64,000 nucleotides of DNA from assembly GCA_017464805.1 (NCBI GenBank), contig JAFTYE010000014.1, positions 8,476 through 72,475 on the forward strand, in the 5' to 3' direction. The translations under genes were made by a program, and so were the position numbers. The notes beneath the pieces are model-generated. The model worked only from the letters and a program-made list of their open reading frames with translations, had not been told where the DNA came from and made no database searches. Below, piece after piece: positions 1-64,000 of this stretch (positions are counted from its first letter, which is position 1; every line of letters starts with the position of its first letter). The stretch is from Clostridia bacterium. Its GTDB lineage: Bacteria; Bacillota; Clostridia; Oscillospirales; CAG-272.

Positions 1-2
1 AA

Positions 3-713
3 ATTGAAGCCGACAATGCCGCAAGGCAGGAATGGAACATAACGGCGGATATGGCTCTCATATCGGGAATTGAAGAAACAAAGATACTGGAAATCAAGAA
101 AGAGGAGATCCACCAAAAAGCAAGTCAGTCTATCAAAGCGAATGGATGGTTGCCCAACCTATTTCGCAGTATCGTGAGCAAAGCAAAGGGATTCTTGCAG
201 AACTTGATAAGACAGACTGCATTACCGCCCAAGCCGGTACTCAATATGGATATGACAGAGTTCCGCACAATGCAAACGCTGATGATACGGGTACAGGACA
301 GGGCAAAAGAAATCCGCAGCTTGCAGGATGAAGTACCTAAATTAAAGGCACAGCGTGCCGAAACAAAGGGTATATTCAAGAGCAAGGAGCGAAAGGCGTT
401 AGAAACAAAAATACAGCAGATGGAAACCAAAATCTCCGCTATGCTGAAAGCACTACCCGATATTCTTAAAAGTGACGGTTATCCCGATGTGCAGGCGTTT
501 ATGGCAACCTACCGCAAGTCAGAAGCCGTAGTTGATAACTACAACCGTGAGCTTGCTGAATGGGAACGCAAGGTCAAGGAAAGCCGCAGACCTGCCGAAA
601 AAGAACGGTATGCACCGCCCGAAAGAGAAAGTGTCCGTGACCAGCTCAGAAGGTTGCAGGCAGAGGGCAGACAGACCAAACCCAAGCACCGATCCCACGA
701 CAGAGAAAGATAG
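3..713 (+). CDS. C-terminal part of a mobilization/relaxase-type protein (coiled-coil, Lys/Glu/Arg-rich tail); 5' end outside the window
   Basis: The frame of the 51..713 ORF stays open back to base 3 (IEADNAARQEWNITAD precedes the first Met). The charged coiled-coil tail resembles relaxase C-termini from Firmicute mobile elements as I recall them. Confidence 0.45.
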   Translation: MEADNAARQEWNITADMALISGIEETKILEIKKEEIHQKASQSIKANGWLPNLFRSIVSKAKGFLQNLIRQTALPPKPVLNMDMTEFRTMQTLMIRVQDRAKEIRSLQDEVPKLKAQRAETKGIFKSKERKALETKIQQMETKISAMLKALPDILKSDGYPDVQAFMATYRKSEAVVDNYNRELAEWERKVKESRRPAEKERYAPPERESVRDQLRRLQAEGRQTKPKHRSHDRER

Positions 714-784
714 CTTTAACACCGAAAACAACACCGCAGGGCAGTTTCCCTGCCTTGCGGGATTACATACATTTTGACAGTAAA

Positions 785-817
785 ACACCCTGCAAGACTT
801 CAATCCTTGCAGGGTGT
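785..817. terminator. Bidirectional intrinsic terminator between the relaxase gene and the convergent ABC-F gene
   Basis: 12-bp stem ACACCCTGCAAG/CTTGCAGGGTGT with a 9-nt loop. It is flanked by an A-run upstream and a T-run downstream. Confidence 0.7.
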
Positions 818-888
818 AATTTTGAAAATTTATAAACTGAAATTTGAGTCTCTGTAAAACTGGAATTAACCCATACAATTATTTTAAT

Positions 889-2349
889 TTAGATATTCAC
901 AATATTACTTGCCACAGTATCTCGAAAAACATTGTCATGTTCTACCAGGAGCATGGTCGGGGCAAACTCCGTTATGAGCTGTTCAATCTGCATACGTGAG
1001 TACACATCAATAAAGTTGAGCGGTTCATCCCATACATATAAGTGTGCCTTTTCACAAAGGCTTTTCGCAATTAGGACTTTCTTCTTTTGCCCGCCAGAAA
1101 AGTCTTTAATATCCTTTTCAAACTGTACACGCTCAAAGTCCATTTTCCTAAGAATTGCCTTGAACAGACTTTCATCAAGGTTGTTTTCTTCTGCAAACTC
1201 GGAAAGGGTTCCACATAAATACGATGTATCCTGTGGCACATAAGAAATTACAAGCCCAGAGCCAAGTGTTACTGTACCCGTATAATCTATGGACTGCCCG
1301 ACTACCAACTTTAACAGGCTACTTTTGCCACTGCCGTTCTTCCCGTCAAGCACAATGCGTTCTCCCCGTCTTATTTCAAACGAAACGGGTTCACAAACTG
1401 AAATGCCATCATAACAAACTACTACATTCGATAATGATGCAATCAAATCTGTATGGTAATTAAGCGGTTGTATCTTGAGGGCTTCTGCGGATTCCACATT
1501 TTTCAGCAATGCTGATTTTTGTTCGATTGTCTGTTGTTGTCTCGCTTCTATAGATTTTGAACGCTTCATCATTTTGGCGGCTTTATGACCGACATAACCT
1601 TTATCTGCTGCCCCAATTTTGGAAGCTTCTACACGTTCAGACCATACTGCAGAGCGTTTTGCCGACTGCTGTAATCGTCCGATGTTCTTTTGCAAACGTT
1701 CGTTCTGAGCCAGTTCAAATTCTTGCTGTCGCTCAAAATTTGACATCCATGATGAAAAGTTTCCGCTTTGCACTTCGATATTCGCTCGGTTAATCGATAG
1801 AATATGGTCAACACAATCGTCAAGAAAGCGACGATCGTGAGAAACTAAGATGAATCCCTTTTTCTTTTTCAGATATGTCGCCACACTTTTTCTCGCTTTG
1901 GCATCCAAATGGTTGGTAGGTTCATCAATCAGTAGGAAATGCCCTTCATTAAGAAAAAGAGCGGCAAGCAAAACCTTTGTCTGCTCTCCGTTGGAAAGTG
2001 TTTCAAAAGGTCGCCAAAGCACATCGACATCAACATCAAGATAAGAAAGTTCTCGCATAAGTTCCCATTCTTCCGCAAGCGGGCAAACCTCCTGCAATAT
2101 ATCCTCTGTAATACGATTCTTATCTGAAACGGGATAAGGAAAATAATCAAACTGTACGGATGATAGGATTTTTCCGCTATACTCATATTTCCCAAGCAGA
2201 AGATTCAGAAAGGTTGTTTTACCTCGTCCGTTTCTGCCCACAAAACCAAGCTTCCAATCGGTATCAACCTGGAAACTGACATTTTCAAAAACATTATCAT
2301 AACTTGTCGGATATGAAAATGTAAGGTTTTCAATTTTAATCATTGACAT
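889..2349 (-). CDS. ABC-F ribosomal protection protein, Lsa-type antibiotic resistance (ARE) family
   Basis: Two ABC cassettes and no TM segments. Walker A: GRNGRGKTT and GKNGSGKSS. Signatures: LSNGEQ and FSGGQKKK. Walker B: LLIDEPTNHLD and YVWDEPLNFID. There is a charged interdomain linker. The layout and blocks (EEWELMRELSYLDVD..LWRPF, YLKKKKGFILVSHDR) match Lsa(A) as I remember it. Confidence 0.85.
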   Translation of the reverse strand: MSMIKIENLTFSYPTSYDNVFENVSFQVDTDWKLGFVGRNGRGKTTFLNLLLGKYEYSGKILSSVQFDYFPYPVSDKNRITEDILQEVCPLAEEWELMRELSYLDVDVDVLWRPFETLSNGEQTKVLLAALFLNEGHFLLIDEPTNHLDAKARKSVATYLKKKKGFILVSHDRRFLDDCVDHILSINRANIEVQSGNFSSWMSNFERQQEFELAQNERLQKNIGRLQQSAKRSAVWSERVEASKIGAADKGYVGHKAAKMMKRSKSIEARQQQTIEQKSALLKNVESAEALKIQPLNYHTDLIASLSNVVVCYDGISVCEPVSFEIRRGERIVLDGKNGSGKSSLLKLVVGQSIDYTGTVTLGSGLVISYVPQDTSYLCGTLSEFAEENNLDESLFKAILRKMDFERVQFEKDIKDFSGGQKKKVLIAKSLCEKAHLYVWDEPLNFIDVYSRMQIEQLITEFAPTMLLVEHDNVFRDTVASNIVNI

Positions 2350-2382
2350 AAATATTATCCTCCTTTGCGTGTCATACGATAC

Positions 2383-2436
2383 AAAGTCGGTTCGGTGAAT
2401 GTTTACTCCGCATAGATTTCACCAAAAGGAACCGAC
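2383..2436 (-). promoter_or_regulatory. Second attenuator hairpin in the ABC-F leader; it overlaps the 3' end of the 26-codon uORF
   Basis: On the transcribed strand GTCGGTTC..GGTGAA pairs with TTCACC..GAACCGAC and is followed by TTTGTAT. It sits about 35 nt upstream of the AAGGAGG RBS of the ABC-F gene. Confidence 0.45.
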
Positions 2437-2483
2437 ACTATACGGAGTAAATCATGTGTAACTATCTGTTCTGCACTATTCAT
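2403..2483 (-). CDS. 26-codon upstream ORF in the ABC-F leader (MNSAEQIVTHDLLRIVSVPFGEIYAE)
   Basis: GGAGGTG RBS 6 nt upstream of the ATG. The stop lies inside the second hairpin. It may be regulatory rather than a stable protein. Confidence 0.3.
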   Translation of the reverse strand: MNSAEQIVTHDLLRIVSVPFGEIYAE

Positions 2484-2494
2484 AAAGCACCTCC

Positions 2495-2536
2495 AAAACA
2501 AAATAAGAGCCGCAAGAAAGTTTATCCTTGCAGCTC
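2495..2536 (-). terminator. First attenuator terminator in the ABC-F leader
   Basis: On the transcribed strand GAGCTGCAAGG pairs with CTTGCGGCTC and is followed by TTATTTTGTTTT. Confidence 0.55.
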
Positions 2537-2660
2537 GTCATAGCATAATAACACCACTAAGCAAAAGTGGCAACAGCACTATATTGAGTAAGATAGACAT
2601 ATAACTTTCTTGCAATAGACACAATAATGCCAAAGTATAGCACTACCGCATATTTTGATT

Positions 2661-2684
2661 TTATTTGCAAGAAAAGTTAATCAT
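2661..2684 (-). CDS. 7-codon leader peptide MINFSCK (ribosome-stalling type uORF expected for ARE ABC-F genes)
   Basis: AGAGGTGG RBS, then ATG ATT AAC TTT TCT TGC AAA TAA. It lies about 30 nt downstream of the predicted promoter. Confidence 0.4.
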   Translation of the reverse strand: MINFSCK

Positions 2685-2712
2685 CTTTCCACCTCTTTCT
2701 AAATTTTAAAAC

Positions 2713-2741
2713 ATTATACCATAAATTGCAGGCAAATACAA
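2713..2741 (-). promoter_or_regulatory. Sigma-70 type promoter of the ABC-F leader
   Basis: TTGTAT, 17-nt spacer, TGgTATAAT (extended -10) on the minus strand. Confidence 0.6.
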
Positions 2742-2893
2742 GTGGTTACAAAAATTTTAACAAATCGCTTATAATACAATCATATAACTTTACTCATTCC
2801 TTACTGACCGTAAAATTCAAAGTTTCTGTTGTAATCTCAATTCGTTTTTTAAGCATATCACAAAAATGTAAAAATTTCTACCGCCTACGCAAA

Positions 2894-2924
2894 GAAACGC
2901 CCGAACATTGCTGTTCGAGCGTTC
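2894..2924 (-). terminator. Terminator downstream of the small-ORF/tnpV pair
   Basis: 12-bp stem with one mismatch (AACGCCCGAACA/TGTTCGAGCGTT). It is followed by a T-rich stretch on the minus strand. Confidence 0.5.
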
Positions 2925-2944
2925 TCGCTTTCGATTGCAATGCT

Positions 2945-3091
2945 TTATCTTTGTAATTTTATCATAACCTTGTCAACTGCATCCGTATATCTGCCCTGTG
3001 CAATCAACTTATTGCGGAAGGCAAGCAGGGCATTGAAGATGTACCTCCGTTCCTCTTCTGTGAGATAAAGGTAATATTTCCGCTTTCTCAT
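2945..3091 (-). CDS. 48-aa hypothetical protein co-translated with TnpV (MRKRKYYLYLTEEERRYIFNALLAFRNKLIAQGRYTDAVDKVMIKLQR)
   Basis: Hand-translated because it is below the ORF-track size cut-off. Its ATG overlaps the tnpV stop in an ATGA junction. Confidence 0.5.
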   Translation of the reverse strand: MRKRKYYLYLTEEERRYIFNALLAFRNKLIAQGRYTDAVDKVMIKLQR

Positions 3092-3468
3092 ACGAAGATC
3101 ACCTCGGCATTGACAGTTTCCGTAACCGCTTCACGAAGAGCGTTCATCCTGCCGACCCACTCCATTTGATTGTCGGCTTTCAGCTTTTCGGTAATGCCCT
3201 CACGCTCTGCCCATTGCTTCATAAGGCGGTCAAACAGTTTCTGTGCCTGTTCTTCAACATCGGCAAGGTGGCTTTGCAGTTTCCCGCTTGTCAGCAGATT
3301 TGTGTAGAACACCTTTTTATGTTGACGGATATACCGCAAATGCCGCTGACCCCATACGCCGATATGCCTTTCTTCTTTTTCGGCGGGTAATTCCAAACAG
3401 GGAATGTAATAATCGCCCTGCAATTCATACCAAAGACCGATTTGTTCGTTATAAATGTACTTTTCCAT
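3088..3468 (-). CDS. tnpV: TnpV-family transposon protein
   Basis: MEKYIYNEQIGLWYELQGDYYIPCL..GVWGQRHLRYI..LLTSGKL matches the TnpV family from Clostridial transposons as I recall it. I chose the internal ATG at 3468, which has a GGAGGA RBS 8 nt upstream, over the 3501 start. Confidence 0.75.
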   Translation of the reverse strand: MEKYIYNEQIGLWYELQGDYYIPCLELPAEKEERHIGVWGQRHLRYIRQHKKVFYTNLLTSGKLQSHLADVEEQAQKLFDRLMKQWAEREGITEKLKADNQMEWVGRMNALREAVTETVNAEVIFV

Positions 3469-3746
3469 TATGTAATCCTCCAAAATAATATATTCGCACA
3501 TACATCACAGTTTCCCGATTGCCACACTCTGTTATATCTTGTTATCAGTTTTTCTTGCCCTTGCTTTTGCCCTTATAATTGCTCGGAGCAAGGGTAAAGT
3601 CGTGTGAAATCGTATAAAGGAATAAGGTGAGCAGATTGCGAAAAACCCTTTATTTTCAAGGCTTTTAGAGGAATTCATTAACGCCCTACAACAAGCGATA
3701 ATGATTTAAGAAAAGTTAGTTTTCAAATTCTTATTTATCATTTTGC

Positions 3747-4070
3747 CTATTGCTTCGCCGCCCACTGTGCAAGCTGAATAAGGATGGGGGCAAGCTCCTT
3801 TGCCTTATCGGTGGCTTCGTATTCCACACGGATCGGAACTTCCAAATATTCAGAACGGCGAACAAGTCCGTCGCGCTCAAGCTCCTGCAAGGATCTCGCA
3901 AGCATTGTATTGGAAATACCCTTGACCTTCCGCAAAAGCTCGTTATAGCGAACAGTTCCATCTACGCTGAGGGAGCATAGGATCGCAAGCTTCCACTTCC
4001 CTCCGATCATCTCCATCGCGCGCTGCAGCGGGCACGCCTCGGTACAAGGACAGTTATGGCTATGAGACAT
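3747..4070 (-). CDS. HxlR-family transcriptional regulator
   Basis: GGKWKLAIL..YNEL..ISNTMLARSLQELERDGLV winged-helix core. The start was moved to the ATG at 4070, which has a GGAGGAA RBS 7 nt upstream. Confidence 0.85.
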   Translation of the reverse strand: MSHSHNCPCTEACPLQRAMEMIGGKWKLAILCSLSVDGTVRYNELLRKVKGISNTMLARSLQELERDGLVRRSEYLEVPIRVEYEATDKAKELAPILIQLAQWAAKQ

Positions 4071-4126
4071 ATGTAATTCCTCCATCTAACTAACATTTTT
4101 CTTACTTGCTCACAATAAATTGCGTA

Positions 4127-4155
4127 ATTGACACATTGACCTATTGATAGTATAA
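4127..4155 (+). promoter_or_regulatory. Consensus sigma-70 promoter for the radical-SAM operon (divergent from hxlR)
   Basis: TTGACA, 17-nt spacer, TATAAT. Confidence 0.65.
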
Positions 4156-4216
4156 TTATAGCAGATAACAAATGTAAAGTAAAGAGCAAAATGTGATTTA
4201 GGAGGGTTTTTTCGTT

Positions 4217-5320
4217 TTGGAAAATTTTGATCTCGCAAAATATCTCACGACCGGGGTTGAAAATCTTGTAAACAACATTCTTCGCGCCACCCTCAAAGAC
4301 CCAAAGGAAAGCGCGTTTATGATGAAATACAGCCGTAGCGTAAAGGAAGCGGCAAAGCATCGTGCCGAGCTGAGCGAGGGCGGTGAGCATATCCCGCCAT
4401 TCCTGATCGCAAGCATCACAAGCAGCTGTAATCTTCACTGCACCGGATGCTACGCACGTCATAATCAATCCTGCTGTGACTCCTCCCCTGTCGAGCAGCT
4501 AAGTGATGCCGAATGGCTGAAGATATTTCACGAGGCGAAGGAGCTTGGTATCAGCTTTATTCTTCTCGCAGGTGGTGAGCCGATGCTTCGCCGTGACGTC
4601 ATCCGCGCGGCAGGCAGTGTTCCCGAAATCCTTTTCCCGATATTCACCAATGGAACGATGATAGACGATGCGTATCTCGCTTTGTTTCAAAAGCATCGCA
4701 ACCTCGTTCCCGTGTTCAGCATTGAAGGTCACAAGGAAAAGACCGACTCCCGCCGTGGCGAAGGTGTGTACAAAAGGCTCATAGACGGTATGGAGAGGAT
4801 GCAGAAAAATCATCTGATCTTCGGTGCATCCGTCACCGTCACCCGTGAAAATCTCGGAGAGGTATTCTCTCATGATTTTGTGGAGAATCTGAATCGTCGC
4901 GGCTGTAAGGTTATATTCTACGTAGAGTACGTTCCCGTCAGCGAGACTACCGCATCGCTCGCTCCCACCGATGAGGATCGCGCTCGTATGGAGCAGAATA
5001 TGTCAGAGCTTCGCGCTTCCTATCCCGATATGATATTCATTGCCTTTCCTGGTGATGAAAAAAGCACGGGCGGTTGCCTTGCGGCAGGCAGAGGCTTCTT
5101 CCACATCAACTCCCATGGAGGCGCCGAGCCTTGCCCGTTCTCTCCCTATTCCGATATCAACGTGCGCGAGACCTCACTCCGAGAGGCACTGAAGTCCGAT
5201 CTGTTCCGCGCTCTGCAAAGCGAGAGTATTCTGACGGGAGAGCATATCGGCGGTTGCGTGTTGTTTGAGCAGAAAGATAAAGTCGCAGCGATCATAGAAA
5301 GGAACAAGCAGAATGGATAA
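4217..5320 (+). CDS. Radical SAM protein of unknown function, with about 70 aa before the cluster and a C-terminal Cys-containing (SPASM/twitch-like) region
   Basis: CNLHCTGCY CX3CX2C motif, GGEPML, and C-terminal GGCLAAG..AEPCPFSP. TTG start 10 nt after GGAGGG. Confidence 0.8.
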   Translation: MENFDLAKYLTTGVENLVNNILRATLKDPKESAFMMKYSRSVKEAAKHRAELSEGGEHIPPFLIASITSSCNLHCTGCYARHNQSCCDSSPVEQLSDAEWLKIFHEAKELGISFILLAGGEPMLRRDVIRAAGSVPEILFPIFTNGTMIDDAYLALFQKHRNLVPVFSIEGHKEKTDSRRGEGVYKRLIDGMERMQKNHLIFGASVTVTRENLGEVFSHDFVENLNRRGCKVIFYVEYVPVSETTASLAPTDEDRARMEQNMSELRASYPDMIFIAFPGDEKSTGGCLAAGRGFFHINSHGGAEPCPFSPYSDINVRETSLREALKSDLFRALQSESILTGEHIGGCVLFEQKDKVAAIIERNKQNG

Positions 5321-6116
5321 TATGGAAAAGCTCGTCCGTGAGCGCCGAAGTGTCCGTACCTTTGACGGACGGGAGCTGACAGCGGCGGACAAAGAAAAGC
5401 TGTGCGCTTATATGGAAACCATTAATAACCCTTACGGACTTCCTATCGAATTCAAGTTGCTCCCAAAAATGGGTTGCCCCGTAGTTGTAGGAACCGATAT
5501 GTATATTGGCGCAAAGATGAAGGATGCATCGCATTCGAATGAAGCCTTCGGCTACACCTTTGAAAAGCTTGTACTCTATGCACAGTCGCTCGGCATTGGT
5601 ACGGTATGGATCGGCGGCACGATGGACAGAGGTGCTTTTGAGAAAGTGATGGAGCTTTCGGAGGATGAAGTCATGCCTTGTGTCAGCCCTCTCGGCTACC
5701 CGGCAAATAAGATGTCTGTACGGGAAAAGATCATGCGTAAGGGTGTGAAGGCGGATAGCCGTTTTTCCTTTGAGGAAATTGCATTTTGGAATGATTTTAA
5801 CCAGCCCTTGACCGCCGACGCGGTAGGTAAGCTGTTCCTACCGATCGAGATGGTACGACTTGCCCCTTCTGCTGTCAACAAACAGCCGTGGCGCATTGTT
5901 GTTATGGACGGCACCTTGCATTTCTATTTGCAACGCTCCAAGAATTTTAACGGCGGCAGAATTGATATGCAGAAGATCGATATGGGCATTGCTCTTTGCC
6001 ATTTTGAGCTTACGGCAAAGGAGCAAGGCATTCACACTGAGTTTGTGATCGAAGAGCCGAATATCCCCTGCAAAGACGGTATGGAGTATATCGCTTCTTA
6101 TAAATTTAAAATATAA
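5313..6116 (+). CDS. Nitroreductase-family protein
   Basis: RRSVRTF near the N-terminus and APSAVNKQPWR later. The start overlaps the radical-SAM gene end by 8 nt. Confidence 0.8.
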   Translation: MDNMEKLVRERRSVRTFDGRELTAADKEKLCAYMETINNPYGLPIEFKLLPKMGCPVVVGTDMYIGAKMKDASHSNEAFGYTFEKLVLYAQSLGIGTVWIGGTMDRGAFEKVMELSEDEVMPCVSPLGYPANKMSVREKIMRKGVKADSRFSFEEIAFWNDFNQPLTADAVGKLFLPIEMVRLAPSAVNKQPWRIVVMDGTLHFYLQRSKNFNGGRIDMQKIDMGIALCHFELTAKEQGIHTEFVIEEPNIPCKDGMEYIASYKFKI

Positions 6117-6132
6117 ATTGAGAGGTGCTGTT

Positions 6133-6543
6133 ATGAATATTGCGATACGTTATTACACCCGTTCAGGTAACACAAAAAAGCTTGCGGAGGCAGTTGCCGA
6201 GGCGATATCTGTTGAGGCGAAGGATATCACCGCACCGCTGACCGAAAAGGCAGATATCCTGTTTCTCGGTTCTTCTTATTACGCTTTCGATGCGGATGAT
6301 GCCGTAAAGAGCTTCATCGCCGATAACAAGGAAAACATTGGCAAGATCGTCTGCTTTGGCACGTCCGCTATGATGAAATCTATGAGAAAGCCCATAGCAA
6401 AGGTAGCGGGTAAGCTCGGCGTTGCCGTCGCGGACGAGGAATTTCATTGCAGAGGTCAGTTTGGAAAGATACACAAAGGCAGACCGAATGAAAAGGACAT
6501 TGACGATGTAAAAAAATTCGCTTGTACTGTTTTAAGCAGGTGA
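6133..6543 (+). CDS. Flavodoxin-family protein
   Basis: MNIAIRYYTRSGNTKKLAE flavodoxin-like N-terminus. The ATG at 6133 follows a GAGAGGTG RBS. Confidence 0.7.
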   Translation: MNIAIRYYTRSGNTKKLAEAVAEAISVEAKDITAPLTEKADILFLGSSYYAFDADDAVKSFIADNKENIGKIVCFGTSAMMKSMRKPIAKVAGKLGVAVADEEFHCRGQFGKIHKGRPNEKDIDDVKKFACTVLSR

Positions 6544-6800
6544 ATCAGGTGCTCGAATACAGATATGATACTCAACTCTTGATCGAGGGAACCGATTTGG
6601 ATGAGGATGCCATCAAAGACTACTTCATATTGAATTTCAAGGGAGATTCCTTGATCGTTGTAGGAGATGAAACAATCATCAAAATTCACTACCATACCAA
6701 CGAGCCGTGGGATGTTTTGAAATATTGCGCTTCCCTCGGCGAAATACATGACATTGTTGTGGAGGATATGGATAGACAAGCAAGAGGATTAAAAGGCTGA
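6522..6800 (+). pseudogene. 3' fragment (about 85 codons) of a YloV/DAK2-domain fusion protein gene
   Basis: YRYDTQLLIEG..GDSLIVVGDETIIKIHYHTNEPWDVLKY..LGEIHDIVVEDM matches the C-terminal domain of roughly 550-aa YloV-type proteins. The homologous part begins right after the flavodoxin stop codon. There is no credible start or RBS. Confidence 0.6.
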
Positions 6801-6848
6801 AAAATCAGCTTTTTATAGTAAAAAATTTCTATGAAAAGAGGTGTGGGC

Positions 6849-7307
6849 ATGGCTAAGAAATCAAATTCCGAACTTTTTTCATCTCTGCTCTACATCATCA
6901 TCGGTGTGCTCCTTGTTATTTTCCGTTCCCAGACACTCGGATGGGCAATGACAATTGCGGGCATTTTCTTTGTAATCTCTGGTATGCTTGATCTTGTCAA
7001 AAAGAACTGGACAGGCGGCGCTGTGAGCCTCATTATTGGTATCGCTATTTTGATACTCGGTTGGGTTGCTACACAAATTGTTTTGCTTGTTCTCGGTATA
7101 CTTATCGCAATTAAGGGTGTCGTTGCACTGATTGATGTATTCAAAAAGAGCAACAAGAGCATTTTTGATATCCTCTTCCCCGTTCTTTCGGTTGTTGTAG
7201 GTTTTATGCTCGCATTCGGCAACGGCCTTGATGTTATGATCATCATTGTCGGTGTGCTTCTTGCAATCGATGGAGTCATCGGTCTCATCGGTTCTTTGAA
7301 GAAATAA
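6849..7307 (+). CDS. DUF308/HdeD-like small membrane protein
   Basis: Repeated pairs of TM helices (GVLLVIF..IAGIFFVISGMLDLV pattern). The ATG at 6849 follows AGAGGTG. Confidence 0.6.
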   Translation: MAKKSNSELFSSLLYIIIGVLLVIFRSQTLGWAMTIAGIFFVISGMLDLVKKNWTGGAVSLIIGIAILILGWVATQIVLLVLGILIAIKGVVALIDVFKKSNKSIFDILFPVLSVVVGFMLAFGNGLDVMIIIVGVLLAIDGVIGLIGSLKK

Positions 7308-7323
7308 TCGAATATCAAAAACA

Positions 7324-7358
7324 GCCCTCGTTCCATTTCGAACGAGGGCATCCTTTTT
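7324..7358 (+). terminator. Intrinsic terminator after the DUF308 gene
   Basis: 10-bp stem GCCCTCGTTC/GAACGAGGGC followed by TTTTT. A near-identical hairpin is found at 11066-11090. Confidence 0.7.
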
Positions 7359-7381
7359 ACGTGCTGAACATATGTCTCTGT

Positions 7382-7897
7382 TTACTCTAATTCAGGTACG
7401 ATATACGCTCTGCGGTTAAGTTCATTCGATATGCTGTCGAGAATTTCTTCGGAATCCGCACGGACGGTATGATAGTGGTATCCACCCGTAATCGCCATGA
7501 GCTCGGAGGACTTCCCTGTTCTGACCCCTTCCATAAACTGCTTGACTTGATGCCTCGAAAAGATATTCAGAGGAGCTTCAATTTTTCCGTACACCTTATG
7601 CCATACAAATACATCTACCACGGTACCGCCGAGATCCACGATGCAGTTCAGCTCATCCTCAGTCTGATCGGAGGTGTGCTTCACCTTGAAGACCCGTTCC
7701 GCTAAGGGTGATCTTTGAAGCACGTACCCTTGGCTGGTGGACAGAATATCATAGCCTGTGCCCTTCAGCACCGTGATATCCTGCACGATGATCTGTCGGG
7801 ATATATCAAATCGGCGTGCAAGCTCGCCTCCGGAAATGGGCTCCTTGGATGATAAAAGTAAATTGACGATCGCTTTTCTTCTTTCGGCTACCTTCAT
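7382..7897 (-). CDS. niaR: NAD-biosynthesis transcriptional repressor NiaR (YrxA type; HTH plus 3H domain)
   Basis: N-terminal HTH (ISGGELARRFDISRQIIVQDI), about 170 aa, last gene of the nad operon. Confidence 0.8.
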   Translation of the reverse strand: MKVAERRKAIVNLLLSSKEPISGGELARRFDISRQIIVQDITVLKGTGYDILSTSQGYVLQRSPLAERVFKVKHTSDQTEDELNCIVDLGGTVVDVFVWHKVYGKIEAPLNIFSRHQVKQFMEGVRTGKSSELMAITGGYHYHTVRADSEEILDSISNELNRRAYIVPELE

Positions 7898-7906
7898 GAT
7901 TCCTCC

Positions 7907-8758
7907 TTATATCGCGTGCAGATTTTTCAGTGAAAGGTCAAGAATAGGCGAGGAGTGCGTCAGAGCGCCGCTGGAGATATAGTCAACACCGACGTCCATG
8001 AGTCTTGCAACGTTTTCTCTCGTTACGTTTCCGCTGCACTCGGTCTCCGCTTTGCCTGCGCAAAGCTCTACGGCTTTCTTCATATCCTCCACGCTCATAT
8101 TGTCAAGCATAATGATGTCAGCGCCTGCTTCAAGCGCTTCTGTCAACATATCCAGATTCTCAACCTCGATTTCTATCTTACGGACGAAGGGCGCGTATTC
8201 CTTTGCCATTCTGACAGCTTCCTTAACGCCGCCTGCCGCGCCGATGTGGTTGTCCTTGAGAAGAATGCCGTCGCTGAGGTTATATCTGTGATTATAGCCA
8301 CCTCCGACCTTTACGGCATACTTTTCAAAAATGCGCATATTGGGAGTGGTCTTTCTTGTGTCGAGAAGCTTGGTTTTGGTTCCCTTCAAAAGATCGGCAA
8401 TGTTGCGAGTGTACGTAGCGATTCCGCTCATTCTCTGCAAGAAATTCAGTGCGGTGCGTTCACCCGAAAGAAGCACGCGGATGTCTCCGCGAACAAGACC
8501 GATCTTCTCACCATTCTTTACTATGTCGCCATCCTGGCCGTAGAAGATAACCTCGGTGCTTGCATCCAGAAGCTCAAACACCCTCTTGAAAACCTCAAGA
8601 CCTGCAATAACTCCGTCCTGCTTGCAGATCAGGTCAACCTCACCTGCCTGATAGCAAGGCATAACCGAATTGGTGGTAATGTCCTCACTTGTAATATCCT
8701 CTCTGAGTGCCTGCAAAATAAGGTTGTCCGCGTTCATTTTCATTGTAATATTATTCAT
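7907..8758 (-). CDS. nadC: Nicotinate-nucleotide diphosphorylase (carboxylating)
   Basis: 283 aa with typical NadC blocks (SGERTALNFLQ, LDTRKTTP, LLKDNH). It overlaps the nadB stop. Confidence 0.9.
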   Translation of the reverse strand: MNNITMKMNADNLILQALREDITSEDITTNSVMPCYQAGEVDLICKQDGVIAGLEVFKRVFELLDASTEVIFYGQDGDIVKNGEKIGLVRGDIRVLLSGERTALNFLQRMSGIATYTRNIADLLKGTKTKLLDTRKTTPNMRIFEKYAVKVGGGYNHRYNLSDGILLKDNHIGAAGGVKEAVRMAKEYAPFVRKIEIEVENLDMLTEALEAGADIIMLDNMSVEDMKKAVELCAGKAETECSGNVTRENVARLMDVGVDYISSGALTHSSPILDLSLKNLHAI

Positions 8759-10028
8759 GGCTTACGCTCTCCTTTTCGATTGCCGCAAGAACGGCGGCTT
8801 TATATTCTTCTTTATAGTTTTGGTATTTTGACTCGTCAATGGTGATTTCCGTATTGGTTGTCAGTGCCGAATATCCCTCAAGCATATGTTTTGCGGCACG
8901 CTTGGCAAACACAAGGCTTTCAAGCAGCGAATTGCTTGCCAGACGGTTTCTGCCGTGAACGCCGTTACAAGCGGTCTCACCTGCCGCATACAGACGCTCC
9001 ATAGAGGTCTTGCTGTATCGATCAACGTCGATGCCACCCATAAAGTAATGCTGGGACGGAACTACGGGGATCGGCTCCTTCGTTGCATCGTATCCTTCGT
9101 CAAGGCAACGCTGATAAATGTTTGGAAAGTGTGTTTTGATCTCCTCTTCGGGAATGGGAGCAAGAGAGAGCCAGACGTGCTTTGTGCCTTCCTTTTTCAT
9201 TTCAGCAAAGATGGCGTTTGCAACCACGTCACGGGGCAACAGCTCATTAACAAAGCGCTCACCCTTTGAGTTAAGCAGGACCGCCCCCTCGCCACGAACC
9301 GACTCGGAGATCAAAAACTCTCTGCTTCCTTCTTTTTCGGTATAGAGTGTCGTGGGGTGTATCTGAATATAGTCGATATGCTGCAGCTTGATGCCGTATT
9401 TGAGTGCAAGCGCAATTGCGTCGCCCGTCAAATGCTTGTAGTTTGTGGAATGCTCGAAGATACCACCGATACCGCCCGTGGCAAGCACAGTATAGTCGGC
9501 CCCAATCGCGGAATATACTCCATTTTCATCGTGTCCGATGATGCCGCGGCACTCATTGCCTTCGCAAATGAGGTCTACCATCGTATAGTTTTCGATAATC
9601 GTAATATTCTCCCTGTTTCTTGCGGTTTCAAGCAAGTGAGAGGTGATCTCCTTTCCCGTCTCGTCCTCGTGGAACAGAATACGCTGATGAGAGTGTGCGC
9701 CCTCGCGGGTGTAAACGAACTCCTCACCGTTCTTTTCAAAGCGAACACCGAAGGCTACAAGATCGGAGATGACCTCTTGCGAGGAATGGATCATGATATG
9801 TACGGAGTCGGGATTGTTCTCATAGTGTCCCGCCTTCATTGTATCCTCGTAGAAGGAGTCGTAATCATCCTCGTCACGCAAAACGCAGATGCCGCCCTGA
9901 GCGAGGTAGGAATCGCTTCTGCGAGCCTTGTTTTTTGTAACAATTATGATGTTTTTATCCTTTGGAAGATTCAGTGCACAGTAAAGACCCGCAACGCCGC
10001 TCCCCACAATTAAAATATCGGTTTTCAT
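8751..10028 (-). CDS. nadB: L-aspartate oxidase
   Basis: FAD fold (ILIVGSGVAGL) and flavoprotein oxidase blocks. It lies between nadA and nadC. Confidence 0.9.
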   Translation of the reverse strand: MKTDILIVGSGVAGLYCALNLPKDKNIIIVTKNKARRSDSYLAQGGICVLRDEDDYDSFYEDTMKAGHYENNPDSVHIMIHSSQEVISDLVAFGVRFEKNGEEFVYTREGAHSHQRILFHEDETGKEITSHLLETARNRENITIIENYTMVDLICEGNECRGIIGHDENGVYSAIGADYTVLATGGIGGIFEHSTNYKHLTGDAIALALKYGIKLQHIDYIQIHPTTLYTEKEGSREFLISESVRGEGAVLLNSKGERFVNELLPRDVVANAIFAEMKKEGTKHVWLSLAPIPEEEIKTHFPNIYQRCLDEGYDATKEPIPVVPSQHYFMGGIDVDRYSKTSMERLYAAGETACNGVHGRNRLASNSLLESLVFAKRAAKHMLEGYSALTTNTEITIDESKYQNYKEEYKAAVLAAIEKESVSHE

Positions 10029-10033
10029 TTTTG

Positions 10034-10945
10034 TTACCTCGCAAGATCCAGCATTTTGTCAAGCGGAGAAAGCGCCGAAGCCCTCTTATCCCCGTCAACC
10101 GTGACCTCGTTTTCCTCGGTCTCCAACACATGCAGAAGCTTTTCAAGCGTATTCAGCTTCATATCCCGGCAAAGAGGTCTTGTTTTTGGAAAATAGAAGT
10201 GCTTGTCCGGATTGTCGGCTGTCAGCTTGTAAGCAACTCCCTCTTCGGTACAGATAATAAATTCCAATGCGGGGCTGTTTTTGGCGTAGTTGATGATCTC
10301 AGACGTGCTTCCGATGTAATCCGATAACGCGAGAACCTCCGCCCTGCATTCAGGATGCGTGAGAACGAGAGCTGACGGGTGCTTTGCTTTTTCGTCCTTC
10401 AATTCGTCCACACTGATAGCTTCGTGAATGGGACAGCATCCGTCATTGAGAATGATATTCTTTTCGGGAATTTGCTCGGCAATGTATCTGCCGAGATTTC
10501 TGTCGGGAATGAAGAAAATGTTTTTGTTTGGCAACGATCTTACGATCTCAATGGCATTGGAGGACGTAACGCACACGTCACTCTTGGATTTGAGCTCTGC
10601 CGTGGAATTGATATAACAGACAACGGCGAGCTCATCATATTTGCTTCGCATTTCCTCGATCTTTCCCTCAGCTACCATATGCGCCATAGGACAGTCTGCC
10701 GTAAGGTCGGGCATCAACACCTTCTTTTCGGGATTGAGTATTTTCGCGCTCTCCCCCATAAAGGACACGCCGCAGAACACAATTATGTCTGCCGCGCTTT
10801 TCTTAGCGATCTTGGCAAGATAGAAGGAGTCCCCCACGTGATCGGCAAGCTCCTGCACCTCAGCGGGAGCATAGTAATGGGCGAGAATGACCGCCTTCTT
10901 GTCTGCTTTCAAATTCAGAATTTTGTTTTTCATTTGTTCTTTCAT
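10034..10945 (-). CDS. nadA: Quinolinate synthase
   Basis: AVILAHYY, FCGVSFMGE and THPEC blocks. The ATG at 10945 follows a GAGG RBS; the longer 10993 start would overrun the promoter. Confidence 0.9.
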   Translation of the reverse strand: MKEQMKNKILNLKADKKAVILAHYYAPAEVQELADHVGDSFYLAKIAKKSAADIIVFCGVSFMGESAKILNPEKKVLMPDLTADCPMAHMVAEGKIEEMRSKYDELAVVCYINSTAELKSKSDVCVTSSNAIEIVRSLPNKNIFFIPDRNLGRYIAEQIPEKNIILNDGCCPIHEAISVDELKDEKAKHPSALVLTHPECRAEVLALSDYIGSTSEIINYAKNSPALEFIICTEEGVAYKLTADNPDKHFYFPKTRPLCRDMKLNTLEKLLHVLETEENEVTVDGDKRASALSPLDKMLDLAR

Positions 10946-10981
10946 TTTGTGCCTCGTAATATAACGAAATCTAACCCGTAT

Positions 10982-11010
10982 ATTATAACACAAAGTTTGT
11001 TAGGTGTCAA
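10982..11010 (-). promoter_or_regulatory. Consensus sigma-70 promoter of nadA-nadB-nadC-niaR
   Basis: TTGACA, 17-nt spacer, TATAAT on the minus strand. A NiaR operator probably overlaps it but I cannot define it. Confidence 0.65.
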
Positions 11011-11065
11011 GTTTGCTGTAAAGTTTTTTTGACGAGTCATAAAAAATTTGCATTCCAATAGAATA

Positions 11066-11090
11066 CCCTCGCTCCATGTCGGAACGAGGG
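11066..11090. repeat. Hairpin copy related to the 7324-7349 terminator
   Basis: CCCTCGCTCC-ATGTC-GGAACGAGGG here versus GCCCTCGTTC-CATTTC-GAACGAGGGC at 7324. Same orientation. This copy has no clear U-tract. Confidence 0.5.
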
Positions 11091-11235
11091 CGTAATCTCT
11101 AGAGTTGAACAATGTTATATTTGAAGATTTCAAATAATAAAATTGTTTTTCGAGGAGTGTTTTCTTTGCTTACAGCGACTCAATTTTTGATATGTAAAAT
11201 CACCGCCAAACTGTTTGACGGTGACTTTGGAATAT

Positions 11236-11898
11236 TTATTTGAAGGACGGCGCATGGGTTTCATTGTTAGCGAAAGTATTGGGTCCGGGATTTGAGAGCG
11301 AGAAATACATTTTCGCCGCTTTAGTCGTACCGAAGTCACGGTTCGAGCCCGTTTCCTGTACCTTGTTGAAGGCATCACGGAACATCTGATTGTGTGCTTC
11401 CTCACGGTTGAGGAGGAAATCAATGGTTTCTCTGACCTTCTTATCCTCAATCTGACGGTAGAGATATTCATATACGACCTTTGCTCGTTGCTCCGATGCG
11501 ATGTTAGAGAGCAAGTCAGCACACAGGTCGCCCGTCACGGTAACATAATCGCCCGTCCAAGAATATCCCGAAGAATTGATGAGTCCGGGATTGAGACCAA
11601 GCAGAACATGAGTTTGTACCTCTCCTGCCTGCACCTTGGTTGCGTCCACGTCGTGTCCATTGAGCAGATTGATGGTCTGCGCTACCATCTCCATATGACC
11701 AAGCTCCTCGGCTGCAATATCAAGGAATAAGTCTTTGATCTCGGGATCCTTGATTCTGAAGCTTTGTGACATATATTGCATAGCCGCCTTCAATTCGCCA
11801 TTACCGCCGCCAAGTTGTTCCTGAAGCAAAACGGCATACTGCGAATTCGGTCTTTCGACCTCTACGGGATGAAATAACTGTTTTTCGTGTTTGAACAT
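11236..11898 (-). CDS. Manganese catalase family protein
   Basis: GELKAAMQY, AAEELGHMEMV and REEAH blocks of the ferritin-like Mn-catalase/CotJC family. Confidence 0.85.
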   Translation of the reverse strand: MFKHEKQLFHPVEVERPNSQYAVLLQEQLGGGNGELKAAMQYMSQSFRIKDPEIKDLFLDIAAEELGHMEMVAQTINLLNGHDVDATKVQAGEVQTHVLLGLNPGLINSSGYSWTGDYVTVTGDLCADLLSNIASEQRAKVVYEYLYRQIEDKKVRETIDFLLNREEAHNQMFRDAFNKVQETGSNRDFGTTKAAKMYFSLSNPGPNTFANNETHAPSFK

Positions 11899-11955
11899 AT
11901 ATACCTCCGTTTTTTGTATTCACCGTTATTATTTCCCAAAGTGAGAAAAAATATA

Positions 11956-11984
11956 TTGACGAATGCAGAAAATTATGGTACAAT
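11956..11984 (+). promoter_or_regulatory. Strong promoter driving the tRNA-like RNA gene
   Basis: TTGACG, 17-nt spacer, TGgTACAAT (extended -10). The predicted TSS is about 20 nt before the RNA 5' end. Confidence 0.7.
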
Positions 11985-12009
11985 AGCTTTCGTTAATAAG
12001 ATTTTTCGC

Positions 12010-12236
12010 AGGAGTGACGGCATAGGTTTCCACGGCGATGATTTGTGGGAGGTTGTGGCTTGACCACGGTTTTGACCATCTACAGCTTTGGACTACGTGG
12101 AAACAGTGTTTGTAAGAGCACCCGAAAATCGTTTTTGGACGGGGAGCCCCGAAAAGCCTTGTAAATCAAGGGAAAAATCAGTGCAGATTTGTTTGGGAGC
12201 AAGATGCTACAGGTTCGAGTCCTGTCACTTCGACCA
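12010..12236 (+). ncRNA. tRNA-like / tmRNA-like RNA (atypical ssrA candidate, about 227 nt)
   Basis: A 7-bp acceptor helix pairs 12010-12016 with 12226-12232 and has G:U at position 3:70. The T arm is canonical: ACAGG-TTCGAGT-CCTGT. Discriminator A and an encoded CCA follow. The 5' block ACGGCATAGGTTTCCACGG resembles the tmRNA GGNUUCGACGG region. It has its own promoter and terminator. No canonical ...ALAA tag ORF was found, and it is shorter than the Firmicute tmRNAs I remember. Confidence 0.55.
12216..12236 (+). repeat. Direct repeat copy 1 (3' end of the tRNA-like RNA)
   Basis: CGAGTCCTGTCACTTCGACCA, identical to 12359-12379. Confidence 0.9.
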
Positions 12237-12282
12237 AAATTTCCAAGGGATGGCTTTTGCTATCCCTTGGAAATTTTCTTTT
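12237..12282 (+). terminator. Intrinsic terminator immediately after the encoded CCA
   Basis: Perfect 15-bp stem AAATTTCCAAGGGAT/ATCCCTTGGAAATTT with a 10-nt loop, then TCTTTT. Confidence 0.8.
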
Positions 12283-12358
12283 AGATGCGAAAGGACTCGA
12301 AAGACGGGTCCTGAAAATGACACAGTCATTTTCCCATCGTGGCTTTTCCACAGAAAAG

Positions 12359-12379
12359 CGAGTCCTGTCACTTCGACCA
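12359..12379 (+). repeat. Direct repeat copy 2 (orphan 3'-end fragment, att-like)
   Basis: Identical 21-mer, but the 5' half of the T arm is missing upstream of it. Confidence 0.9.
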
Positions 12380-12384
12380 TCGAA

Positions 12385-12414
12385 AGAGGGACGGCCATCG
12401 GCCGTCCTCTTTTT
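12385..12414 (+). terminator. Second intrinsic terminator, after the orphan repeat copy
   Basis: AGAGGGACGGCC-ATC-GGCCGTCCTCT followed by TTTT. Confidence 0.75.
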
Positions 12415-12492
12415 AATATTTCCACTCTATATCACGAACATCCTCATAAGGGATTTTTCTTTCTGCGTCTGCCTAGAACAAATCATCAACCT

Positions 12493-12827
12493 CTACGACA
12501 CCCAAGATTTTTTGTCCTCGGAAAGCGTAAAGCTAATCCAATTTGCTCCCGTCCCCAACACACCAGACGCCTTTCCCTTCTTAGTCCTCAAATCAAACGA
12601 GGATACGACAGAAAGAGGCAACCCGGAACCGGTACTGTAAGAATAATATAACATATTGTCCCTGTATGCCATCTGAGTGACACTCCTACCTCCCGCCATG
12701 GTGTACACTTCGTATCCGCAGACAACCACAACGGAAAGAGGACATACTCTTCATCAACGGGCGTACATGCTACAACACAGCAAAGCGCAAACAAAACGAC
12801 AAACACGGCAGAAACGATCTTTTTCAT
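12493..12827 (-). pseudogene. Small lipoprotein gene split across two frames (frameshift or sequencing error)
   Basis: One frame carries the lipoprotein signal MKKIVSAVFVVLFALCCVVAC (ORF 12588..12827). The protein-like remainder (YEVYTMAGGRSVTQMAYRDNMLYYSYSTGSG...) is in another frame (ORF 12493..12729). The switch is near 12725-12745. Confidence 0.5.
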
Positions 12828-12967
12828 ACAGTTCTCCTTTCATACATACGCGTGTTATGTAACATCGTGTGGTCAGATTCGAATTTATTAGACCATATAT
12901 GCCATTTTTTGAAAAGAATTGTTATAAAAGACAATTTTGTGCAAAACAGGTGCCCATCAGTTTCCAC

Positions 12968-12996
12968 TTGCCAATTCCCTATCATTATGGTATAAT
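12968..12996 (+). promoter_or_regulatory. Promoter of the GH63-like gene
   Basis: TTGCCA, 17-nt spacer, TATAAT. Confidence 0.6.
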
Positions 12997-13024
12997 ATAA
13001 CAAATCCCGAAGGAGGTGGCTTAC

Positions 13025-14242
13025 ATGAGCAGCATAGAACATTACGGCGAATTGATTCGCCAATATACCAAAAACAACTACAAGGCGTGTCTGCGTGAGG
13101 GGGCGGGTGCTCTTGCCCATCCCTTTATCGTTCCAGGAAGCGTATACGCCAACCAGCTGTGGGACTGGGACAGCTGGCTGACGGACCTTGCCTTGCACGA
13201 GATTGCGGGAGACGAGGACATATCGGCGTATGAGAAGGGGTGTGTTCTGAACTTTTTGGATCACATCAACGAAGATGGCAAGATTCCGATCGTGATCGAG
13301 GAAACGTACGGGGCACTTCAGAAGGACTTTTCCCTTTCCAAGAACTCCCACAAGCCCTGCCTTGCCCAGCACGCGCTTTTCGTGTGCGAGCAGAATGGCG
13401 ATTTTGGGTGGCTTCGTCCGCGATTTGAGGAGCTTGTGCAGTTTGTGGAATGGTACGAGCGCACCAGCCTGCATGAATCCGGGCTTTATTTCTGGCAGGA
13501 CGATTTTGCCATTGGCGTAGACAACGATCCCGGCACCTTTTACCGCCCCGAAAGGAGCTCTGCCTCGATTTATCTCAACTGTTTGATGTATCGGGAGCTG
13601 AAAGCCATGGCAAAGCTTTGCACTGCTTTCGGTGACACGGCGAAAAGTTCGCTTTATACCGACCGTGCAGCAAGGCTGGGGGACGCGATCCGCGATCTGT
13701 GTTGGGACGAACGCGACGGCTTTTTCTACAACGTGGACGTGAATCTTTTACCGATCGATCCGTCCATCCACCTGCATTCAGGATGTCCGCGCCATTGGAG
13801 CACGCTGATCCAACGCATTGACGTGTGGACGGGCTTTATGCCGCTTTGGGCCGGCATTGCCACACCCGAGCAGGCGAAGCGCATGCTTGACCGTTATCTG
13901 GACGAGAGGACCTTCCACTCGTCTTTTGGCATCCGTTCCCTGTCGCGCCTTGAAAAGATGTACTGCATCAAAAAGTCGGGCAACCCGTCCTGCTGGCTGG
14001 GACCAATCTGGGGTGTGGTGAACTACATGGTCTTTGAGGGGCTTTGCCGTTACGACTACACGGAAGAGGCGCGCCGACTGGCAGAAAAGACCGTGACCCT
14101 GTACGGACGGGACATCGAGGCGTGCGGCGAGATGCACGAATACTACGATCCTGATACAGGCATCGGTGTCAACAACCAAGGCTTCCAAAGCTGGAACATG
14201 CTTTCCTACAACATGTACCGGTGGCTTGCGATACAAAAATAA
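13025..14242 (+). CDS. GH63-like / trehalase-like (alpha/alpha)6 glycoside hydrolase (MGH1-like)
   Basis: LWDWDSW, FGIRSLS, NPSCWLGPIWGVVNYM and EYYDPDTG blocks. The ATG at 13025 follows GAAGGAGGTG. Confidence 0.75.
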   Translation: MSSIEHYGELIRQYTKNNYKACLREGAGALAHPFIVPGSVYANQLWDWDSWLTDLALHEIAGDEDISAYEKGCVLNFLDHINEDGKIPIVIEETYGALQKDFSLSKNSHKPCLAQHALFVCEQNGDFGWLRPRFEELVQFVEWYERTSLHESGLYFWQDDFAIGVDNDPGTFYRPERSSASIYLNCLMYRELKAMAKLCTAFGDTAKSSLYTDRAARLGDAIRDLCWDERDGFFYNVDVNLLPIDPSIHLHSGCPRHWSTLIQRIDVWTGFMPLWAGIATPEQAKRMLDRYLDERTFHSSFGIRSLSRLEKMYCIKKSGNPSCWLGPIWGVVNYMVFEGLCRYDYTEEARRLAEKTVTLYGRDIEACGEMHEYYDPDTGIGVNNQGFQSWNMLSYNMYRWLAIQK

Positions 14243-14245
14243 GTC

Positions 14246-14279
14246 AAAAAAAAGGAACGCGGATGCGTTCCTCTTTTTT
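14246..14279. terminator. Bidirectional terminator
   Basis: A-run, AGGAACGC-GGAT-GCGTTCCT, T-run. Confidence 0.75.
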
Positions 14280-14700
14280 AATTGTTATGCACTGTATGTT
14301 TTTTTGCGAGGATTACTGCCGCAAAGGCAACGAGCAGAACGAGGATACCGAAGGAGCCTGTGACGTTGGAATTACAGCCACCCTCATCCTTGGCAGGGGG
14401 CGTCTGATTATCATCGTTTACATCGCCGTTACCGTCTCCCGTGTTATCATCGGGAGCGGCCGGAAGCTTTTCGACGGGTTCCATCTTGGTCTGCTCACAA
14501 TCGGCGCAGGTGAAGGTCTTGATACCTTCTTTATCCTGCGTGGGTTCGGTCGTTACAACGCCCGCATCCCATGCGTGTGCGGCATACACGATGTCACCGC
14601 AAGCGCAGGTCTGCTTGTGCTACTCTGCATCCTGCTGTTCCCAGTCGTCGTACGTGTGCTCGGCGGTCTTTTCCACAGCTTCGGTCTTTTCATGTGAATA
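14278..14700 (-). pseudogene. Remnant of a membrane-anchored surface protein (Cys-pair repeat module plus C-terminal TM anchor), interrupted by an in-frame TAG
   Basis: The frame reads ...EHTYDDWEQQDAE*HKQTCACGDIVYAAHAWDAGVVTTEPT..GIKTFTCADCEQTK...GSFGILVLLVAFAAVILAKK, with TAG at 14620-14622. No credible start or RBS lies upstream. The track ORF 14278..14589 begins at a GTG. Confidence 0.45.
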
Positions 14701-14732
14701 TTTATACAGATATATTGTACCATCTAATATGA

Positions 14733-14755
14733 AAGGGCGACCCTCGGTCGCCCTT
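14733..14755. terminator. Terminator ending the BSH-chrA-AttH-like operon
   Basis: AAGGGCGACC-CTC-GGTCGCCCTT with flanking A/T runs. Confidence 0.7.
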
Positions 14756-14768
14756 TTTATATGTGTTT

Positions 14769-15863
14769 TTATACGTCCTCGTCGAGGCCGAAGTACATTT
14801 GCTCCCAGATGCCATTTTCCGAGATCGTTTCCACAATTTCATCCCCCTCGAAGCGTTCGAGCGTGACGGTACCGACCATACGGATATAACTGGGTGCGAG
14901 CTTCATTTTCTTGACGAACCAGATCAGGGCTTTGCTTGCCTTGGCTCTGGCGGAGCCGTAGCCTTGATCTACCACAAAGGTTTCTATAATATCCTCCGCG
15001 CGATAGGTCACGCGGAAGTGGTGTGCGCCGTCGTTGTAGTCGTAGACGAGCGTTTTGTGAAAGTGCTTTTGCGTGATGGGATCGAAGGCGGCATCCCGCT
15101 GTTCATAGGTGATGGCGTCAATGTCACAGCCGAGCTTTTCGCCGTTTTTATAGATGACGAAGATGGGAAAATGCTTATAGTCATACTTTTTCTTGGCCGT
15201 GATGTAGCTGGAGATGACCTGATAATCCCCGACTTTTGCCCTGCCCCAATACCAATGGTGCATGAGCCAGAACATACCGATATTGCCCCAGTTGTGATCG
15301 TGATAGCCGGAACCCGACAGCGAAAGCGTTTTTCCGTCCAGGATGATGGTGGCTTGCACGACCCCCTCCGGCACGGAGGGAAGCCAGGCGAAATACTTTT
15401 TCTCGCCAAAGAAAATCTGGCCCGACTTGTGGCGATAGCTTTCAGCCAGGCCTTTTAAGGTCACGTCGCACTGTATACGGTCATTTTCAAAATGGATCGC
15501 ATAATCCTTGAGGTTGCCGCGAATGGTGTTTTTGCCGACACGGACATCACATCCTTTACGCGAGAAGAAAGAGTCCTTCAGGGGAGCGGAGACCTCCTCG
15601 AGAATCTCGTGACCGCCGCCAGTAAGAGAAAAGGAGACACAAGGGGCGTAGCCGAGGGTGGCCGCCGTAACGGGCTGGGAATAGAAGATGATGACGAGCG
15701 AGTAGCCGCCATCCAGTTTGGCATCGAAATACCACCACTCGTATTCACCGAATTTTCCATTCGTGCGGAGTCCATCCTCCTTCTGCTCGATTTTATCGGG
15801 CGAAATTCCGATTTTTTTGTAGTCCTTCGGTTGGTCTGCAAGGCGTGCAATCAACTTTTTCAT
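14769..15863 (-). CDS. AttH/CrtC-like (hydroxyneurosporene synthase family, lipocalin-like) protein
   Basis: EYEWWYFDA and GYHDHNWGN motifs typical of this family. Confidence 0.6.
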   Translation of the reverse strand: MKKLIARLADQPKDYKKIGISPDKIEQKEDGLRTNGKFGEYEWWYFDAKLDGGYSLVIIFYSQPVTAATLGYAPCVSFSLTGGGHEILEEVSAPLKDSFFSRKGCDVRVGKNTIRGNLKDYAIHFENDRIQCDVTLKGLAESYRHKSGQIFFGEKKYFAWLPSVPEGVVQATIILDGKTLSLSGSGYHDHNWGNIGMFWLMHHWYWGRAKVGDYQVISSYITAKKKYDYKHFPIFVIYKNGEKLGCDIDAITYEQRDAAFDPITQKHFHKTLVYDYNDGAHHFRVTYRAEDIIETFVVDQGYGSARAKASKALIWFVKKMKLAPSYIRMVGTVTLERFEGDEIVETISENGIWEQMYFGLDEDV

Positions 15864-15887
15864 AACTTCATCTCCTTGTGAATTGTA

Positions 15888-16460
15888 TTAGAAAGAATAC
15901 AGGATCATGCCAAGCCCAGCGGAGATGAGGATCATGAGAATGGGAGAGGGCTTTTTGCTTCTGATCTTCTTGAACACGTTTGCAAAAATCGCCACGACGG
16001 CGAGGATGGCAATTCCCTTCCAGTCGGGAGAAATGCTGTCCCCAGTTACCTCAAAGTTAAGTAGCGTGCTGAGGAAGAGGGTGATCGAGGTGGCAAGGAT
16101 CAGGGCGATCACACAAGGACGGACGCCGCGCAGAAAAGCCTGCACCCCTGCATATTTCAGGAAATTGCGGATGACCGAGCTGATCAAAAGTATAATGATA
16201 AAGGACGGCAGAACGACACCGAGGGTAGCGAGAAGCGAGCCAAGCATGCCCCCCTGCGTGGATCCGACAAAGGTTGCCATATTGATGGCAATGGGGCCTG
16301 GGGTGGATTCGGACACGGCGATGACGTTGAGGATCTCTTCTTCGGTGAGCCAGCCGTGGGACATCACCTTCTCGCGCACCATGGAAATCATGGCGTAGCC
16401 GCCACCAAAGGAAACCGCACCGATCTGCAAGAAGGTCAAAAAAAGCTCCAAATAGATCAT
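15888..16460 (-). CDS. Chromate transporter (CHR) family protein, half-size, second subunit
   Basis: FGGGYAMI motif, about 190 aa and multi-TM. It overlaps the upstream half-size gene by 4 nt. Confidence 0.8.
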   Translation of the reverse strand: MIYLELFLTFLQIGAVSFGGGYAMISMVREKVMSHGWLTEEEILNVIAVSESTPGPIAINMATFVGSTQGGMLGSLLATLGVVLPSFIIILLISSVIRNFLKYAGVQAFLRGVRPCVIALILATSITLFLSTLLNFEVTGDSISPDWKGIAILAVVAIFANVFKKIRSKKPSPILMILISAGLGMILYSF

Positions 16461-17041
16461 TTTCCTGCCTCCTTTCTTTTCACAAGTCGGGAGAGTAGAT
16501 AGGCGAACACGCCGACCGCACCGCAGATGAGGACGTAGAAGACGGTGGAGAAGCTAACCGCAAAGACAGAAAAGGCGATCAAGCAGATCATAACGACGAT
16601 GAAGATCACAATAGAGAGAGGCGTTTTTTCGATGCCCTTCAGCATTTTATACCCTGCCGAGAAGATAAGGTAGACCACGCAGGCCTGGATGCCGCGGAAG
16701 GCATTTGCGACAAGGGTAAGTGAAAGGAAGGCATCAAAAAACAGGGAGATCAGATAGATGATAACAAAGGACGGAATACAGACGGCAATCGTAGCCGAAG
16801 CAGAACCGAGGACCCCTGCCATCTTGTACCCGATATAGGTGGCCGAGTTGATAGCGATAGGTCCCGGGGTGGATTCCGCAATGGCGACCATATCGAGAAA
16901 TTCTTCCTTTTCCATCCAGCCGCGCTTGGAAACAAATTCGTTTTCCAGCAACGCGAGCATGGCATAGCCACCGCCGAAGGTGAAAAGCCCTATTTTCATC
17001 ATGGTGAGAAACAGGGTCAGGGTTGTTTTCATTTTAGACAT
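16457..17041 (-). CDS. Chromate transporter (CHR) family protein, half-size, first subunit
   Basis: FGGGYAML motif, about 194 aa and multi-TM. Confidence 0.8.
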   Translation of the reverse strand: MSKMKTTLTLFLTMMKIGLFTFGGGYAMLALLENEFVSKRGWMEKEEFLDMVAIAESTPGPIAINSATYIGYKMAGVLGSASATIAVCIPSFVIIYLISLFFDAFLSLTLVANAFRGIQACVVYLIFSAGYKMLKGIEKTPLSIVIFIVVMICLIAFSVFAVSFSTVFYVLICGAVGVFAYLLSRLVKRKEAGK

Positions 17042-17054
17042 AGCAAAACCGTTC

Positions 17055-18071
17055 CTAACTGATTGTATTCCCCCTTATTTTACCACGCTTTTGTTTGGGT
17101 GTCAAGACGCAAATGTCCTCATTGTGTGCCAGAGGAACGGTAAAAAGGGCAGACGAGTCGAGGGGGGCATCCGCAAGGCGCACGGCAGAAATTCGGTGGT
17201 TTTCATGGGTTGTAAAATAATACGTTCCCTCTGTCGTATCGGCACACGCGGCATAGACGGTAAGGACATCCTTGCCATCCTCGCTCTTAACGCAGCCGCG
17301 AGGAATAGAAACGGCATCCATGATATGAAAAAAGCGATCGATCTCCCCTACCTTTTCGGGGGCGGGCGTTGTATGATTTTTGAGAAAGACAGCACGGACA
17401 AAACGTGAAAACGACGAGAAATCTCCGGGCAGACCAATTCCGCCCATGCCACGGGAATACCGTTTCATGGGAATATCCGGACACAGGTGATTTTTGGGAG
17501 TGCGGGAGGAAAGATGAGCATGATCGGCAAGAAAGGTCGTGTGATACGGAAAGGGAGGATTATTTGTCATGACACCGAAGGGATTATCGTAGACGATAAG
17601 TCCTTCGGCCGTCGACTCAAGGGTAATGGCTTCCCTTTTGTCGGTTATAAGCCAATGAAGAGGTGTGCTTTGTAAAGTGGAGCTGAAATGGTCGGGGGTG
17701 ATGTTGGTATGCGCGAGCAATTGTCTTGCGTCGCCGACCGTTTCGCATCGGGAGAGAAGCCACGGGATCAGCTCAAAGGATGCCACGTTATAGCGGTCTG
17801 ACTTTGGGGAATGATAGACGGCATTTTGCGGAAAGTTCAGCCCTGCAATGGTAAGGCCCTTTTCATTCATGGCATCGTAATACAATGGCGCACCGTCCGA
17901 AACTATACCGATGCCAATGATGGCATGGTGCTTAAATATTGATTTTTCGTGTATAAATTCAAGGCAGAACCATTTCGGCATGATAATGACCTCCTCGCCG
18001 TAAGAATATTCCAGATCCAACGTGCGGCCAAAGAGGTGGGAGGGATCGCAGAGGCTGATGGCAGTACACAT
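17055..18071 (-). CDS. Choloylglycine hydrolase family Ntn-hydrolase (bile salt hydrolase / penicillin V acylase type)
   Basis: The mature N-terminus is MCTAIS, giving a Cys2 nucleophile. GRTLDLE, AGLNF, TNNPPF and SRGMGG blocks are present. I chose the internal ATG at 18071 over the 18122 start. Confidence 0.8.
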   Translation of the reverse strand: MCTAISLCDPSHLFGRTLDLEYSYGEEVIIMPKWFCLEFIHEKSIFKHHAIIGIGIVSDGAPLYYDAMNEKGLTIAGLNFPQNAVYHSPKSDRYNVASFELIPWLLSRCETVGDARQLLAHTNITPDHFSSTLQSTPLHWLITDKREAITLESTAEGLIVYDNPFGVMTNNPPFPYHTTFLADHAHLSSRTPKNHLCPDIPMKRYSRGMGGIGLPGDFSSFSRFVRAVFLKNHTTPAPEKVGEIDRFFHIMDAVSIPRGCVKSEDGKDVLTVYAACADTTEGTYYFTTHENHRISAVRLADAPLDSSALFTVPLAHNEDICVLTPKQKRGKIRGNTIS

Positions 18072-18129
18072 AGGGCTACTCCTTCTGTTTTTCTTTATTG
18101 TGCCGCAAACGGAAGGAAGCATACAAAAA

Positions 18130-18156
18130 AGAACCGAAGCCGTCGGCTTCGGTTCT
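18130..18156. terminator. Bidirectional terminator after the sugar operon
   Basis: AGAACCGAAGCC-GTC-GGCTTCGGTTCT flanked by A6 and T6 runs. Confidence 0.8.
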
Positions 18157-18169
18157 TTTTTGCTTTAGT

Positions 18170-19006
18170 TTATTTACCGAGAGAGAACATTTCCATGGCG
18201 TCCTTGACATTTGCCTTGATGCCACGGATAGCGGCCTTTTCCATATCATGCCAATAGGTCTGGTCTTCCATGGCCTTGACGGCATCGGCACCTGCCTTTG
18301 CCATGTAAGCGTAGTAGTTGACCTTGCGGATACCGATGCGAATCACACGCTCGAAATCCTCACGGCTGACACCGCTACCGCCGTGCATAACCAGCGGCAC
18401 GTCCACCAACTCCTTGATTTTGGCAAGGCGGTCGAAGTCGAGCTTGGGCTCTTTGAGGTAAATGCCATGCGCCGTACCGAAGGCACAGGCGAGAGCATCG
18501 ACGCCGGTCTCACGGACGAACTTGGCCGCTTCCTCGGGGTCGGTATAGATGCTACCACCATCCATGGCATCACCGGACTCACGCGTACCCATCGAGCCGA
18601 CCTCGGCTTCCACAGATGCGCCGTACTTGTGGGCAAGCTCTACCACGTATTTGGTGTTTTTGTAGTTTTCCTCGGGGGAAAGAGCCGAACCATCATACAT
18701 CACGGCGGTGAAGCCGAGCTCCAGGCCACGCTTGATGTATTCCAGATCCTCACCGTGGTCCAGCATGGTGCAAACCGGCACCTTTGCTCTTTCGGCGAAG
18801 AAGCGCATGATGGGAGCGACCTCTTCCATAATGGCAACGTCCTGCTCCTCATGGATCTGGGCGTGCATCAGGATAACGGGCTTGTTCAGCTCCTCGGCGG
18901 CGGCAATGATCGCCTTGGCGTTGACAAGGCTGGGGACGTTGAAGGCACCGACGGCGTAGCCGCCCTCATCGGCGATCTTCAGAATTTCCTTCATGGTAAC
19001 TAACAT
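18170..19006 (-). CDS. Class II ketose-bisphosphate aldolase family protein
   Basis: YAVGAFNV N-terminus and LDHG metal-site block; 278 aa. Confidence 0.8.
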   Translation of the reverse strand: MLVTMKEILKIADEGGYAVGAFNVPSLVNAKAIIAAAEELNKPVILMHAQIHEEQDVAIMEEVAPIMRFFAERAKVPVCTMLDHGEDLEYIKRGLELGFTAVMYDGSALSPEENYKNTKYVVELAHKYGASVEAEVGSMGTRESGDAMDGGSIYTDPEEAAKFVRETGVDALACAFGTAHGIYLKEPKLDFDRLAKIKELVDVPLVMHGGSGVSREDFERVIRIGIRKVNYYAYMAKAGADAVKAMEDQTYWHDMEKAAIRGIKANVKDAMEMFSLGK

Positions 19007-19012
19007 GGCGAT

Positions 19013-19978
19013 TTATACCTCTGTAAAAATAAATTGCAGGTGATGGGTCTTGGATGCGCCGGGAGCGAGGAATTCCAGTATTCCCTTCTCGCGCATCACG
19101 TTTCTACCGTCGGGCAGGCAGTTGCCGGGCTCCAGGCCCATGACGTACTCGTACTCACCCATCATCTTCCATTGGGTGAAGTAGGGCAACTCAGCGGTGT
19201 CATAAGCAATGGTCAAGCCCTTGCCGATCTCGGGATTTTTGATGGATACCTGCGTTTTCCCCGAGAGCTTATGATAGAAGCACATTTCCTCGTAGCCGCT
19301 CTGGGGCACCTCGCATACGAGGCAGGTGGGAATACCCTCCTTTGCGTGCTCGTTACGGGGAGCTACGTCGATAGACGGAATGTCAATGACCGCCTTTTCC
19401 GACAAAAGCGGATAGCCCATATTACAATGGTAAAGCACCTCAAGGGGAGATTCGGAGGAGCCAATGTTTTTCACGGTATCGGTGAGTGTAATCTCATTCT
19501 TATCGAGCGAGACGATGTATTCTCTTTCCATCACTAGCTGACGACCGAAGATGGCGGCATCACGGATGATGGCCTTGATGTGAATACCGTCCTCGGCTAC
19601 CCAATGGCCTACGCTTTCGGCGGGGGTGTTGGAAATGGTGCCGTGAAGCGGTAGATCCTCGCCTGCGTCGGTGCAGGGGCTACCGACCGCAGTCAGACCG
19701 CAGGTGGTAAAGAAGCCTGCCGTGAAGGATTTGAGGAAGCCTGCGCCTTTATCGTCATAGTACTGGGGGGATACGTAGCCACAGGGGGCAAAGTAACCGA
19801 AGTTATCGCCCTTGAGCGTCAGGCGAGAGATATCCGCACAACGGTCGAGCGATACCCAGAATTCAAGGCCGCGGCCGTTGCGAACGCAAAGCATTCTCAT
19901 GCCATCACCCTTGCCGCCGACAAGACGGAGCTCGTCTACGCCGTAGGTTTGCTGTTCATGTCCGACGTACTTATTCAT
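19013..19978 (-). CDS. Aldose 1-epimerase-like (DUF4432-type) protein
   Basis: The size and N-terminal pattern (LRLVGGKGDGMRML..NGRGLEF) are as in DUF4432 mutarotase-like proteins as I recall them. Confidence 0.55.
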   Translation of the reverse strand: MNKYVGHEQQTYGVDELRLVGGKGDGMRMLCVRNGRGLEFWVSLDRCADISRLTLKGDNFGYFAPCGYVSPQYYDDKGAGFLKSFTAGFFTTCGLTAVGSPCTDAGEDLPLHGTISNTPAESVGHWVAEDGIHIKAIIRDAAIFGRQLVMEREYIVSLDKNEITLTDTVKNIGSSESPLEVLYHCNMGYPLLSEKAVIDIPSIDVAPRNEHAKEGIPTCLVCEVPQSGYEEMCFYHKLSGKTQVSIKNPEIGKGLTIAYDTAELPYFTQWKMMGEYEYVMGLEPGNCLPDGRNVMREKGILEFLAPGASKTHHLQFIFTEV

Positions 19979-21443
19979 CGTATGCCTCCTTTACGATCCC
20001 TCGAACAGAGGAGTAAATGCTTCTGTATGCTTTGTAATACTTAGCATAGGTGGCCGAGCGAGCGGAATCGGGTAGGTAGGTCTCCTTCTCCTTCACGAAG
20101 TATTCCTTCGCTTCAAAGAGATCCTTATACAGACCGATCGCCACGCCGACCATCATACAGGTACCGCATGCACCCGCTTCCTTGGCAAGAAGAGCCGTGA
20201 CGGGGCGGTTCAGGATATCAGCCTTGATCTGCAACCAAACAGGACTGGACGCGCCGCCGCCCGTAGCCATCAATCGCTTCGGCTTGATGCCGAAGGATTC
20301 AAGATGCTCTACGTTGGTCATGATCTCGTAGGTCACGCCCTCCATCAGTGCCTTGTAGAGGTGCGCGCCCGTATGTTCAAGCGTTAAACCGATCATGGCA
20401 GCGCGAGAGCCGTTATCCATATAGGGATTGGCCGCGCCTGCGAAGTGCGGCAAAACAAGAATGCCCGTGGGATTGACTGGTGCGTTCTCGTCGAGCTTGG
20501 CATAGGATTTTTCGGCGGACAGATTATCGCGGAACCATTTGATGACCGCGCCGCCGGTAAAGGACAGGGCGTAGCAGACGTAGGTACCATCAAAGACGAA
20601 CGGCACGACCGAGTACCCTTCCTCGTAAAGCGTTTCGTTTTCGGGGATCGCATCAAACACGGGGGTCACGCATTCGACCGTACCCGTGCCGTCTACTGCC
20701 TGACCGACCTCCAACACCCCTGCGCCAACGGCGGCAGCCACCTGGTCATGTGCACCATTTACAATCTTGATGGTGCTTTTAATGCCAAGGGCAGCAGCAA
20801 TTTCGGGTTTCAGCTCGCCTGCCACATGGAAGGCGGGAACGGGGGTCGAAAGAAGTGATTCGTCAATGCCTGCGGCATCGAGGATCTCACGGCTCCAGCA
20901 CTTTTTGCGGATGTCCAGTGCCATGGTGCGCGCGGCCAGCGAATAGTCAATACAAGCGGCACCCGAAAGGAGATATACGATGTAGTCCTCCATGAGCATA
21001 ACACGCTTGATCTTAGCGAATACCTCGGGGCGGTGGTTCTTGATCCACATGAGCTTGGGAAGGCTATACATCTGATGAGGCTTGACACCTGCAATGTAGG
21101 TAAGTCTGTCCTCGCCGAGTGCGGCGCACAAGGCACGGCATTCCTCTTCCCCGCGGGGGTCGGTGTAGAGCATGGAGGGGAGGAGGACTTGGTCCCGTTC
21201 ATCCAGTGCCACGAAGGTCTCGCCGAAGGTGGTCACGCCGATGGCGGCGATCTCGTACTTCTCTGCCGTGTCGGCGATAACGGCCGAGACAGCGGAGAAG
21301 ATCACGGAAGCATCGATCTCATGCTCGCCGCCACGACGGCTGACCTCATATTCCTTGTAGGAGTTATATACGAAATTTCCCTTATCGTCGTAGGAGGTGA
21401 GCTTGCACCCCGTCGTACCGACATCAAGTCCGCATAAAATCAT
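19971..21443 (-). CDS. FGGY-family carbohydrate kinase
   Basis: GLDVGTTGCK N-terminus and ATGGGA C-terminal block; 490 aa. Confidence 0.85.
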   Translation of the reverse strand: MILCGLDVGTTGCKLTSYDDKGNFVYNSYKEYEVSRRGGEHEIDASVIFSAVSAVIADTAEKYEIAAIGVTTFGETFVALDERDQVLLPSMLYTDPRGEEECRALCAALGEDRLTYIAGVKPHQMYSLPKLMWIKNHRPEVFAKIKRVMLMEDYIVYLLSGAACIDYSLAARTMALDIRKKCWSREILDAAGIDESLLSTPVPAFHVAGELKPEIAAALGIKSTIKIVNGAHDQVAAAVGAGVLEVGQAVDGTGTVECVTPVFDAIPENETLYEEGYSVVPFVFDGTYVCYALSFTGGAVIKWFRDNLSAEKSYAKLDENAPVNPTGILVLPHFAGAANPYMDNGSRAAMIGLTLEHTGAHLYKALMEGVTYEIMTNVEHLESFGIKPKRLMATGGGASSPVWLQIKADILNRPVTALLAKEAGACGTCMMVGVAIGLYKDLFEAKEYFVKEKETYLPDSARSATYAKYYKAYRSIYSSVRGIVKEAYDE

Positions 21444-21446
21444 GGT

Positions 21447-22850
21447 TTAGTCCTCGATGCTCACGACATCGTAGCCGAGATAATACTTGAAGGCCTCTTC
21501 CAGGATCATCTTGACATGGCCGTTTGCAACGGTGGTGTGGTGCTTGAAGCCACCGCGGGCAAGCTTGATGAGCTTCTTCTGCAGGTTGTCGATCTTGGCA
21601 ACACCGCCGCAACCGAAGAATTCCTTTTCGATGTCCTCGCCGGTAAACTCACCCTCGCTGAAATAGATGGTGATCTTGCCGTCCTCGGTCTTGCAGTTCG
21701 AGAAGGTCATGGGGAATGCGGCGATTCTACCCTCGTTGGTGCCCCAACCGCTTCCGGGATCACCCTTATCGAACATCTTGTGGGAGGTAACGGTTCCCTT
21801 GCCTGCCATTAGCTTCTGTGCGGTGGAGCCGCAGTGGAAGAGGATGACCTTATCGGGATCATCACCGTAGTTGTTGTTCCAATCAAGGCAAGCAGCAGGG
21901 CCCTGGGTCGCAAGGGACAGGGCGCGCATAGTGATGGCGGAGCACATGTCGATCTCGCAGGATGCCACGATACCGCGGTCATTCAGCTCGCTGAGCAGGA
22001 CGCAGGGGCAAACGCGCAGATAGGTCTCCATCTCGTTCCAGCAACGCAGGGCGATGGCGTCGAGGTGGTAGGTTTCAATGTACTCATCGATGACCACGCT
22101 GATTTTGGCCAGCATGTTCTTTTTGTCCTCGGGGACGTTCGAGAAGTCGGTGTAGGCTTCCAGAGCTTTTTTCTTGGCAACGACCTTGGCGTCGTCATCA
22201 GCCTTGGCGCGAACGAACTCAAAGAGCTCGGACAGATCGAAGCACTCGACGTTGATGCCGTGACGCTGCATGGTCAGTTCATCAAAGCGGACGGTCTTGA
22301 ACGCGGTAGTTCTGGCACCGATACAGCCGATGGTAAAGCGTTTCATGCCGTTTACAACGCGGCAGATCGCGGCGAAATCATGCAAATTTTTGGTAAAAGC
22401 GGGAGTCAGGGGATGTACGACGTGGGGGGGCATGACGGTGTAAGGCAGACGATACTGCTCAAACACGTCGGTCACGGAAAACTTACCGCAGTAAGCATCA
22501 CGGCGGTGCTGGAAGTCCATTTTGCCGATCTCATCGGGATATGCCTGCATCAAAATCGGAACACCGGCGTCCTGCAGGGCGGCGATAGCACCGTTTTCGT
22601 CAATGAAGATGGGCATACAAAGGATGACGCCGTCGTATTCTCCCTCATGAGATTTCAGCCAATCGTGATAGAGGCGGCCCTCATCGCGGGTTTCGACTGC
22701 ACCGTAGCGCGTCAACTTCTCGTCCATAACCAGGACATCGTAGCCGGCATCGGTCACGGCCTTGATCATGTCGGTGCGGGCACCGGCGATCAGCTCTGCG
22801 GGCATGAAGCCACGGTTACCAAAGTACAGGGCGAAGGTTTGTTTTTTCAT
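21447..22850 (-). CDS. L-fucose/L-arabinose isomerase family protein
   Basis: About 467 aa with a family-typical N-terminal Rossmann-like half (ALYFGNRGF...). The ATG at 22850 lies 8 nt after AAGGAG. Confidence 0.7.
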   Translation of the reverse strand: MKKQTFALYFGNRGFMPAELIAGARTDMIKAVTDAGYDVLVMDEKLTRYGAVETRDEGRLYHDWLKSHEGEYDGVILCMPIFIDENGAIAALQDAGVPILMQAYPDEIGKMDFQHRRDAYCGKFSVTDVFEQYRLPYTVMPPHVVHPLTPAFTKNLHDFAAICRVVNGMKRFTIGCIGARTTAFKTVRFDELTMQRHGINVECFDLSELFEFVRAKADDDAKVVAKKKALEAYTDFSNVPEDKKNMLAKISVVIDEYIETYHLDAIALRCWNEMETYLRVCPCVLLSELNDRGIVASCEIDMCSAITMRALSLATQGPAACLDWNNNYGDDPDKVILFHCGSTAQKLMAGKGTVTSHKMFDKGDPGSGWGTNEGRIAAFPMTFSNCKTEDGKITIYFSEGEFTGEDIEKEFFGCGGVAKIDNLQKKLIKLARGGFKHHTTVANGHVKMILEEAFKYYLGYDVVSIED

Positions 22851-22965
22851 AAAGCGCACTCCTTATAAAAAATATTTTACACTTGTATTTTATCATACTT
22901 CATGTTATAATTAAAGTCAATAACGTCAAAAAAACTGTAAAATCATCCGACGAGGTGGGAAAATT

Positions 22966-23796
22966 ATGGCATTATGGTTTCACGAGACCGAGCTGCTCAA
23001 GCTCATGCAGGATTTTTACACGCTGACGGGCATGCGCATCATCCTCTTTGACGAGCATTACGAGGAGCTGTTCTCTTACCCGCAAAAGGAAAAGACCTTT
23101 TGCTTCTGCCTGCGTGAAAGCCCCGAGTTTGATCAAAAATGCCGTGAAAGCGACGCACGTTCCTTTGGACGGTGCAAGAAAACGGGTGAGGTACATATCT
23201 TTAAGTGCCATGCGGGGCTTACCGAGGCGACTGCCCCGATCACGGAAAACGGTCATATCATCGGATACATGATGTTCGGACAGGTGACGGACAACAAGAA
23301 CAAAGAGGAATTCTTTGAGGAGATGATCGAGCTTTGCCGCACACACGGTGTAGAACGGGACATGGGGCAGGCCATCCGCAAGATCAAGTACCGAAGCGAG
23401 CCGCAGCTTCGGGCCGCAGCTCGCATTCTGGATGCTTATGTGCATTATGTACAGTTAAAAGAGATCGTGCACCCCTCGGGGCAGCTGCTCATCGACTCGA
23501 TCGATCGATTTCTCGACACACATCTATGCGAGGAGATCACGGTGGAACGCATCTGCCGCGAATTCGACATCAGCCGCACGCGCCTGTACGACATCATCCG
23601 TCCATACACCAAGGGCGGCATTGCTTCCTATATCAAGCGAAAGCGGCTGGCCTATGCCAAGCATCTGATCACGACCACGTCCCTCTCGGTTGCCGAGGTG
23701 TCGGATGCCGCGGGTTTTTCGGACTACAACTATTTTCTGCGCATCTTCAAGCAGAGCTACGGGATCTCCTGCGGGAAGCTGCGGAAGAAGAATTAA
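22966..23796 (+). CDS. PocR-domain AraC-family transcriptional regulator
   Basis: N-terminal PocR-like sensor (FCFCLRES..KCRESD..FKCHAGL) and C-terminal AraC HTH (AGFSDYNYFLRIFKQSYG). Confidence 0.8.
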   Translation: MALWFHETELLKLMQDFYTLTGMRIILFDEHYEELFSYPQKEKTFCFCLRESPEFDQKCRESDARSFGRCKKTGEVHIFKCHAGLTEATAPITENGHIIGYMMFGQVTDNKNKEEFFEEMIELCRTHGVERDMGQAIRKIKYRSEPQLRAAARILDAYVHYVQLKEIVHPSGQLLIDSIDRFLDTHLCEEITVERICREFDISRTRLYDIIRPYTKGGIASYIKRKRLAYAKHLITTTSLSVAEVSDAAGFSDYNYFLRIFKQSYGISCGKLRKKN

Positions 23797-23802
23797 GACA
23801 GA

Positions 23803-23831
23803 AAAAGCCTTCCCTGCGTGGGAAGGCTTTT
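23803..23831. terminator. Bidirectional terminator
   Basis: AAAAGCCTTCCC-TGCGT-GGGAAGGCTTTT. Confidence 0.8.
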
Positions 23832-23855
23832 TTTCGATGATGTGCTGTGTAAGCC

Positions 23856-26216
23856 TCAAAATACGTAGCAGATTTCGGAGAATCCGAAGCGTGTAACCGT
23901 CGTGGCGGGCGTGTCCCGCCATGACACGTGCTTCGATGCGGTATCGTAATGTACTGTGTCTCCGAAAACAGGCCCGAGACCGGAGGATTGCAAAATGCAC
24001 AGCTCGGCGGTTTTTCCGCGAAATTGGACGGGTACGGCATAGCGATAGGGAGCGGCGATGCATTCTCCGATCCGCTGTCCGTTCAGATACAGGCAAGTAT
24101 AGAGTGTGCTTCCGTTCAACTCGATTGCTTCGGCCCACTCGGGGATCGAGATCGACGCGCAAAATTCCACCTGTCCATAATCGGAAAAATATTCGCCGAC
24201 CGTGTAGGTTTCCTTTCGGTCCTGCAACACAAGGCGATATATCCGATTCGGGATAATGTCAACCGAAAAGCTCCCGCTTACCAAAACCGAGGGCAAGTAT
24301 TTGTATTCCCCGCCCGATGTGACCGAATGGATGCCGCCGTCCAGCTCGATGGGGGCGGTGCTTTGATAAAATTCCTTCATGCCGCACGGAAGGATGAGGG
24401 CGGGCTTCGCAAGCGTCAAGCGGTCACCGTCGACAAGAGCCTGCGTGTCGGTGCGCACCGAAATCGTAACGAACCTGCTTCCCCGACATTCCAATTCCGA
24501 CAGCGTCGTGTCGTTGAGAAACATCAAGCGGGTGAGATTATCGTTGCGATAATGCAAAGCAAAGTTCTCTTGCAAGGGACACCTGTGCACACGCTCATCA
24601 AACGGCGCCCTCGAGTGCCATACCGCATGTGCGGCAAGGAATACGGCATTTCCGTCAATGACGTAGAGATTGGCCTCACCGAAGAGATTCAGCACGACCA
24701 TCTCTCCATTGTCAAAACGGCGAACGAAGATACCCTCGGGGGTGTTTCCGTTTCGATCGGTCACGTGCAGAGGCTTTTGGAAACGGCGACAGAGTGCTTC
24801 GGGATCCCGGCTGATGCTTCCCTCACAGGAATATTCCATGCTCTCGGTCCAGGAGATCACAGGGATCTCGCCGCAGTCGGTGTCCGCTGTTGCATACTTC
24901 CATTGGATCTGATGGCGGGACAGCGCGTTGAGGAGCGTGGTGAAGCCCGTATCCTTTCCGTGATCATCGGCATAATGCTTGGCGCAGATCGGATAGGGGT
25001 GGCGAATGTAGACGTCAGGGGTGAAATTCATGTCGGCATACTGTGCCGCAAGGGCGGCCTGCTCGGCAAGCAAGCGCATGCCTGCAAAATCCGGTTGTGC
25101 CGCCGTAAAGCAGCTGAAGAAATCGGTGATATGAAAATTCCCCCGCATATCCAGCGGCGAGATCGCTAAAAAATATCGGTTTATCCCGAAGCAGGATGAA
25201 AGGAAGATGGCACACAGGCGTTTGCTGTACGTCATATCGCAGGGGCCCAGCGCGAACAGCTCAATCATAGCCCCGTGATCGCCGCGGGCATACTGTGCAG
25301 CGGCCAGCAAGGAAAGCTGCCCTTCGCTGTGCAGGTCGGTGTAGATATCATCCAAACCCGGCATCATAAAGCCCGAGAGATTTGTAAGAAAATCTCCATT
25401 GGCCTTGGTCGAGTAGAAGGGGGTATCGTCGCACCAAAGATGCCCTGTCATCACAATACCGTGTGCACGGCACCAGTCCGACAGCCTATCGATATAACAG
25501 GTCTTGAAGCGACTTGAGAACAAGGACACGCTATTTGAATAAAAATCCTCATGACCATTCTTCATGTCCTCGTCAAAATCACGGTGACAGAGGCATCGGT
25601 AATCCTCCTTGATCCCGTCGTAGTACGGCATCAAGCCGTCTTCGATGTCAAACGGTGACGCATGTTCCTCGGTTTCGCCGTTTTTTGCCCGACAGCAGTA
25701 GCCGATACCGGGCTCGTCCGTAAAAATTCCGACGATCACGTCTCCGAAATACTCCGAAAAGCGTTTATAGTATTCCTCATGCGTTAAGGAAATAAAGTAG
25801 TCCACCGCTTTCTCGGACATCAGATCGGGAAAATGCTTTTCTCCGAACAGCTGTGCGTTGTGGTTGGATCGGTCCACGATCTCGCCCATGGCTTTGCCGC
25901 GTGTCTTGATGGCCTTCAGTCTGTATGACGGGATGGCACTGACCTTGCCTGCGGCATCGCCCGACGGCCAATTGAAATCGTCATATAGCCAAACGGCCAT
26001 TCCCCTTTCCCTCGCGCCCTCCAGAAAGAAGCCGATCCGCTCGAACCATTCCTCGCTCCTATACTCCAGCTCACAGCCGGATCGCGGGTACAGGAGAGAT
26101 TGTCCAATGCCGTTTTCTCTCAATTCGTCCAGATAGGCAAAAATTTTTTCCTTGGAGGGCTTGCCCGTAACCGCCGTCATCACGATCAGCGGATTTCTCT
26201 CCAATTTATACTTCAA
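23856..26216 (-). CDS. Putative glycoside hydrolase, family unresolved (TIM-barrel-like N-terminal half, beta-sandwich C-terminal half)
   Basis: AVWLYDDFNWPSGDAAG and later blocks resemble cytoplasmic GH enzymes of Firmicutes. The start is uncertain. TTG at 26216 follows GGTGGGGG; the 26327 start would overlap the divergent AraC promoter region. Confidence 0.5.
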   Translation of the reverse strand: MKYKLERNPLIVMTAVTGKPSKEKIFAYLDELRENGIGQSLLYPRSGCELEYRSEEWFERIGFFLEGARERGMAVWLYDDFNWPSGDAAGKVSAIPSYRLKAIKTRGKAMGEIVDRSNHNAQLFGEKHFPDLMSEKAVDYFISLTHEEYYKRFSEYFGDVIVGIFTDEPGIGYCCRAKNGETEEHASPFDIEDGLMPYYDGIKEDYRCLCHRDFDEDMKNGHEDFYSNSVSLFSSRFKTCYIDRLSDWCRAHGIVMTGHLWCDDTPFYSTKANGDFLTNLSGFMMPGLDDIYTDLHSEGQLSLLAAAQYARGDHGAMIELFALGPCDMTYSKRLCAIFLSSCFGINRYFLAISPLDMRGNFHITDFFSCFTAAQPDFAGMRLLAEQAALAAQYADMNFTPDVYIRHPYPICAKHYADDHGKDTGFTTLLNALSRHQIQWKYATADTDCGEIPVISWTESMEYSCEGSISRDPEALCRRFQKPLHVTDRNGNTPEGIFVRRFDNGEMVVLNLFGEANLYVIDGNAVFLAAHAVWHSRAPFDERVHRCPLQENFALHYRNDNLTRLMFLNDTTLSELECRGSRFVTISVRTDTQALVDGDRLTLAKPALILPCGMKEFYQSTAPIELDGGIHSVTSGGEYKYLPSVLVSGSFSVDIIPNRIYRLVLQDRKETYTVGEYFSDYGQVEFCASISIPEWAEAIELNGSTLYTCLYLNGQRIGECIAAPYRYAVPVQFRGKTAELCILQSSGLGPVFGDTVHYDTASKHVSWRDTPATTVTRFGFSEICYVF

Positions 26217-26343
26217 TTCCGTTACCCCCACCGTTATAAAATACAAAAACAAAGGAAACATCTTGATTTTATCCCTGAAATCTGATAAAATCAATACAGA
26301 AAGCAAAGCAATTTTATCAAAAAACAAAGATTTTGGAGGTCGG

Positions 26344-27168
26344 ATGGAGCATTCGTTTCACCCATTTGTGCGTTATGCCGCGAAAGTGCGGCACTTCCTT
26401 CCCCGAATCAGCGTGGCAAGGGACTGTCGTTTACTGTTTATTTTATCAGGACGCGGGAGCTTCGAGAGTGAGGGGGAGGTCTACTCCTTGAAGGAAAACA
26501 CTCTGGTTTATTATCCTTGCGGCACCTCCTACCGTATTCGATCCGATCCAAAGGACAGACTGCTGTTCTACACGGTGAACTTTGACTTTACACAGGATTT
26601 TTCGCATCTGACGGACACACTTTATCCTGTTCCCGAGAAGAGCTTTGCCTCCAAGGAAACATTGAGGAGCTACGAAGGCTTCGATACCGTTTTTTCAAAA
26701 ATCCAACATATTTCGAACGCGCTCTTTGCCGCTCCCCTGCTGCAATCCATATACGATGAGCATACCAACAGACAGTGCGGATTTCATGAGATACAGGAGG
26801 CGCAAATGGCGATCCTGCTGCTTCTTTTTTCGAGAAGTCTTCATACCGAATCTGTACAAAATCCTATCTGCACGCAAATTCATTCCCTGGTTGCCGAGGA
26901 TCTTTCCCGAAATAATGAGGCCATTGCCGAGCTACTCGGTTATCATCCATACTATCTGAATTCCTTTTTCAAGAAGCGGGAAGGAATCACCTTGCATCAA
27001 TACATTTTACAGCAACGGTTGAGTCGAGCATACGAGCAGATCACCACCACCGATCTGCCGATCGGAGAAATTGCGCTTTCCTGCGGATTTTCTTCACAGC
27101 CCTATTTTTCAAACCTGTTTCAAAAGCGATATCACATTCGTCCGATGCAATTGCGTCAGCAGATATGA
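26344..27168 (+). CDS. AraC-family transcriptional regulator (cupin-type N-terminal domain)
   Basis: C-terminal HTH (CGFSSQPYFSNLFQKRYHIRP). The ATG at 26344 follows GGAGGT; the 26152 extension was rejected. Confidence 0.8.
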   Translation: MEHSFHPFVRYAAKVRHFLPRISVARDCRLLFILSGRGSFESEGEVYSLKENTLVYYPCGTSYRIRSDPKDRLLFYTVNFDFTQDFSHLTDTLYPVPEKSFASKETLRSYEGFDTVFSKIQHISNALFAAPLLQSIYDEHTNRQCGFHEIQEAQMAILLLLFSRSLHTESVQNPICTQIHSLVAEDLSRNNEAIAELLGYHPYYLNSFFKKREGITLHQYILQQRLSRAYEQITTTDLPIGEIALSCGFSSQPYFSNLFQKRYHIRPMQLRQQI

Positions 27169-27175
27169 CAGCATG

Positions 27176-27217
27176 AAAAATGCACCTGCGGTAGCATACT
27201 GCCGCAGGTGCATTTTT
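27176..27217. terminator. Bidirectional terminator
   Basis: AAAAATGCACCTGCGG / CCGCAGGTGCATTTTT inverted repeat. Confidence 0.8.
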
Positions 27218-27233
27218 TCAGAAAAGTATACAC

Positions 27234-27392
27234 TTATGCTTCAGAGAACTGATCCTTGCCCACACCGCACAGGGGGCAGACAAAATCATCACCAAGGTCT
27301 TCCCATTTTGTACCGGGCTCGATGCCGTTCTCGGGATCGCCCAGCTCCTCGTCGTACTCGTAACCGCATACGTCACATACGTATTTCATCAT
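27234..27392 (-). CDS. Rubredoxin
   Basis: Hand-translated: [52 protein letters not shown]. It has two CxxC pairs and an AAGGAG RBS. Confidence 0.9.
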
Positions 27393-27419
27393 GTTTTCTC
27401 CTTTTTGTTTTTTATAGAA

Positions 27420-27797
27420 TTATGCCTTCCACAGGCCGTGCAGGTTGCAATATGCGTATACGGCCTCTACCTCGTCGTCCTCGCAGATCGAGAAGCATAC
27501 TTCGGGAGCAGCGTCTGGCGAGAGGAGCTTGCGCTGGTTGCCAAGCTTTGTCGAAAGGGAGACCCATTCTATGTAGTGCTCCGCAGTCATGGGGTGGGCG
27601 ACCGATCCAATCGTCACGATTACGCGATTGCCCTCCACACGGTAAACGGGAACGTGCTTTTCGACAGATGCCTCGGTGGTGCCGGGAATTATTTCCTGCA
27701 TTTTTTCGCCGCAACAAACAGGAATAACACCGGACTCGTGAACCATGGCAATGATATTGCCACAGTGCTTGCATTCAAGAAATTTCTGTTTCATCAT
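27420..27797 (-). CDS. dfx: Desulfoferrodoxin (class I superoxide reductase)
   Basis: N-terminal desulforedoxin Cys cluster (CKHCGN...CCGE) plus the SOR domain. The second ATG (27794) has better RBS spacing. Confidence 0.85.
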   Translation of the reverse strand: MMKQKFLECKHCGNIIAMVHESGVIPVCCGEKMQEIIPGTTEASVEKHVPVYRVEGNRVIVTIGSVAHPMTAEHYIEWVSLSTKLGNQRKLLSPDAAPEVCFSICEDDEVEAVYAYCNLHGLWKA

Positions 27798-27884
27798 GAT
27801 CTCCTTTCAAGATGATCTTCAAATACAGTATAGCATGCTTTTTTTCTTTTTGCAATATATTTTTTTCAATTATATTTTTCCTTT

Positions 27885-27923
27885 TATTAAAAAAGGAAAA
27901 TGGGGCGCAGATATCTGCGCCCC
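27885..27923 (-). terminator. Terminator of the feo operon
   Basis: GGGGCGCAG-ATAT-CTGCGCCCC followed by a U-rich tract on the minus strand. Confidence 0.75.
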
Positions 27924-27928
27924 TTGGC

Positions 27929-28108
27929 TTATTCGTCCCGCCCGCAGTTGCATGCTCCGTCGCACCCGGAGCATCCTTTGCTACAAGAGCCGCTGTCGGG
28001 ACAGCCAATGCACTTTTTGCCGCTTTTTTTCGCCTTGATGATATAGGCGATGGCACCGCCCACAATGAGGGCGATCACGGCGATGACAACACAATCAACA
28101 AGTTCCAT
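27929..28108 (-). CDS. FeoB-associated Cys-rich small membrane protein
   Basis: Hand-translated 59 aa: MELVDCVVIAVIALIVGGAIAYIIKAKKSGKKCIGCPDSGSCSKGCSGCDGACNCGRDE. It has one TM segment and a Cys-rich tail, directly after feoB. Confidence 0.75.
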   Translation of the reverse strand: MELVDCVVIAVIALIVGGAIAYIIKAKKSGKKCIGCPDSGSCSKGCSGCDGACNCGRDE

Positions 28109-28119
28109 GGATCTTACAA

Positions 28120-30171
28120 TTATACGTTAACAGTTTGGGAGGTGGTGCTGAGGGCATATTCTGCCTTCAGCTCTTTGTTCTTCTTCATGATGAGGAACGT
28201 GAGCAGAGCTGCAATAGCGGCCACGACGATCCAGCCGACAAGAGGCATCCAAACGGAGCCGAAGTTCGCACCGGTGAAGAGGGTGCCGAAGAAATAGACG
28301 AGGAAGCCGACCGAGTAGCCGACGGCGAACTGAAGGCCGATGCCTGCCCACAGCCACTTTTTGCTCTTAATCTCGGAGTTCATAGCACCGATCGCAGCGA
28401 AGCAAGGAGGCGTAAAGAGGTTGAACATCAGGTAAGCAAGGGCAGCAACCTTGGTGATCGCCAGGATACCTGCTACCTCGGCACCTGCACCCTCCATGAG
28501 CTCAAGCGCCTCGGTATCAATGAGGTTATCAAGACCGACAAAGCAAACAGCCAGCGTGCCGACGACGTTCTCCTTGGCGATGAAGCCGGTAATCGCTGCA
28601 GCGGCGAGCTGCCAAGCAACAACACCAACAATGGGGGCAAAGATGTAAGCAAAGGGAGTTGCGATGGTGGCGAGGATAGAGTTGCTTGCATCCTCAACAG
28701 GCTGGAAGTTCCAACCGAAGGTCTGCATCAGGTGTACAACAAAGTTGCAGACAAGGATGATGGTACCTGCCTTGACGATGTACGCCCAGCCGCGCTGGCA
28801 CATGGATACAACCGCACGCCACAGGCTGGGAGCCTTATACTCGGGAAGCTCGATGATGAAGTAGGACTTTCTGTTCTTGTAGCCCGTTAGCTTGTTCACA
28901 AGCAGGGCGCAGAGGAGAATCAGAACGATGCCGACGAAGTACATGGTAACACCGACCCATTCGGATTCACCGAAGAAAGCCCCTGCAAAGAGGGAGATAA
29001 CGGGAAGTTTGGCACCGCAGGGCATAAAGGGGGTGAGCATGGCGGTTGCACGGCGTTCGCGCTCGTTACGGATGGTACGGCACGCCATAACGCCGGGGAT
29101 AGCACAGCCAGTACCGATCACAAAGGGGATCACAGACTTGCCGGAAAGACCGACCTTTTTGAAGATGGGGTCGAGAACGACGGTGGCACGAGCCATGTAG
29201 CCGCAATCTTCAAGCAGGGCGATGAGGAAGTACATCACCATAACGAGAGGCAAGAACCCTACAACGGCACCCACACCGCCGATGATACCGTCCACAACGA
29301 TGGAGGCAAGTAACGGATTGGCATTTTCCATCAGGCCGCCAACCCATTCACCGAACATTTCGATGAAGGTAACAAGACCGGGAATAGCAAAACCATTTTC
29401 AAATTCATACCCCTCGGCGATCCAAACACCGGGACCTGCCTGAGAGAGCCAGAAAACAGCGAACATGATAGCGGCGAAGATCGGAATGCCGAGCCATTTG
29501 TTAGTCAGGACGGCGTCGATCTTATCCTGGAAATTCTTTTCCTTGGTCAAAACCTTACGGGTCTCGGTAGCCTCCACGATCTTGTTCACAAAGGCAAAGC
29601 GTTTTCTGTCGGCTGCCTCGACAACGACTTTGTCTGTCAAGTCGATATCTCCCTGCGAGTAGGGAGCGGACTGACGCTGGCCGAGAAGGCCGTGTGCGGC
29701 CTTGACCAGCTCCGCAAGGCCCTTAGCGGAGGTAGAAACGGTTTCTATCACAGGACATCCAAGCTTTGTCGAAAGCAGGGCGACGTCGATCTTATTCCCT
29801 TTCTTCTGGTTGACGTCGGTCTTGTTCAGCGCGACTACGACAGGAATACCGAGCTCGAGCAGCTGGGTGGTAAAGAACAGGCTACGGCTGAGGTTGGTGG
29901 CATCCACGATGTTGATGATCGCGTCAGGTTTCTCTTCCCTGACGTAGGCACTGGTGATGCTCTCTTCCGAAGTGAAGGGGGACATCGAGTAGGCACCGGG
30001 AAGGTCGACTGCGATCAACTCCGCGTCGCCCGCGTAGTTCTTTTTGATGGGATGCTCCTTTCGCTCCACGGTAACGCCCGCCCAGTTGCCGACCTTTTCA
30101 CTGCGACCGGTGAGGGCGTTATACATGGTGGTTTTGCCACTGTTGGGGTTACCCGCAAGTGCAATTCTCAT
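28120..30171 (-). CDS. feoB: Ferrous iron transporter FeoB
   Basis: G domain (GNPNSGKTT, DLPG, NKTD) followed by a polytopic membrane domain. The ATG at 30171 follows GGAGGAAG. Confidence 0.95.
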   Translation of the reverse strand: MRIALAGNPNSGKTTMYNALTGRSEKVGNWAGVTVERKEHPIKKNYAGDAELIAVDLPGAYSMSPFTSEESITSAYVREEKPDAIINIVDATNLSRSLFFTTQLLELGIPVVVALNKTDVNQKKGNKIDVALLSTKLGCPVIETVSTSAKGLAELVKAAHGLLGQRQSAPYSQGDIDLTDKVVVEAADRKRFAFVNKIVEATETRKVLTKEKNFQDKIDAVLTNKWLGIPIFAAIMFAVFWLSQAGPGVWIAEGYEFENGFAIPGLVTFIEMFGEWVGGLMENANPLLASIVVDGIIGGVGAVVGFLPLVMVMYFLIALLEDCGYMARATVVLDPIFKKVGLSGKSVIPFVIGTGCAIPGVMACRTIRNERERRATAMLTPFMPCGAKLPVISLFAGAFFGESEWVGVTMYFVGIVLILLCALLVNKLTGYKNRKSYFIIELPEYKAPSLWRAVVSMCQRGWAYIVKAGTIILVCNFVVHLMQTFGWNFQPVEDASNSILATIATPFAYIFAPIVGVVAWQLAAAAITGFIAKENVVGTLAVCFVGLDNLIDTEALELMEGAGAEVAGILAITKVAALAYLMFNLFTPPCFAAIGAMNSEIKSKKWLWAGIGLQFAVGYSVGFLVYFFGTLFTGANFGSVWMPLVGWIVVAAIAALLTFLIMKKNKELKAEYALSTTSQTVNV

Positions 30172-30220
30172 GTTTTCTTCCTCCAAATATATTCAAATTT
30201 TATGAAAACCTTATTTTTGC

Positions 30221-30238
30221 AGTTAGCGCAAGCTAACC
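30221..30238. promoter_or_regulatory. Palindromic operator 1 (7-4-7)
   Basis: AGTTAGC-GCAA-GCTAACC in the feoA-feoB spacer, followed by ATTGGGCAAAAAAA. Confidence 0.5.
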
Positions 30239-30276
30239 ATTGGGCAAAAAAATTGAGTCGACACAGCGCACGCGCA

Positions 30277-30294
30277 GGTTAGCCTTGGCTAACC
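30277..30294. promoter_or_regulatory. Palindromic operator 2 (7-4-7)
   Basis: GGTTAGC-CTTG-GCTAACC (perfect palindrome), followed by GTTGGGCAAAAAAA. Confidence 0.5.
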
Positions 30295-30326
30295 GTTGGG
30301 CAAAAAAATAATCGGTTGATTATTTT

Positions 30327-30542
30327 TTATTCTACAACAATGGCATCTGCCAAGTCGACATCAACATTATATCTGCCATCCTTTACCGAGATGACCATGC
30401 CGCTCTTGCGACGGGCAATAACGGTGATGGGCTCGCCGCTGTAGCAACCGAGAGAGAACAAAAAGGCATTTAGATCCTCATCGTCCGTTCTGATCTCACG
30501 GATGATATATTCCTTTCCTTCCTCGGCGGTAAGAAGCGTCAT
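30327..30542 (-). CDS. feoA: FeoA family protein
   Basis: 71-aa SH3-like FeoA (EGKEYIIREI...GEPITVI...). Confidence 0.85.
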   Translation of the reverse strand: MTLLTAEEGKEYIIREIRTDDEDLNAFLFSLGCYSGEPITVIARRKSGMVISVKDGRYNVDVDLADAIVVE

Positions 30543-30564
30543 GATTCCCCCCTGCGTGGCAAAC

Positions 30565-30582
30565 GGTTAGCAGAAACCAACC
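30565..30582. promoter_or_regulatory. Palindromic operator 3 (degenerate right half)
   Basis: GGTTAGC-AGAA-ACCAACC in the feoA 5' UTR. Confidence 0.35.
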
Positions 30583-30599
30583 GCGCAACTGAAAATAGT

Positions 30600-30617
30600 G
30601 GTTAGCCTTTGCTAACC
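30600..30617. promoter_or_regulatory. Palindromic operator 4 (7-4-7) over the predicted feoA transcription start
   Basis: GGTTAGC-CTTT-GCTAACC, 8 nt downstream of the -10 box. Confidence 0.55.
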
Positions 30618-30624
30618 ATGGGAT

Positions 30625-30653
30625 ATTATACACCCTTCTCTATGTTTTGTCAA
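30625..30653 (-). promoter_or_regulatory. Consensus sigma-70 promoter of feoA
   Basis: TTGACA, 17-nt spacer, TATAAT on the minus strand. Confidence 0.7.
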
Positions 30654-30720
30654 TACCTTTTTGAAATTTTTTCAAAATAAAAAAATGTCCGAAATCAAAG
30701 ATTCTTGCACAAAAACCCAC

Positions 30721-30749
30721 TTGTATTCGATTTTTGTATATAGTATAAT
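30721..30749 (+). promoter_or_regulatory. Promoter of the oxidoreductase/deacetylase pair
   Basis: TTGTAT, 17-nt spacer, TATAAT. Confidence 0.55.
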
Positions 30750-30785
30750 ATTTTTACAAGTAATTGGCAAGGAGACCGTATAATA

Positions 30786-31802
30786 ATGGAAAAAATCAAG
30801 GTTGCCCTAATCGGATTTGGCGGTATTGCCCGTTTTCATAATGCAGCCTACAAGACTCTTTCCGCGAAAGGAGTACCTGTGGAGCTTGTGGCGGTTTGCG
30901 ACCGAAACATGGAACAGTTTACCAAGGAGATCGCCATCAATTTTGGCGGCGGCGATTCTACGATTCCTGCCGGGGCTCGTACCTACACGGACGTAGACGA
31001 GATGATCACACACGAGGATTTCGACATGGCGGACATCTGCCTTCCCTCCTTTTTACACAAGGAATACACGGTCAAGCTCCTTTCGGCAGGCAAGCATGTT
31101 CTGTGCGAAAAGCCGATGGCCCTTTCCTACGAGGATGCCGAAGAGATGATGCGGATGGCCAAGAAAAACGACCGCCGTTTGATGATCGGACTGGATCTGC
31201 ATTTCACTCCCGAATATCTGTTTCTTGGCGATGCGATCCGAAGCGAGGAGTTCGGTCGGCTCGAATATATCCATCTGTGGCGCAACAGTATGTATCCCAA
31301 TTGGGGTGCGGGCGATCACTTCTCCAATAGAAAGAAGAGCGGCGGATTGGTAATCGACATGCATGTTCACGATGTGGACATCATACGCCATTTTCTTGGC
31401 GAGCCAACATCCTTTGACGTACTGACCTACGACAACATCCCATACTGTCAGACAGTCACCACCCTTCTCTACTATCCCACCCTTGCAGTGAAAATCGATT
31501 CCTGTTGGGACAAGGCACATCTGACGCCGTTTGATGCGGGCTACGACGCAAAATTCGAGCGTGCGGCGGTGCGCTGCGACGGGAACAAGCTAACCGTTAT
31601 CCCCTACGAAAGAGAACCTTACTCCCCCGCCTTGACGGCGGTTGACGGATACGCCGAGGAGATTGCGTATATGATGGAACTGATTTTGGAGCCAACCAAG
31701 AAAAACGAAGCAAATCCTCCCGAGGGGACGCTCGCAACCGTTAGACTGATGAGCGAGATCCAGGAGCTTGGTGACAAAAAGGCTGCCACCATGAAGGCGT
31801 AA
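30786..31802 (+). CDS. Gfo/Idh/MocA family oxidoreductase
   Basis: KVALIGFGGIARFH Rossmann N-terminus and EKP motif (VLCEKPMA). Confidence 0.85.
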   Translation: MEKIKVALIGFGGIARFHNAAYKTLSAKGVPVELVAVCDRNMEQFTKEIAINFGGGDSTIPAGARTYTDVDEMITHEDFDMADICLPSFLHKEYTVKLLSAGKHVLCEKPMALSYEDAEEMMRMAKKNDRRLMIGLDLHFTPEYLFLGDAIRSEEFGRLEYIHLWRNSMYPNWGAGDHFSNRKKSGGLVIDMHVHDVDIIRHFLGEPTSFDVLTYDNIPYCQTVTTLLYYPTLAVKIDSCWDKAHLTPFDAGYDAKFERAAVRCDGNKLTVIPYEREPYSPALTAVDGYAEEIAYMMELILEPTKKNEANPPEGTLATVRLMSEIQELGDKKAATMKA

Positions 31803-31815
31803 CGGAGGAGGACAC

Positions 31816-32520
31816 ATGTATACTGTATTGGCTATTTTGGCGCATCCCGACGATATGGAGATCGCCTGCGGCGGCACATTGCTGAAATGCAAGGGGCGCG
31901 GCGACCGCGTGGTGTCCTGTTACCTTTGCAGCGGCAATATGGGGCATGTGGTGGTCATGCCCGACGAGCTTCGGCGGATCCGTGCGGGTGAGGCAAAGAA
32001 AAGCGGCGACATGGGCGGCTTTGAAGTGATCTGGGGCGGCTTTGACGATCTGGATCTGTACGAGACGAAGGAAGCGCGTGACCGCGTGGTGGATATCGTT
32101 CGCCGTGTGAATCCCGATTTCATCATCACGCATGCGCCGAACGACTACATGTCCGACCACACCGCAACCTCGAAGCTGGTATTTGACGCGGCCTTCTCGG
32201 CTACCTGTCCGCACTACGAAACAGAGGTGGAGGGCACCGCCAAGATGGTGCCGATCTTCTACGCGGAGACCTCCAACGGCATTGATTTCAACCCCACCGA
32301 ATACGTGGACGTGACACCGTTCATGGAGAAAAAGCTGGAGATGGCGCGTTGCCATGCCTCGCAGGTGCAGTGGCTCCTCGATCATGACGGTGTGGACTTT
32401 ATCGAGCAAGTCTGCATTTCTTCCAAATATCGCGGCTACCAGTGCGGTGCCACCTATGCAGAAGGCTTTACGCAATGCCGCACAGACATGCGTCTGTCCA
32501 CGAAGCGGTATCTGCCTTGA
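31816..32520 (+). CDS. PIG-L (LmbE-like) family deacetylase
   Basis: AHPDDMEIACGGTL zinc-site motif. Confidence 0.85.
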   Translation: MYTVLAILAHPDDMEIACGGTLLKCKGRGDRVVSCYLCSGNMGHVVVMPDELRRIRAGEAKKSGDMGGFEVIWGGFDDLDLYETKEARDRVVDIVRRVNPDFIITHAPNDYMSDHTATSKLVFDAAFSATCPHYETEVEGTAKMVPIFYAETSNGIDFNPTEYVDVTPFMEKKLEMARCHASQVQWLLDHDGVDFIEQVCISSKYRGYQCGATYAEGFTQCRTDMRLSTKRYLP

Positions 32521-32533
32521 AATATATCATCAA

Positions 32534-32561
32534 AAAGCCACCAACTTTACTTGGTGGCTTT
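32534..32561. terminator. Bidirectional terminator
   Basis: AAAGCCACCAA-CTTTAC-TTGGTGGCTTT. Confidence 0.8.
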
Positions 32562-32563
32562 TC

Positions 32564-33310
32564 TTATTTTTTTGCCTCACGGATGCCCGCTAGGACGGTT
32601 TTTTTTGCCGCTACGGCCTTTTCTGTCGGAAGAGGGGACAAATGCGCGAGGGGGTACGGAATGCCCAAGCCGGCGTATTTTTGCGCGCCAAGGGCATGAT
32701 AAGGCAGGACATCAAGTGCCTTGACGTTTGGCATCTCTCCGATAAGACGGCCGAGCGAAAGGAGCTCCTCTTCATCGTCCGTGAGTCCTTCGACCACCAC
32801 GCGTCGAATCCAGACGGTGATATTCTTATCCGTCAGGTAGCGTGCGAAATCCAGCACGGCAGCATTATCCATACCTGTCAGCATCTTGTGCTTTTCGGGA
32901 TCGGTGTGCTTGATATCCAACATGACGAGATCGGTATGGGACATAAGATCATCCAACATGGAAAGGTAAACAGGATCACGGTGAAAGGTCACGCCTGCCG
33001 TATCAAGACAGGTATGAATTCCCTCCTCTCTCGCGGCCTTAAAAAGCGCGCACAGGAACGGAAGCTGTAATAGAGGCTCACCACCGCTGACGGTGATGCC
33101 ACCATTCCTGTAGAACATGCGGTTCTTGCGATATTCGGAAAGCACATCTTCCACGGTGACGGACGTACCGCCGTGAATATCCCAAGTGTCAGGATTATGA
33201 CAATACAGACAACGTGCGGGGCAACCTTGCATAAACAAGACGTAGCGCACACCGGGGCCGTCCACTGTACCGAAGCTTTCCCTTGAATGGATGTAGCCCG
33301 TGGCCATCAA
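32564..33310 (-). CDS. pflA: Pyruvate formate-lyase activating enzyme
   Basis: [30 protein letters not shown] radical-SAM activase N-terminus. The start overlaps the upstream gene in an ATGA junction. Confidence 0.9.
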
Positions 33311-33552
33311 AACTTATCGTGGAAGGTACGGGCAATGACCTCGTCCTGCTGTTCCTTGGTCAGCTTGATGAAGTTCACGGCATAGCCGCTGACGCGCACG
33401 GTCAGCTGGGGGTATTTTTCGGGATGCGCCTGGGCATCGAGAAGGGTTTCTTTTGTAAAGACGTTGACGTTGAGATGGTGGCCGCCTTTTTGGACGTAAC
33501 CGTCCAGCAGGGCGACCAGATTGTCAACCTGTTGTTTCGTTGCTGCCATCAT
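33307..33552 (-). CDS. Stand-alone glycyl-radical domain protein (GrcA/YfiD-like), equivalent to the C-terminal about 70 aa of PflB
   Basis: GGHHLNVNV...[18 protein letters not shown]...[11 protein letters not shown]. It has its own AAGGAG RBS 5 nt before the ATG. Confidence 0.85.
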
Positions 33553-33567
33553 TTTTTCTCCTTGTTT

Positions 33568-35658
33568 TTAATCGTTAAAATTCATGGGGATCTGACATGC
33601 ACCATCCGGACAGCAGTCCAACTCGACGGCGAGATCTCCTGCAAAAATACGCTCGTCCTTTCCAAGGGCTCCGGGGATGATCGAGAAGGTATTGGAGATA
33701 CCGTCTTGTGCATCGGCAAAGGGAAGCTTGGCCACCGAGGCGAGAGAGGCCACGGCACCGTGCGTGTCGCGGCGATGCATGGGGTTTGCGCCCGGGGCGA
33801 AGGCTTCGCCTCTCTTACGCCCATCGGGGGTTGCGCCGGTATTCTTACCGTACACCACGTTCGAGGTGATAGTCAGGATCGAGGTAGTAGGCACACCGTC
33901 ACGGTAGGTGCGATTTTTGCGAATATGCTCCATGAAGCGGTGAACGACGTCATAGGCGATGGAGTCCACGCGGTCATCGTCGTTGCCGAACTTCGGGAAG
34001 TCCCCTTCTACGGCGTAATCCACGGCGAGGCCGTCCTGATTGCGAATGACCTTGACCTTGGCGTACTTAATCGCGGAAAGGGAGTCTGCAACGACGGAAA
34101 GTCCTGCGATGCCCGTTGCAAACCAACGCTTGACCTCGCGGTCGTGAAGGGCCATTTGCAGCTTCTCATAGCAGTATTTATCGTGCATATAGTGAATGAT
34201 ATTGAGGGTATTCACGTACACACCCGCAAGCCATTCCATCATGGCATCATATTTCGCCCAGACCTCGTCAAAATCGAGATATTCCGAGGTGATCGGGATG
34301 AATTTGGGGGCTACCTGTGCACCGGAGATCTCGTCCACACCGCCGTTGATGGCATAGAGCAGACATTTGGCCAGGTTGGCACGCGCACCGAAGAACTGCA
34401 TTTCCTTGCCGAGGCGCATCGAGGATACGCAGCAGGCGATCGCGTAGTCATCACCGTGCGTAGGACGCATCAGATCATCGTTCTCATACTGCACGGAGGA
34501 GGTTTCGATCGACATTCTCGCGCAGAAGCGCTTGAAGTTTTCCGGAAGCTTGGTGGACCAAAGAACGGTGAGGTTCGGTTCGGGAGCCGCGCCGAGGTTG
34601 GTCAGGGTGTGCAGATAGCGGAAGGACATTTTGGTGACCATGTGCCGTCCGTCGACAGCCACACCGCCAATGGATTCGGTGACCCATTGTGGGTCGCCCG
34701 AAAACAGGGCGTTATATTCGGGAGTACGAGCGAATTTGATCAGACGGAGCTTCATGATAAAGTGGTCGACCATTTCTTGGATCTCTTTTTCGGTGAAAAG
34801 ACCGTTTTTGAGATCACGCTCCGCATAGATATCCAGGAAGGTGGAGGTTCTGCCAAGCGACATGGCAGCACCGTTCTGCTCCTTCACGGCGGCGAGATAA
34901 GCGAAATAAAGCCACTGGATCGCTTCCTTGGTATTGGCGGCAGGGCGGGAGATATCAAAGCCGTAGCCGGCGGCCATGGTTTTGAGATCCTGTAAGGCAC
35001 GGATCTGCTCCGAGAGTTCTTCCCTGTCCCGAATGATCGCATCATACATCGCGGAGCGGGTGGTTTCCTTTTGCGCCTGCTTGTCCGCGATCAGGCGGTC
35101 GATGCCGTAAAGGGCAACACGACGATAATCGCCGATGATACGACCGCGTCCGTAAGCATCCGGCAGGCCGGTGATGATATGGCTGGAGCGACATGCGCGC
35201 ATTTCGGGAGTGTAGGCATCAAAGACGCCCGCATTGTGCGTTTTGCGGTGTACGGTGAAAAATTCCTTGACCTGTGGGTCAAGCTCATAGCCGTTCTCGG
35301 AGCAGGCTTTTTCCGCCATGCGGATGCCACCGTAGGGCATGAGGGCACGCTTTAGGGGTTTATCGGTTTGCAGACCGACGATCCGTTCCTTCTCGCGGCA
35401 AAGGTAGCCGGGCTTGTGCGAAACAATGGTGGAGATGATTTTGGTATCCATATCCAGCACGCCGCCCGCTTCTCTTTCCTTTTGGAACAGATCCAGCACC
35501 TGCGACCAAAGATCAGAGGTATCCTGCGTAGGGGATTCCAAAAATTCCTCGTCCCCGTCATAAGGTGTGTAGTTGTGACGGATAAAGCTACGGACATTGA
35601 CTTCTTTTCTCCAAGTTCCGTCGCAAAAGCCGTTCCATTCCTCATATTGATATTTCAT
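33568..35658 (-). CDS. pflB: Formate C-acetyltransferase (pyruvate formate-lyase) body lacking the glycyl-radical domain
   Basis: 696 aa. The catalytic Cys-Cys is present (AIACCVSSM). It is colinear with PflB up to ...[10 protein letters not shown], then has a 28-aa non-homologous Cys-rich tail ([28 protein letters not shown]) and a TAA stop. Confidence 0.85.
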
Positions 35659-35689
35659 GGTGAGAACCTCGCTTGCATTCTATAATCTT

Positions 35690-35718
35690 ATTATAACATA
35701 AGAAAAGAGCTTGGTCAA
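35690..35718 (-). promoter_or_regulatory. Promoter of the pfl operon
   Basis: TTGACC, 17-nt spacer, TATAAT on the minus strand. Confidence 0.65.
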
Positions 35719-35761
35719 CCGATTTTGAATAGTTTATTTTTTAACAAAAAAGGAGGATGAA

Positions 35762-35792
35762 AGAAAAAAGGGAGAACGAATGTTCTCCCTTT
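35762..35792 (-). terminator. Terminator of the 12.7-kb ABC operon
   Basis: AAGGGAGAAC-GAAT-GTTCTCCCTT followed by a U-tract on the minus strand. Confidence 0.75.
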
Positions 35793-35802
35793 TTGGGGTT
35801 GA

Positions 35803-36822
35803 TTAACCCACAATACCCGAACGCTCGATACCCTGAATGAGGTATTTCTGGCAGAACAGGTAGATGACAACCAGCGGCAACATGATCAGAATATGCGTGG
35901 TATTGATCACAGCAGATTCAAACATGGAGTATGCCGGGAAGGTTGCCTTCAACGACGTCAGACTCTGCGGCACGGTGATGATTTTGGGCATCAGGATGCG
36001 CTCACCAAAGGTGATATCGTTAAACAGCGAGGTGTAGAACTCATCCGTCCACTGCCAAGAGAAGGAGAGCACGAAGATCGTGATCATCATCGGAATGGAC
36101 AGGGGCAGAATGATCTGCACGAAGGTTCTGTACACGCCGGATCCATCCACATATGCAGACTCTTCGAGCTCATCCGGAACACCCGTGAAGAACTGGCGCA
36201 TCATGAAGATGAACAGACCGTTCTTGAAGGCAAGACCGGTAAGGGACAGAAGGGTCAGCGGAACGTCGGTTTCCAGGACGTTGCCAAAGAAGTAGAAGTC
36301 CTCAAACAGCTCATAAAGAGCCAGCTTGATCGTACGGTGGGGGATGATCATCGTGAGCACCACCAGAAGCATCATGATCGAGCTGCCGCGGAAGCGAAAT
36401 TTGGCAAGACCGTAGCCGACAAGACAAGCGACCAGCGTTTGAAGCAGAGCGCACGTCAAGGACAACAGGGCGGTATTGACACAGGCTTCAAGGTAACTGT
36501 TTTCCAGGATGATTGCCTTGTAAGTGTCCAGCGTCCAGTTTTTGGGGATCAGACGAACGGTTACGTCCGCGAAATCCTCATAGTACATGAACGAGCCTGT
36601 TACCTTTGCAAAGAACGGGAACAGGATGATGTAGGAGATACCGATCAGAAGGATCAATCGGAAAACGTACCAGACCACCTTTTGCAGGAAGAAGGTCGAG
36701 AAAAACTTTGCTTTTATGCGCTGCCACAAGGGCGTACGCTCGAAGTCCACGCGGATCTTGTTCTTGGATTCCTTGAGAACCTTGGGCATCTCGGTAGGCT
36801 GCGGGATGTGCGAATCGTTCAT
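35803..36822 (-). CDS. Carbohydrate ABC transporter permease (pair 2, MalG-like)
   Basis: Multi-TM with EAA loop ESAYVDGSGVYRTFVQIILP. Confidence 0.85.
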   Translation of the reverse strand: MNDSHIPQPTEMPKVLKESKNKIRVDFERTPLWQRIKAKFFSTFFLQKVVWYVFRLILLIGISYIILFPFFAKVTGSFMYYEDFADVTVRLIPKNWTLDTYKAIILENSYLEACVNTALLSLTCALLQTLVACLVGYGLAKFRFRGSSIMMLLVVLTMIIPHRTIKLALYELFEDFYFFGNVLETDVPLTLLSLTGLAFKNGLFIFMMRQFFTGVPDELEESAYVDGSGVYRTFVQIILPLSIPMMITIFVLSFSWQWTDEFYTSLFNDITFGERILMPKIITVPQSLTSLKATFPAYSMFESAVINTTHILIMLPLVVIYLFCQKYLIQGIERSGIVG

Positions 36823-36839
36823 TCAACTTTCCTCCTTTC

Positions 36840-37871
36840 TCAGCTATCGCGCTTCTGATAGAAGACGAAAGCGGAAAATATGCCGGCGAATGCGGCTATG
36901 ATCAGCATAACGATAATGAAGTATATCCAGGACATTGCTGTTGCCTGCTCCATCGCGCCGATGTCACCGCTACTGTAATGCGTGTCGATATACTGCATAA
37001 CCACGTTAGATGCGCTGGTAAACGAGTCGATAATGGTATACAAACCGTTTACCAGGATCATCGGGCTGATCATGGGAAGCGTGATCTTCCAGAAGGTTTC
37101 CCAAGCAGTTGCACCGTCGATCGTACAAGCCTCGTAGATCGAGGGGGAGATCGACTGGAGTGCTGCCAGGAAAATCAGAATTTGAACGCCGGAGCGGTTA
37201 ACGATGTTATAGATATCATTGACCAGCCCCACGACGTAGGACACGATTTCGGTACCTACCTTCATGTTGGCGAACAGGTTTTCGATATCCACCGCATTGA
37301 TGATCTCGGTGGAGGCACTGGTACCCGAGCCGTCATTCATTGAGCCGCTTTCCATGTTATCGACCGCCAGGTTGCTGACGTCGTCAAGCAAACCGGTGGA
37401 GAGGATAACAGGAATGAAGAAGATGGCACGGAAGGCAGCACGACCGAGCATTTTCTGGTTCAGCACCACGGCAACGAAGAGCGAGAAGATGACGATCGCG
37501 GGGATGTCGATGATCAGCTGCTTCAAGCCGGCTATCAGCGTTTGCACGAACTGGGCATCTCCGAAGAAAGCGTACTGATAATGTTCAAAGCCTACAAAGG
37601 TGATGACCTCTTCACGTAGCTTGATGTCGTAGGTGATGGTACAGAAGCTATAAGAAATGGAGTTGACGATCACCGGCAGATAGATAAACAGAATGCCGAT
37701 GATAAAGGGGAGGATAAAGCCGATACCCTGCAGGGCTTTTCTCTTCTCAAGGGAATTGGGACGTAAAAGCTTTGTGACCTTGCCCCAGCCTGCGGCAAAT
37801 TTTGCCGCAGTGCCGGAGGAAGCTTTTTCGTTAGGAGCAAGAGCGTTTTGGTCGATAGCGTTATTATTCAT
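36840..37871 (-). CDS. Sugar ABC transporter permease (pair 2, MalF-like) with an enlarged extracytoplasmic loop
   Basis: EAA loop EACTIDGATAWETFWKITLP. There is an insert of about 60 aa between TM helices. Confidence 0.85.
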   Translation of the reverse strand: MNNNAIDQNALAPNEKASSGTAAKFAAGWGKVTKLLRPNSLEKRKALQGIGFILPFIIGILFIYLPVIVNSISYSFCTITYDIKLREEVITFVGFEHYQYAFFGDAQFVQTLIAGLKQLIIDIPAIVIFSLFVAVVLNQKMLGRAAFRAIFFIPVILSTGLLDDVSNLAVDNMESGSMNDGSGTSASTEIINAVDIENLFANMKVGTEIVSYVVGLVNDIYNIVNRSGVQILIFLAALQSISPSIYEACTIDGATAWETFWKITLPMISPMILVNGLYTIIDSFTSASNVVMQYIDTHYSSGDIGAMEQATAMSWIYFIIVMLIIAAFAGIFSAFVFYQKRDS

Positions 37872-37884
37872 AATTCTCTTCTCC

Positions 37885-40800
37885 TTACTTTTTGAAAGTC
37901 ACATAGTCATAACCGGGAACGGTGTAAGTTTGACCGTTCAGGTTGACCTGTGCGTCGCTTGTGGTATAGTTGAGGATAAACACCGTACCGTCCTCGTAGG
38001 TGACCATGACCAGCATGCCGTTCGAGACGGTGTACTTGGTCGTGACATATTCGTCACCGGCCATGGCATCCGAGGTGGTAGTGGTAACAGCCACGCCCAT
38101 CTTGGCAAACACGGCGGCTACCTCTGCATCGTCAGAGAGCGCGATGATCACCTCGTTCGCCGTCAAGGCTTTGCTCTCGAATTGAGCACGGTAGTCGGCG
38201 ATGGTCGCCTTCTTCACCTTATCCTTAATGGAAGCTTCGGCAGAGTCCAGAGCCTTCAGAAGCAGCTCGTCATCTGCTGCGAGATCGTCTGCCGTTGCAA
38301 CGCGTTCACCGATCAGGAAGTCGTGATCCACGATCTTCTTGGTTTGCAGGTGACCGATGGCATTGTTGACACGATTGTAGATCTCAAAGAGCTCGCCGGT
38401 TTCAGTCAAATTGCCGTCCTCATCGAACGTACCTGCCCAGATCTTGTAGTTTACGGCGTAATACTGGCTCAAGTCCTCATATTTCTTGAGAAGGTCGGTA
38501 TTGTCGTAGGACAGGGTAAAGTAGACGGAGGCACCGTTCTCAATGGCCTTAAGGATCTGGTAATCCACGTTGCCGGCCATGTTGATCGGGCTACCCGCGA
38601 AATTGACGTAACCGTGCAGAACCATGCCGACGAAGGGCACGGAGCGGCTGGTATTGGTAAAGCGGGAGTTGTCCAGTGCGGCATCCAGAAGGTGGGTGAC
38701 GTGCTGCAGGGCGTATGCGTTACCGCCCGAGGTCATGACGTTACCGTATTCGGACGAAATCTGATCCAGAACATCAGAAATGATCTGCTTTGCATCTTCA
38801 CGGTTCGTCGGGTTCTTTTTACCAAAGTCGGAGTTTAGGTCGCTACCCATGGTCGACACGGAAATGCCGATGGGATCGAACTTGGAGAATGCCTTGGTAA
38901 AACGCTGATAGTACACGTCTACCATGACAGGAGTCACGCACATATCAAAGTAGCTGACGAATTCCTGATAGGTAGCGTCGTATACGCGGAGGTTTGCATA
39001 ACGGTTATCGATGGTTCTGGCAGCAGCCGCCTTAACGGAAATGCCGTCAAACAGAGCTGTGTCGGTGATGTACATGAAATCGAATTCGGGATATACGCCG
39101 TATCCGTTATCACGGGCATCGGAAAGCAGGCTGTTAAAGCCGTCCTTACCGCCGACCTCCTTCATCCACTTCAGCTTACTGGGGTAGGTGGAGTACATAC
39201 CGCCGTTGGCAAAGCCGGTGAGCTTGAACTGCACATTGGTGATGCCGTTCGTGGAGAGGTCGTCGTACATTTTTTGGATGTCATCGAAGGTCGTAAGCGG
39301 AACATCCACCTCGACGGGAATGGATAGAATTCTCTGGGTATCCGGAACGGTACCGAATGCCTCGACGTACAGGGGCAGCTTGCCGTCCGTAATGTCTGCC
39401 TCGGTCAGGGCCGTGAGAACATTTGCCACGTTGACCAGATAGTGAGAATACACGTTTGCCATACCTACGTAGGAGGCCTCGAAATACTTGCGATTTGCTG
39501 CGGCAAGCTCATCCTTGACACTTTCATCATGCAGCATATAGATACGCATGGTGTAGCTGCCCGTATATTTACGGGAGGCTTCTACCGTCCACTGAGTAGC
39601 GGAGGAGCCGGAGGAAATGTCACCGGAAATATCGTAGGTATCCTTCGGGCGAGGCTTGAAGGTGGTGTAAACCGAGGTATAGCTGTTACTTACCTGTGTG
39701 CTCCAGGCAGCCGTGATGCTGGCCATGGCATCGCCTTCCTCCAGGATGGCGAGGTAGCCGGTCTTGGAACTCTTCTCTTCCTCGATCACGTTTCCTCCCT
39801 CGTCAAGAACGGCAGGAACGGTCACGTCATTAACAAGACCGAATACGGGAACGCGGATGGATTCCTGATGCTTACCGGAGATGACGTGGTAAGCGTAGTC
39901 GGTGCCGTAAACAGAGCCGGTCAGGATACCCGTTCCCTGCGCAACCATATCGTCATAGTCGATGATGGCACCGCCTCCGTCGGGATAAAAGAGATAGCCG
40001 TCCTGGTTGGTGTTACCTGCACCGAAATACTGCAGGGGGGTAACGTAGTCCAACTGATACAGGGAGTTATCGAAACGGATACCGTTTGCGGGCAGACGGA
40101 TGGTCATGCCCTCATCGGTCAGGGTATACTGCAGAGCCAGCTTGAAGAGCGGGGGGTTGACATCCTTGGAGACGTAACCGGTCTGCTCGTGGTCCTTGAG
40201 CAGCTCGTCGAGCGTGTAGTCGGGGCAGTATTCCTTTACGATACGCTCCATGGCGGCCTTATCGCGCGCGGTTACCTGCGTTTCCTGTCTGACGTAGATA
40301 GCACCGATCGTATCGACGATGGTGTATTCCTTTTTCAGATCGGCGTTGCTCTTGAGGTCATCGGGCGTGATAAGCTTATAGTAGGAGTAGAACAGACGCA
40401 GGTAACGCGCCTCCAGCTTCTGCTTATCGGAGAGGGTGTTGTCATACATGGTAGCCATGATGGTCTCACCGTTGTAGAGGGTAGGATCCGGTTCCCCGTT
40501 TTCATCCAGGAAATACGGGAAGATCAGCGAGAAGATCTCAGACTGCATGCGGACCTCGGTAATTCTACCGGGAACGAGGTAGTTCGCATCCTCACGCCCC
40601 AGGGTGTACTCTACCAGAATACCGTTGATACTGTTGCTGACCTTAATCTGCCCTCTTGCGGCAGCCTCGGTGTAGCTGTAGAAGGTATGGGCGGTATTCT
40701 CAGTGATGTTGGTATAACCCAGCATAATCTGCGAGAGCAGCTGCTTACGGGTATCGGTTGCGATGGACTGATAGTTGGGGATATCGTAGGGGTTGGAGAG

Positions 40801-41109
40801 CAGGATCTGACCGGTCACGATGTCCTTGAAGGCGATCTCGCCGGTATAGTCGTTGACGTACAGCTCATAGTTGCCGTACTTGGCGGCAGGACGCATATTG
40901 ATGTCGCTGTCGATCTTATCCTGTGCGCTCTTGTAGGAGGTGCCGAGGGCGGCGTCGACGATAGCGACGTATTCCTCTTCCTCCTGTACGGGCACATCCT
41001 CCGTGGCCTCAGCGGCCGACACCGTTGCCGTAGGAACCGTACAGAAGATGCCGAGCACGCCAAATGCCATCAACAATGCGAGCATCATTGATAAAATTCT
41101 CTTTTTCAT
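37885..41109 (-). CDS. 1074-aa secreted protein of unknown function (I recall similar proteins annotated DUF5696; possibly glycosidase-like)
   Basis: Signal peptide MKKRILSMMLALLMAFGVLGIFCTVPTATVSAAE. The ATG at 41109 follows GGAGAAAG; the 41325 extension was rejected. I recognise no catalytic motif with confidence. Confidence 0.6.
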   Translation of the reverse strand: MKKRILSMMLALLMAFGVLGIFCTVPTATVSAAEATEDVPVQEEEEYVAIVDAALGTSYKSAQDKIDSDINMRPAAKYGNYELYVNDYTGEIAFKDIVTGQILLSNPYDIPNYQSIATDTRKQLLSQIMLGYTNITENTAHTFYSYTEAAARGQIKVSNSINGILVEYTLGREDANYLVPGRITEVRMQSEIFSLIFPYFLDENGEPDPTLYNGETIMATMYDNTLSDKQKLEARYLRLFYSYYKLITPDDLKSNADLKKEYTIVDTIGAIYVRQETQVTARDKAAMERIVKEYCPDYTLDELLKDHEQTGYVSKDVNPPLFKLALQYTLTDEGMTIRLPANGIRFDNSLYQLDYVTPLQYFGAGNTNQDGYLFYPDGGGAIIDYDDMVAQGTGILTGSVYGTDYAYHVISGKHQESIRVPVFGLVNDVTVPAVLDEGGNVIEEEKSSKTGYLAILEEGDAMASITAAWSTQVSNSYTSVYTTFKPRPKDTYDISGDISSGSSATQWTVEASRKYTGSYTMRIYMLHDESVKDELAAANRKYFEASYVGMANVYSHYLVNVANVLTALTEADITDGKLPLYVEAFGTVPDTQRILSIPVEVDVPLTTFDDIQKMYDDLSTNGITNVQFKLTGFANGGMYSTYPSKLKWMKEVGGKDGFNSLLSDARDNGYGVYPEFDFMYITDTALFDGISVKAAAARTIDNRYANLRVYDATYQEFVSYFDMCVTPVMVDVYYQRFTKAFSKFDPIGISVSTMGSDLNSDFGKKNPTNREDAKQIISDVLDQISSEYGNVMTSGGNAYALQHVTHLLDAALDNSRFTNTSRSVPFVGMVLHGYVNFAGSPINMAGNVDYQILKAIENGASVYFTLSYDNTDLLKKYEDLSQYYAVNYKIWAGTFDEDGNLTETGELFEIYNRVNNAIGHLQTKKIVDHDFLIGERVATADDLAADDELLLKALDSAEASIKDKVKKATIADYRAQFESKALTANEVIIALSDDAEVAAVFAKMGVAVTTTTSDAMAGDEYVTTKYTVSNGMLVMVTYEDGTVFILNYTTSDAQVNLNGQTYTVPGYDYVTFKK

Positions 41110-41126
41110 AGCTCTTTCTCCTATAC

Positions 41127-43271
41127 TTATACTACGCGGTAGCTGAGCTCGGTCACGATCGAGGTCACAAAGGACAGGATCTTGCCAAGCAAGCTGGTGA
41201 ACAAAACGGCAACGAACATGATGATGGCCATTGCCAGGATGGTACCGAGGGTGGTTGCGATGGTCTTGTACATAGAGTAGTCGTGCGTTACCATCATGCC
41301 GAAGAAGATGAGGAACGCCGCCCAAATGAAGCCTACGACGACCAGGAGCGAAACGATCTGCGCCTCGCCGAGGGCAACGAAGTTAGAAAGCAGGGTGGAG
41401 ATGATCAGAAGGAGCGGCAGGGGCGCCAGTGCATAGCAGCAGGCGATGATGATGTCTTTGATGCTGCCTTCACCATCGAACAGGGTGGTCAGGCACCAGT
41501 TTGAGATCGCCCACAGAATAAGCGGCACGCACACGGAGATGACCTGCACAAAGATGGTGGAGTAGGTATCCTCGGGATTGAGGAGGTAACCCGTACCGAC
41601 CGACTGATAGAAGAAGCAGAGAATGACAATACCGAGAATGGTAAGTGCCGCGCGCATCGAGCCGCGCTTCTCATGCTTCAGATCCCAGAAGCCGTCGAAG
41701 GGGTGATATACCAGGTGGAAGGAGTACAGAAGCTCCTGCCAATAGGTTCTCTTCGCACGGGAGTGAGCAGTTGCATAGTTGACGCGCTTCACGTACTTCA
41801 TGGCGAAGGACCAAGCAACAACAACGGCAATAATGATCACGGGGATCAGGAGGAAGAAGTCTGCCATCCAGCTCTTACGAAGCTCCTGATAGGACTTAGA
41901 GTAGTACTCGGTTTCGTACGCGGATTTCAGATATTCCATAGACGCTTCATAGTCGGAGTCGTTATAAAGCGCTTTACCGATACCGATATAAGCAGTATCA
42001 AAGTTGTTGTTCTGACGGAGAACGGCCATCCAGCAATCGATCGCTTTGTCATGCTCACGATTGTTTTCGCAAGCAAGTGCCTCGATCAGTAGGTTGCCGT
42101 AATCGGTACGCTGGAAGACAGTGAAGCTATCCTGTTCTTTATCAAGAACGAGGAGGTTGCTTCCTTGATACGCCACGGCACCGACGCTGACGAGATTGCC
42201 CAGCTGGGCGCCCGATTTCGCGCCGACATCACCAAAGGCGAAGAGGAGGTTACCGTTGGAGTCGTAAGTAAAGATCTTGCTTCTCTTGGAGTCGATAATC
42301 GACCAGGTTCCCTCGGGGCCGCAGGCGACATCCACGATCTTGGAAACGCCGGAATAGGCTGCGTTGGACGCAATGGAGAAGGATACCTCGCCGCTGGGAT
42401 CGAAGAAGCCGTTACGCTTCATGATCTCGTCACCGGATGAATTGAGCTTTTTGATAGGCGAATACGCAGCATCCTTGCTCTCGATAGCACCCATCTGGTC
42501 GCTTTCGGAGATTGAGGAAATGGTTACATAAATGAAGCCTTCGTCATCAATGGCGATGTTGTTGAAGGAGGTCGGCACGAAGGTCTGGGACTGTGCGCGC
42601 TGCTCCGCGGTCTGGAAGCGACGCCAGATGATCTGAATGATATCGTAGGAAACCTTCTGTGCACCGATAAAGCCGTTAAAGTTGCCGTTTTCGTCCATGA
42701 CGACAATACCCTGGTTGGTCTGCGAGGAGACAACGTAGAGTCGGCCGTACTGGTCAACCGCCATAGCGATTGGCATGAACACGGAGTCCGTACCGAAGAG
42801 GGCGGATTTCGGCTTTTCAATAACCTTATCGAAGTTCCCTTCTCTGTCGAAGCGAACGATACGCTCGTTGTTGGTGTCGCAAACGTAGATGTGCTTATCG
42901 TTTACGAACACACCGTTCGGCTTGTCGAGCGAGTCATCAACGCCCTCCCCATTTACGAAGGCATCCAGCGTAAAGAGGCACTTGTAGTTAGGGTCGGTGA
43001 CGACGATGCGGCTGTTTGCCGTATCAGCGATGTAAACGCGATTTTGCTTATCCACGAACAGGTCGGTGGCTTCGTCGATCTTGACGGCAAGGCCGATGTC
43101 GGCAGAGTCGATGCTATCCTGCGCCCAGTAGGCGGCGGGAGAGTGGAGAGCGAAGCCGTCCGAGGAGTAGGTGTAGGTCTGATAGGACTCTGCACCGAAG
43201 ATGGGAGTGGCGGAAAACAGGGTAGTCAAGCAAAGGAGTAGAAGGGCAAATATTGTGAGTTTTCTTTTCAT
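41127..43271 (-). CDS. Signal peptide + NHL-repeat beta-propeller + TPR-like segment + C-terminal Yip1-type multi-TM domain protein
   Basis: NHL-like repeats (NRVYIADTANSRIVV, HIYVCDTNNERIVRF, GRLYVVSSQTNQGIVV...). The C-terminal about 230 aa has 5-6 TM helices, as in Yip1-domain proteins. Confidence 0.65.
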   Translation of the reverse strand: MKRKLTIFALLLLCLTTLFSATPIFGAESYQTYTYSSDGFALHSPAAYWAQDSIDSADIGLAVKIDEATDLFVDKQNRVYIADTANSRIVVTDPNYKCLFTLDAFVNGEGVDDSLDKPNGVFVNDKHIYVCDTNNERIVRFDREGNFDKVIEKPKSALFGTDSVFMPIAMAVDQYGRLYVVSSQTNQGIVVMDENGNFNGFIGAQKVSYDIIQIIWRRFQTAEQRAQSQTFVPTSFNNIAIDDEGFIYVTISSISESDQMGAIESKDAAYSPIKKLNSSGDEIMKRNGFFDPSGEVSFSIASNAAYSGVSKIVDVACGPEGTWSIIDSKRSKIFTYDSNGNLLFAFGDVGAKSGAQLGNLVSVGAVAYQGSNLLVLDKEQDSFTVFQRTDYGNLLIEALACENNREHDKAIDCWMAVLRQNNNFDTAYIGIGKALYNDSDYEASMEYLKSAYETEYYSKSYQELRKSWMADFFLLIPVIIIAVVVAWSFAMKYVKRVNYATAHSRAKRTYWQELLYSFHLVYHPFDGFWDLKHEKRGSMRAALTILGIVILCFFYQSVGTGYLLNPEDTYSTIFVQVISVCVPLILWAISNWCLTTLFDGEGSIKDIIIACCYALAPLPLLLIISTLLSNFVALGEAQIVSLLVVVGFIWAAFLIFFGMMVTHDYSMYKTIATTLGTILAMAIIMFVAVLFTSLLGKILSFVTSIVTELSYRVV

Positions 43272-43287
43272 TCTCTTCTCTCCTCTC

Positions 43288-44163
43288 TTAATCTTTCATA
43301 CCGCTGGAGCCCATCGTTTCGATGATGTTACTCTGGGAAACCACGAACACGGCAATCGGCACGACCATGGTAATAACGGTTGCGGCCGCACCGGCTCCGG
43401 CACGGGCGACACCACCGTTCACGATCTGCTGGATCGCGTAGTTGAAGCTTTTCAGCTGTTCAGACTGAATATAGATGGATGCACCGGTGTTCCACAGGCC
43501 CTTGAAGGACTCAATAATCAGGGTCAGCCATGCGGGCTTAACCATCGGCATGGCGATCGTAAGGAAGGTGCGGAACTCGCTCGCACCGTCAAGGCGGGCA
43601 CTTTCCAGCACCGCATCGGATACGGAGGATTCCATAAACTGCTTCATGAGATAAAGACCCATGGTCGTTGCCAGGGCGGGGACGATGATCGCGAGGTAGG
43701 TGTCCACCATGCGGAACGCGGTAAGCAGGATGAAGTGCGTTACCTGGTTGACCGTGGAGTGGAACATCAGGGACATAACGATCATCTCGAACATCCACTT
43801 GCGGCCGGGGAAGTTTAGCTTTGCAAGGGCGTATGCCGCCATGGAAGCGAGAACCAGGTTACCAAGAGTACCGGCCGCGGTGATGAGCACCGTGTTGAAA
43901 ATGTGACGGGAAAACGGGACCCACGAGGTGTTCATCAGGGAGAACAGATCGGAGAAGTTTTCGAGCGTCGGGTTCATAACGTAGAAGCGCGGGGGGAACA
44001 TCCACAGCTCGTCAAGGGGTTTCAGGGACTGCATGATGACGTAAAGCATCGGCAGGAACATGAAGGCACCCATGAGGATGAGGAAGAAGGAAATGCCCGC
44101 ATCACCGCCGGCAGAACGGTTGAGGACGACTTTATGGTTTCTTGTTCTTAATTTCTTCGCCAT
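43288..44163 (-). CDS. Carbohydrate ABC transporter permease (pair 1, MalG-like)
   Basis: EAA loop ESARLDGASEFRTFLTIAMP. Confidence 0.85.
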   Translation of the reverse strand: MAKKLRTRNHKVVLNRSAGGDAGISFFLILMGAFMFLPMLYVIMQSLKPLDELWMFPPRFYVMNPTLENFSDLFSLMNTSWVPFSRHIFNTVLITAAGTLGNLVLASMAAYALAKLNFPGRKWMFEMIVMSLMFHSTVNQVTHFILLTAFRMVDTYLAIIVPALATTMGLYLMKQFMESSVSDAVLESARLDGASEFRTFLTIAMPMVKPAWLTLIIESFKGLWNTGASIYIQSEQLKSFNYAIQQIVNGGVARAGAGAAATVITMVVPIAVFVVSQSNIIETMGSSGMKD

Positions 44164-44164
44164 A

Positions 44165-45112
44165 TTATTGTCCTACCTTTGAAAGTGCTTTCTTGATGAT
44201 CATGTTACTGCCGAGCATGATCACGAACAGGACGACGGCGATGGTGGAGGAATATCCTACCTCAAATCGCTGACCGCCGTAGTCATCCAGATGGTGCATG
44301 ATGGTGTGTGCGCAGTAGTTCAGGGACGGGAAGCCGCAAAGTGCAGTAACAACGCCGCCGAAGCCGAAGGATTGGGTGATAGCCAGCACAGCACCGAACA
44401 TCAGCTGCGGGCGCATAGTAGGCAGGGTGATGTACCACAGCTCCTGCCAGCGGTTACGGATGCCGTCCACCGCCGCAGCCTCAAAGAGACTCTTATCAAT
44501 GGTTTGCAGACCGGCGATGAAGGAAAGGAACGCGGTACCGAGCGAGGTCCAGAGGGCCACCACGCAACAAAGCGGCATGATATAGGCTTCATCCTGGAAC
44601 CACAGGATCGGAGTATCGATAATACCGAGATTCATGAGCGTACCGTTGACCCAACCGTAGGAGTCACCGGAGAACATGATTGACCAAACCATGTAAACGG
44701 AGCCGGAAATGGAGGGTGCGTAGAAGATCAGTGTAACAACCGCGCGGATCTTCGGAGGAAGCTCATTGATAAACCAAGCGATCAAAAAGGACAGGATGTA
44801 GGATACAGGGCCTGTGATCGCGGCAAAGATCAACGTGTTTTTACATGCGAGAATAAAGATCTCGTCGTCGAGGAAAAGTCGGACATAGTTGTCCACGCCG
44901 ACCATCTTCGGCCATTCGAGAAGGTTAAATTCTGTGAAGCTCAAGAAAATCGAGAACGCTACCGGCAGGACGGTGAACACGAAGAACAGGATCATAAACG
45001 GGCCAACCATCAGATAAGCCGTTTTATTACGTTTCATCTCTTTCCATGTCCACTGCCATTTGGTCATATCTTTACGAGATACCGGTCGCTTGACCGCCTC
45101 ATTCTGTGACAT
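44165..45112 (-). CDS. Sugar ABC transporter permease (pair 1, MalF-like)
   Basis: EAA loop EAAAVDGIRNRWQELWYITLP. Confidence 0.85.
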   Translation of the reverse strand: MSQNEAVKRPVSRKDMTKWQWTWKEMKRNKTAYLMVGPFMILFFVFTVLPVAFSIFLSFTEFNLLEWPKMVGVDNYVRLFLDDEIFILACKNTLIFAAITGPVSYILSFLIAWFINELPPKIRAVVTLIFYAPSISGSVYMVWSIMFSGDSYGWVNGTLMNLGIIDTPILWFQDEAYIMPLCCVVALWTSLGTAFLSFIAGLQTIDKSLFEAAAVDGIRNRWQELWYITLPTMRPQLMFGAVLAITQSFGFGGVVTALCGFPSLNYCAHTIMHHLDDYGGQRFEVGYSSTIAVVLFVIMLGSNMIIKKALSKVGQ

Positions 45113-45151
45113 TCGTTTTTCTCCTTATGTAGATTTTGTGGTAAATTCCGA

Positions 45152-48100
45152 TCAGACTTCGTAGTTTTTGACATACTCTTTTACGAGGTCGGAATAACCG
45201 TCAAGCGCGCCGGGATCCTTTTCGCTGATCTCCTTGAGGTAAGCAAGGTAAGCATCAATCGAATCGTCGATCGTTTTTTCACGATCATCTTCCAGCACAG
45301 GCAGGTCGAATTCTTCGCGTTTTCTGGTGATCTCCTTATTGATCGTCTTCACATAACCCTCGAGCTGCTCAACAGGCTCAAGGCCATCGTTGTAGGAGTT
45401 CAGGAAGGCAAATTCAAGATAACGGTCAATGATGTAAGCACCGGGATAGTTCGGGATAAGCGCAAGCTCCTGGAACTGGCTGTAAAGCTCATTATACTCT
45501 TCGGTCGTCCAGGACATCTTGAGTAGTGCGTTCATATTTGCGGTAGCATATTTTGCAGAAGGACCGATCAAGGATACCATGTTGTTACCGTAGTAGGACT
45601 GCACGTCAGGGCTGACCTGCCACTTAATAAACTCCCAAGAGGAGTCGGCATCCTCAACACCGTTCATCATGATAACGGCGGTAACGCCTGCAATGGAGGT
45701 CTGGTAGTTCTTGCCGTCCGAGCGAACGGTACCGGGAACCTTGGTAAACATCCACAGACCACGGATCTCGGTTGCAAATACGGTCAGCTGGTTGTACATA
45801 CCGACCGCATCCGAGATAACCAAGGGCATCTCACCTGTACGGAATCGGTTTGCCGCATCGAAGGTTACGGGGAAGCCGTAGTCGGTGTAGAAACGGCACA
45901 TGTACTTAAAGGTATCGAGTGCGGTATTGGTACCGTAACCGATGGTCATATAATCAAAGTAGGAAGAAAACTTTTCATCCTGCATCAAGTCGGTGTACTT
46001 GGTTCCCTCATACTGAGTACCGACAAACTCCTCGGTTCCGTAACCGGAACCTCCCTTTTCCCAACGATCGCCGCCCGCCTGATAGAGGAACATATTATAG
46101 TTTCTGGTCAGACCGATCAACATGTTGGAGGACTGCAGGACCGGCACGGCGGTCAGGAGGTCATCCCAGGTCTGGGGAACGGAAATGCCGAGGTTTGCGA
46201 GTGCATCCTTACGGTAGAACATCATGGAGAAGGATACGGTTTCGGGAACACCGTAATACTCGCCAAGCATGATCAGCGGGCCCATACAGGCATCGTTGAA
46301 GTCATTGAGGATCTCGGAGTCCTGCTCAACGTATTTGGTGATTGGAACAACAGCACTACGAATCGCATAGTTGATAACGCTGCTACTATCCAGACCCATG
46401 TAGACATCAGGACCCTGCTTTGCAAGAACGGAAGGAAGCAGTGTGCCGGCGGTAACCAGCTTCAGGTCTATGGCGATGCCGGTATCGGCGGTAAATTCGG
46501 AGTTGAAGATACCGCGCCAGATGTTGGCCTGGTCACGACCGGTAGCAAGCCACACCTCGATGCTCTTATCAGACACATCTACGATATCGTCGGTAATACC
46601 CATTTGGTCGTAATCAACGAAGAAGCTCATAAAGAAGGAGGAAATTTCAAAGCCAATGGACTGGAGGAAGGAGGCATTTTCAGGGTACTTCTTCTCATCA
46701 AGCTGCGCCTCGTAGGAAGCCTCGTAGGTGGTTTCGCCCACACCGCAAACAACGATGTAGTCCATCATCAGAGACTGCTGCTTGGAGCTGTTAAGCCAAG
46801 TACCGAGGGTACCGATGTAGGACTTGAGGTCGCTTAAGTTTGCGGCAATCTTGTCCTCATGATAACCCATCGTATAGAGTAGAAAGGAGACCTTATCCAA
46901 GGTCGCAACGTGTGCACCCTTAGAGCCGCTGAGCTCAGTCAATTCCTTGGACACGCCGTCCAAAACCTTGTACTGACGAAGCAGATTACGCACGGTCTCG
47001 GGCATAACGCGGCTAAACTTGTAGTCGCGGTATTCATCGGGCTCTGCGCCGGTCAACTTCAGGATCTCCAAATAGCAGTTGTTGATAATGTTCAACGAAT
47101 CCTCGACCGTTTCAATCGTTTCTGCCAGAGTACCCAAGCTGACGTCCAGTGCCATGGTGTACTCTACTCCTTTTTGGAAGTAGAATTGGAAGACACTTTC
47201 GCCGTCGCCGAGCGTGGCGATCTGCCATGCCTTATCATAATTGAAGCGGGCGTTGTAGGCCTCCGCGAAGGGAACGGCTAGCGTATCACCGTAGATACCG
47301 CCTGCCAAGCGGATGGTGCGGGAGGTATACATACCTGCCAGCTTATCCTGCTTGCAACGGATGGAGATGCTGTAGAGGCCGTCCTCGGGAACCGTGAACT
47401 TGTAGCTTGCCCACTGTCCGATCGTATCGTAGCTGGTATTACCCAGCACGTTCAAAAGCTGAGAACCGGAGGAAATCGGGGAATTGACCGCGGAGGAGCG
47501 ATCATTTGCCGCGAACACAGAGGTGTCGGATACACGGTAAGGCTTCTCTGCCTCAAAGCGGATCTGCGCGTCCGAAGAGGCTGCCTGCCAACCGTTTGCC
47601 TCGTACATGGCCAGCACGTCCTCATAGGACTGTGCTTCCTCATAGGGGTAGAGGCGAATGGAGTCGATGTACATGGACTCACGGGTAGAGGTCAATGCCA
47701 ACGTGTGGGTCACATTGCTCTTTCCTTCGTTGTCGAACACGAACTCAAAGGCCCCCTGATAGAAGCCGTTGGGATCGGTGAAGCTGACGGTCGTCCATTC
47801 GGGAGCAGTCACGGCACTCGGCTTGATCTCGTTGCCATTGATATCCTGCTTGAAGGTGGGATTGCCATCTTCATCCAGCGGATACTCGTATTCCCAGATC
47901 TTGGACAGGGTCAGATATCTGGCCTGGTCGAAGGGGACCTTGCCGTTTATGTACAGGGTACGCTCGATCGACGTGGAGTTCTCACCGAGAGGATAGTACA
48001 CAATCTCCATGGCGTAGCGGCCGGTCTGGGGAATGGTGACTTCCCAGGTCAACGTGCCGTTCGCGGGAGAAAGCAGAACATCCTCACGGTCGGCATACGA

Positions 48101-48487
48101 GCCGAGGCGAACAGCGACCTCACTCTCCGTCACGTACACGATAGCACCCGCATCGTCGACGTAGTAGAACGAAGACTTCTCCTTGTCGTAGCGGTAGGTA
48201 TACTTGCCGTCAGAGTAAGAGAATACGTCCTTCGCATCCAGGACGATAGCCTCCGCTCCCTTCTCGTAAACGGTGATTTGATTGCCGGCGTTATCGGTGG
48301 TATAGAACTTCGAGCTATACTCCAAATACGACGCGGCGTTCAGAATGGCCTTCAGCTCCTCGGACGAGGTTCCACCGATCAAACTGTCGGACGTTGAGGC
48401 GGCCGACGTGGAAACGCCGAATGCGCCGCACAGCATCAAGACAGCCAGAAACAGGGCCATTATGCGAACGGTTCCGGTTCTCTTCAT
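45152..48487 (-). CDS. 1111-aa extracellular solute-binding protein with a long N-terminal carbohydrate-binding-module-like extension
   Basis: Signal peptide. The N-terminal about 600 aa is beta-rich and CBM-like. The C-terminal about 450 aa is a family-1 SBP-like region (IEVWLATGRDQANIW...LKLVTAGTLLPSVLAKQGPDVYMG). Confidence 0.7.
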   Translation of the reverse strand: MKRTGTVRIMALFLAVLMLCGAFGVSTSAASTSDSLIGGTSSEELKAILNAASYLEYSSKFYTTDNAGNQITVYEKGAEAIVLDAKDVFSYSDGKYTYRYDKEKSSFYYVDDAGAIVYVTESEVAVRLGSYADREDVLLSPANGTLTWEVTIPQTGRYAMEIVYYPLGENSTSIERTLYINGKVPFDQARYLTLSKIWEYEYPLDEDGNPTFKQDINGNEIKPSAVTAPEWTTVSFTDPNGFYQGAFEFVFDNEGKSNVTHTLALTSTRESMYIDSIRLYPYEEAQSYEDVLAMYEANGWQAASSDAQIRFEAEKPYRVSDTSVFAANDRSSAVNSPISSGSQLLNVLGNTSYDTIGQWASYKFTVPEDGLYSISIRCKQDKLAGMYTSRTIRLAGGIYGDTLAVPFAEAYNARFNYDKAWQIATLGDGESVFQFYFQKGVEYTMALDVSLGTLAETIETVEDSLNIINNCYLEILKLTGAEPDEYRDYKFSRVMPETVRNLLRQYKVLDGVSKELTELSGSKGAHVATLDKVSFLLYTMGYHEDKIAANLSDLKSYIGTLGTWLNSSKQQSLMMDYIVVCGVGETTYEASYEAQLDEKKYPENASFLQSIGFEISSFFMSFFVDYDQMGITDDIVDVSDKSIEVWLATGRDQANIWRGIFNSEFTADTGIAIDLKLVTAGTLLPSVLAKQGPDVYMGLDSSSVINYAIRSAVVPITKYVEQDSEILNDFNDACMGPLIMLGEYYGVPETVSFSMMFYRKDALANLGISVPQTWDDLLTAVPVLQSSNMLIGLTRNYNMFLYQAGGDRWEKGGSGYGTEEFVGTQYEGTKYTDLMQDEKFSSYFDYMTIGYGTNTALDTFKYMCRFYTDYGFPVTFDAANRFRTGEMPLVISDAVGMYNQLTVFATEIRGLWMFTKVPGTVRSDGKNYQTSIAGVTAVIMMNGVEDADSSWEFIKWQVSPDVQSYYGNNMVSLIGPSAKYATANMNALLKMSWTTEEYNELYSQFQELALIPNYPGAYIIDRYLEFAFLNSYNDGLEPVEQLEGYVKTINKEITRKREEFDLPVLEDDREKTIDDSIDAYLAYLKEISEKDPGALDGYSDLVKEYVKNYEV

Positions 48488-48622
48488 GAATTTTTCCTCC
48501 TAGAATTTTCGAAGCGATGCTCCATTTAGCGACAAAAACCGCCGTTTTGAGCAAAAAAGGCGAGGCAATGCGCGCCATCGTCAAAAGGGCATGGTTCGTG
48601 CCAAGCTAATAATGATAGGAAT

Positions 48623-48651
48623 ATCTTAACACATTTGGCGTGGAAAGTCAA
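48623..48651 (-). promoter_or_regulatory. Candidate promoter of the ABC operon
   Basis: TTGACT, 17-nt spacer, TAAGAT on the minus strand, about 135 nt upstream of the SBP start. Confidence 0.35.
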
Positions 48652-49047
48652 GTAAAAAAATAGCGCAAAAGCCCCTTGCCGATTGCGAAAAACGCTGTTT
48701 TTTCCGCTTTTCTACACAAAAAAATCGGTCAAAAAAACAGTTTTCCGTCGCCTTTTTTGTTTTGTTTACATTCAAAATAGCTATAATGTCATTGAAATTT
48801 ACTTTTTTGTCCCACATATCCCTGTTTTTCAGATTATTTTTGCTCATAGTTAAACAATATTTACTTTTTTCCATCACGAAATCTCCGAATCGAAAAAAAT
48901 GATGTTTTTTCAACGTTTTGGTGAAATTGCACAAAAATTCGTTCAAAATTTCTACATATCGACGAAACATGTGCAATCCCTCCTCCCGGGGTATTCTCAC
49001 CTCCCGTTTAGCGATGGCACGCGGAGGCATACCACACGAGAAGAAAA

Positions 49048-49074
49048 GGACCGACCTCGAAATGAGGTCGGTCC
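49048..49074. terminator. Terminator after gltX
   Basis: GGACCGACCTC-GAAAT-GAGGTCGGTCC with flanking A/T runs. Confidence 0.8.
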
Positions 49075-49083
49075 GCGTTTTTA

Positions 49084-50541
49084 TCAAAGCTTTTCGAGGG
49101 CAATTCTGATGCGTGCAAGGCTCTCTTCCCTGCCAACAACGGTCATGATCTCGGTAGCACCGCCCGGGGTGACGGACATACCGGACACGGAAATTCTCAC
49201 CGCCCACATCACAGCTCCGCTCTTGCAGGCAAGCAACTCTGCCACCGAAAGGAGTGCGGTATAGAGCGTGTCGTTATTCCATGCGGATACCGCAGAAAGG
49301 ACAGGGAGAGCGGCCTCAAGGACCTGCTTAGCAAGATCGAGGGTTACCTTATTCTTCTTATTTTCGAAGAGGTCAGGCTCATACTCCGGAAGTGCGCGGA
49401 AGAAGGCACACTTCTCTTCCACCTCGCCGAGCTTGCCGATGCGTCCTTGCAGAAGACGAAGGGCGGCATCGGTGTCCACACCTGCGGGCAGCGGTGTTTT
49501 GAGGAACGGAAGGGCCAGCCGACGGAAATGCTCGAAGTCGAGCTTTTTGATATACTCGCCGTTAAACCACAGAAGCTTATCAAAGTCGAAGACGGAGGGG
49601 GATTTGTTGACACCCGCGATATCAAAGGCGGCCTCCAGCTCGGGAAGTGTGAAGAATTCCGTTTCTGCCATCTCACCCTTGGGAGCCCAGCCGAGCAGGG
49701 CGATATAGTTGACGATCGCTTCGGGCAGGTATCCGTCTGCCACCAGATCCTCAAAGCTGACCGCGCCGTGGCGCTTGGAAAGCTTGGAGATCGTGCCGTC
49801 AGCTCCCTTCCCCATCAGAAGGGGCAGGTGGACATAGGTGGGGCGTTCCCATCCGTAGGCATCGTACAGGAGCACGTATTTGGGGGTAGAGGTGAGGTAT
49901 TCACTGCCGCGCACGACATGCGTGACGCCCATGAGGTAGTCGTCTACCACGTGACAGAAGTTGTAGGTGGGATATCCGTCCGCCTTCATCAGGATTTGAT
50001 CCTGCAACTCCTCGTTCTCTACCGAGATCTCACCGAAAACGGAGTCGGTGTAAGAGGTTGTGCCTGTCAGAGGCATTTTCTGACGGATAACGAAGGGCTT
50101 GCCCTCTGCCAGATTTTTTTCAACCTCTTCGGGAGATAGGTCGCGACAATGGCGGTCATAGCCGCCCGTGGCGTCCTCCTCATGCAGCTGCTCAAGGCGT
50201 TCCTTAGTGCAGAAGCAATAGTAGGCCGCACCGAGGTCTACCAGCTTTTTGGCATATTCCATATAAATGGGCTTGCGCTCACTCTGCACATAGGGGCCGT
50301 GCTCTCCCCCAACACCGGGTCCTTCATCGTAGGTGATGCCGGTGGTGGCAAGCGTGCGGATGATGACATCAGTCGCGCCCTCCACAAAGCGTTCACGGTC
50401 GGTATCCTCGATGCGGAGGATAAACTTACCGCCGCCGTGGCGGGCAATCAAATAGGAATAGAGGGCGGTACGCAGATTGCCGATATGCATATAGCCCGTG
50501 GGGCTGGGGGCGAATCGGGATACAACGGGTTTCTCTCTCAC
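49084..50541 (-). CDS. gltX: Glutamate--tRNA ligase
   Basis: HIGH motif (SPTGYMHIGNLRTAL) and KMSKS-type motif (KLSKRHG). GTG start. Confidence 0.95.
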   Translation of the reverse strand: MREKPVVSRFAPSPTGYMHIGNLRTALYSYLIARHGGGKFILRIEDTDRERFVEGATDVIIRTLATTGITYDEGPGVGGEHGPYVQSERKPIYMEYAKKLVDLGAAYYCFCTKERLEQLHEEDATGGYDRHCRDLSPEEVEKNLAEGKPFVIRQKMPLTGTTSYTDSVFGEISVENEELQDQILMKADGYPTYNFCHVVDDYLMGVTHVVRGSEYLTSTPKYVLLYDAYGWERPTYVHLPLLMGKGADGTISKLSKRHGAVSFEDLVADGYLPEAIVNYIALLGWAPKGEMAETEFFTLPELEAAFDIAGVNKSPSVFDFDKLLWFNGEYIKKLDFEHFRRLALPFLKTPLPAGVDTDAALRLLQGRIGKLGEVEEKCAFFRALPEYEPDLFENKKNKVTLDLAKQVLEAALPVLSAVSAWNNDTLYTALLSVAELLACKSGAVMWAVRISVSGMSVTPGGATEIMTVVGREESLARIRIALEKL

Positions 50542-50575
50542 GGTGTTACCTTCTTTCTATACGTTTCACGAACAT

Positions 50576-50604
50576 ATTGTAGCATGCTTTTTCCGTTTCG
50601 TCAA
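50576..50604 (-). promoter_or_regulatory. Promoter of gltX
   Basis: TTGACG, 17-nt spacer, TACAAT on the minus strand. Confidence 0.6.
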
Positions 50605-50623
50605 CGGCGTTTTGGCTTTTATT

Positions 50624-50842
50624 TCAAGCGTTGCCGCTCGACTTTCCCTTTTGCAGCTTTTCACGGGTGCCGTCGGGACGCTCGATGTAGGTGTTTTCCA
50701 GCGTGCCGCGCAATCCCGCACGGAACTCCGCGATATAGGCGGCGCGCAGGGCGGCCTGCTCGGTTTTTTCTTCCTCGGTGAGGCCTTCGGCCTTGGACTT
50801 GCGCGCGAGGTGGTTGATGCGGTCGATCTGTTCCTTTTCCAT
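50624..50842 (-). CDS. DUF896 (UPF0291, YnzC-like) small protein
   Basis: INHLARKSKAEGLTEEEKTEQAALRAAY pattern. Confidence 0.75.
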   Translation of the reverse strand: MEKEQIDRINHLARKSKAEGLTEEEKTEQAALRAAYIAEFRAGLRGTLENTYIERPDGTREKLQKGKSSGNA

Positions 50843-50856
50843 GGTTTATCCTTTCG

Positions 50857-51783
50857 TTATTTCGGGGCAGATTCCTTGCTGTAATGCACAATGGAGTCAT
50901 ATTCCTTATTGATATTCGATACGGCAGTGCTACTCATTTCCGCGCGAAAATCCCGTGGGCACATGCCCGTATAACGACGGAACATGCGCGAAAAATATTG
51001 CGGGCTTTCAAATTGCAGGCGCGCGGCAATATCGGCAATACTGCCCTCCCCTGCCATGATCTCTTGCTTGGCCGCTTCCATTTTGCGGCAGAGATACCAG
51101 TGCATGATGCTGTCGCCGTGGACGCGACGAAAAATCGCACTTAAACGGCTTTTTCCGTAGTGAAAATGCTCACACAGTGTTGCCAGATCCACATTATCGT
51201 ACAAATGCTCCTCCAGATAGGTGCGAACATCCTCGGCGAGCTGTGCCTCAAATTCCTTGTGCGAGGTGTAAAAGCTGGCCTGCTTGCTCTTTGCTTCCTC
51301 ACGCAGGATGCCGATGATAAACTGTTCGAGATAAGAGCCGATCATCTGCTGACTGCCAATCTGTGCGTCGTCCCGCACCGTCAGGGGGTACATGCGGGGG
51401 GTGAAGCAGGCACCGCGCTCCTTGATGGTGTTATCAATCAGGGGAATCAGCTCGTCCGGCACACGGATACGGCGGTCGGCGATCGCCTCCATGGCGGGGG
51501 ATTCGCAAACAAAGGTAACGATAAAGAAGGAGGGTGGTGTTTTGCCATCGCCCTTGTGCGTATGGATGACGTTGGGGGAATGGAAGATCACTTCGCCGGC
51601 TGTCATGCGCTCGCTCTTGCCGTCGGCCACGTAAACAAGCGCGCCGCGGCGAACATAGACCATTTCCCAGAAATTGTGGCTTTCCGTGCCCGAAACGAAG
51701 CCCATTTCCCTCTCATCCGTGAAGCAGGTAACGATTTTTTTAATGCGGACGAGGTTGGTGAGCTGAACGCGAATATATTTCAT
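50857..51783 (-). CDS. AraC-family transcriptional regulator (cupin N-terminal domain)
   Basis: HTH LQFESPQYFSRMFRRYTGMCPRDF. The ATG at 51783 follows GGAGGG; the 51897 extension was rejected. Confidence 0.8.
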   Translation of the reverse strand: MKYIRVQLTNLVRIKKIVTCFTDEREMGFVSGTESHNFWEMVYVRRGALVYVADGKSERMTAGEVIFHSPNVIHTHKGDGKTPPSFFIVTFVCESPAMEAIADRRIRVPDELIPLIDNTIKERGACFTPRMYPLTVRDDAQIGSQQMIGSYLEQFIIGILREEAKSKQASFYTSHKEFEAQLAEDVRTYLEEHLYDNVDLATLCEHFHYGKSRLSAIFRRVHGDSIMHWYLCRKMEAAKQEIMAGEGSIADIAARLQFESPQYFSRMFRRYTGMCPRDFRAEMSSTAVSNINKEYDSIVHYSKESAPK

Positions 51784-51942
51784 AACATACCCTCCGTTTT
51801 TAAGGAGTGGAAGATTGTGCAACAAGAAAAAACGATAATCACTTTGCATTTCGACGTGATTATTGTACCATATTCGTAGTGGAATTGCAATATGCAAATT
51901 TCAAATTCGACTTTATTTTCAAGCAAAAGGGAGAATACGGTT

Positions 51943-52962
51943 ATGCAGGAAACGAAGATTGCCATTCTCGGCTACGGCGGCATTGCCCGCGCCCACATGA
52001 ACGGCTACAATATTCTGAAAAAGAAGGGTGCCCCCATCCGCGTGGTCGCCCTGTGCGACGCAGACGACACACAGTTTGAAAAGGACATCAAGATCAATGT
52101 GGACACCGGCGCGCAAGAGGAAGAAAAGTCCTGGCGCACTTACACAGACCTTGACGAGATGCTTGCCAAGGAAGAGATCGACACGGTGGACATTTGCGTG
52201 CCGACCTATCTGCACAAGGAATACACCGTTCGCCTGCTTCGTGCAGGCAAAAACGTACAGTGCGAGAAGCCGATGGCCCTTACCGCCGCGGATTGCGCGG
52301 AGATGATCGCCACTGCGCGGGAGTGCAGCAAGCACCTGATGGTCGGACAATGCCTGCGCTTCTGCGGACATTATCTCGCCTTGAAGGCAGAATTGGACAG
52401 CGGCAAGCACGGCAAGGTGATGACCGCACGCTTCGAGCGTCTTTCTCCCCTGCCAACCTGGGGCTTTGACAACTGGTTCGTCGATTTCGCTCGTTCGGGT
52501 GGTGAAATGCTGGACATGAGCATCCACGACTACGACATGGCGCGTTTCCTTTTCGGCGAGCCCGAAAAGGTTTCCGCCGTGACCTGTGATCGCGAGATCC
52601 ATGAGCAGACCTCAAACGGCCGTCTATACTACAAGGACGGCCTAATCGTGACGGTGGACGGTAGCTGGGCCGAGAGCAAGACCTTCCCCTTCTCCTGCCC
52701 CTTCCGCGTGGTTTGCGAGAAGGCGACTATCGCCTGGAACGGTTGTGACAAGGTGCGCGTCTACCCGAACGAGGGCGAGGCATACGACCTTGACTACGAA
52801 AACGAGGATTACATGGCCGAAGAGGCTCTGTTCTTTGCCAAGGTGACACAGGGCGAGGTCAAAAACGAAAAGAACCCGCCCGAATCGGCCATGCAAACCG
52901 TTGCCCTGATCGAAAAATTAAAGGAAAGTGCCGCGTGTGGCGGCGCGATCCTTGGATATTAA
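51943..52962 (+). CDS. Gfo/Idh/MocA family oxidoreductase
   Basis: KIAILGYGGIARAH Rossmann N-terminus and VQCEKPMA motif. The ATG at 51943 follows AAGGGAGAA. Confidence 0.85.
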   Translation: MQETKIAILGYGGIARAHMNGYNILKKKGAPIRVVALCDADDTQFEKDIKINVDTGAQEEEKSWRTYTDLDEMLAKEEIDTVDICVPTYLHKEYTVRLLRAGKNVQCEKPMALTAADCAEMIATARECSKHLMVGQCLRFCGHYLALKAELDSGKHGKVMTARFERLSPLPTWGFDNWFVDFARSGGEMLDMSIHDYDMARFLFGEPEKVSAVTCDREIHEQTSNGRLYYKDGLIVTVDGSWAESKTFPFSCPFRVVCEKATIAWNGCDKVRVYPNEGEAYDLDYENEDYMAEEALFFAKVTQGEVKNEKNPPESAMQTVALIEKLKESAACGGAILGY

Positions 52963-52975
52963 GGAGAAAAAGACA

Positions 52976-53809
52976 ATGTACAACATTGGTGCCATGCTCA
53001 ACTGTCACGGAAAGGATTTTGATTTCTACCGTGCTTTTTCCGAAGCAAAGGAGATGGGACTTTCCAGCTGTCAGATCTCCATTTGGGATCCCACCCTTTA
53101 TACCGACGAGAACGCAAAAGCCATCAACGACGCTTGCGCAGCTCTGGATTTCAAGGTTTCCTGTCTGTGGGCGGGCTATACCGGTCCGTGCGAGTGGAAC
53201 TTTATAGACGGTCCCGGGACGATCGGTCTTGTACCGCATGAATTCCGTGCCATGCGTCTCGAACAGCTGGCGCAGGCTTCCGTGTTTGCCGAAAAGATCG
53301 GCGTAACCGACATCGCCACGCACGTTGGCTTTATTCCCGAGAATCCGAATACCACCGAGTATCGCGATCTGATTGCTTCCCTGCGCTGGTTGTGCCGTAT
53401 CTACAAGGCGCGCGGACAGAACTTCCTGTTTGAGACGGGTCAGGAGACCCCCATCACCGTTCTGCGCTCGATCGAGGAAATCGGAACGGGCAACGCGTTC
53501 ATCAACTTTGACACTGCGAACGTGATGCTGTACGGCAAGGGCAATCCCGTGGATGCCATTCGCGTATTCGGCAAATACGTCCGCAACACGCACATCAAGG
53601 ACGGCTCCTACCCCACCGATGGCAAGCATCTCGGACGTGAGACAAAGGTAGGCGAGGGGCTGGCGGACTTCCCTACCATCTTGAAGATGTTGAAGGAATG
53701 CGGCTATACCGGCCCGTACACCATCGAGCGTGAGATCACGGGCGACCGACAGAAGCAGGACATTGCCGACACTGCTGCTTACCTCAAGAGCATTCTGGAT
53801 ACGCTTTGA
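52976..53809 (+). CDS. Sugar phosphate isomerase/epimerase (xylose-isomerase-like TIM barrel) family protein
   Basis: 277 aa with family-typical blocks (THVGFIPE, FLFETGQE, INFDTANV). The ATG at 52976 follows AAGGAG. Confidence 0.75.
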   Translation: MYNIGAMLNCHGKDFDFYRAFSEAKEMGLSSCQISIWDPTLYTDENAKAINDACAALDFKVSCLWAGYTGPCEWNFIDGPGTIGLVPHEFRAMRLEQLAQASVFAEKIGVTDIATHVGFIPENPNTTEYRDLIASLRWLCRIYKARGQNFLFETGQETPITVLRSIEEIGTGNAFINFDTANVMLYGKGNPVDAIRVFGKYVRNTHIKDGSYPTDGKHLGRETKVGEGLADFPTILKMLKECGYTGPYTIEREITGDRQKQDIADTAAYLKSILDTL

Positions 53810-53831
53810 TGCGACTTGATCGAAACGAACG

Positions 53832-53858
53832 AAGGCACCGCTGTAGCGGTGCCTTTTT
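53832..53858 (+). terminator. Intrinsic terminator
   Basis: AAGGCACCGC-TGTA-GCGGTGCCTT followed by TTT. Confidence 0.8.
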
Positions 53859-53874
53859 CGCTTTGCAAGGAGGA

Positions 53875-53995
53875 GCGCGCCGAAAGGATAACTCCGCCGC
53901 GCTCCGTGTCACCGCTTCGCGGCGATCGAACCTTCCGCGCTTCGCGCAAGGCTCGATCTGTGGGCAGGCCAAAAAAAGAACACACCCACGGGTGC
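53875..53995. repeat. Tandem repeat unit A (121 bp) built from tRNA-Arg-derived fragments plus a terminator copy
   Basis: Aligns with unit B at an offset of 151 bp with only a few mismatches. It ends ...GGCTCGATCTGTGGGCAGGCCAAAAAAAGAACACACCCACGGGTGC. Confidence 0.85.
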
Positions 53996-54025
53996 TCGTC
54001 GACTGCAAAGCGCAAGCGCGCCAAG

Positions 54026-54146
54026 GCGCGCCGAAAGGATAACGTCGCTTCGCTCCGTGTCACCGCTTCGCGGCGATCGAACCTTCCGCGCTTCGCGCAA
54101 GGCTCGATCTGTGGGCAGGCCAAAAAAAGAACGCACCCACGGGTGC
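54026..54146. repeat. Tandem repeat unit B (121 bp)
   Basis: See unit A. Its 3' end forms a 54-nt palindrome with the real tRNA 3' end (54113-54166). Confidence 0.85.
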
Positions 54147-54151
54147 GTTCT
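54128..54151. terminator. Bidirectional terminator downstream of tRNA-Arg
   Basis: AGAACGCACC / GGTGCGTTCT stem flanked by A7 and T7 runs. Confidence 0.75.
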
Positions 54152-54156
54152 TTTTT

Positions 54157-54233
54157 TGGCCTGCCCGAAAGGATTCGAACCTTCGGCCTCAAGAGTCGGA
54201 GTCTTGCGCTCTATCCAGCTGGGCTACGGGCAG
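54157..54233 (-). tRNA. tRNA-Arg (anticodon CCG), CCA encoded
   Basis: Hand-folded. Acceptor CTGCCCG/CGGGCAG. D arm GCCC..GAGC, with one C:A mismatch. Anticodon arm CAAGA-CTCCGAC-TCTTG. T arm GAAGG-TTCGAAT-CCTTT. Discriminator G, then CCA. Confidence 0.8.
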
Positions 54234-54289
54234 ATACTTGGATATTGTAGCACAAAAAAGAAAAAAAGTAAAGGGGAAATTTATATTTT

Positions 54290-54949
54290 CTAAAAAATCG
54301 CGGCAAAAAAGGCACTTTCGCGCAACAGGGTGCGGCGGAGATAAAAATAGTAGTGCTCCCGCACAAGGAGCACACCGTCCGATCGGTGGACAGCGGCATG
54401 GAGGGGGGATACGCTTTCCCCTTGTGCGAATTCGGATGGAAAATCGGTGACCAGCAGGACGGTGTACCGTTCGACAAGGTCGGCAAGGGCTCGGTCGGTG
54501 AAATCCGTCCGTTCTGCGGGAAAGAAGGCAAGAACCCTCGCACCGCACAGGCGTGGTGCGAGGCGCACATTCTCGCGGCGACGGAATTCCATCGCAGCAA
54601 CCGCGAACGCCAATGCCAAAACGGCAAGAACTGGCAAAAGCAAAAGGAAGAGCAAGGCTAACAGCAAGAGAAAAGTTCCCGTTTCAAGAAAAGTAAACAC
54701 CCGCCACATGACACGCACGGCGCGGCCAATCCACAGAGTGGGGGCAAACACGGCACGGATGCGCCGCCAGACCGCAAAGGCATTCGTTTTTTGAAGCGAA
54801 CGGTGCAAAAAGTCGGCATAGCTCCGTGCGGCATGCGTCTGTGCCCGTGAGGATCGTTCAAAAAGAGCGGCGTCTGCCGCAGGGGGTGTGGCTTCCGCGC
54901 GAGCATGGAGAGGCCGTTTGTTTTTTCTTTCGTTTGGCGATTCTTTCAA
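54290..54949 (-). CDS. Hypothetical membrane protein
   Basis: Long ORF 34 nt downstream of the queG-like gene. It has a central Leu-rich TM segment and no recognisable family. The start is uncertain. Confidence 0.4.
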   Translation of the reverse strand: MKESPNERKNKRPLHARAEATPPAADAALFERSSRAQTHAARSYADFLHRSLQKTNAFAVWRRIRAVFAPTLWIGRAVRVMWRVFTFLETGTFLLLLALLFLLLLPVLAVLALAFAVAAMEFRRRENVRLAPRLCGARVLAFFPAERTDFTDRALADLVERYTVLLVTDFPSEFAQGESVSPLHAAVHRSDGVLLVREHYYFYLRRTLLRESAFFAAIF

Positions 54950-54983
54950 GCGACTTCCCCTTTTTTTCTCATATGTAGGGGAA

Positions 54984-55826
54984 TCAGTAACCGATGAGCT
55001 TTAAGTTGCGTGCCAGCACTTCCCTTCCGCGGAAGGAATAGGGGCGCAACAGGAACTCCTCGTCCGGCATACGGTCAAGGATGTCGGTTGTCATACAGGG
55101 AATGTGGGAGCGATGAAACCATTCGACGGGCGTACACAGATGCTCATCGATAATCTTTCGGTTATGCGGACAAACGGTCTGGCAGGCATCACAGCCCCAG
55201 GCCGTGCCATTTTCACGGATCAAGCGTTTCTCATCCTCGGTCAGCTCTCCCTTCTTTTGGGTGACGGCGGACAGGCATTTGCGGCGGGAGGTTCCCGGCA
55301 GGACTTTACCGGGGCAAGCGCGAGCGCACGCACCACAATGCTCGCAGACACCGATTTCCCGCGGTTCCGTAAAGCCGAAAAGCTCCGGCGGGGCACTTGT
55401 GAGCCATTCGGCAATAAAGGTAAAGCTACCGTAGTGCTGATTGATCAGCAAACCGTTGTCTCCGATAATGCCTAAGCCCGCCGCAGCGGCTGCATGACGC
55501 TCGTCGATGGGAGAATGGTCGCAAAAGCCTGCGTAGCGGTAACCGTGAGAATGGATCTGTAAAAAGGGCGTATTTAACGAGAAAAAATTGTTGACGTAAT
55601 AGTGATAGTCGCCGCCTGAGGCGTAACGTGAGATGTTCTCGGTTTCCGTGAAGTAGTAAGGGATGAGAAAGAGGATGACGGTACGCGGCTCAAAGGTCAG
55701 CTTTCGCACAAGCCCGGGGCGGATCACATGACATGCCTCAAAGGGCATGGCGGCGTAGTAACGAATATTTTCGCGTCTGAAAACGTCGTTCAGATAATGG
55801 TCGAATTCGGTTGACAAGATATTCAT
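54984..55826 (-). CDS. QueG-like 4Fe-4S protein (short epoxyqueuosine-reductase-type)
   Basis: Ferredoxin-type clusters CEHCGACARACP and CDACQTVCP preceded by a DUF1730-like region. Confidence 0.55.
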   Translation of the reverse strand: MNILSTEFDHYLNDVFRRENIRYYAAMPFEACHVIRPGLVRKLTFEPRTVILFLIPYYFTETENISRYASGGDYHYYVNNFFSLNTPFLQIHSHGYRYAGFCDHSPIDERHAAAAAGLGIIGDNGLLINQHYGSFTFIAEWLTSAPPELFGFTEPREIGVCEHCGACARACPGKVLPGTSRRKCLSAVTQKKGELTEDEKRLIRENGTAWGCDACQTVCPHNRKIIDEHLCTPVEWFHRSHIPCMTTDILDRMPDEEFLLRPYSFRGREVLARNLKLIGY

Positions 55827-55983
55827 CCTTTTCTTTTTTCTTCAGTATAATCTATTTTCCCGTTTTTTACAAGAGATTGATGAAAAAAAGCAAAAAAATA
55901 CGCAGAGCAAGGGCAAAATCATTGCTTTTTCCTTCACTTTGTGCTATGATAATATGAGAATTCGCACAAAAGGAGTTTCCTTT

Positions 55984-56688
55984 ATGTCTATTTTTGAACT
56001 TTGGACAAACGGTTTTTTGGCACAACCGGGTGCTGACAATACGGTATCCTACCCTATCATCCCCCTGTTTGTCGGCTTGATCGTTGCCGCCATGATCATC
56101 CCCTATCTGCTCGGCAGCATCAACTCCGCCATTATCATTTCAAAGCTACTCTACCGTGACGATGTGCGCCGCCACGGCAGCGGAAATGCGGGCATGACCA
56201 ACATGCTTCGTACGTACGGCAAGGGCGCGGCGGGGCTGACCCTGCTTGGTGACCTGCTGAAAACCGTGCTGGCCGTTGCCTGCGGCTCCTTCACCATCGG
56301 CTCTTCCTTGGGTGGCTGGGTAGCCTGCCTGTTCTGCATGATGGGGCATATTTTCCCGATTTTCTACAAATTCCGCGGGGGAAAGGGCGTTTTGTGCGCC
56401 GCAACGGGCATTTTGATCCTCTCCCCCTTCTCTTTCCTGTTTGCATTCCTTGTATTCGTGATCCTGGTGGCCACCACGCGCTATGTTTCGCTTGGTTCGG
56501 TCGTGGCCGGTCTGATGCTTCCCCTTTTCGTTAATTCCTACAACCAAATGTTCCAGGTGGGTGGCGTAAATGGCCTTATCTCGGTCCTCATAGCACTGAT
56601 CATTCTGTGGTGCCACCGCGAAAACCTGAAGCGCATTTCACGGCGAGAGGAATCCAAGCTTTCCTTTGGCAAGAAGAAGGACAAATGA
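55984..56688 (+). CDS. plsY: Glycerol-3-phosphate acyltransferase PlsY
   Basis: GSINSAIIISK...HGSGNAGMTN motif and multi-TM. The ATG at 55984 follows AAGGAG. Confidence 0.85.
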   Translation: MSIFELWTNGFLAQPGADNTVSYPIIPLFVGLIVAAMIIPYLLGSINSAIIISKLLYRDDVRRHGSGNAGMTNMLRTYGKGAAGLTLLGDLLKTVLAVACGSFTIGSSLGGWVACLFCMMGHIFPIFYKFRGGKGVLCAATGILILSPFSFLFAFLVFVILVATTRYVSLGSVVAGLMLPLFVNSYNQMFQVGGVNGLISVLIALIILWCHRENLKRISRREESKLSFGKKKDK

Positions 56689-57884
56689 TGGAAAACAACG
56701 AACGCACAAGGATGTTATCCTTGATTCACGCGGCGACGGAGGGAGGCGTTCTGCGAAAGCTGGTGCTTTCCAAGCCGCACGCCAACGATCTTGCACCGCG
56801 CCAAAACGGCAAGCTGTGTCTGCGGCGTGGGGAGCGCGTTTTGGTGATGGAATCCGTCTTTGAGGGTGGACGCGTTGCACAAAAGCTGATTTCCACGACC
56901 GATTTGGACGAGGTTCTTGCCCCTATCCTTGCAGAGTATGGGCAGATCAACCTCATCACCTCCGCGGGAGATGCGGAGCTCCGCACCTCGAAAAAGGGCA
57001 AGGTAACGCTGATCGGCGGTGGTCTTTCTCTACGTCTTAGCGGAGAGGTTTCCGATCTTGCTCGCTTTGACATACCGATCGACCGTGAAAAAAAGCATAT
57101 CCTACAGGGGAACGAGCCTTTTCTCGTTGCCCTCGGCATCAGCGACAAAAACGGCCGCGTGCATGACAAGCGGCAGGCAAAATTCCGCCAGATCAATCGT
57201 TTCTTGGAATACCTGGAGAATGTTTACTGTCACCTCCCAAAGAGTGGATGGTTGACAGTTTTCGACCTTTGTTGCGGAAAAAGCTATTTGAGCTTTGCCG
57301 TATACCATTATCTGCATGTCATCCGCGGGCGCGAGGTATCCCTTTTGGGCGTGGATCTGAAGCGCGACGTGATCGAGGATTGCGAAAGGATCGCTTCCTC
57401 CTGTGATTTCCGCGGCATGCGCTTTATTTGCGGCGATGTGCGACAAGCAGTGCCGAGCGGCGCGCCCGACCTTGTCATGTCCCTGCACGCATGCGACATC
57501 GCCACCGACATTGTTCTCGAAACGGCCGTTCGCTTGAAGGCGCGCGTGATCCTTTCCACCCCCTGCTGTCACCGCTACGTCAGCCACCATCTTGCCTGCG
57601 AGCCGCTTGCCTTTGCCGCGCAGCATCCGCAGCTGCGCGGCAAGCTGTGCGAGGCCCTGACGGATGCACTTCGCATTCTGCGCCTTGAATCGGCGGGCTA
57701 TGCAACCATGGCCACCGAGCTGACAGATCCCGAGAACACACCAAAAAACACCCTACTGCGCGCCGTTTTACGACCCGATTTTGATGCGAGCGGCAAGGAA
57801 GCGGCAAAAAAAAGACAAGAATACGAGCAGGTCCGTTCCTTTTTGTTGGGGAACGGCACGCCTGCCTACCCGGAGGAAGCATGA
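56685..57884 (+). CDS. SAM-dependent methyltransferase, function unknown
   Basis: Class I MTase motif I region (VFDLCCGKSYLS) and HACDIATD. The start overlaps the plsY stop (ATGA). Confidence 0.6.
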   Translation: MMENNERTRMLSLIHAATEGGVLRKLVLSKPHANDLAPRQNGKLCLRRGERVLVMESVFEGGRVAQKLISTTDLDEVLAPILAEYGQINLITSAGDAELRTSKKGKVTLIGGGLSLRLSGEVSDLARFDIPIDREKKHILQGNEPFLVALGISDKNGRVHDKRQAKFRQINRFLEYLENVYCHLPKSGWLTVFDLCCGKSYLSFAVYHYLHVIRGREVSLLGVDLKRDVIEDCERIASSCDFRGMRFICGDVRQAVPSGAPDLVMSLHACDIATDIVLETAVRLKARVILSTPCCHRYVSHHLACEPLAFAAQHPQLRGKLCEALTDALRILRLESAGYATMATELTDPENTPKNTLLRAVLRPDFDASGKEAAKKRQEYEQVRSFLLGNGTPAYPEEA

Positions 57885-59197
57885 CAAGCCGACGTGCAAT
57901 AGAAAAGATCTATTCCCTGCCGCGCTTTGCCCGTGGGAACATGCTTGCGCCTGTGGCGGAGCTTTTGCATGTCCTGCACGATCCGCAGGCCGCCCTCTCC
58001 TGTATCCACGTGGCGGGCACGAACGGTAAGGGCTCGGTCAGCACGATGCTTTCTTCCATGCTCACGGCATCCGGACGGCGGGTTGGCCTATACACCTCAC
58101 CCTACATTCACGATTTCCGCGAGCGTTTTCAGATCGACGGCAAGCCCGTTTCCTCTGTAGCCTTTGCGAATGCCGCCAAGTGCGTTTTTGATGCGATGAA
58201 GCGGATGGGGGATACTTCTTCCCTTTCGCAGTTTGATGTGGTCACGGCGATCGGCTTTGTGATTTTTGCGGACGCAGGGTGCGAGGTAGTGGTCCTGGAA
58301 TGCGGTCTTGGAGGCCGACTTGATGCAACCAACGTGATCGCGCCGCCGCTGCTGGCGGTCATTTCAAACATCGGCTTTGACCATATCGACATTCTCGGCG
58401 ACACGATATCCGCCATCACCGCCGAAAAATGTGGCATCGTGAAAGTAGGCACGGGTGCCTTGATCTGTGCGCCGCAAGACTATATCGAGGCGGTACGCAT
58501 TTGCGAGGGCGTGGCCGCCGAGCGAGGGGTTCCCTTCGTGTCGGTGAGCGCGGATGCGGTGGTTGAAAAATTCAATTTTGGTTATTTACGCTTTTCGTAC
58601 AAGAAAAAAAACTACGTTTCTGCCCTTTCTGCCCTGTATCAGGTCCGCAACGCCTGCACGGCAATCGAGGCAGCCCTTGCCCTGCGCCGTATGGGCTTTA
58701 CGCTGACCGACGAGGCGATTGAAAAGGGACTTGCCACCGCTTACATTCCCGCAAGACTGGAATCGATCAGCCTCTATCCCCACATTCTGGTGGACGGGGC
58801 GCACAATGCGGACGCAATGCGCGCACTCCGCGACAGTGTGGAGCGGCTTGGCGGCGATTTCGGACGGTTATTCTGCATTCTGGGCATGATGAAGGATAAA
58901 GAGCCTGAGAAGGCGCTTTCTGTCTTTTTCTCCTCTCCGCTTGTCAAAGAACGGATCTCGGGCATTGCCGCGCTGTCCCCGAGCGGCGCACGCGCCGTGA
59001 CGGCAGAGGAAATGCGGTGCATTCTTGCGACCGTGACGGATGCACCGATTATCGAAACGAAATCGGCAGAGGATGCGATATCACGCATTCTGCCGCAGAT
59101 GCAGAGGGATGATCTGTTGCTTTGCTTCGGCTCTCTGTACATTCTGGGCGACATCAAGGATGCGGTGAAGCATCGCTACACGAAAAGAAGGAGTTAA
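57881..59197 (+). CDS. folC: Folylpolyglutamate synthase / dihydrofolate synthase
   Basis: VAGTNGKGS P-loop and Mur-ligase layout. Confidence 0.9.
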   Translation: MTSRRAIEKIYSLPRFARGNMLAPVAELLHVLHDPQAALSCIHVAGTNGKGSVSTMLSSMLTASGRRVGLYTSPYIHDFRERFQIDGKPVSSVAFANAAKCVFDAMKRMGDTSSLSQFDVVTAIGFVIFADAGCEVVVLECGLGGRLDATNVIAPPLLAVISNIGFDHIDILGDTISAITAEKCGIVKVGTGALICAPQDYIEAVRICEGVAAERGVPFVSVSADAVVEKFNFGYLRFSYKKKNYVSALSALYQVRNACTAIEAALALRRMGFTLTDEAIEKGLATAYIPARLESISLYPHILVDGAHNADAMRALRDSVERLGGDFGRLFCILGMMKDKEPEKALSVFFSSPLVKERISGIAALSPSGARAVTAEEMRCILATVTDAPIIETKSAEDAISRILPQMQRDDLLLCFGSLYILGDIKDAVKHRYTKRRS

Positions 59198-59198
59198 C

Positions 59199-59636
59199 AT
59201 GGAAGAAATGATCACCTCCCTCTCCCCCGCCGATACCGAGGCGGCAGGCGAGGCACTGGCGCGTGAGCTACTTGCCGCGGGAACGCGGCGGGCCTGCATT
59301 GCCCTGCGCGGGGAGATGGGTGTCGGAAAGACCGCATTCGTGCGCGGTTTTTCCCGCGCGCTTGGCATTTCAGGCGTCAGAAGTCCTACCTACACCGTGG
59401 TCAACGAATACCGCGGCGATCCTGTTCCCGTCTTTCATTTTGACCTGTACCGTATAGCGGACGAGGATGAGCTATATGCCATCGGCTTTGACGATTATCT
59501 GGCGCGCGACGGCTACATTTTGTGCGAATGGAGCGAAAACGGGGGAGATATGCTCCCTGCGGAGCGCATCGTGGTGGATATTGCACGCACCCTGAGCAAC
59601 GAAAACGAGAGAATCATCACAAGGAGCAACGCATGA
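59199..59636 (+). CDS. tsaE: tRNA t6A37 biosynthesis ATPase TsaE
   Basis: GEMGVGKTAF Walker A and SPTYTVVNEY. Confidence 0.9.
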   Translation: MEEMITSLSPADTEAAGEALARELLAAGTRRACIALRGEMGVGKTAFVRGFSRALGISGVRSPTYTVVNEYRGDPVPVFHFDLYRIADEDELYAIGFDDYLARDGYILCEWSENGGDMLPAERIVVDIARTLSNENERIITRSNA

Positions 59637-60361
59637 ACATTCTGGCCTTTGACAGCAGCACGCGCGTGGCGGCGGTCGCAGTAGCAGAGGATGAAAAGAT
59701 CCTCTCTTCCTTTACCGTGGACAGCGGTATGACGCAAAGTGAGCTGCTTTTACCGCTGGCACGCAAGGCGCTGGAGGCGGCGCATCTATCCTTTTCGGAT
59801 ATCGGGCTTTTTGCCGTGACCGTTGGCCCTGGCTCGTTTACAGGTGTGCGGATTGGCACTTCCCTTATCAAGGGACTTGCCTTCGGAAGGGATATCCCGT
59901 GCGCCCCTGTATCCGTGATGGAGGTACTGGCCGACAACCTCTTCCCTCTCGATGGTCTGTATTGTCCCGTATGCGACGCGCGGCGCGGGCAGGTATACAA
60001 CGCCCTGTTTTGCAAAAAGGACGGCACTCTCACCCGTCTTACCCCCGACAGGCTAATCCCCGCAAAGGATCTGCTTTCCGAGCTGTCCGAGCAATACAAC
60101 GATATCCCTGTCCGCTTATGTGGAGATGCGACCGAGACAGTGACGAGGCTTGCCGCCGAAGTTGCCCCCCGCCTGATCTTATCCCCGACGCCCCCTGCGC
60201 TTTTGCTGTCAAACGGCGGAGCAGTAGCTAGGCGCGGTCTTGCCTGTTATAAGCGCGGTGAAGCGGTGAGTGACCTTTCGCTTGCCCCCGTTTATCTGCG
60301 CCCCTGCCAGGCGGAACGCGAACGACTTGAAAAAGAACAACATGCAAAGGAGATTATGTAA
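59633..60361 (+). CDS. tsaB: tRNA t6A37 biosynthesis protein TsaB
   Basis: MNILAFDSS...GPGSFTGVRIG. The start overlaps the tsaE stop. Confidence 0.9.
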   Translation: MNILAFDSSTRVAAVAVAEDEKILSSFTVDSGMTQSELLLPLARKALEAAHLSFSDIGLFAVTVGPGSFTGVRIGTSLIKGLAFGRDIPCAPVSVMEVLADNLFPLDGLYCPVCDARRGQVYNALFCKKDGTLTRLTPDRLIPAKDLLSELSEQYNDIPVRLCGDATETVTRLAAEVAPRLILSPTPPALLLSNGGAVARRGLACYKRGEAVSDLSLAPVYLRPCQAERERLEKEQHAKEIM

Positions 60362-60828
60362 TGCAAAGAAAAACAATCTACATTGGTGCGGACTCCGCAG
60401 GTTATGCGATGAAGGAGATGCTGATCTCTTCCCTGAGCGAGGAGGGATATGAGGTGACAGATTGCGGCGCATACAACGACGCATCCAGCCATTATCCCGA
60501 ATTTGCCCACGCGGTATGCGAAAAGGTCCAGAAAACTCCCGACGATGCCTTTGGCATTTTGGTATGCGGCACAGGCATCGGCATGAGCATGGCAGCAAAC
60601 AAGCACCTCGGCATCCGCGCCGCGCTGTGCGGCGACACGTTCAGTGCCCGCTTCACCCGTCTGCACAACAACGCCAACGTTTTGTGTCTTGGCGCTCGCG
60701 TAGTGGGCGTGGGTCTTGCACAGGACATTGTCAGTGCCTTCCTGGATGCCCCTTTTGAAAGCGGCGGACGACATGAGGCTCGCGTGAATATGATAACGGC
60801 GATTGAGGAAAACGAACGCAAGGCGTAA
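60361..60828 (+). CDS. rpiB: Ribose-5-phosphate isomerase B
   Basis: VCGTGIGMSMAANK and RH..RV blocks. Confidence 0.9.
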   Translation: MQRKTIYIGADSAGYAMKEMLISSLSEEGYEVTDCGAYNDASSHYPEFAHAVCEKVQKTPDDAFGILVCGTGIGMSMAANKHLGIRAALCGDTFSARFTRLHNNANVLCLGARVVGVGLAQDIVSAFLDAPFESGGRHEARVNMITAIEENERKA

Positions 60829-60835
60829 AAACGAG

Positions 60836-60871
60836 AAAAGGACGTTGCCGCATACGCGACAACGTCCTTTT
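60836..60871. terminator. Bidirectional terminator between rpiB and mecA
   Basis: AAAAGGACGTTG ... CAACGTCCTTTT. Confidence 0.75.
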
Positions 60872-61456
60872 TTATGCCAAGGCCGCGAGGTGAAAGACGG
60901 CATCGGCAGGACACAGGCAATCGGCGTGCTCTTTTATGTACGCGAGCTTGGTAGACGCGTAGCTAACAGGATCGCCGAATTCCTGCGCGGGATGATACGG
61001 CACCGACGCGGGCGGTATGCCGCCGCCATCCTCCCGCAAAACGAGATAATACCGTTCATCCTCCACGGCATACGCAACGCTGTCCCCGTGAAAATCCATG
61101 GCTTTCAGGCATCGACAAAGAGCGACGAGATCCGAAAGAGTCGCAAAGGCATAGATTCGCATTTTCCCATCCGCTCCGTTTTTTCGCTCGCCGGGAGCAG
61201 TCGGGACGTTTTGTGCGATCTTGGTAATATACAACTCACATCCGCCCATACGGGACGGATATGCCTGGATCAAAACACGGTCGCTTGCCGCGTCAAAGCC
61301 TGTGCGTTGCTTTGCCTCATCAAGGATCTGCCACACGGCGCGACGTGTTTCGGTATTTTCATAGTTAAGGGCTTCGGATGCGATCGCATAATGTGCCATA
61401 TCTTCGGCGGTGAGCATGATCTTGAGTTTTGTATCGCTGATCTTGATCAGTTCCAT
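60872..61456 (-). CDS. mecA: Adaptor protein MecA
   Basis: MELIKISDTKLKIMLTAEDM N-terminus. The ATG at 61456 follows GGAGGA; the 61612 extension was rejected. Confidence 0.8.
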   Translation of the reverse strand: MELIKISDTKLKIMLTAEDMAHYAIASEALNYENTETRRAVWQILDEAKQRTGFDAASDRVLIQAYPSRMGGCELYITKIAQNVPTAPGERKNGADGKMRIYAFATLSDLVALCRCLKAMDFHGDSVAYAVEDERYYLVLREDGGGIPPASVPYHPAQEFGDPVSYASTKLAYIKEHADCLCPADAVFHLAALA

Positions 61457-61616
61457 TAGGCAATTCCTCCTTGCTATTATTATAAGCGCAAGGGGGCAAA
61501 AAAGGAAGCGGTATGTTTCGGCAACGGTGGGAGGTTTTTGCTTTTTTGTATTCGTTTTTTCGATTTTTGGTGTATTTGACAGATGTTTGCAAGCATAAAA
61601 CCCATATAACAAGCAG

Positions 61617-61662
61617 AAAGAGCAAGAGTAAAAGGATAAATTTCCTTTTATTCTTGCTCTTT
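61617..61662 (-). terminator. Long hairpin terminator after the 504-aa gene
   Basis: 20-bp stem AAAGAGCAAGAGTAAAAGGA/TCCTTTTATTCTTGCTCTTT. Confidence 0.7.
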
Positions 61663-61680
61663 CGTTTGATGGATGTTCGG

Positions 61681-63195
61681 TTAATCGAGCTCGACGGGAG
61701 TGCCGCCCGTCAGAAGGATCATCTTGACCGCGTCGATGGAGAAATCCTCCGCCTCGACCACAAGGGGCTTGGTCAGCATACCGCGGGCCAGAACCTTGAG
61801 ACGAACGGTGGACGGCTCCACCAACTTCAGCTCCTTCAGCTTTGAAAGGGTAACGGTGTCCCCTTCCTCGAAGTTAGCATCCAGCGTATCCACATTGATG
61901 ATGTCCTGCTTGCCTTCCTTTTTGCCCGAGGCCGCCAGATGGGCAAGGTGATGCTCCGCGACCGTATTGTCGAGTAACGAAGCGGCCTGCTCTACCGTAA
62001 CGGTATCGACGTGGGGGATGTACTCATCAGCGTAGGCGGGGTCAATCGCGGGAACGGATCTTGCCCCCTCCACCTTCGCGCCGCTCTCGATCAAGGCAAT
62101 GATCTCCTCGTCGGTGAGCTTCTTGCCGGTATCGACCTCCTGAGCACTGACCTGAATGAGGCCGCGTGCGATTAGGGCGTCCTTGCCCTCATACAGGGGA
62201 ACGAAGTTCTGATTCAACGGAATACCCGCAGCACGCTCGTTCTGCGCCATGGTTTGGTCAATCAGCTCCTTTGCCCATTTGAAGGAACGTGCGGAGCGGA
62301 TCTTCAGCTTCACGGGCGTTTTTTCGTAACGCTTGCGGTCGCCGACGTCGTCAAATTTGTATTTGCTACCTTCAAGAGAGGCAGGATCAAGGGCAAGAAA
62401 CAGGACGATGGTCTTGCCAGTGATGTTGATCTTGGCAAGTTGGCGGCGCGCGGCACCGTAGCTTTCGTAGTTCCAGCTATCCGAGGCGACCACGCCGTCG
62501 AAGGAGAGGAGGTAGTTTTTCAGCTCGGAATAGTAGCCCTTGCTCTCGTCGCAGGCCTGAATCATGCGAGCGCGGAAGCTCTGGCGCTGCTTGATCAACA
62601 CGCGCCGTCCGTCAGGGGCCACGAGCACGAGGGACATATCGTCCTCCTGCTTTTCATCACCGCGAACCGAGGAAATGGCACCTGCCACAGCGGCCGAACG
62701 TTCTTCATCCGTCATGGCAGCCTTTTTCGCTTCTGTTTTTTTCGCTTCCGCCTTCTGCGCTTCTACCTTTTTCTCTTCTTTTTTCTCGACAGGAGCGATC
62801 GTATGTTCTTCTGCGGGAGCCTTAACGGGCTCAGGGGGTTGTTCCTTGGTTTGTTCCTTTTTCGCCTCGGGTACAGGCTTTTGCGGTGCCTTGGCAGGAG
62901 CTTCTGGAACCTTTGCATCATCGGAGCTTCCCTTGTCCGAAGCGCGCAGAGCCTTCAGCTCATTCAGAGCCCGACGCAGGCGGATACGTACCCACTGGGT
63001 CAGACCGATCAAGAGAAGAATGCAGGCAAACAGGATGGCAATCAGGATGATCAGCCAACGAACAATACCGTCATCCGCACCGGCGGAAGCGTCGGCAACG
63101 GCGGCAGACGCAGGGAGCATCGCCGCGATGAGCGAAACCAAAAGACAAAAGGCAAGGTGGAACATTCGCTTTGCGGTATTAAGTTTGTTTTTCAT
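61681..63195 (-). CDS. Membrane-anchored protein with a Lys/Glu/Pro/Ala-rich linker and a C-terminal uL15-like domain
   Basis: Signal/TM region, a second TM helix, and a low-complexity linker (KAPQKPVPEAKKEQTKEQPPEP...). The C-terminus LKVLARGMLTKPLVVEAEDFSIDAVKMILLTGGTPVEL resembles the ribosomal protein L15 C-terminus. Confidence 0.6.
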   Translation of the reverse strand: MKNKLNTAKRMFHLAFCLLVSLIAAMLPASAAVADASAGADDGIVRWLIILIAILFACILLLIGLTQWVRIRLRRALNELKALRASDKGSSDDAKVPEAPAKAPQKPVPEAKKEQTKEQPPEPVKAPAEEHTIAPVEKKEEKKVEAQKAEAKKTEAKKAAMTDEERSAAVAGAISSVRGDEKQEDDMSLVLVAPDGRRVLIKQRQSFRARMIQACDESKGYYSELKNYLLSFDGVVASDSWNYESYGAARRQLAKINITGKTIVLFLALDPASLEGSKYKFDDVGDRKRYEKTPVKLKIRSARSFKWAKELIDQTMAQNERAAGIPLNQNFVPLYEGKDALIARGLIQVSAQEVDTGKKLTDEEIIALIESGAKVEGARSVPAIDPAYADEYIPHVDTVTVEQAASLLDNTVAEHHLAHLAASGKKEGKQDIINVDTLDANFEEGDTVTLSKLKELKLVEPSTVRLKVLARGMLTKPLVVEAEDFSIDAVKMILLTGGTPVELD

Positions 63196-63339
63196 AACAT
63201 CTCCTCACTTGTACAATTTTTTCACTTTTATTGTAACAAGAACAGACACAAAAATCAAGCAAAATTTTTATTTTCCTTGTTTTTTTACAAAAAACGCACC
63301 ACTCGCCCTCATTAAACGGCATTTTGGCGACATTTTGAC

Positions 63340-63621
63340 TCAATTTCCACCATGCGAACGGCGCGGGGGCTTTGGCGGCGGACAGCATCCTTCCGCATCC
63401 ACGAGGATGATATCCTCCCCGATCTTTTGGATCTTTTGCCACGGGATTACAATCTCCTCACATCCGAAGCCAAGAAAACCGCCCTTCACGGGCACAACGA
63501 TGGCGGTGATGCGTCCATCGCACACGTCAAACTCGATGTCGGTCACATAGCCAAGACGGCGACCGTCGCAGGAATTGATAACTTCCTTGTCACGAAAGCT
63601 CTCTCCGTTTACGCGTTCCAT
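63340..63621 (-). CDS. ylmC: YlmC/YmxH-family (PRC-barrel) sporulation protein
   Basis: VINSCDGRRLGYVTDIEFDVCDGRITAIVVP pattern. Confidence 0.8.
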   Translation of the reverse strand: MERVNGESFRDKEVINSCDGRRLGYVTDIEFDVCDGRITAIVVPVKGGFLGFGCEEIVIPWQKIQKIGEDIILVDAEGCCPPPKPPRRSHGGN

Positions 63622-64000
63622 ACCGTATCCTCCTTTTTGGGATAGCCAAAATAGGCTGTTATCAGCGAAAGAAACAAAGCACGGCGCAGGCCCCGATAGA
63701 TCCCCTCCCCCGCCTCACAGGAGAGTGGATTTTTCCCAAGTCCGCATTCCAGCGTATAGGCGGGCAGGTGGAGCTTTTCGGCGATATAGTCACTCATGCC
63801 GCCGTAGGCGGCGGCTCCCTTCGCCTGTCCGAGGCGGTAGCCCGTGAGGGTGGCGAGCATCCAACCGTAGTTTTCCGCCCCTTTCACAGGCGGGTCTGCT
63901 TTGTGGTAGAAGATCTCCTCCCCTTGCGTATGCAAGGTAAGAGTAAGGGCGGGATGCGTAAAAAGAAGAAAATCCCGCATGGCAGCACTCTCCGATTCCG
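63609..64000 (-). CDS. M14-type peptidase (gamma-D-glutamyl-diamino-acid peptidase-like), C-terminal part; 5' end outside the window
   Basis: The frame is open to the window edge. HTQGEEIFY and LECG blocks resemble M14 carboxypeptidase C-terminal halves. Confidence 0.45.
   Translation of the reverse strand, partial: ESESAAMRDFLLFTHPALTLTLHTQGEEIFYHKADPPVKGAENYGWMLATLTGYRLGQAKGAAAYGGMSDYIAEKLHLPAYTLECGLGKNPLSCEAGEGIYRGLRRALFLSLITAYFGYPKKEDTVWNA

Follow-up and report, generated by a model that had tools for sequence, protein, structure and literature searches.

Genomic context and anatomy of the locus

The unit described here lies in a non-coding gap of ~1.1 kb between a Mn-catalase gene and a GH63-like gene, within a 64-kb stretch of DNA that was analysed as a whole and is referred to as the window. 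Its features and their coordinates are collected in Table 1. The segments of the unit are named a (the extended −10 promoter together with a variable 5′ module), U (a motif with the consensus TTGACCACnnnTTTGACCAyyTAC), c (the rest of the conserved block), O (consensus TTYGGGA) and T3 (the 3′ half of tRNA-Pro); the module in a varies between loci and belongs to type A in the window. Behind O, the remainder of T3 comprises, in this order, the 3′ strand of the anticodon stem (GCAAG), the variable loop (ATGCT), the T arm, the acceptor strand CACTTCG, A73 and CCA.

Table 1. Features of the locus and its flanking genes, in window coordinates
Feature	Position	Strand	Basis
Mn-catalase gene, left flank of the non-coding gap	11236–11898	minus	
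Sigma-70 promoter with extended −10, TTGACG-17-TGgTACAAT	11956–11984	+	promoter scan, 10/12 matches plus TG
Remaining 5′ module of a, type A (leader, heptamer and GTTTCCACG)	11985–12059	+	upstream alignment
Acceptor-like heptamer AGGAGTG, in the 5′ module of a	12010–12016	+	
GTTTCCACG, in the 5′ module of a	12026–12034	+	
Motif U, TTGACCACggTTTTGACCATCTAC, direct repeat of TTGACCA	12060–12083	+	near-invariant in 91 aligned loci
Segment c, GGACTACGTGGAAACAGTG then phased A-tracts, up to the junction	12084–12191	+	conserved arm
O, TTTGGGA, anticodon loop of tRNA-Pro(UGG), 7-bp common core	12192–12198	+	
Rest of the tRNA-Pro 3′ half	12199–12236	+	BLAST matches to annotated tRNA-Pro genes
T arm, ACAGG-TTCGAGT-CCTGT	12209–12225	+	
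Acceptor 3′ strand, CACTTCG	12226–12232	+	
A73 and CCA	12233–12236	+	
Terminator 1, 19-bp stem plus T run, opens the 143-bp insertion	12236–12285	+	terminator scan
Spacer of the 143-bp insertion	12286–12358	+	blastn against all loci
CGAGTCCTGTCACTTCGACCA, copy 2, T loop to CCA, direct repeat of 12216–12236	12359–12379	+	
Terminator 2	12388–12414	+	terminator scan
GH63-like gene, right flank of the non-coding gap	13016–14242	plus	

The stretch from the heptamer in the 5′ module to the CCA (12010 to 12236) measures 227 nt. The original prediction described a promoter-to-terminator unit with a tRNA-like 3′ end, and this description holds: the promoter scan recovers the extended −10 promoter, the T arm, A73 and the encoded CCA are in place, and the 3′ end is tRNA-derived, as judged by BLAST matches to tRNA-Pro. 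Two structures to which it drew attention are likewise present, namely a hairpin CCTTG-TAAAT-CAAGG (12157–12171) and a perfect 9-bp helix between 12026–12034 and 12096–12104 that sequesters the 5′ block.

The locus encodes neither a tmRNA nor a complete tRNA

The further proposal that the unit is a gene for a tmRNA-like or Ala-accepting RNA fails when ARAGORN and the Rfam tmRNA and tRNA models are applied. In the window, ARAGORN calls neither a tmRNA nor a tRNA at 11956–12414, its sole call being a tRNA-Arg elsewhere, and Rfam yields no match to this interval at the gathering score. Relaxing the threshold to E ≤ 10 brings up an 8.1-bit partial beta_tmRNA match on the T arm (the gathering score is 84) and, on terminator 1, miRNA-type hairpin matches at chance level. 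Rather, the 45-nt 3′ end is half of a tRNA-Pro with the loop UUUGGGA; positions 12192–12237 match the 3′ halves of annotated tRNA-Pro genes in a blastn comparison with phage records, and G72 followed by A73 at the 3′ end is the tRNA-Pro pattern. The half covers tRNA positions 32–76 only and is not a complete cloverleaf, as the D arm and the 5′ strand of the anticodon stem are missing.

The proposed acceptor helix is present as far as its pairing goes (AGGAGTG and CACTTCG pair at six of seven positions, with A:G at 1:72 and G:U at 3:70), but its 6/7 score is at the level of chance: among shuffled 5′ modules 41% reach exactly 6/7 and a further 8% reach 7/7. The AlaRS identity set that had been recognized in this helix, G3:U70 plus A73 as in tmRNA, is not conserved across the relatives of the locus. 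The G:U pair at 3:70 arises only with the CACTTCG 3′ strand; relatives with CACTCCG have CGGAGTC or CGGGGTG opposite it and form G3-C70, and position 1:72, which is A:G in the window, is C-G in module types B and C, the tRNA-Pro pattern. What does exceed chance is the BLAST match of the 3′ end to tRNA-Pro, the 21-nt repeat and the conservation of the upstream block.

An ssrA gene that has decayed or been reduced would account for the superficial likeness of GGTTTCCACGG and UUUUUGGAC to tmRNA blocks and for G:U at 3:70 plus A73, a point in its favour in the window copy alone. Taken by itself, the likeness of GGTTTCCACGG to the tmRNA 5′ block does not exceed chance; this sequence sits in the variable 5′ module and is missing from most relatives, and the internal blocks described as tmRNA-like fall either into the same module or into a block that behaves as a DNA element. 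No tag reading frame with a resume codon and a stop in a helix-5 loop exists at the locus, as had been remarked from the start; the region of the UAA hairpin is occupied by unrelated sequence in other core subtypes, and no smpB gene was found near the locus. The locus does share with tmRNA genes the T arm, the ACCA end, a promoter and terminator of its own and the use as an integration target. It differs from them in having no match to the models, no tag ORF, no pseudoknots and no conserved G3:U70, and in keeping a Pro anticodon loop, the 3′ strand of the anticodon stem and a variable loop, which tmRNAs do not have. The ssrA reading of the locus is thus refuted for practical purposes and retains next to no probability. 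A group I intron in a tRNA gene was also considered and rejected: there is no Rfam match, the 5′ ‘exon’ has neither a D arm nor the anticodon-stem strand, and the junction falls at the start of the loop.

A conserved family of loci in gut Clostridia

The ~135-nt block upstream of the tRNA half is highly conserved in gut Clostridia, with at least 118 species genomes carrying it, as seen in a family scan of species-representative genomes with a core pattern (at least 118 loci). All carriers of the core pattern that were listed are gut Clostridia MAGs, assigned to Eubacteriales, Oscillospiraceae, Christensenellaceae and Ca. Scatosoma; the first relatives with the same layout were MT835887 from a phage collection (L007) and an IMG/VR fragment (L008). 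The order U-c-O-T3 with a complete tRNA-Pro 3′ half is found in 101 of the 121 loci examined, and in these the core pattern lies 119–121 nt from O (120 in nearly all), compared with 117 nt in the window. The T stems of the relatives comprise 15 sequence combinations, all of them fully complementary, and the 3′ end of T3 in the window is identical to that of intact tRNA-Pro genes in L131, L136 and L177.

The loci are mosaics in which the type of 5′ module, the subtype of the core and the type of T3 vary independently of one another, with the exchange point on the 3′ side exactly at O. The 5′ modules fall into at least six discrete types, and the upstream alignment places an equivalent extended −10 element at the same position in at least six of them. 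Some loci have no 5′ module, and some carry a different segment, X, where the tRNA half would be. Many carrier species have about one copy per genome. No conserved protein partner emerged from the first ORFs on either side (downstream in 78 loci, upstream in 42), which are diverse and mostly host-like. At least 40 loci share the beginning of a DUF6809 gene upstream of a. A recurring TTTCTTTGCTTACAGCGATGCAAATTTTGAG-like motif and inserts of ~95 nt in T loops were also noted among the loci.

Two familiar kinds of carrier were rejected. The core pattern is nearly absent from viral sequences as a prophage attP arm, two patterns giving 0 and 1 matches among the 2.9 million viral contigs of IMG/VR, and the ‘phage’ record MT835887 carries host-like genes; a single occurrence in IMG/VR therefore indicates an element that is not phage-like in look. 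A plasmid origin was dismissed after blastn returned no match in PLSDB.

Split tRNA-Pro genes in relatives and their rebuilding in silico

In one relative (L042), a tRNA-Pro 5′ half with its own promoter is followed by TTTGGGA, X (~110 nt), U, a spacer and an intact tRNA-Pro with its terminator; the locus continues with a Mn-catalase gene on the minus strand and then with a, U, c, TTTGGGA and T3. A second (L133) has the same layout, with a truncated tyrosine recombinase gene replacing the catalase. In both, the promoter-bearing 5′ half is situated ~1.45–1.5 kb upstream, and the outer 5′ half can pair with T3 in both the acceptor stem and the anticodon stem. In silico excision between the two copies of O removes 1444 bp from L042 and 1516 bp from L133 and leaves a gene that ARAGORN calls as tRNA-Pro. 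Removal of the insert thus restores the gene in both loci, as expected of att junctions, while the window copy has no 5′ partner with which this could be done. The inserted DNA in L042 and L133 holds a second, intact tRNA-Pro.

Uninterrupted, attP-like arrangements of the form a-U-c-O-X-U-spacer-tRNA-Pro exist in L123 and in the Ca. Scatosoma loci. A metagenome scan with U brought up 53 loci, ~36 of which consist of a promoter, a 5′ half, O, X, U, a spacer and an intact tRNA-Pro, and several of the loci are arrays of two or three 5′-half units. An element-borne intact tRNA-Pro after X-U is therefore present in L042, L133, L123 and ~36 metagenome loci, and the family combines a core of only 7 bp with an intact tRNA of the same isotype, located ~30 nt after X-U.

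Full-length homologues of the truncated L133 recombinase come as a pair of tandem genes (~480 and 395 aa; Phage_integrase and a SAM-like domain). These directly follow the intact tRNA in attL-type loci and directly follow T3 in L026, L053 and L122; L026 also carries a MobL relaxase and has DUF6809 on the other side of a. A recombinase is directly adjacent in few loci (2/78 downstream and 2/42 upstream). The att layout, the recombinases and the replacement tRNA in these relatives argue that the family is an integrative, probably mobilizable element.

The conserved block as a probable DNA arm

The conserved block looks like the DNA arm of an att site and not like a structured RNA, because it folds no better than shuffled sequences and because its A-tracts are phased at ~10.5 bp. 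The fold z-score of the core alone is −0.7 in the window and has a mean of −1.1 in 30 relatives, and RNAalifold finds compensatory pairs among 91 sequences in the T arm only, at a consensus energy of −10.7 kcal/mol; the core displays neither the covariation nor the excess folding energy that would characterize a structured non-coding RNA. The Fourier power of the A-tracts peaks at 10–10.5 bp, with a value of 2.2 versus 0.42 in shuffles (~5-fold), and the phasing, which resides in the 3′ part of the block, holds across subtypes of differing sequence. Repeated motifs, phased A-tracts and a fixed spacing, the hallmarks of an att arm, are all present, protein binding being putative. Motif U occurs on both arms, ~108–110 nt beyond the loop on the X side (~154 nt in one group), and also ~30 nt upstream of intact tRNA-Pro genes. 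It may serve as a protein-binding site, either of the integrase arm type or promoter-like, and U and the A-tracts together are putative integrase-binding and bending sites.

The same data bear on the possibility that the unit is a stand-alone non-coding RNA, in which the heptamer closes a tRNA-like minihelix that is processed by RNase P into a Pro-type tRNA mimic, with a possible role as a decoy, in regulating ProRS or the excision of the element, or as a tmRNA-like molecule. The strong extended −10 promoter, the terminator right behind the CCA and the occurrence of about one copy per genome in many species all suit such an RNA. The whole transcript also folds with z = −3.96, but this value derives mostly from terminator 1 and not from the core, and there is no covariation beyond the T arm. 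The heptamer is found where the 5′ end of a tRNA would be, at +22 to +25 from the −10 element, in three module types (A, B and C), and it is 7/7 complementary in type C, whose CGGGGTG is a real tRNA-Pro 5′ end. The pairing of the heptamer is at chance level overall, and the heptamer is probably what is left of the 5′ end of a tRNA. The 9-bp helix of type A is mostly maintained. Against an RNA gene stand the missing 5′ strand of the anticodon stem, the random swapping of 3′ halves relative to the core, the loci that have no 5′ module or have X in place of the tRNA half, and the A-tract phasing and fixed spacing, which are features of DNA; moreover, in L042 and L133 the 3′ half demonstrably comes from a split tRNA gene, from which it was displaced. 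On balance we consider a stand-alone RNA unlikely.

Two of the observations that count against an att site concern the 5′ module. A strong promoter at a conserved position with the heptamer at +22 to +25 would equally suit an RNA gene, and the helix between the type-A module and the core is mostly kept, by visual inspection partly through G:U-compatible transitions.

Probable site-specific recombination in the anticodon loop of tRNA-Pro

The stretch 11956–12414 is probably an attR-type hybrid junction produced by site-specific recombination in the anticodon loop of tRNA-Pro(UGG), and not a tmRNA, a reading that we hold with fair confidence from sequence comparison. A crossover within the 7-bp loop O would have joined an arm of the element to the 3′ half of tRNA-Pro. 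The DNA to the left of O would then be the conserved arm of the integrative element family, made up of U and ~110 nt of A-tract-phased DNA and preceded by a strong promoter that reads outward. In the fuller relatives the att region is located between DUF6809 and the recombinases, with two tandem tyrosine recombinases beside it, and the element brings along a replacement tRNA-Pro, intact and next to its other arm (X-U-spacer-tRNA). In one variant the core shared with the target is no longer than the 7-bp anticodon loop, so that the tRNA gene is split without being restored. The anatomy of the family, the outcome of the split-and-rebuild test and the linkage to recombinases are direct observations on the relatives.

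The promoter would normally serve the element's own tRNA or read across attP, and the chimeric transcript of ~245–295 nt expected from the window may be a by-product that ends at the old tRNA terminator. That the promoter-driven chimera has instead been selected as a tRNA-like RNA of the element, e.g. as a mimic recognised by ProRS or RNase P, seems improbable to us. Such an RNA might respond to proline-tRNA status, govern excision or work in trans in a tmRNA-like manner; a function for the chimeric RNA is not supported.

An alternative origin for the same arrangement can be imagined in which the conserved block is the long, native and non-mobile leader of an operon for tRNA-Pro (L123 has such an order, a-U-c-O-X-U-spacer-tRNA), and a deletion between two TTYGGGA copies removed X, U, the spacer and the 5′ half, leaving a dead tRNA gene. 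The contiguous arrangement does exist in L123 and Ca. Scatosoma, and the loci that have the recombinase genes of the element itself right behind the 3′ half (L026, L053 and L122) are what an internal deletion predicts. However, the same event mediated by 7 bp would have to have happened many times, and it is most simply pictured as the work of one and the same recombinase, with the tRNA carried by the element as its substrate, which makes it a sub-case of the att model. The halves in L042 and L133 stem from a different, promoter-bearing tRNA gene, and a near-identical core across orders points to horizontal spread. We therefore regard a native leader as having a low probability, well below that of recombination at an att site in a target tRNA gene.

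Relation to known integration systems

The nearest parallel to the recombination model is tRNA-dependent lysogeny in actinobacteriophages (Fionnbharth, Cluster L, Gaia; Guerrero-Bustamante & Hatfull 2024), in which an element with a tyrosine recombinase and a short core carries a replacement tRNA, while sister elements with a core of ~43–45 bp rebuild the tRNA (PMC10865867). In both systems a tyrosine recombinase targets a tRNA gene that is not rebuilt at the junction, and both have long-core and short-core variants, an arm of the L026 type joining a full 3′ half beside the recombinases. The differences lie in the hosts (gut Clostridia) and the target (tRNA-Pro), in the small integrative or mobilizable look of the elements, which carry a MobL relaxase and two tandem recombinases and are not phages, and in the position of the replacement tRNA immediately beside the att arm, together with the pile-ups of 5′ halves. 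The Clostridial family is known here from sequence alone, and the window copy represents an orphan junction.

Classical att junctions of islands and prophages in tRNA and tmRNA genes have sublocations in the anticodon loop and the T loop, as summarized in the Islander concept (PMC4383910). As in these, one end of the inserted DNA is recognizable by a displaced 3′ fragment of a tRNA, the main crossover is placed at the anticodon loop, the identity block of the 21-nt repeat runs from the T loop to the CCA, and repeated motifs and putatively bent DNA flank the att region. A classical island supplies a 3′ copy that makes the gene whole again, whereas the short-core variant of the Clostridial family does not; the window, in addition, has only the fragment-bearing junction, and its T-loop repeat encloses just 143 bp. 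The object is therefore an att junction in a tRNA gene, of a known kind, while the Clostridial family of short-core, tRNA-replacing elements is apparently undescribed.

This removes a candidate for a new tmRNA-like or Ala-accepting RNA, and it illustrates that chimeras containing half a tRNA can mislead readers and should be recognised as att junctions. Integrative elements of this family are very widespread in uncultured gut Clostridia (at least 118 species genomes) and split tRNA-Pro at the anticodon loop, leaving behind promoter-bearing pile-ups of 5′ halves and orphan 3′ halves. They extend the logic of tRNA-dependent lysogeny to another phylum and to elements that are not phage-like, and they explain many breaks in the assemblies of gut MAGs as well as odd ‘half-tRNA’ loci there.

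The copy in the window and its 143-bp insertion

Within the 64 kb of the window there is no tRNA-Pro, no 5′ half of tRNA-Pro, no second U motif and no recombinase. The copy is read as an orphan attR-type relic, since it has the order a-U-c-O-T3 with neither a partner nor a recombinase, and which side belongs to the ‘element’ is inferred, the 64 kb containing no partner junction and no recombinase. In the 12 kb to the left, which carry TnpV and an ABC-F gene, the GC content is 0.40–0.49, compared with 0.51–0.57; the low GC content and TnpV are compatible with imported DNA. Five metagenome contigs of the same species are identical across the locus. In a sixth (L006) the identical catalase is joined to different DNA, and the break is at the start of the catalase instead of at O, an observation that counts against the att reading.

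The 21-nt repeat (12216–12236 and 12359–12379) and the twin terminators (called by the scan at 12236–12277 and 12388–12408) of the original prediction are present, and its view of the duplicated 3′ end as a signature of site-specific insertion is borne out by the family. A like duplication is found in 21 other loci, where 16–35 nt from the T loop to the CCA are repeated 123–351 bp downstream and each copy of the duplicated 3′ end is then followed by a terminator. Three copies are present in one of these loci (L067), and the spacers can be grouped into a few small families. For the 122-nt spacer of the window no homologue exists among the sampled loci, its blastn matches being limited to contigs of the same species.

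Relatives with the T3 of the window (L029, L035, L048, L089 and L106) have a single copy, and in L101, which has the same 3′ half, the first terminator behind that half is similar to terminator 2. For these two reasons, 12237–12379 is considered a 143-bp insertion with an identity block of the T-loop type, and terminator 2 is probably the native terminator of the former tRNA-Pro gene. The insertion would stem from a second recombination event, separate from the first, or be what remains of such an event. Just after the stem of terminator 1, GATGCGAAAGGACTCGAA (~12286–12303) repeats part of the T loop and the acceptor strand in inverted orientation.

Possible serial integration and associated recombinases

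In eight metagenome loci (L142, L177, L149, L164, L152, L156, L132 and L137), tRNA-Pro sequences are organised as arrays of two to four tandem units. Each unit consists, in order, of a tRNA-Pro 5′ half, the 7-bp TTYGGGA core (the tRNA-Pro anticodon loop), segment X, the TTGACCA-repeat motif U and a spacer, and a single intact tRNA-Pro closes each array. This pattern would be expected if integration had occurred serially, each element entering the replacement tRNA of its predecessor. The att region is accompanied by two tandem tyrosine-recombinase genes rather than one in L026 (2307-4917), L053, L122, L151 and L157, and by three in L142; in L026, the tandem recombinases are joined by a MobL relaxase.

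A TTTCTTTGCTTACAGCGATGCAAATTTTGAG-like motif occurs in the window at ~11158-11195 and ~12455-12490, and also in the related loci L008, L042, L087, L101 and L133. On one side it lies upstream of the extended -10 promoter of module a (or of the catalase terminator), and on the other downstream of the terminators of tRNA-Pro or of its 3′ half (T3); the motif therefore brackets the whole unit.

Genomic surroundings of the window locus

The Mn catalase and nadABC block of L006, a contig of the same species, is identical to that of the window, while an MgtE-like gene takes the place of the RNA/GH63 side (L006 1-983 versus window 11899 onward). The break coincides exactly with the catalase start codon, which means that strains also differ by a rearrangement of the catalase block.

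Features flanking the locus in the window
Feature	Position	Strand	Remarks
ABC-F-type ATPase	889-2349	minus	within the lowest-GC stretch (0.40)
TnpV	3088-3501	minus	within the lowest-GC stretch (0.40)
Non-coding DNA, ~600 nt	12415-13015		after terminator 2
Near-consensus promoter, TTGCCA-17-TATAAT with TG	12968-12996		precedes the GH63-like gene

L174 likewise carries TnpV, downstream of its replacement tRNA-Pro, along with a DUF4368 fragment and a frameshifted MobA/VirD2 relaxase. Together with the genes at 889-3501 of the window, these hint at Tn4451-like mobilizable transposons in both regions.

T-loop inserts and individual loci

The T loop of tRNA-Pro remnants is interrupted by a structured insert of ~95 nt (CATACCCCGCC...GACAAGCTCGCTTGTC...GGCGTGGGTAT...), positioned as GGTTCG|insert|CCTGTCAC..., in L124 and in the second units of L057, L067, L088 and L091. 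Its recurrence in several species raises the possibility of a small mobile insert with T loops as its target.

The record of L007 (GenBank MT835887.1) is titled 'UNVERIFIED: Bacteriophage sp.'. The portion read encodes an ABC permease, a radical-SAM enzyme, an HTH protein and DUF6809, with no phage structural genes in that portion; L007 probably derives from a bacterium or an integrative element rather than from a phage. In L112 (~3616-3830, minus strand), an intact tRNA-Pro(UGG) has its own promoter upstream and an unusually long leader of ~170 nt, which bears no relation to the conserved U-c core.
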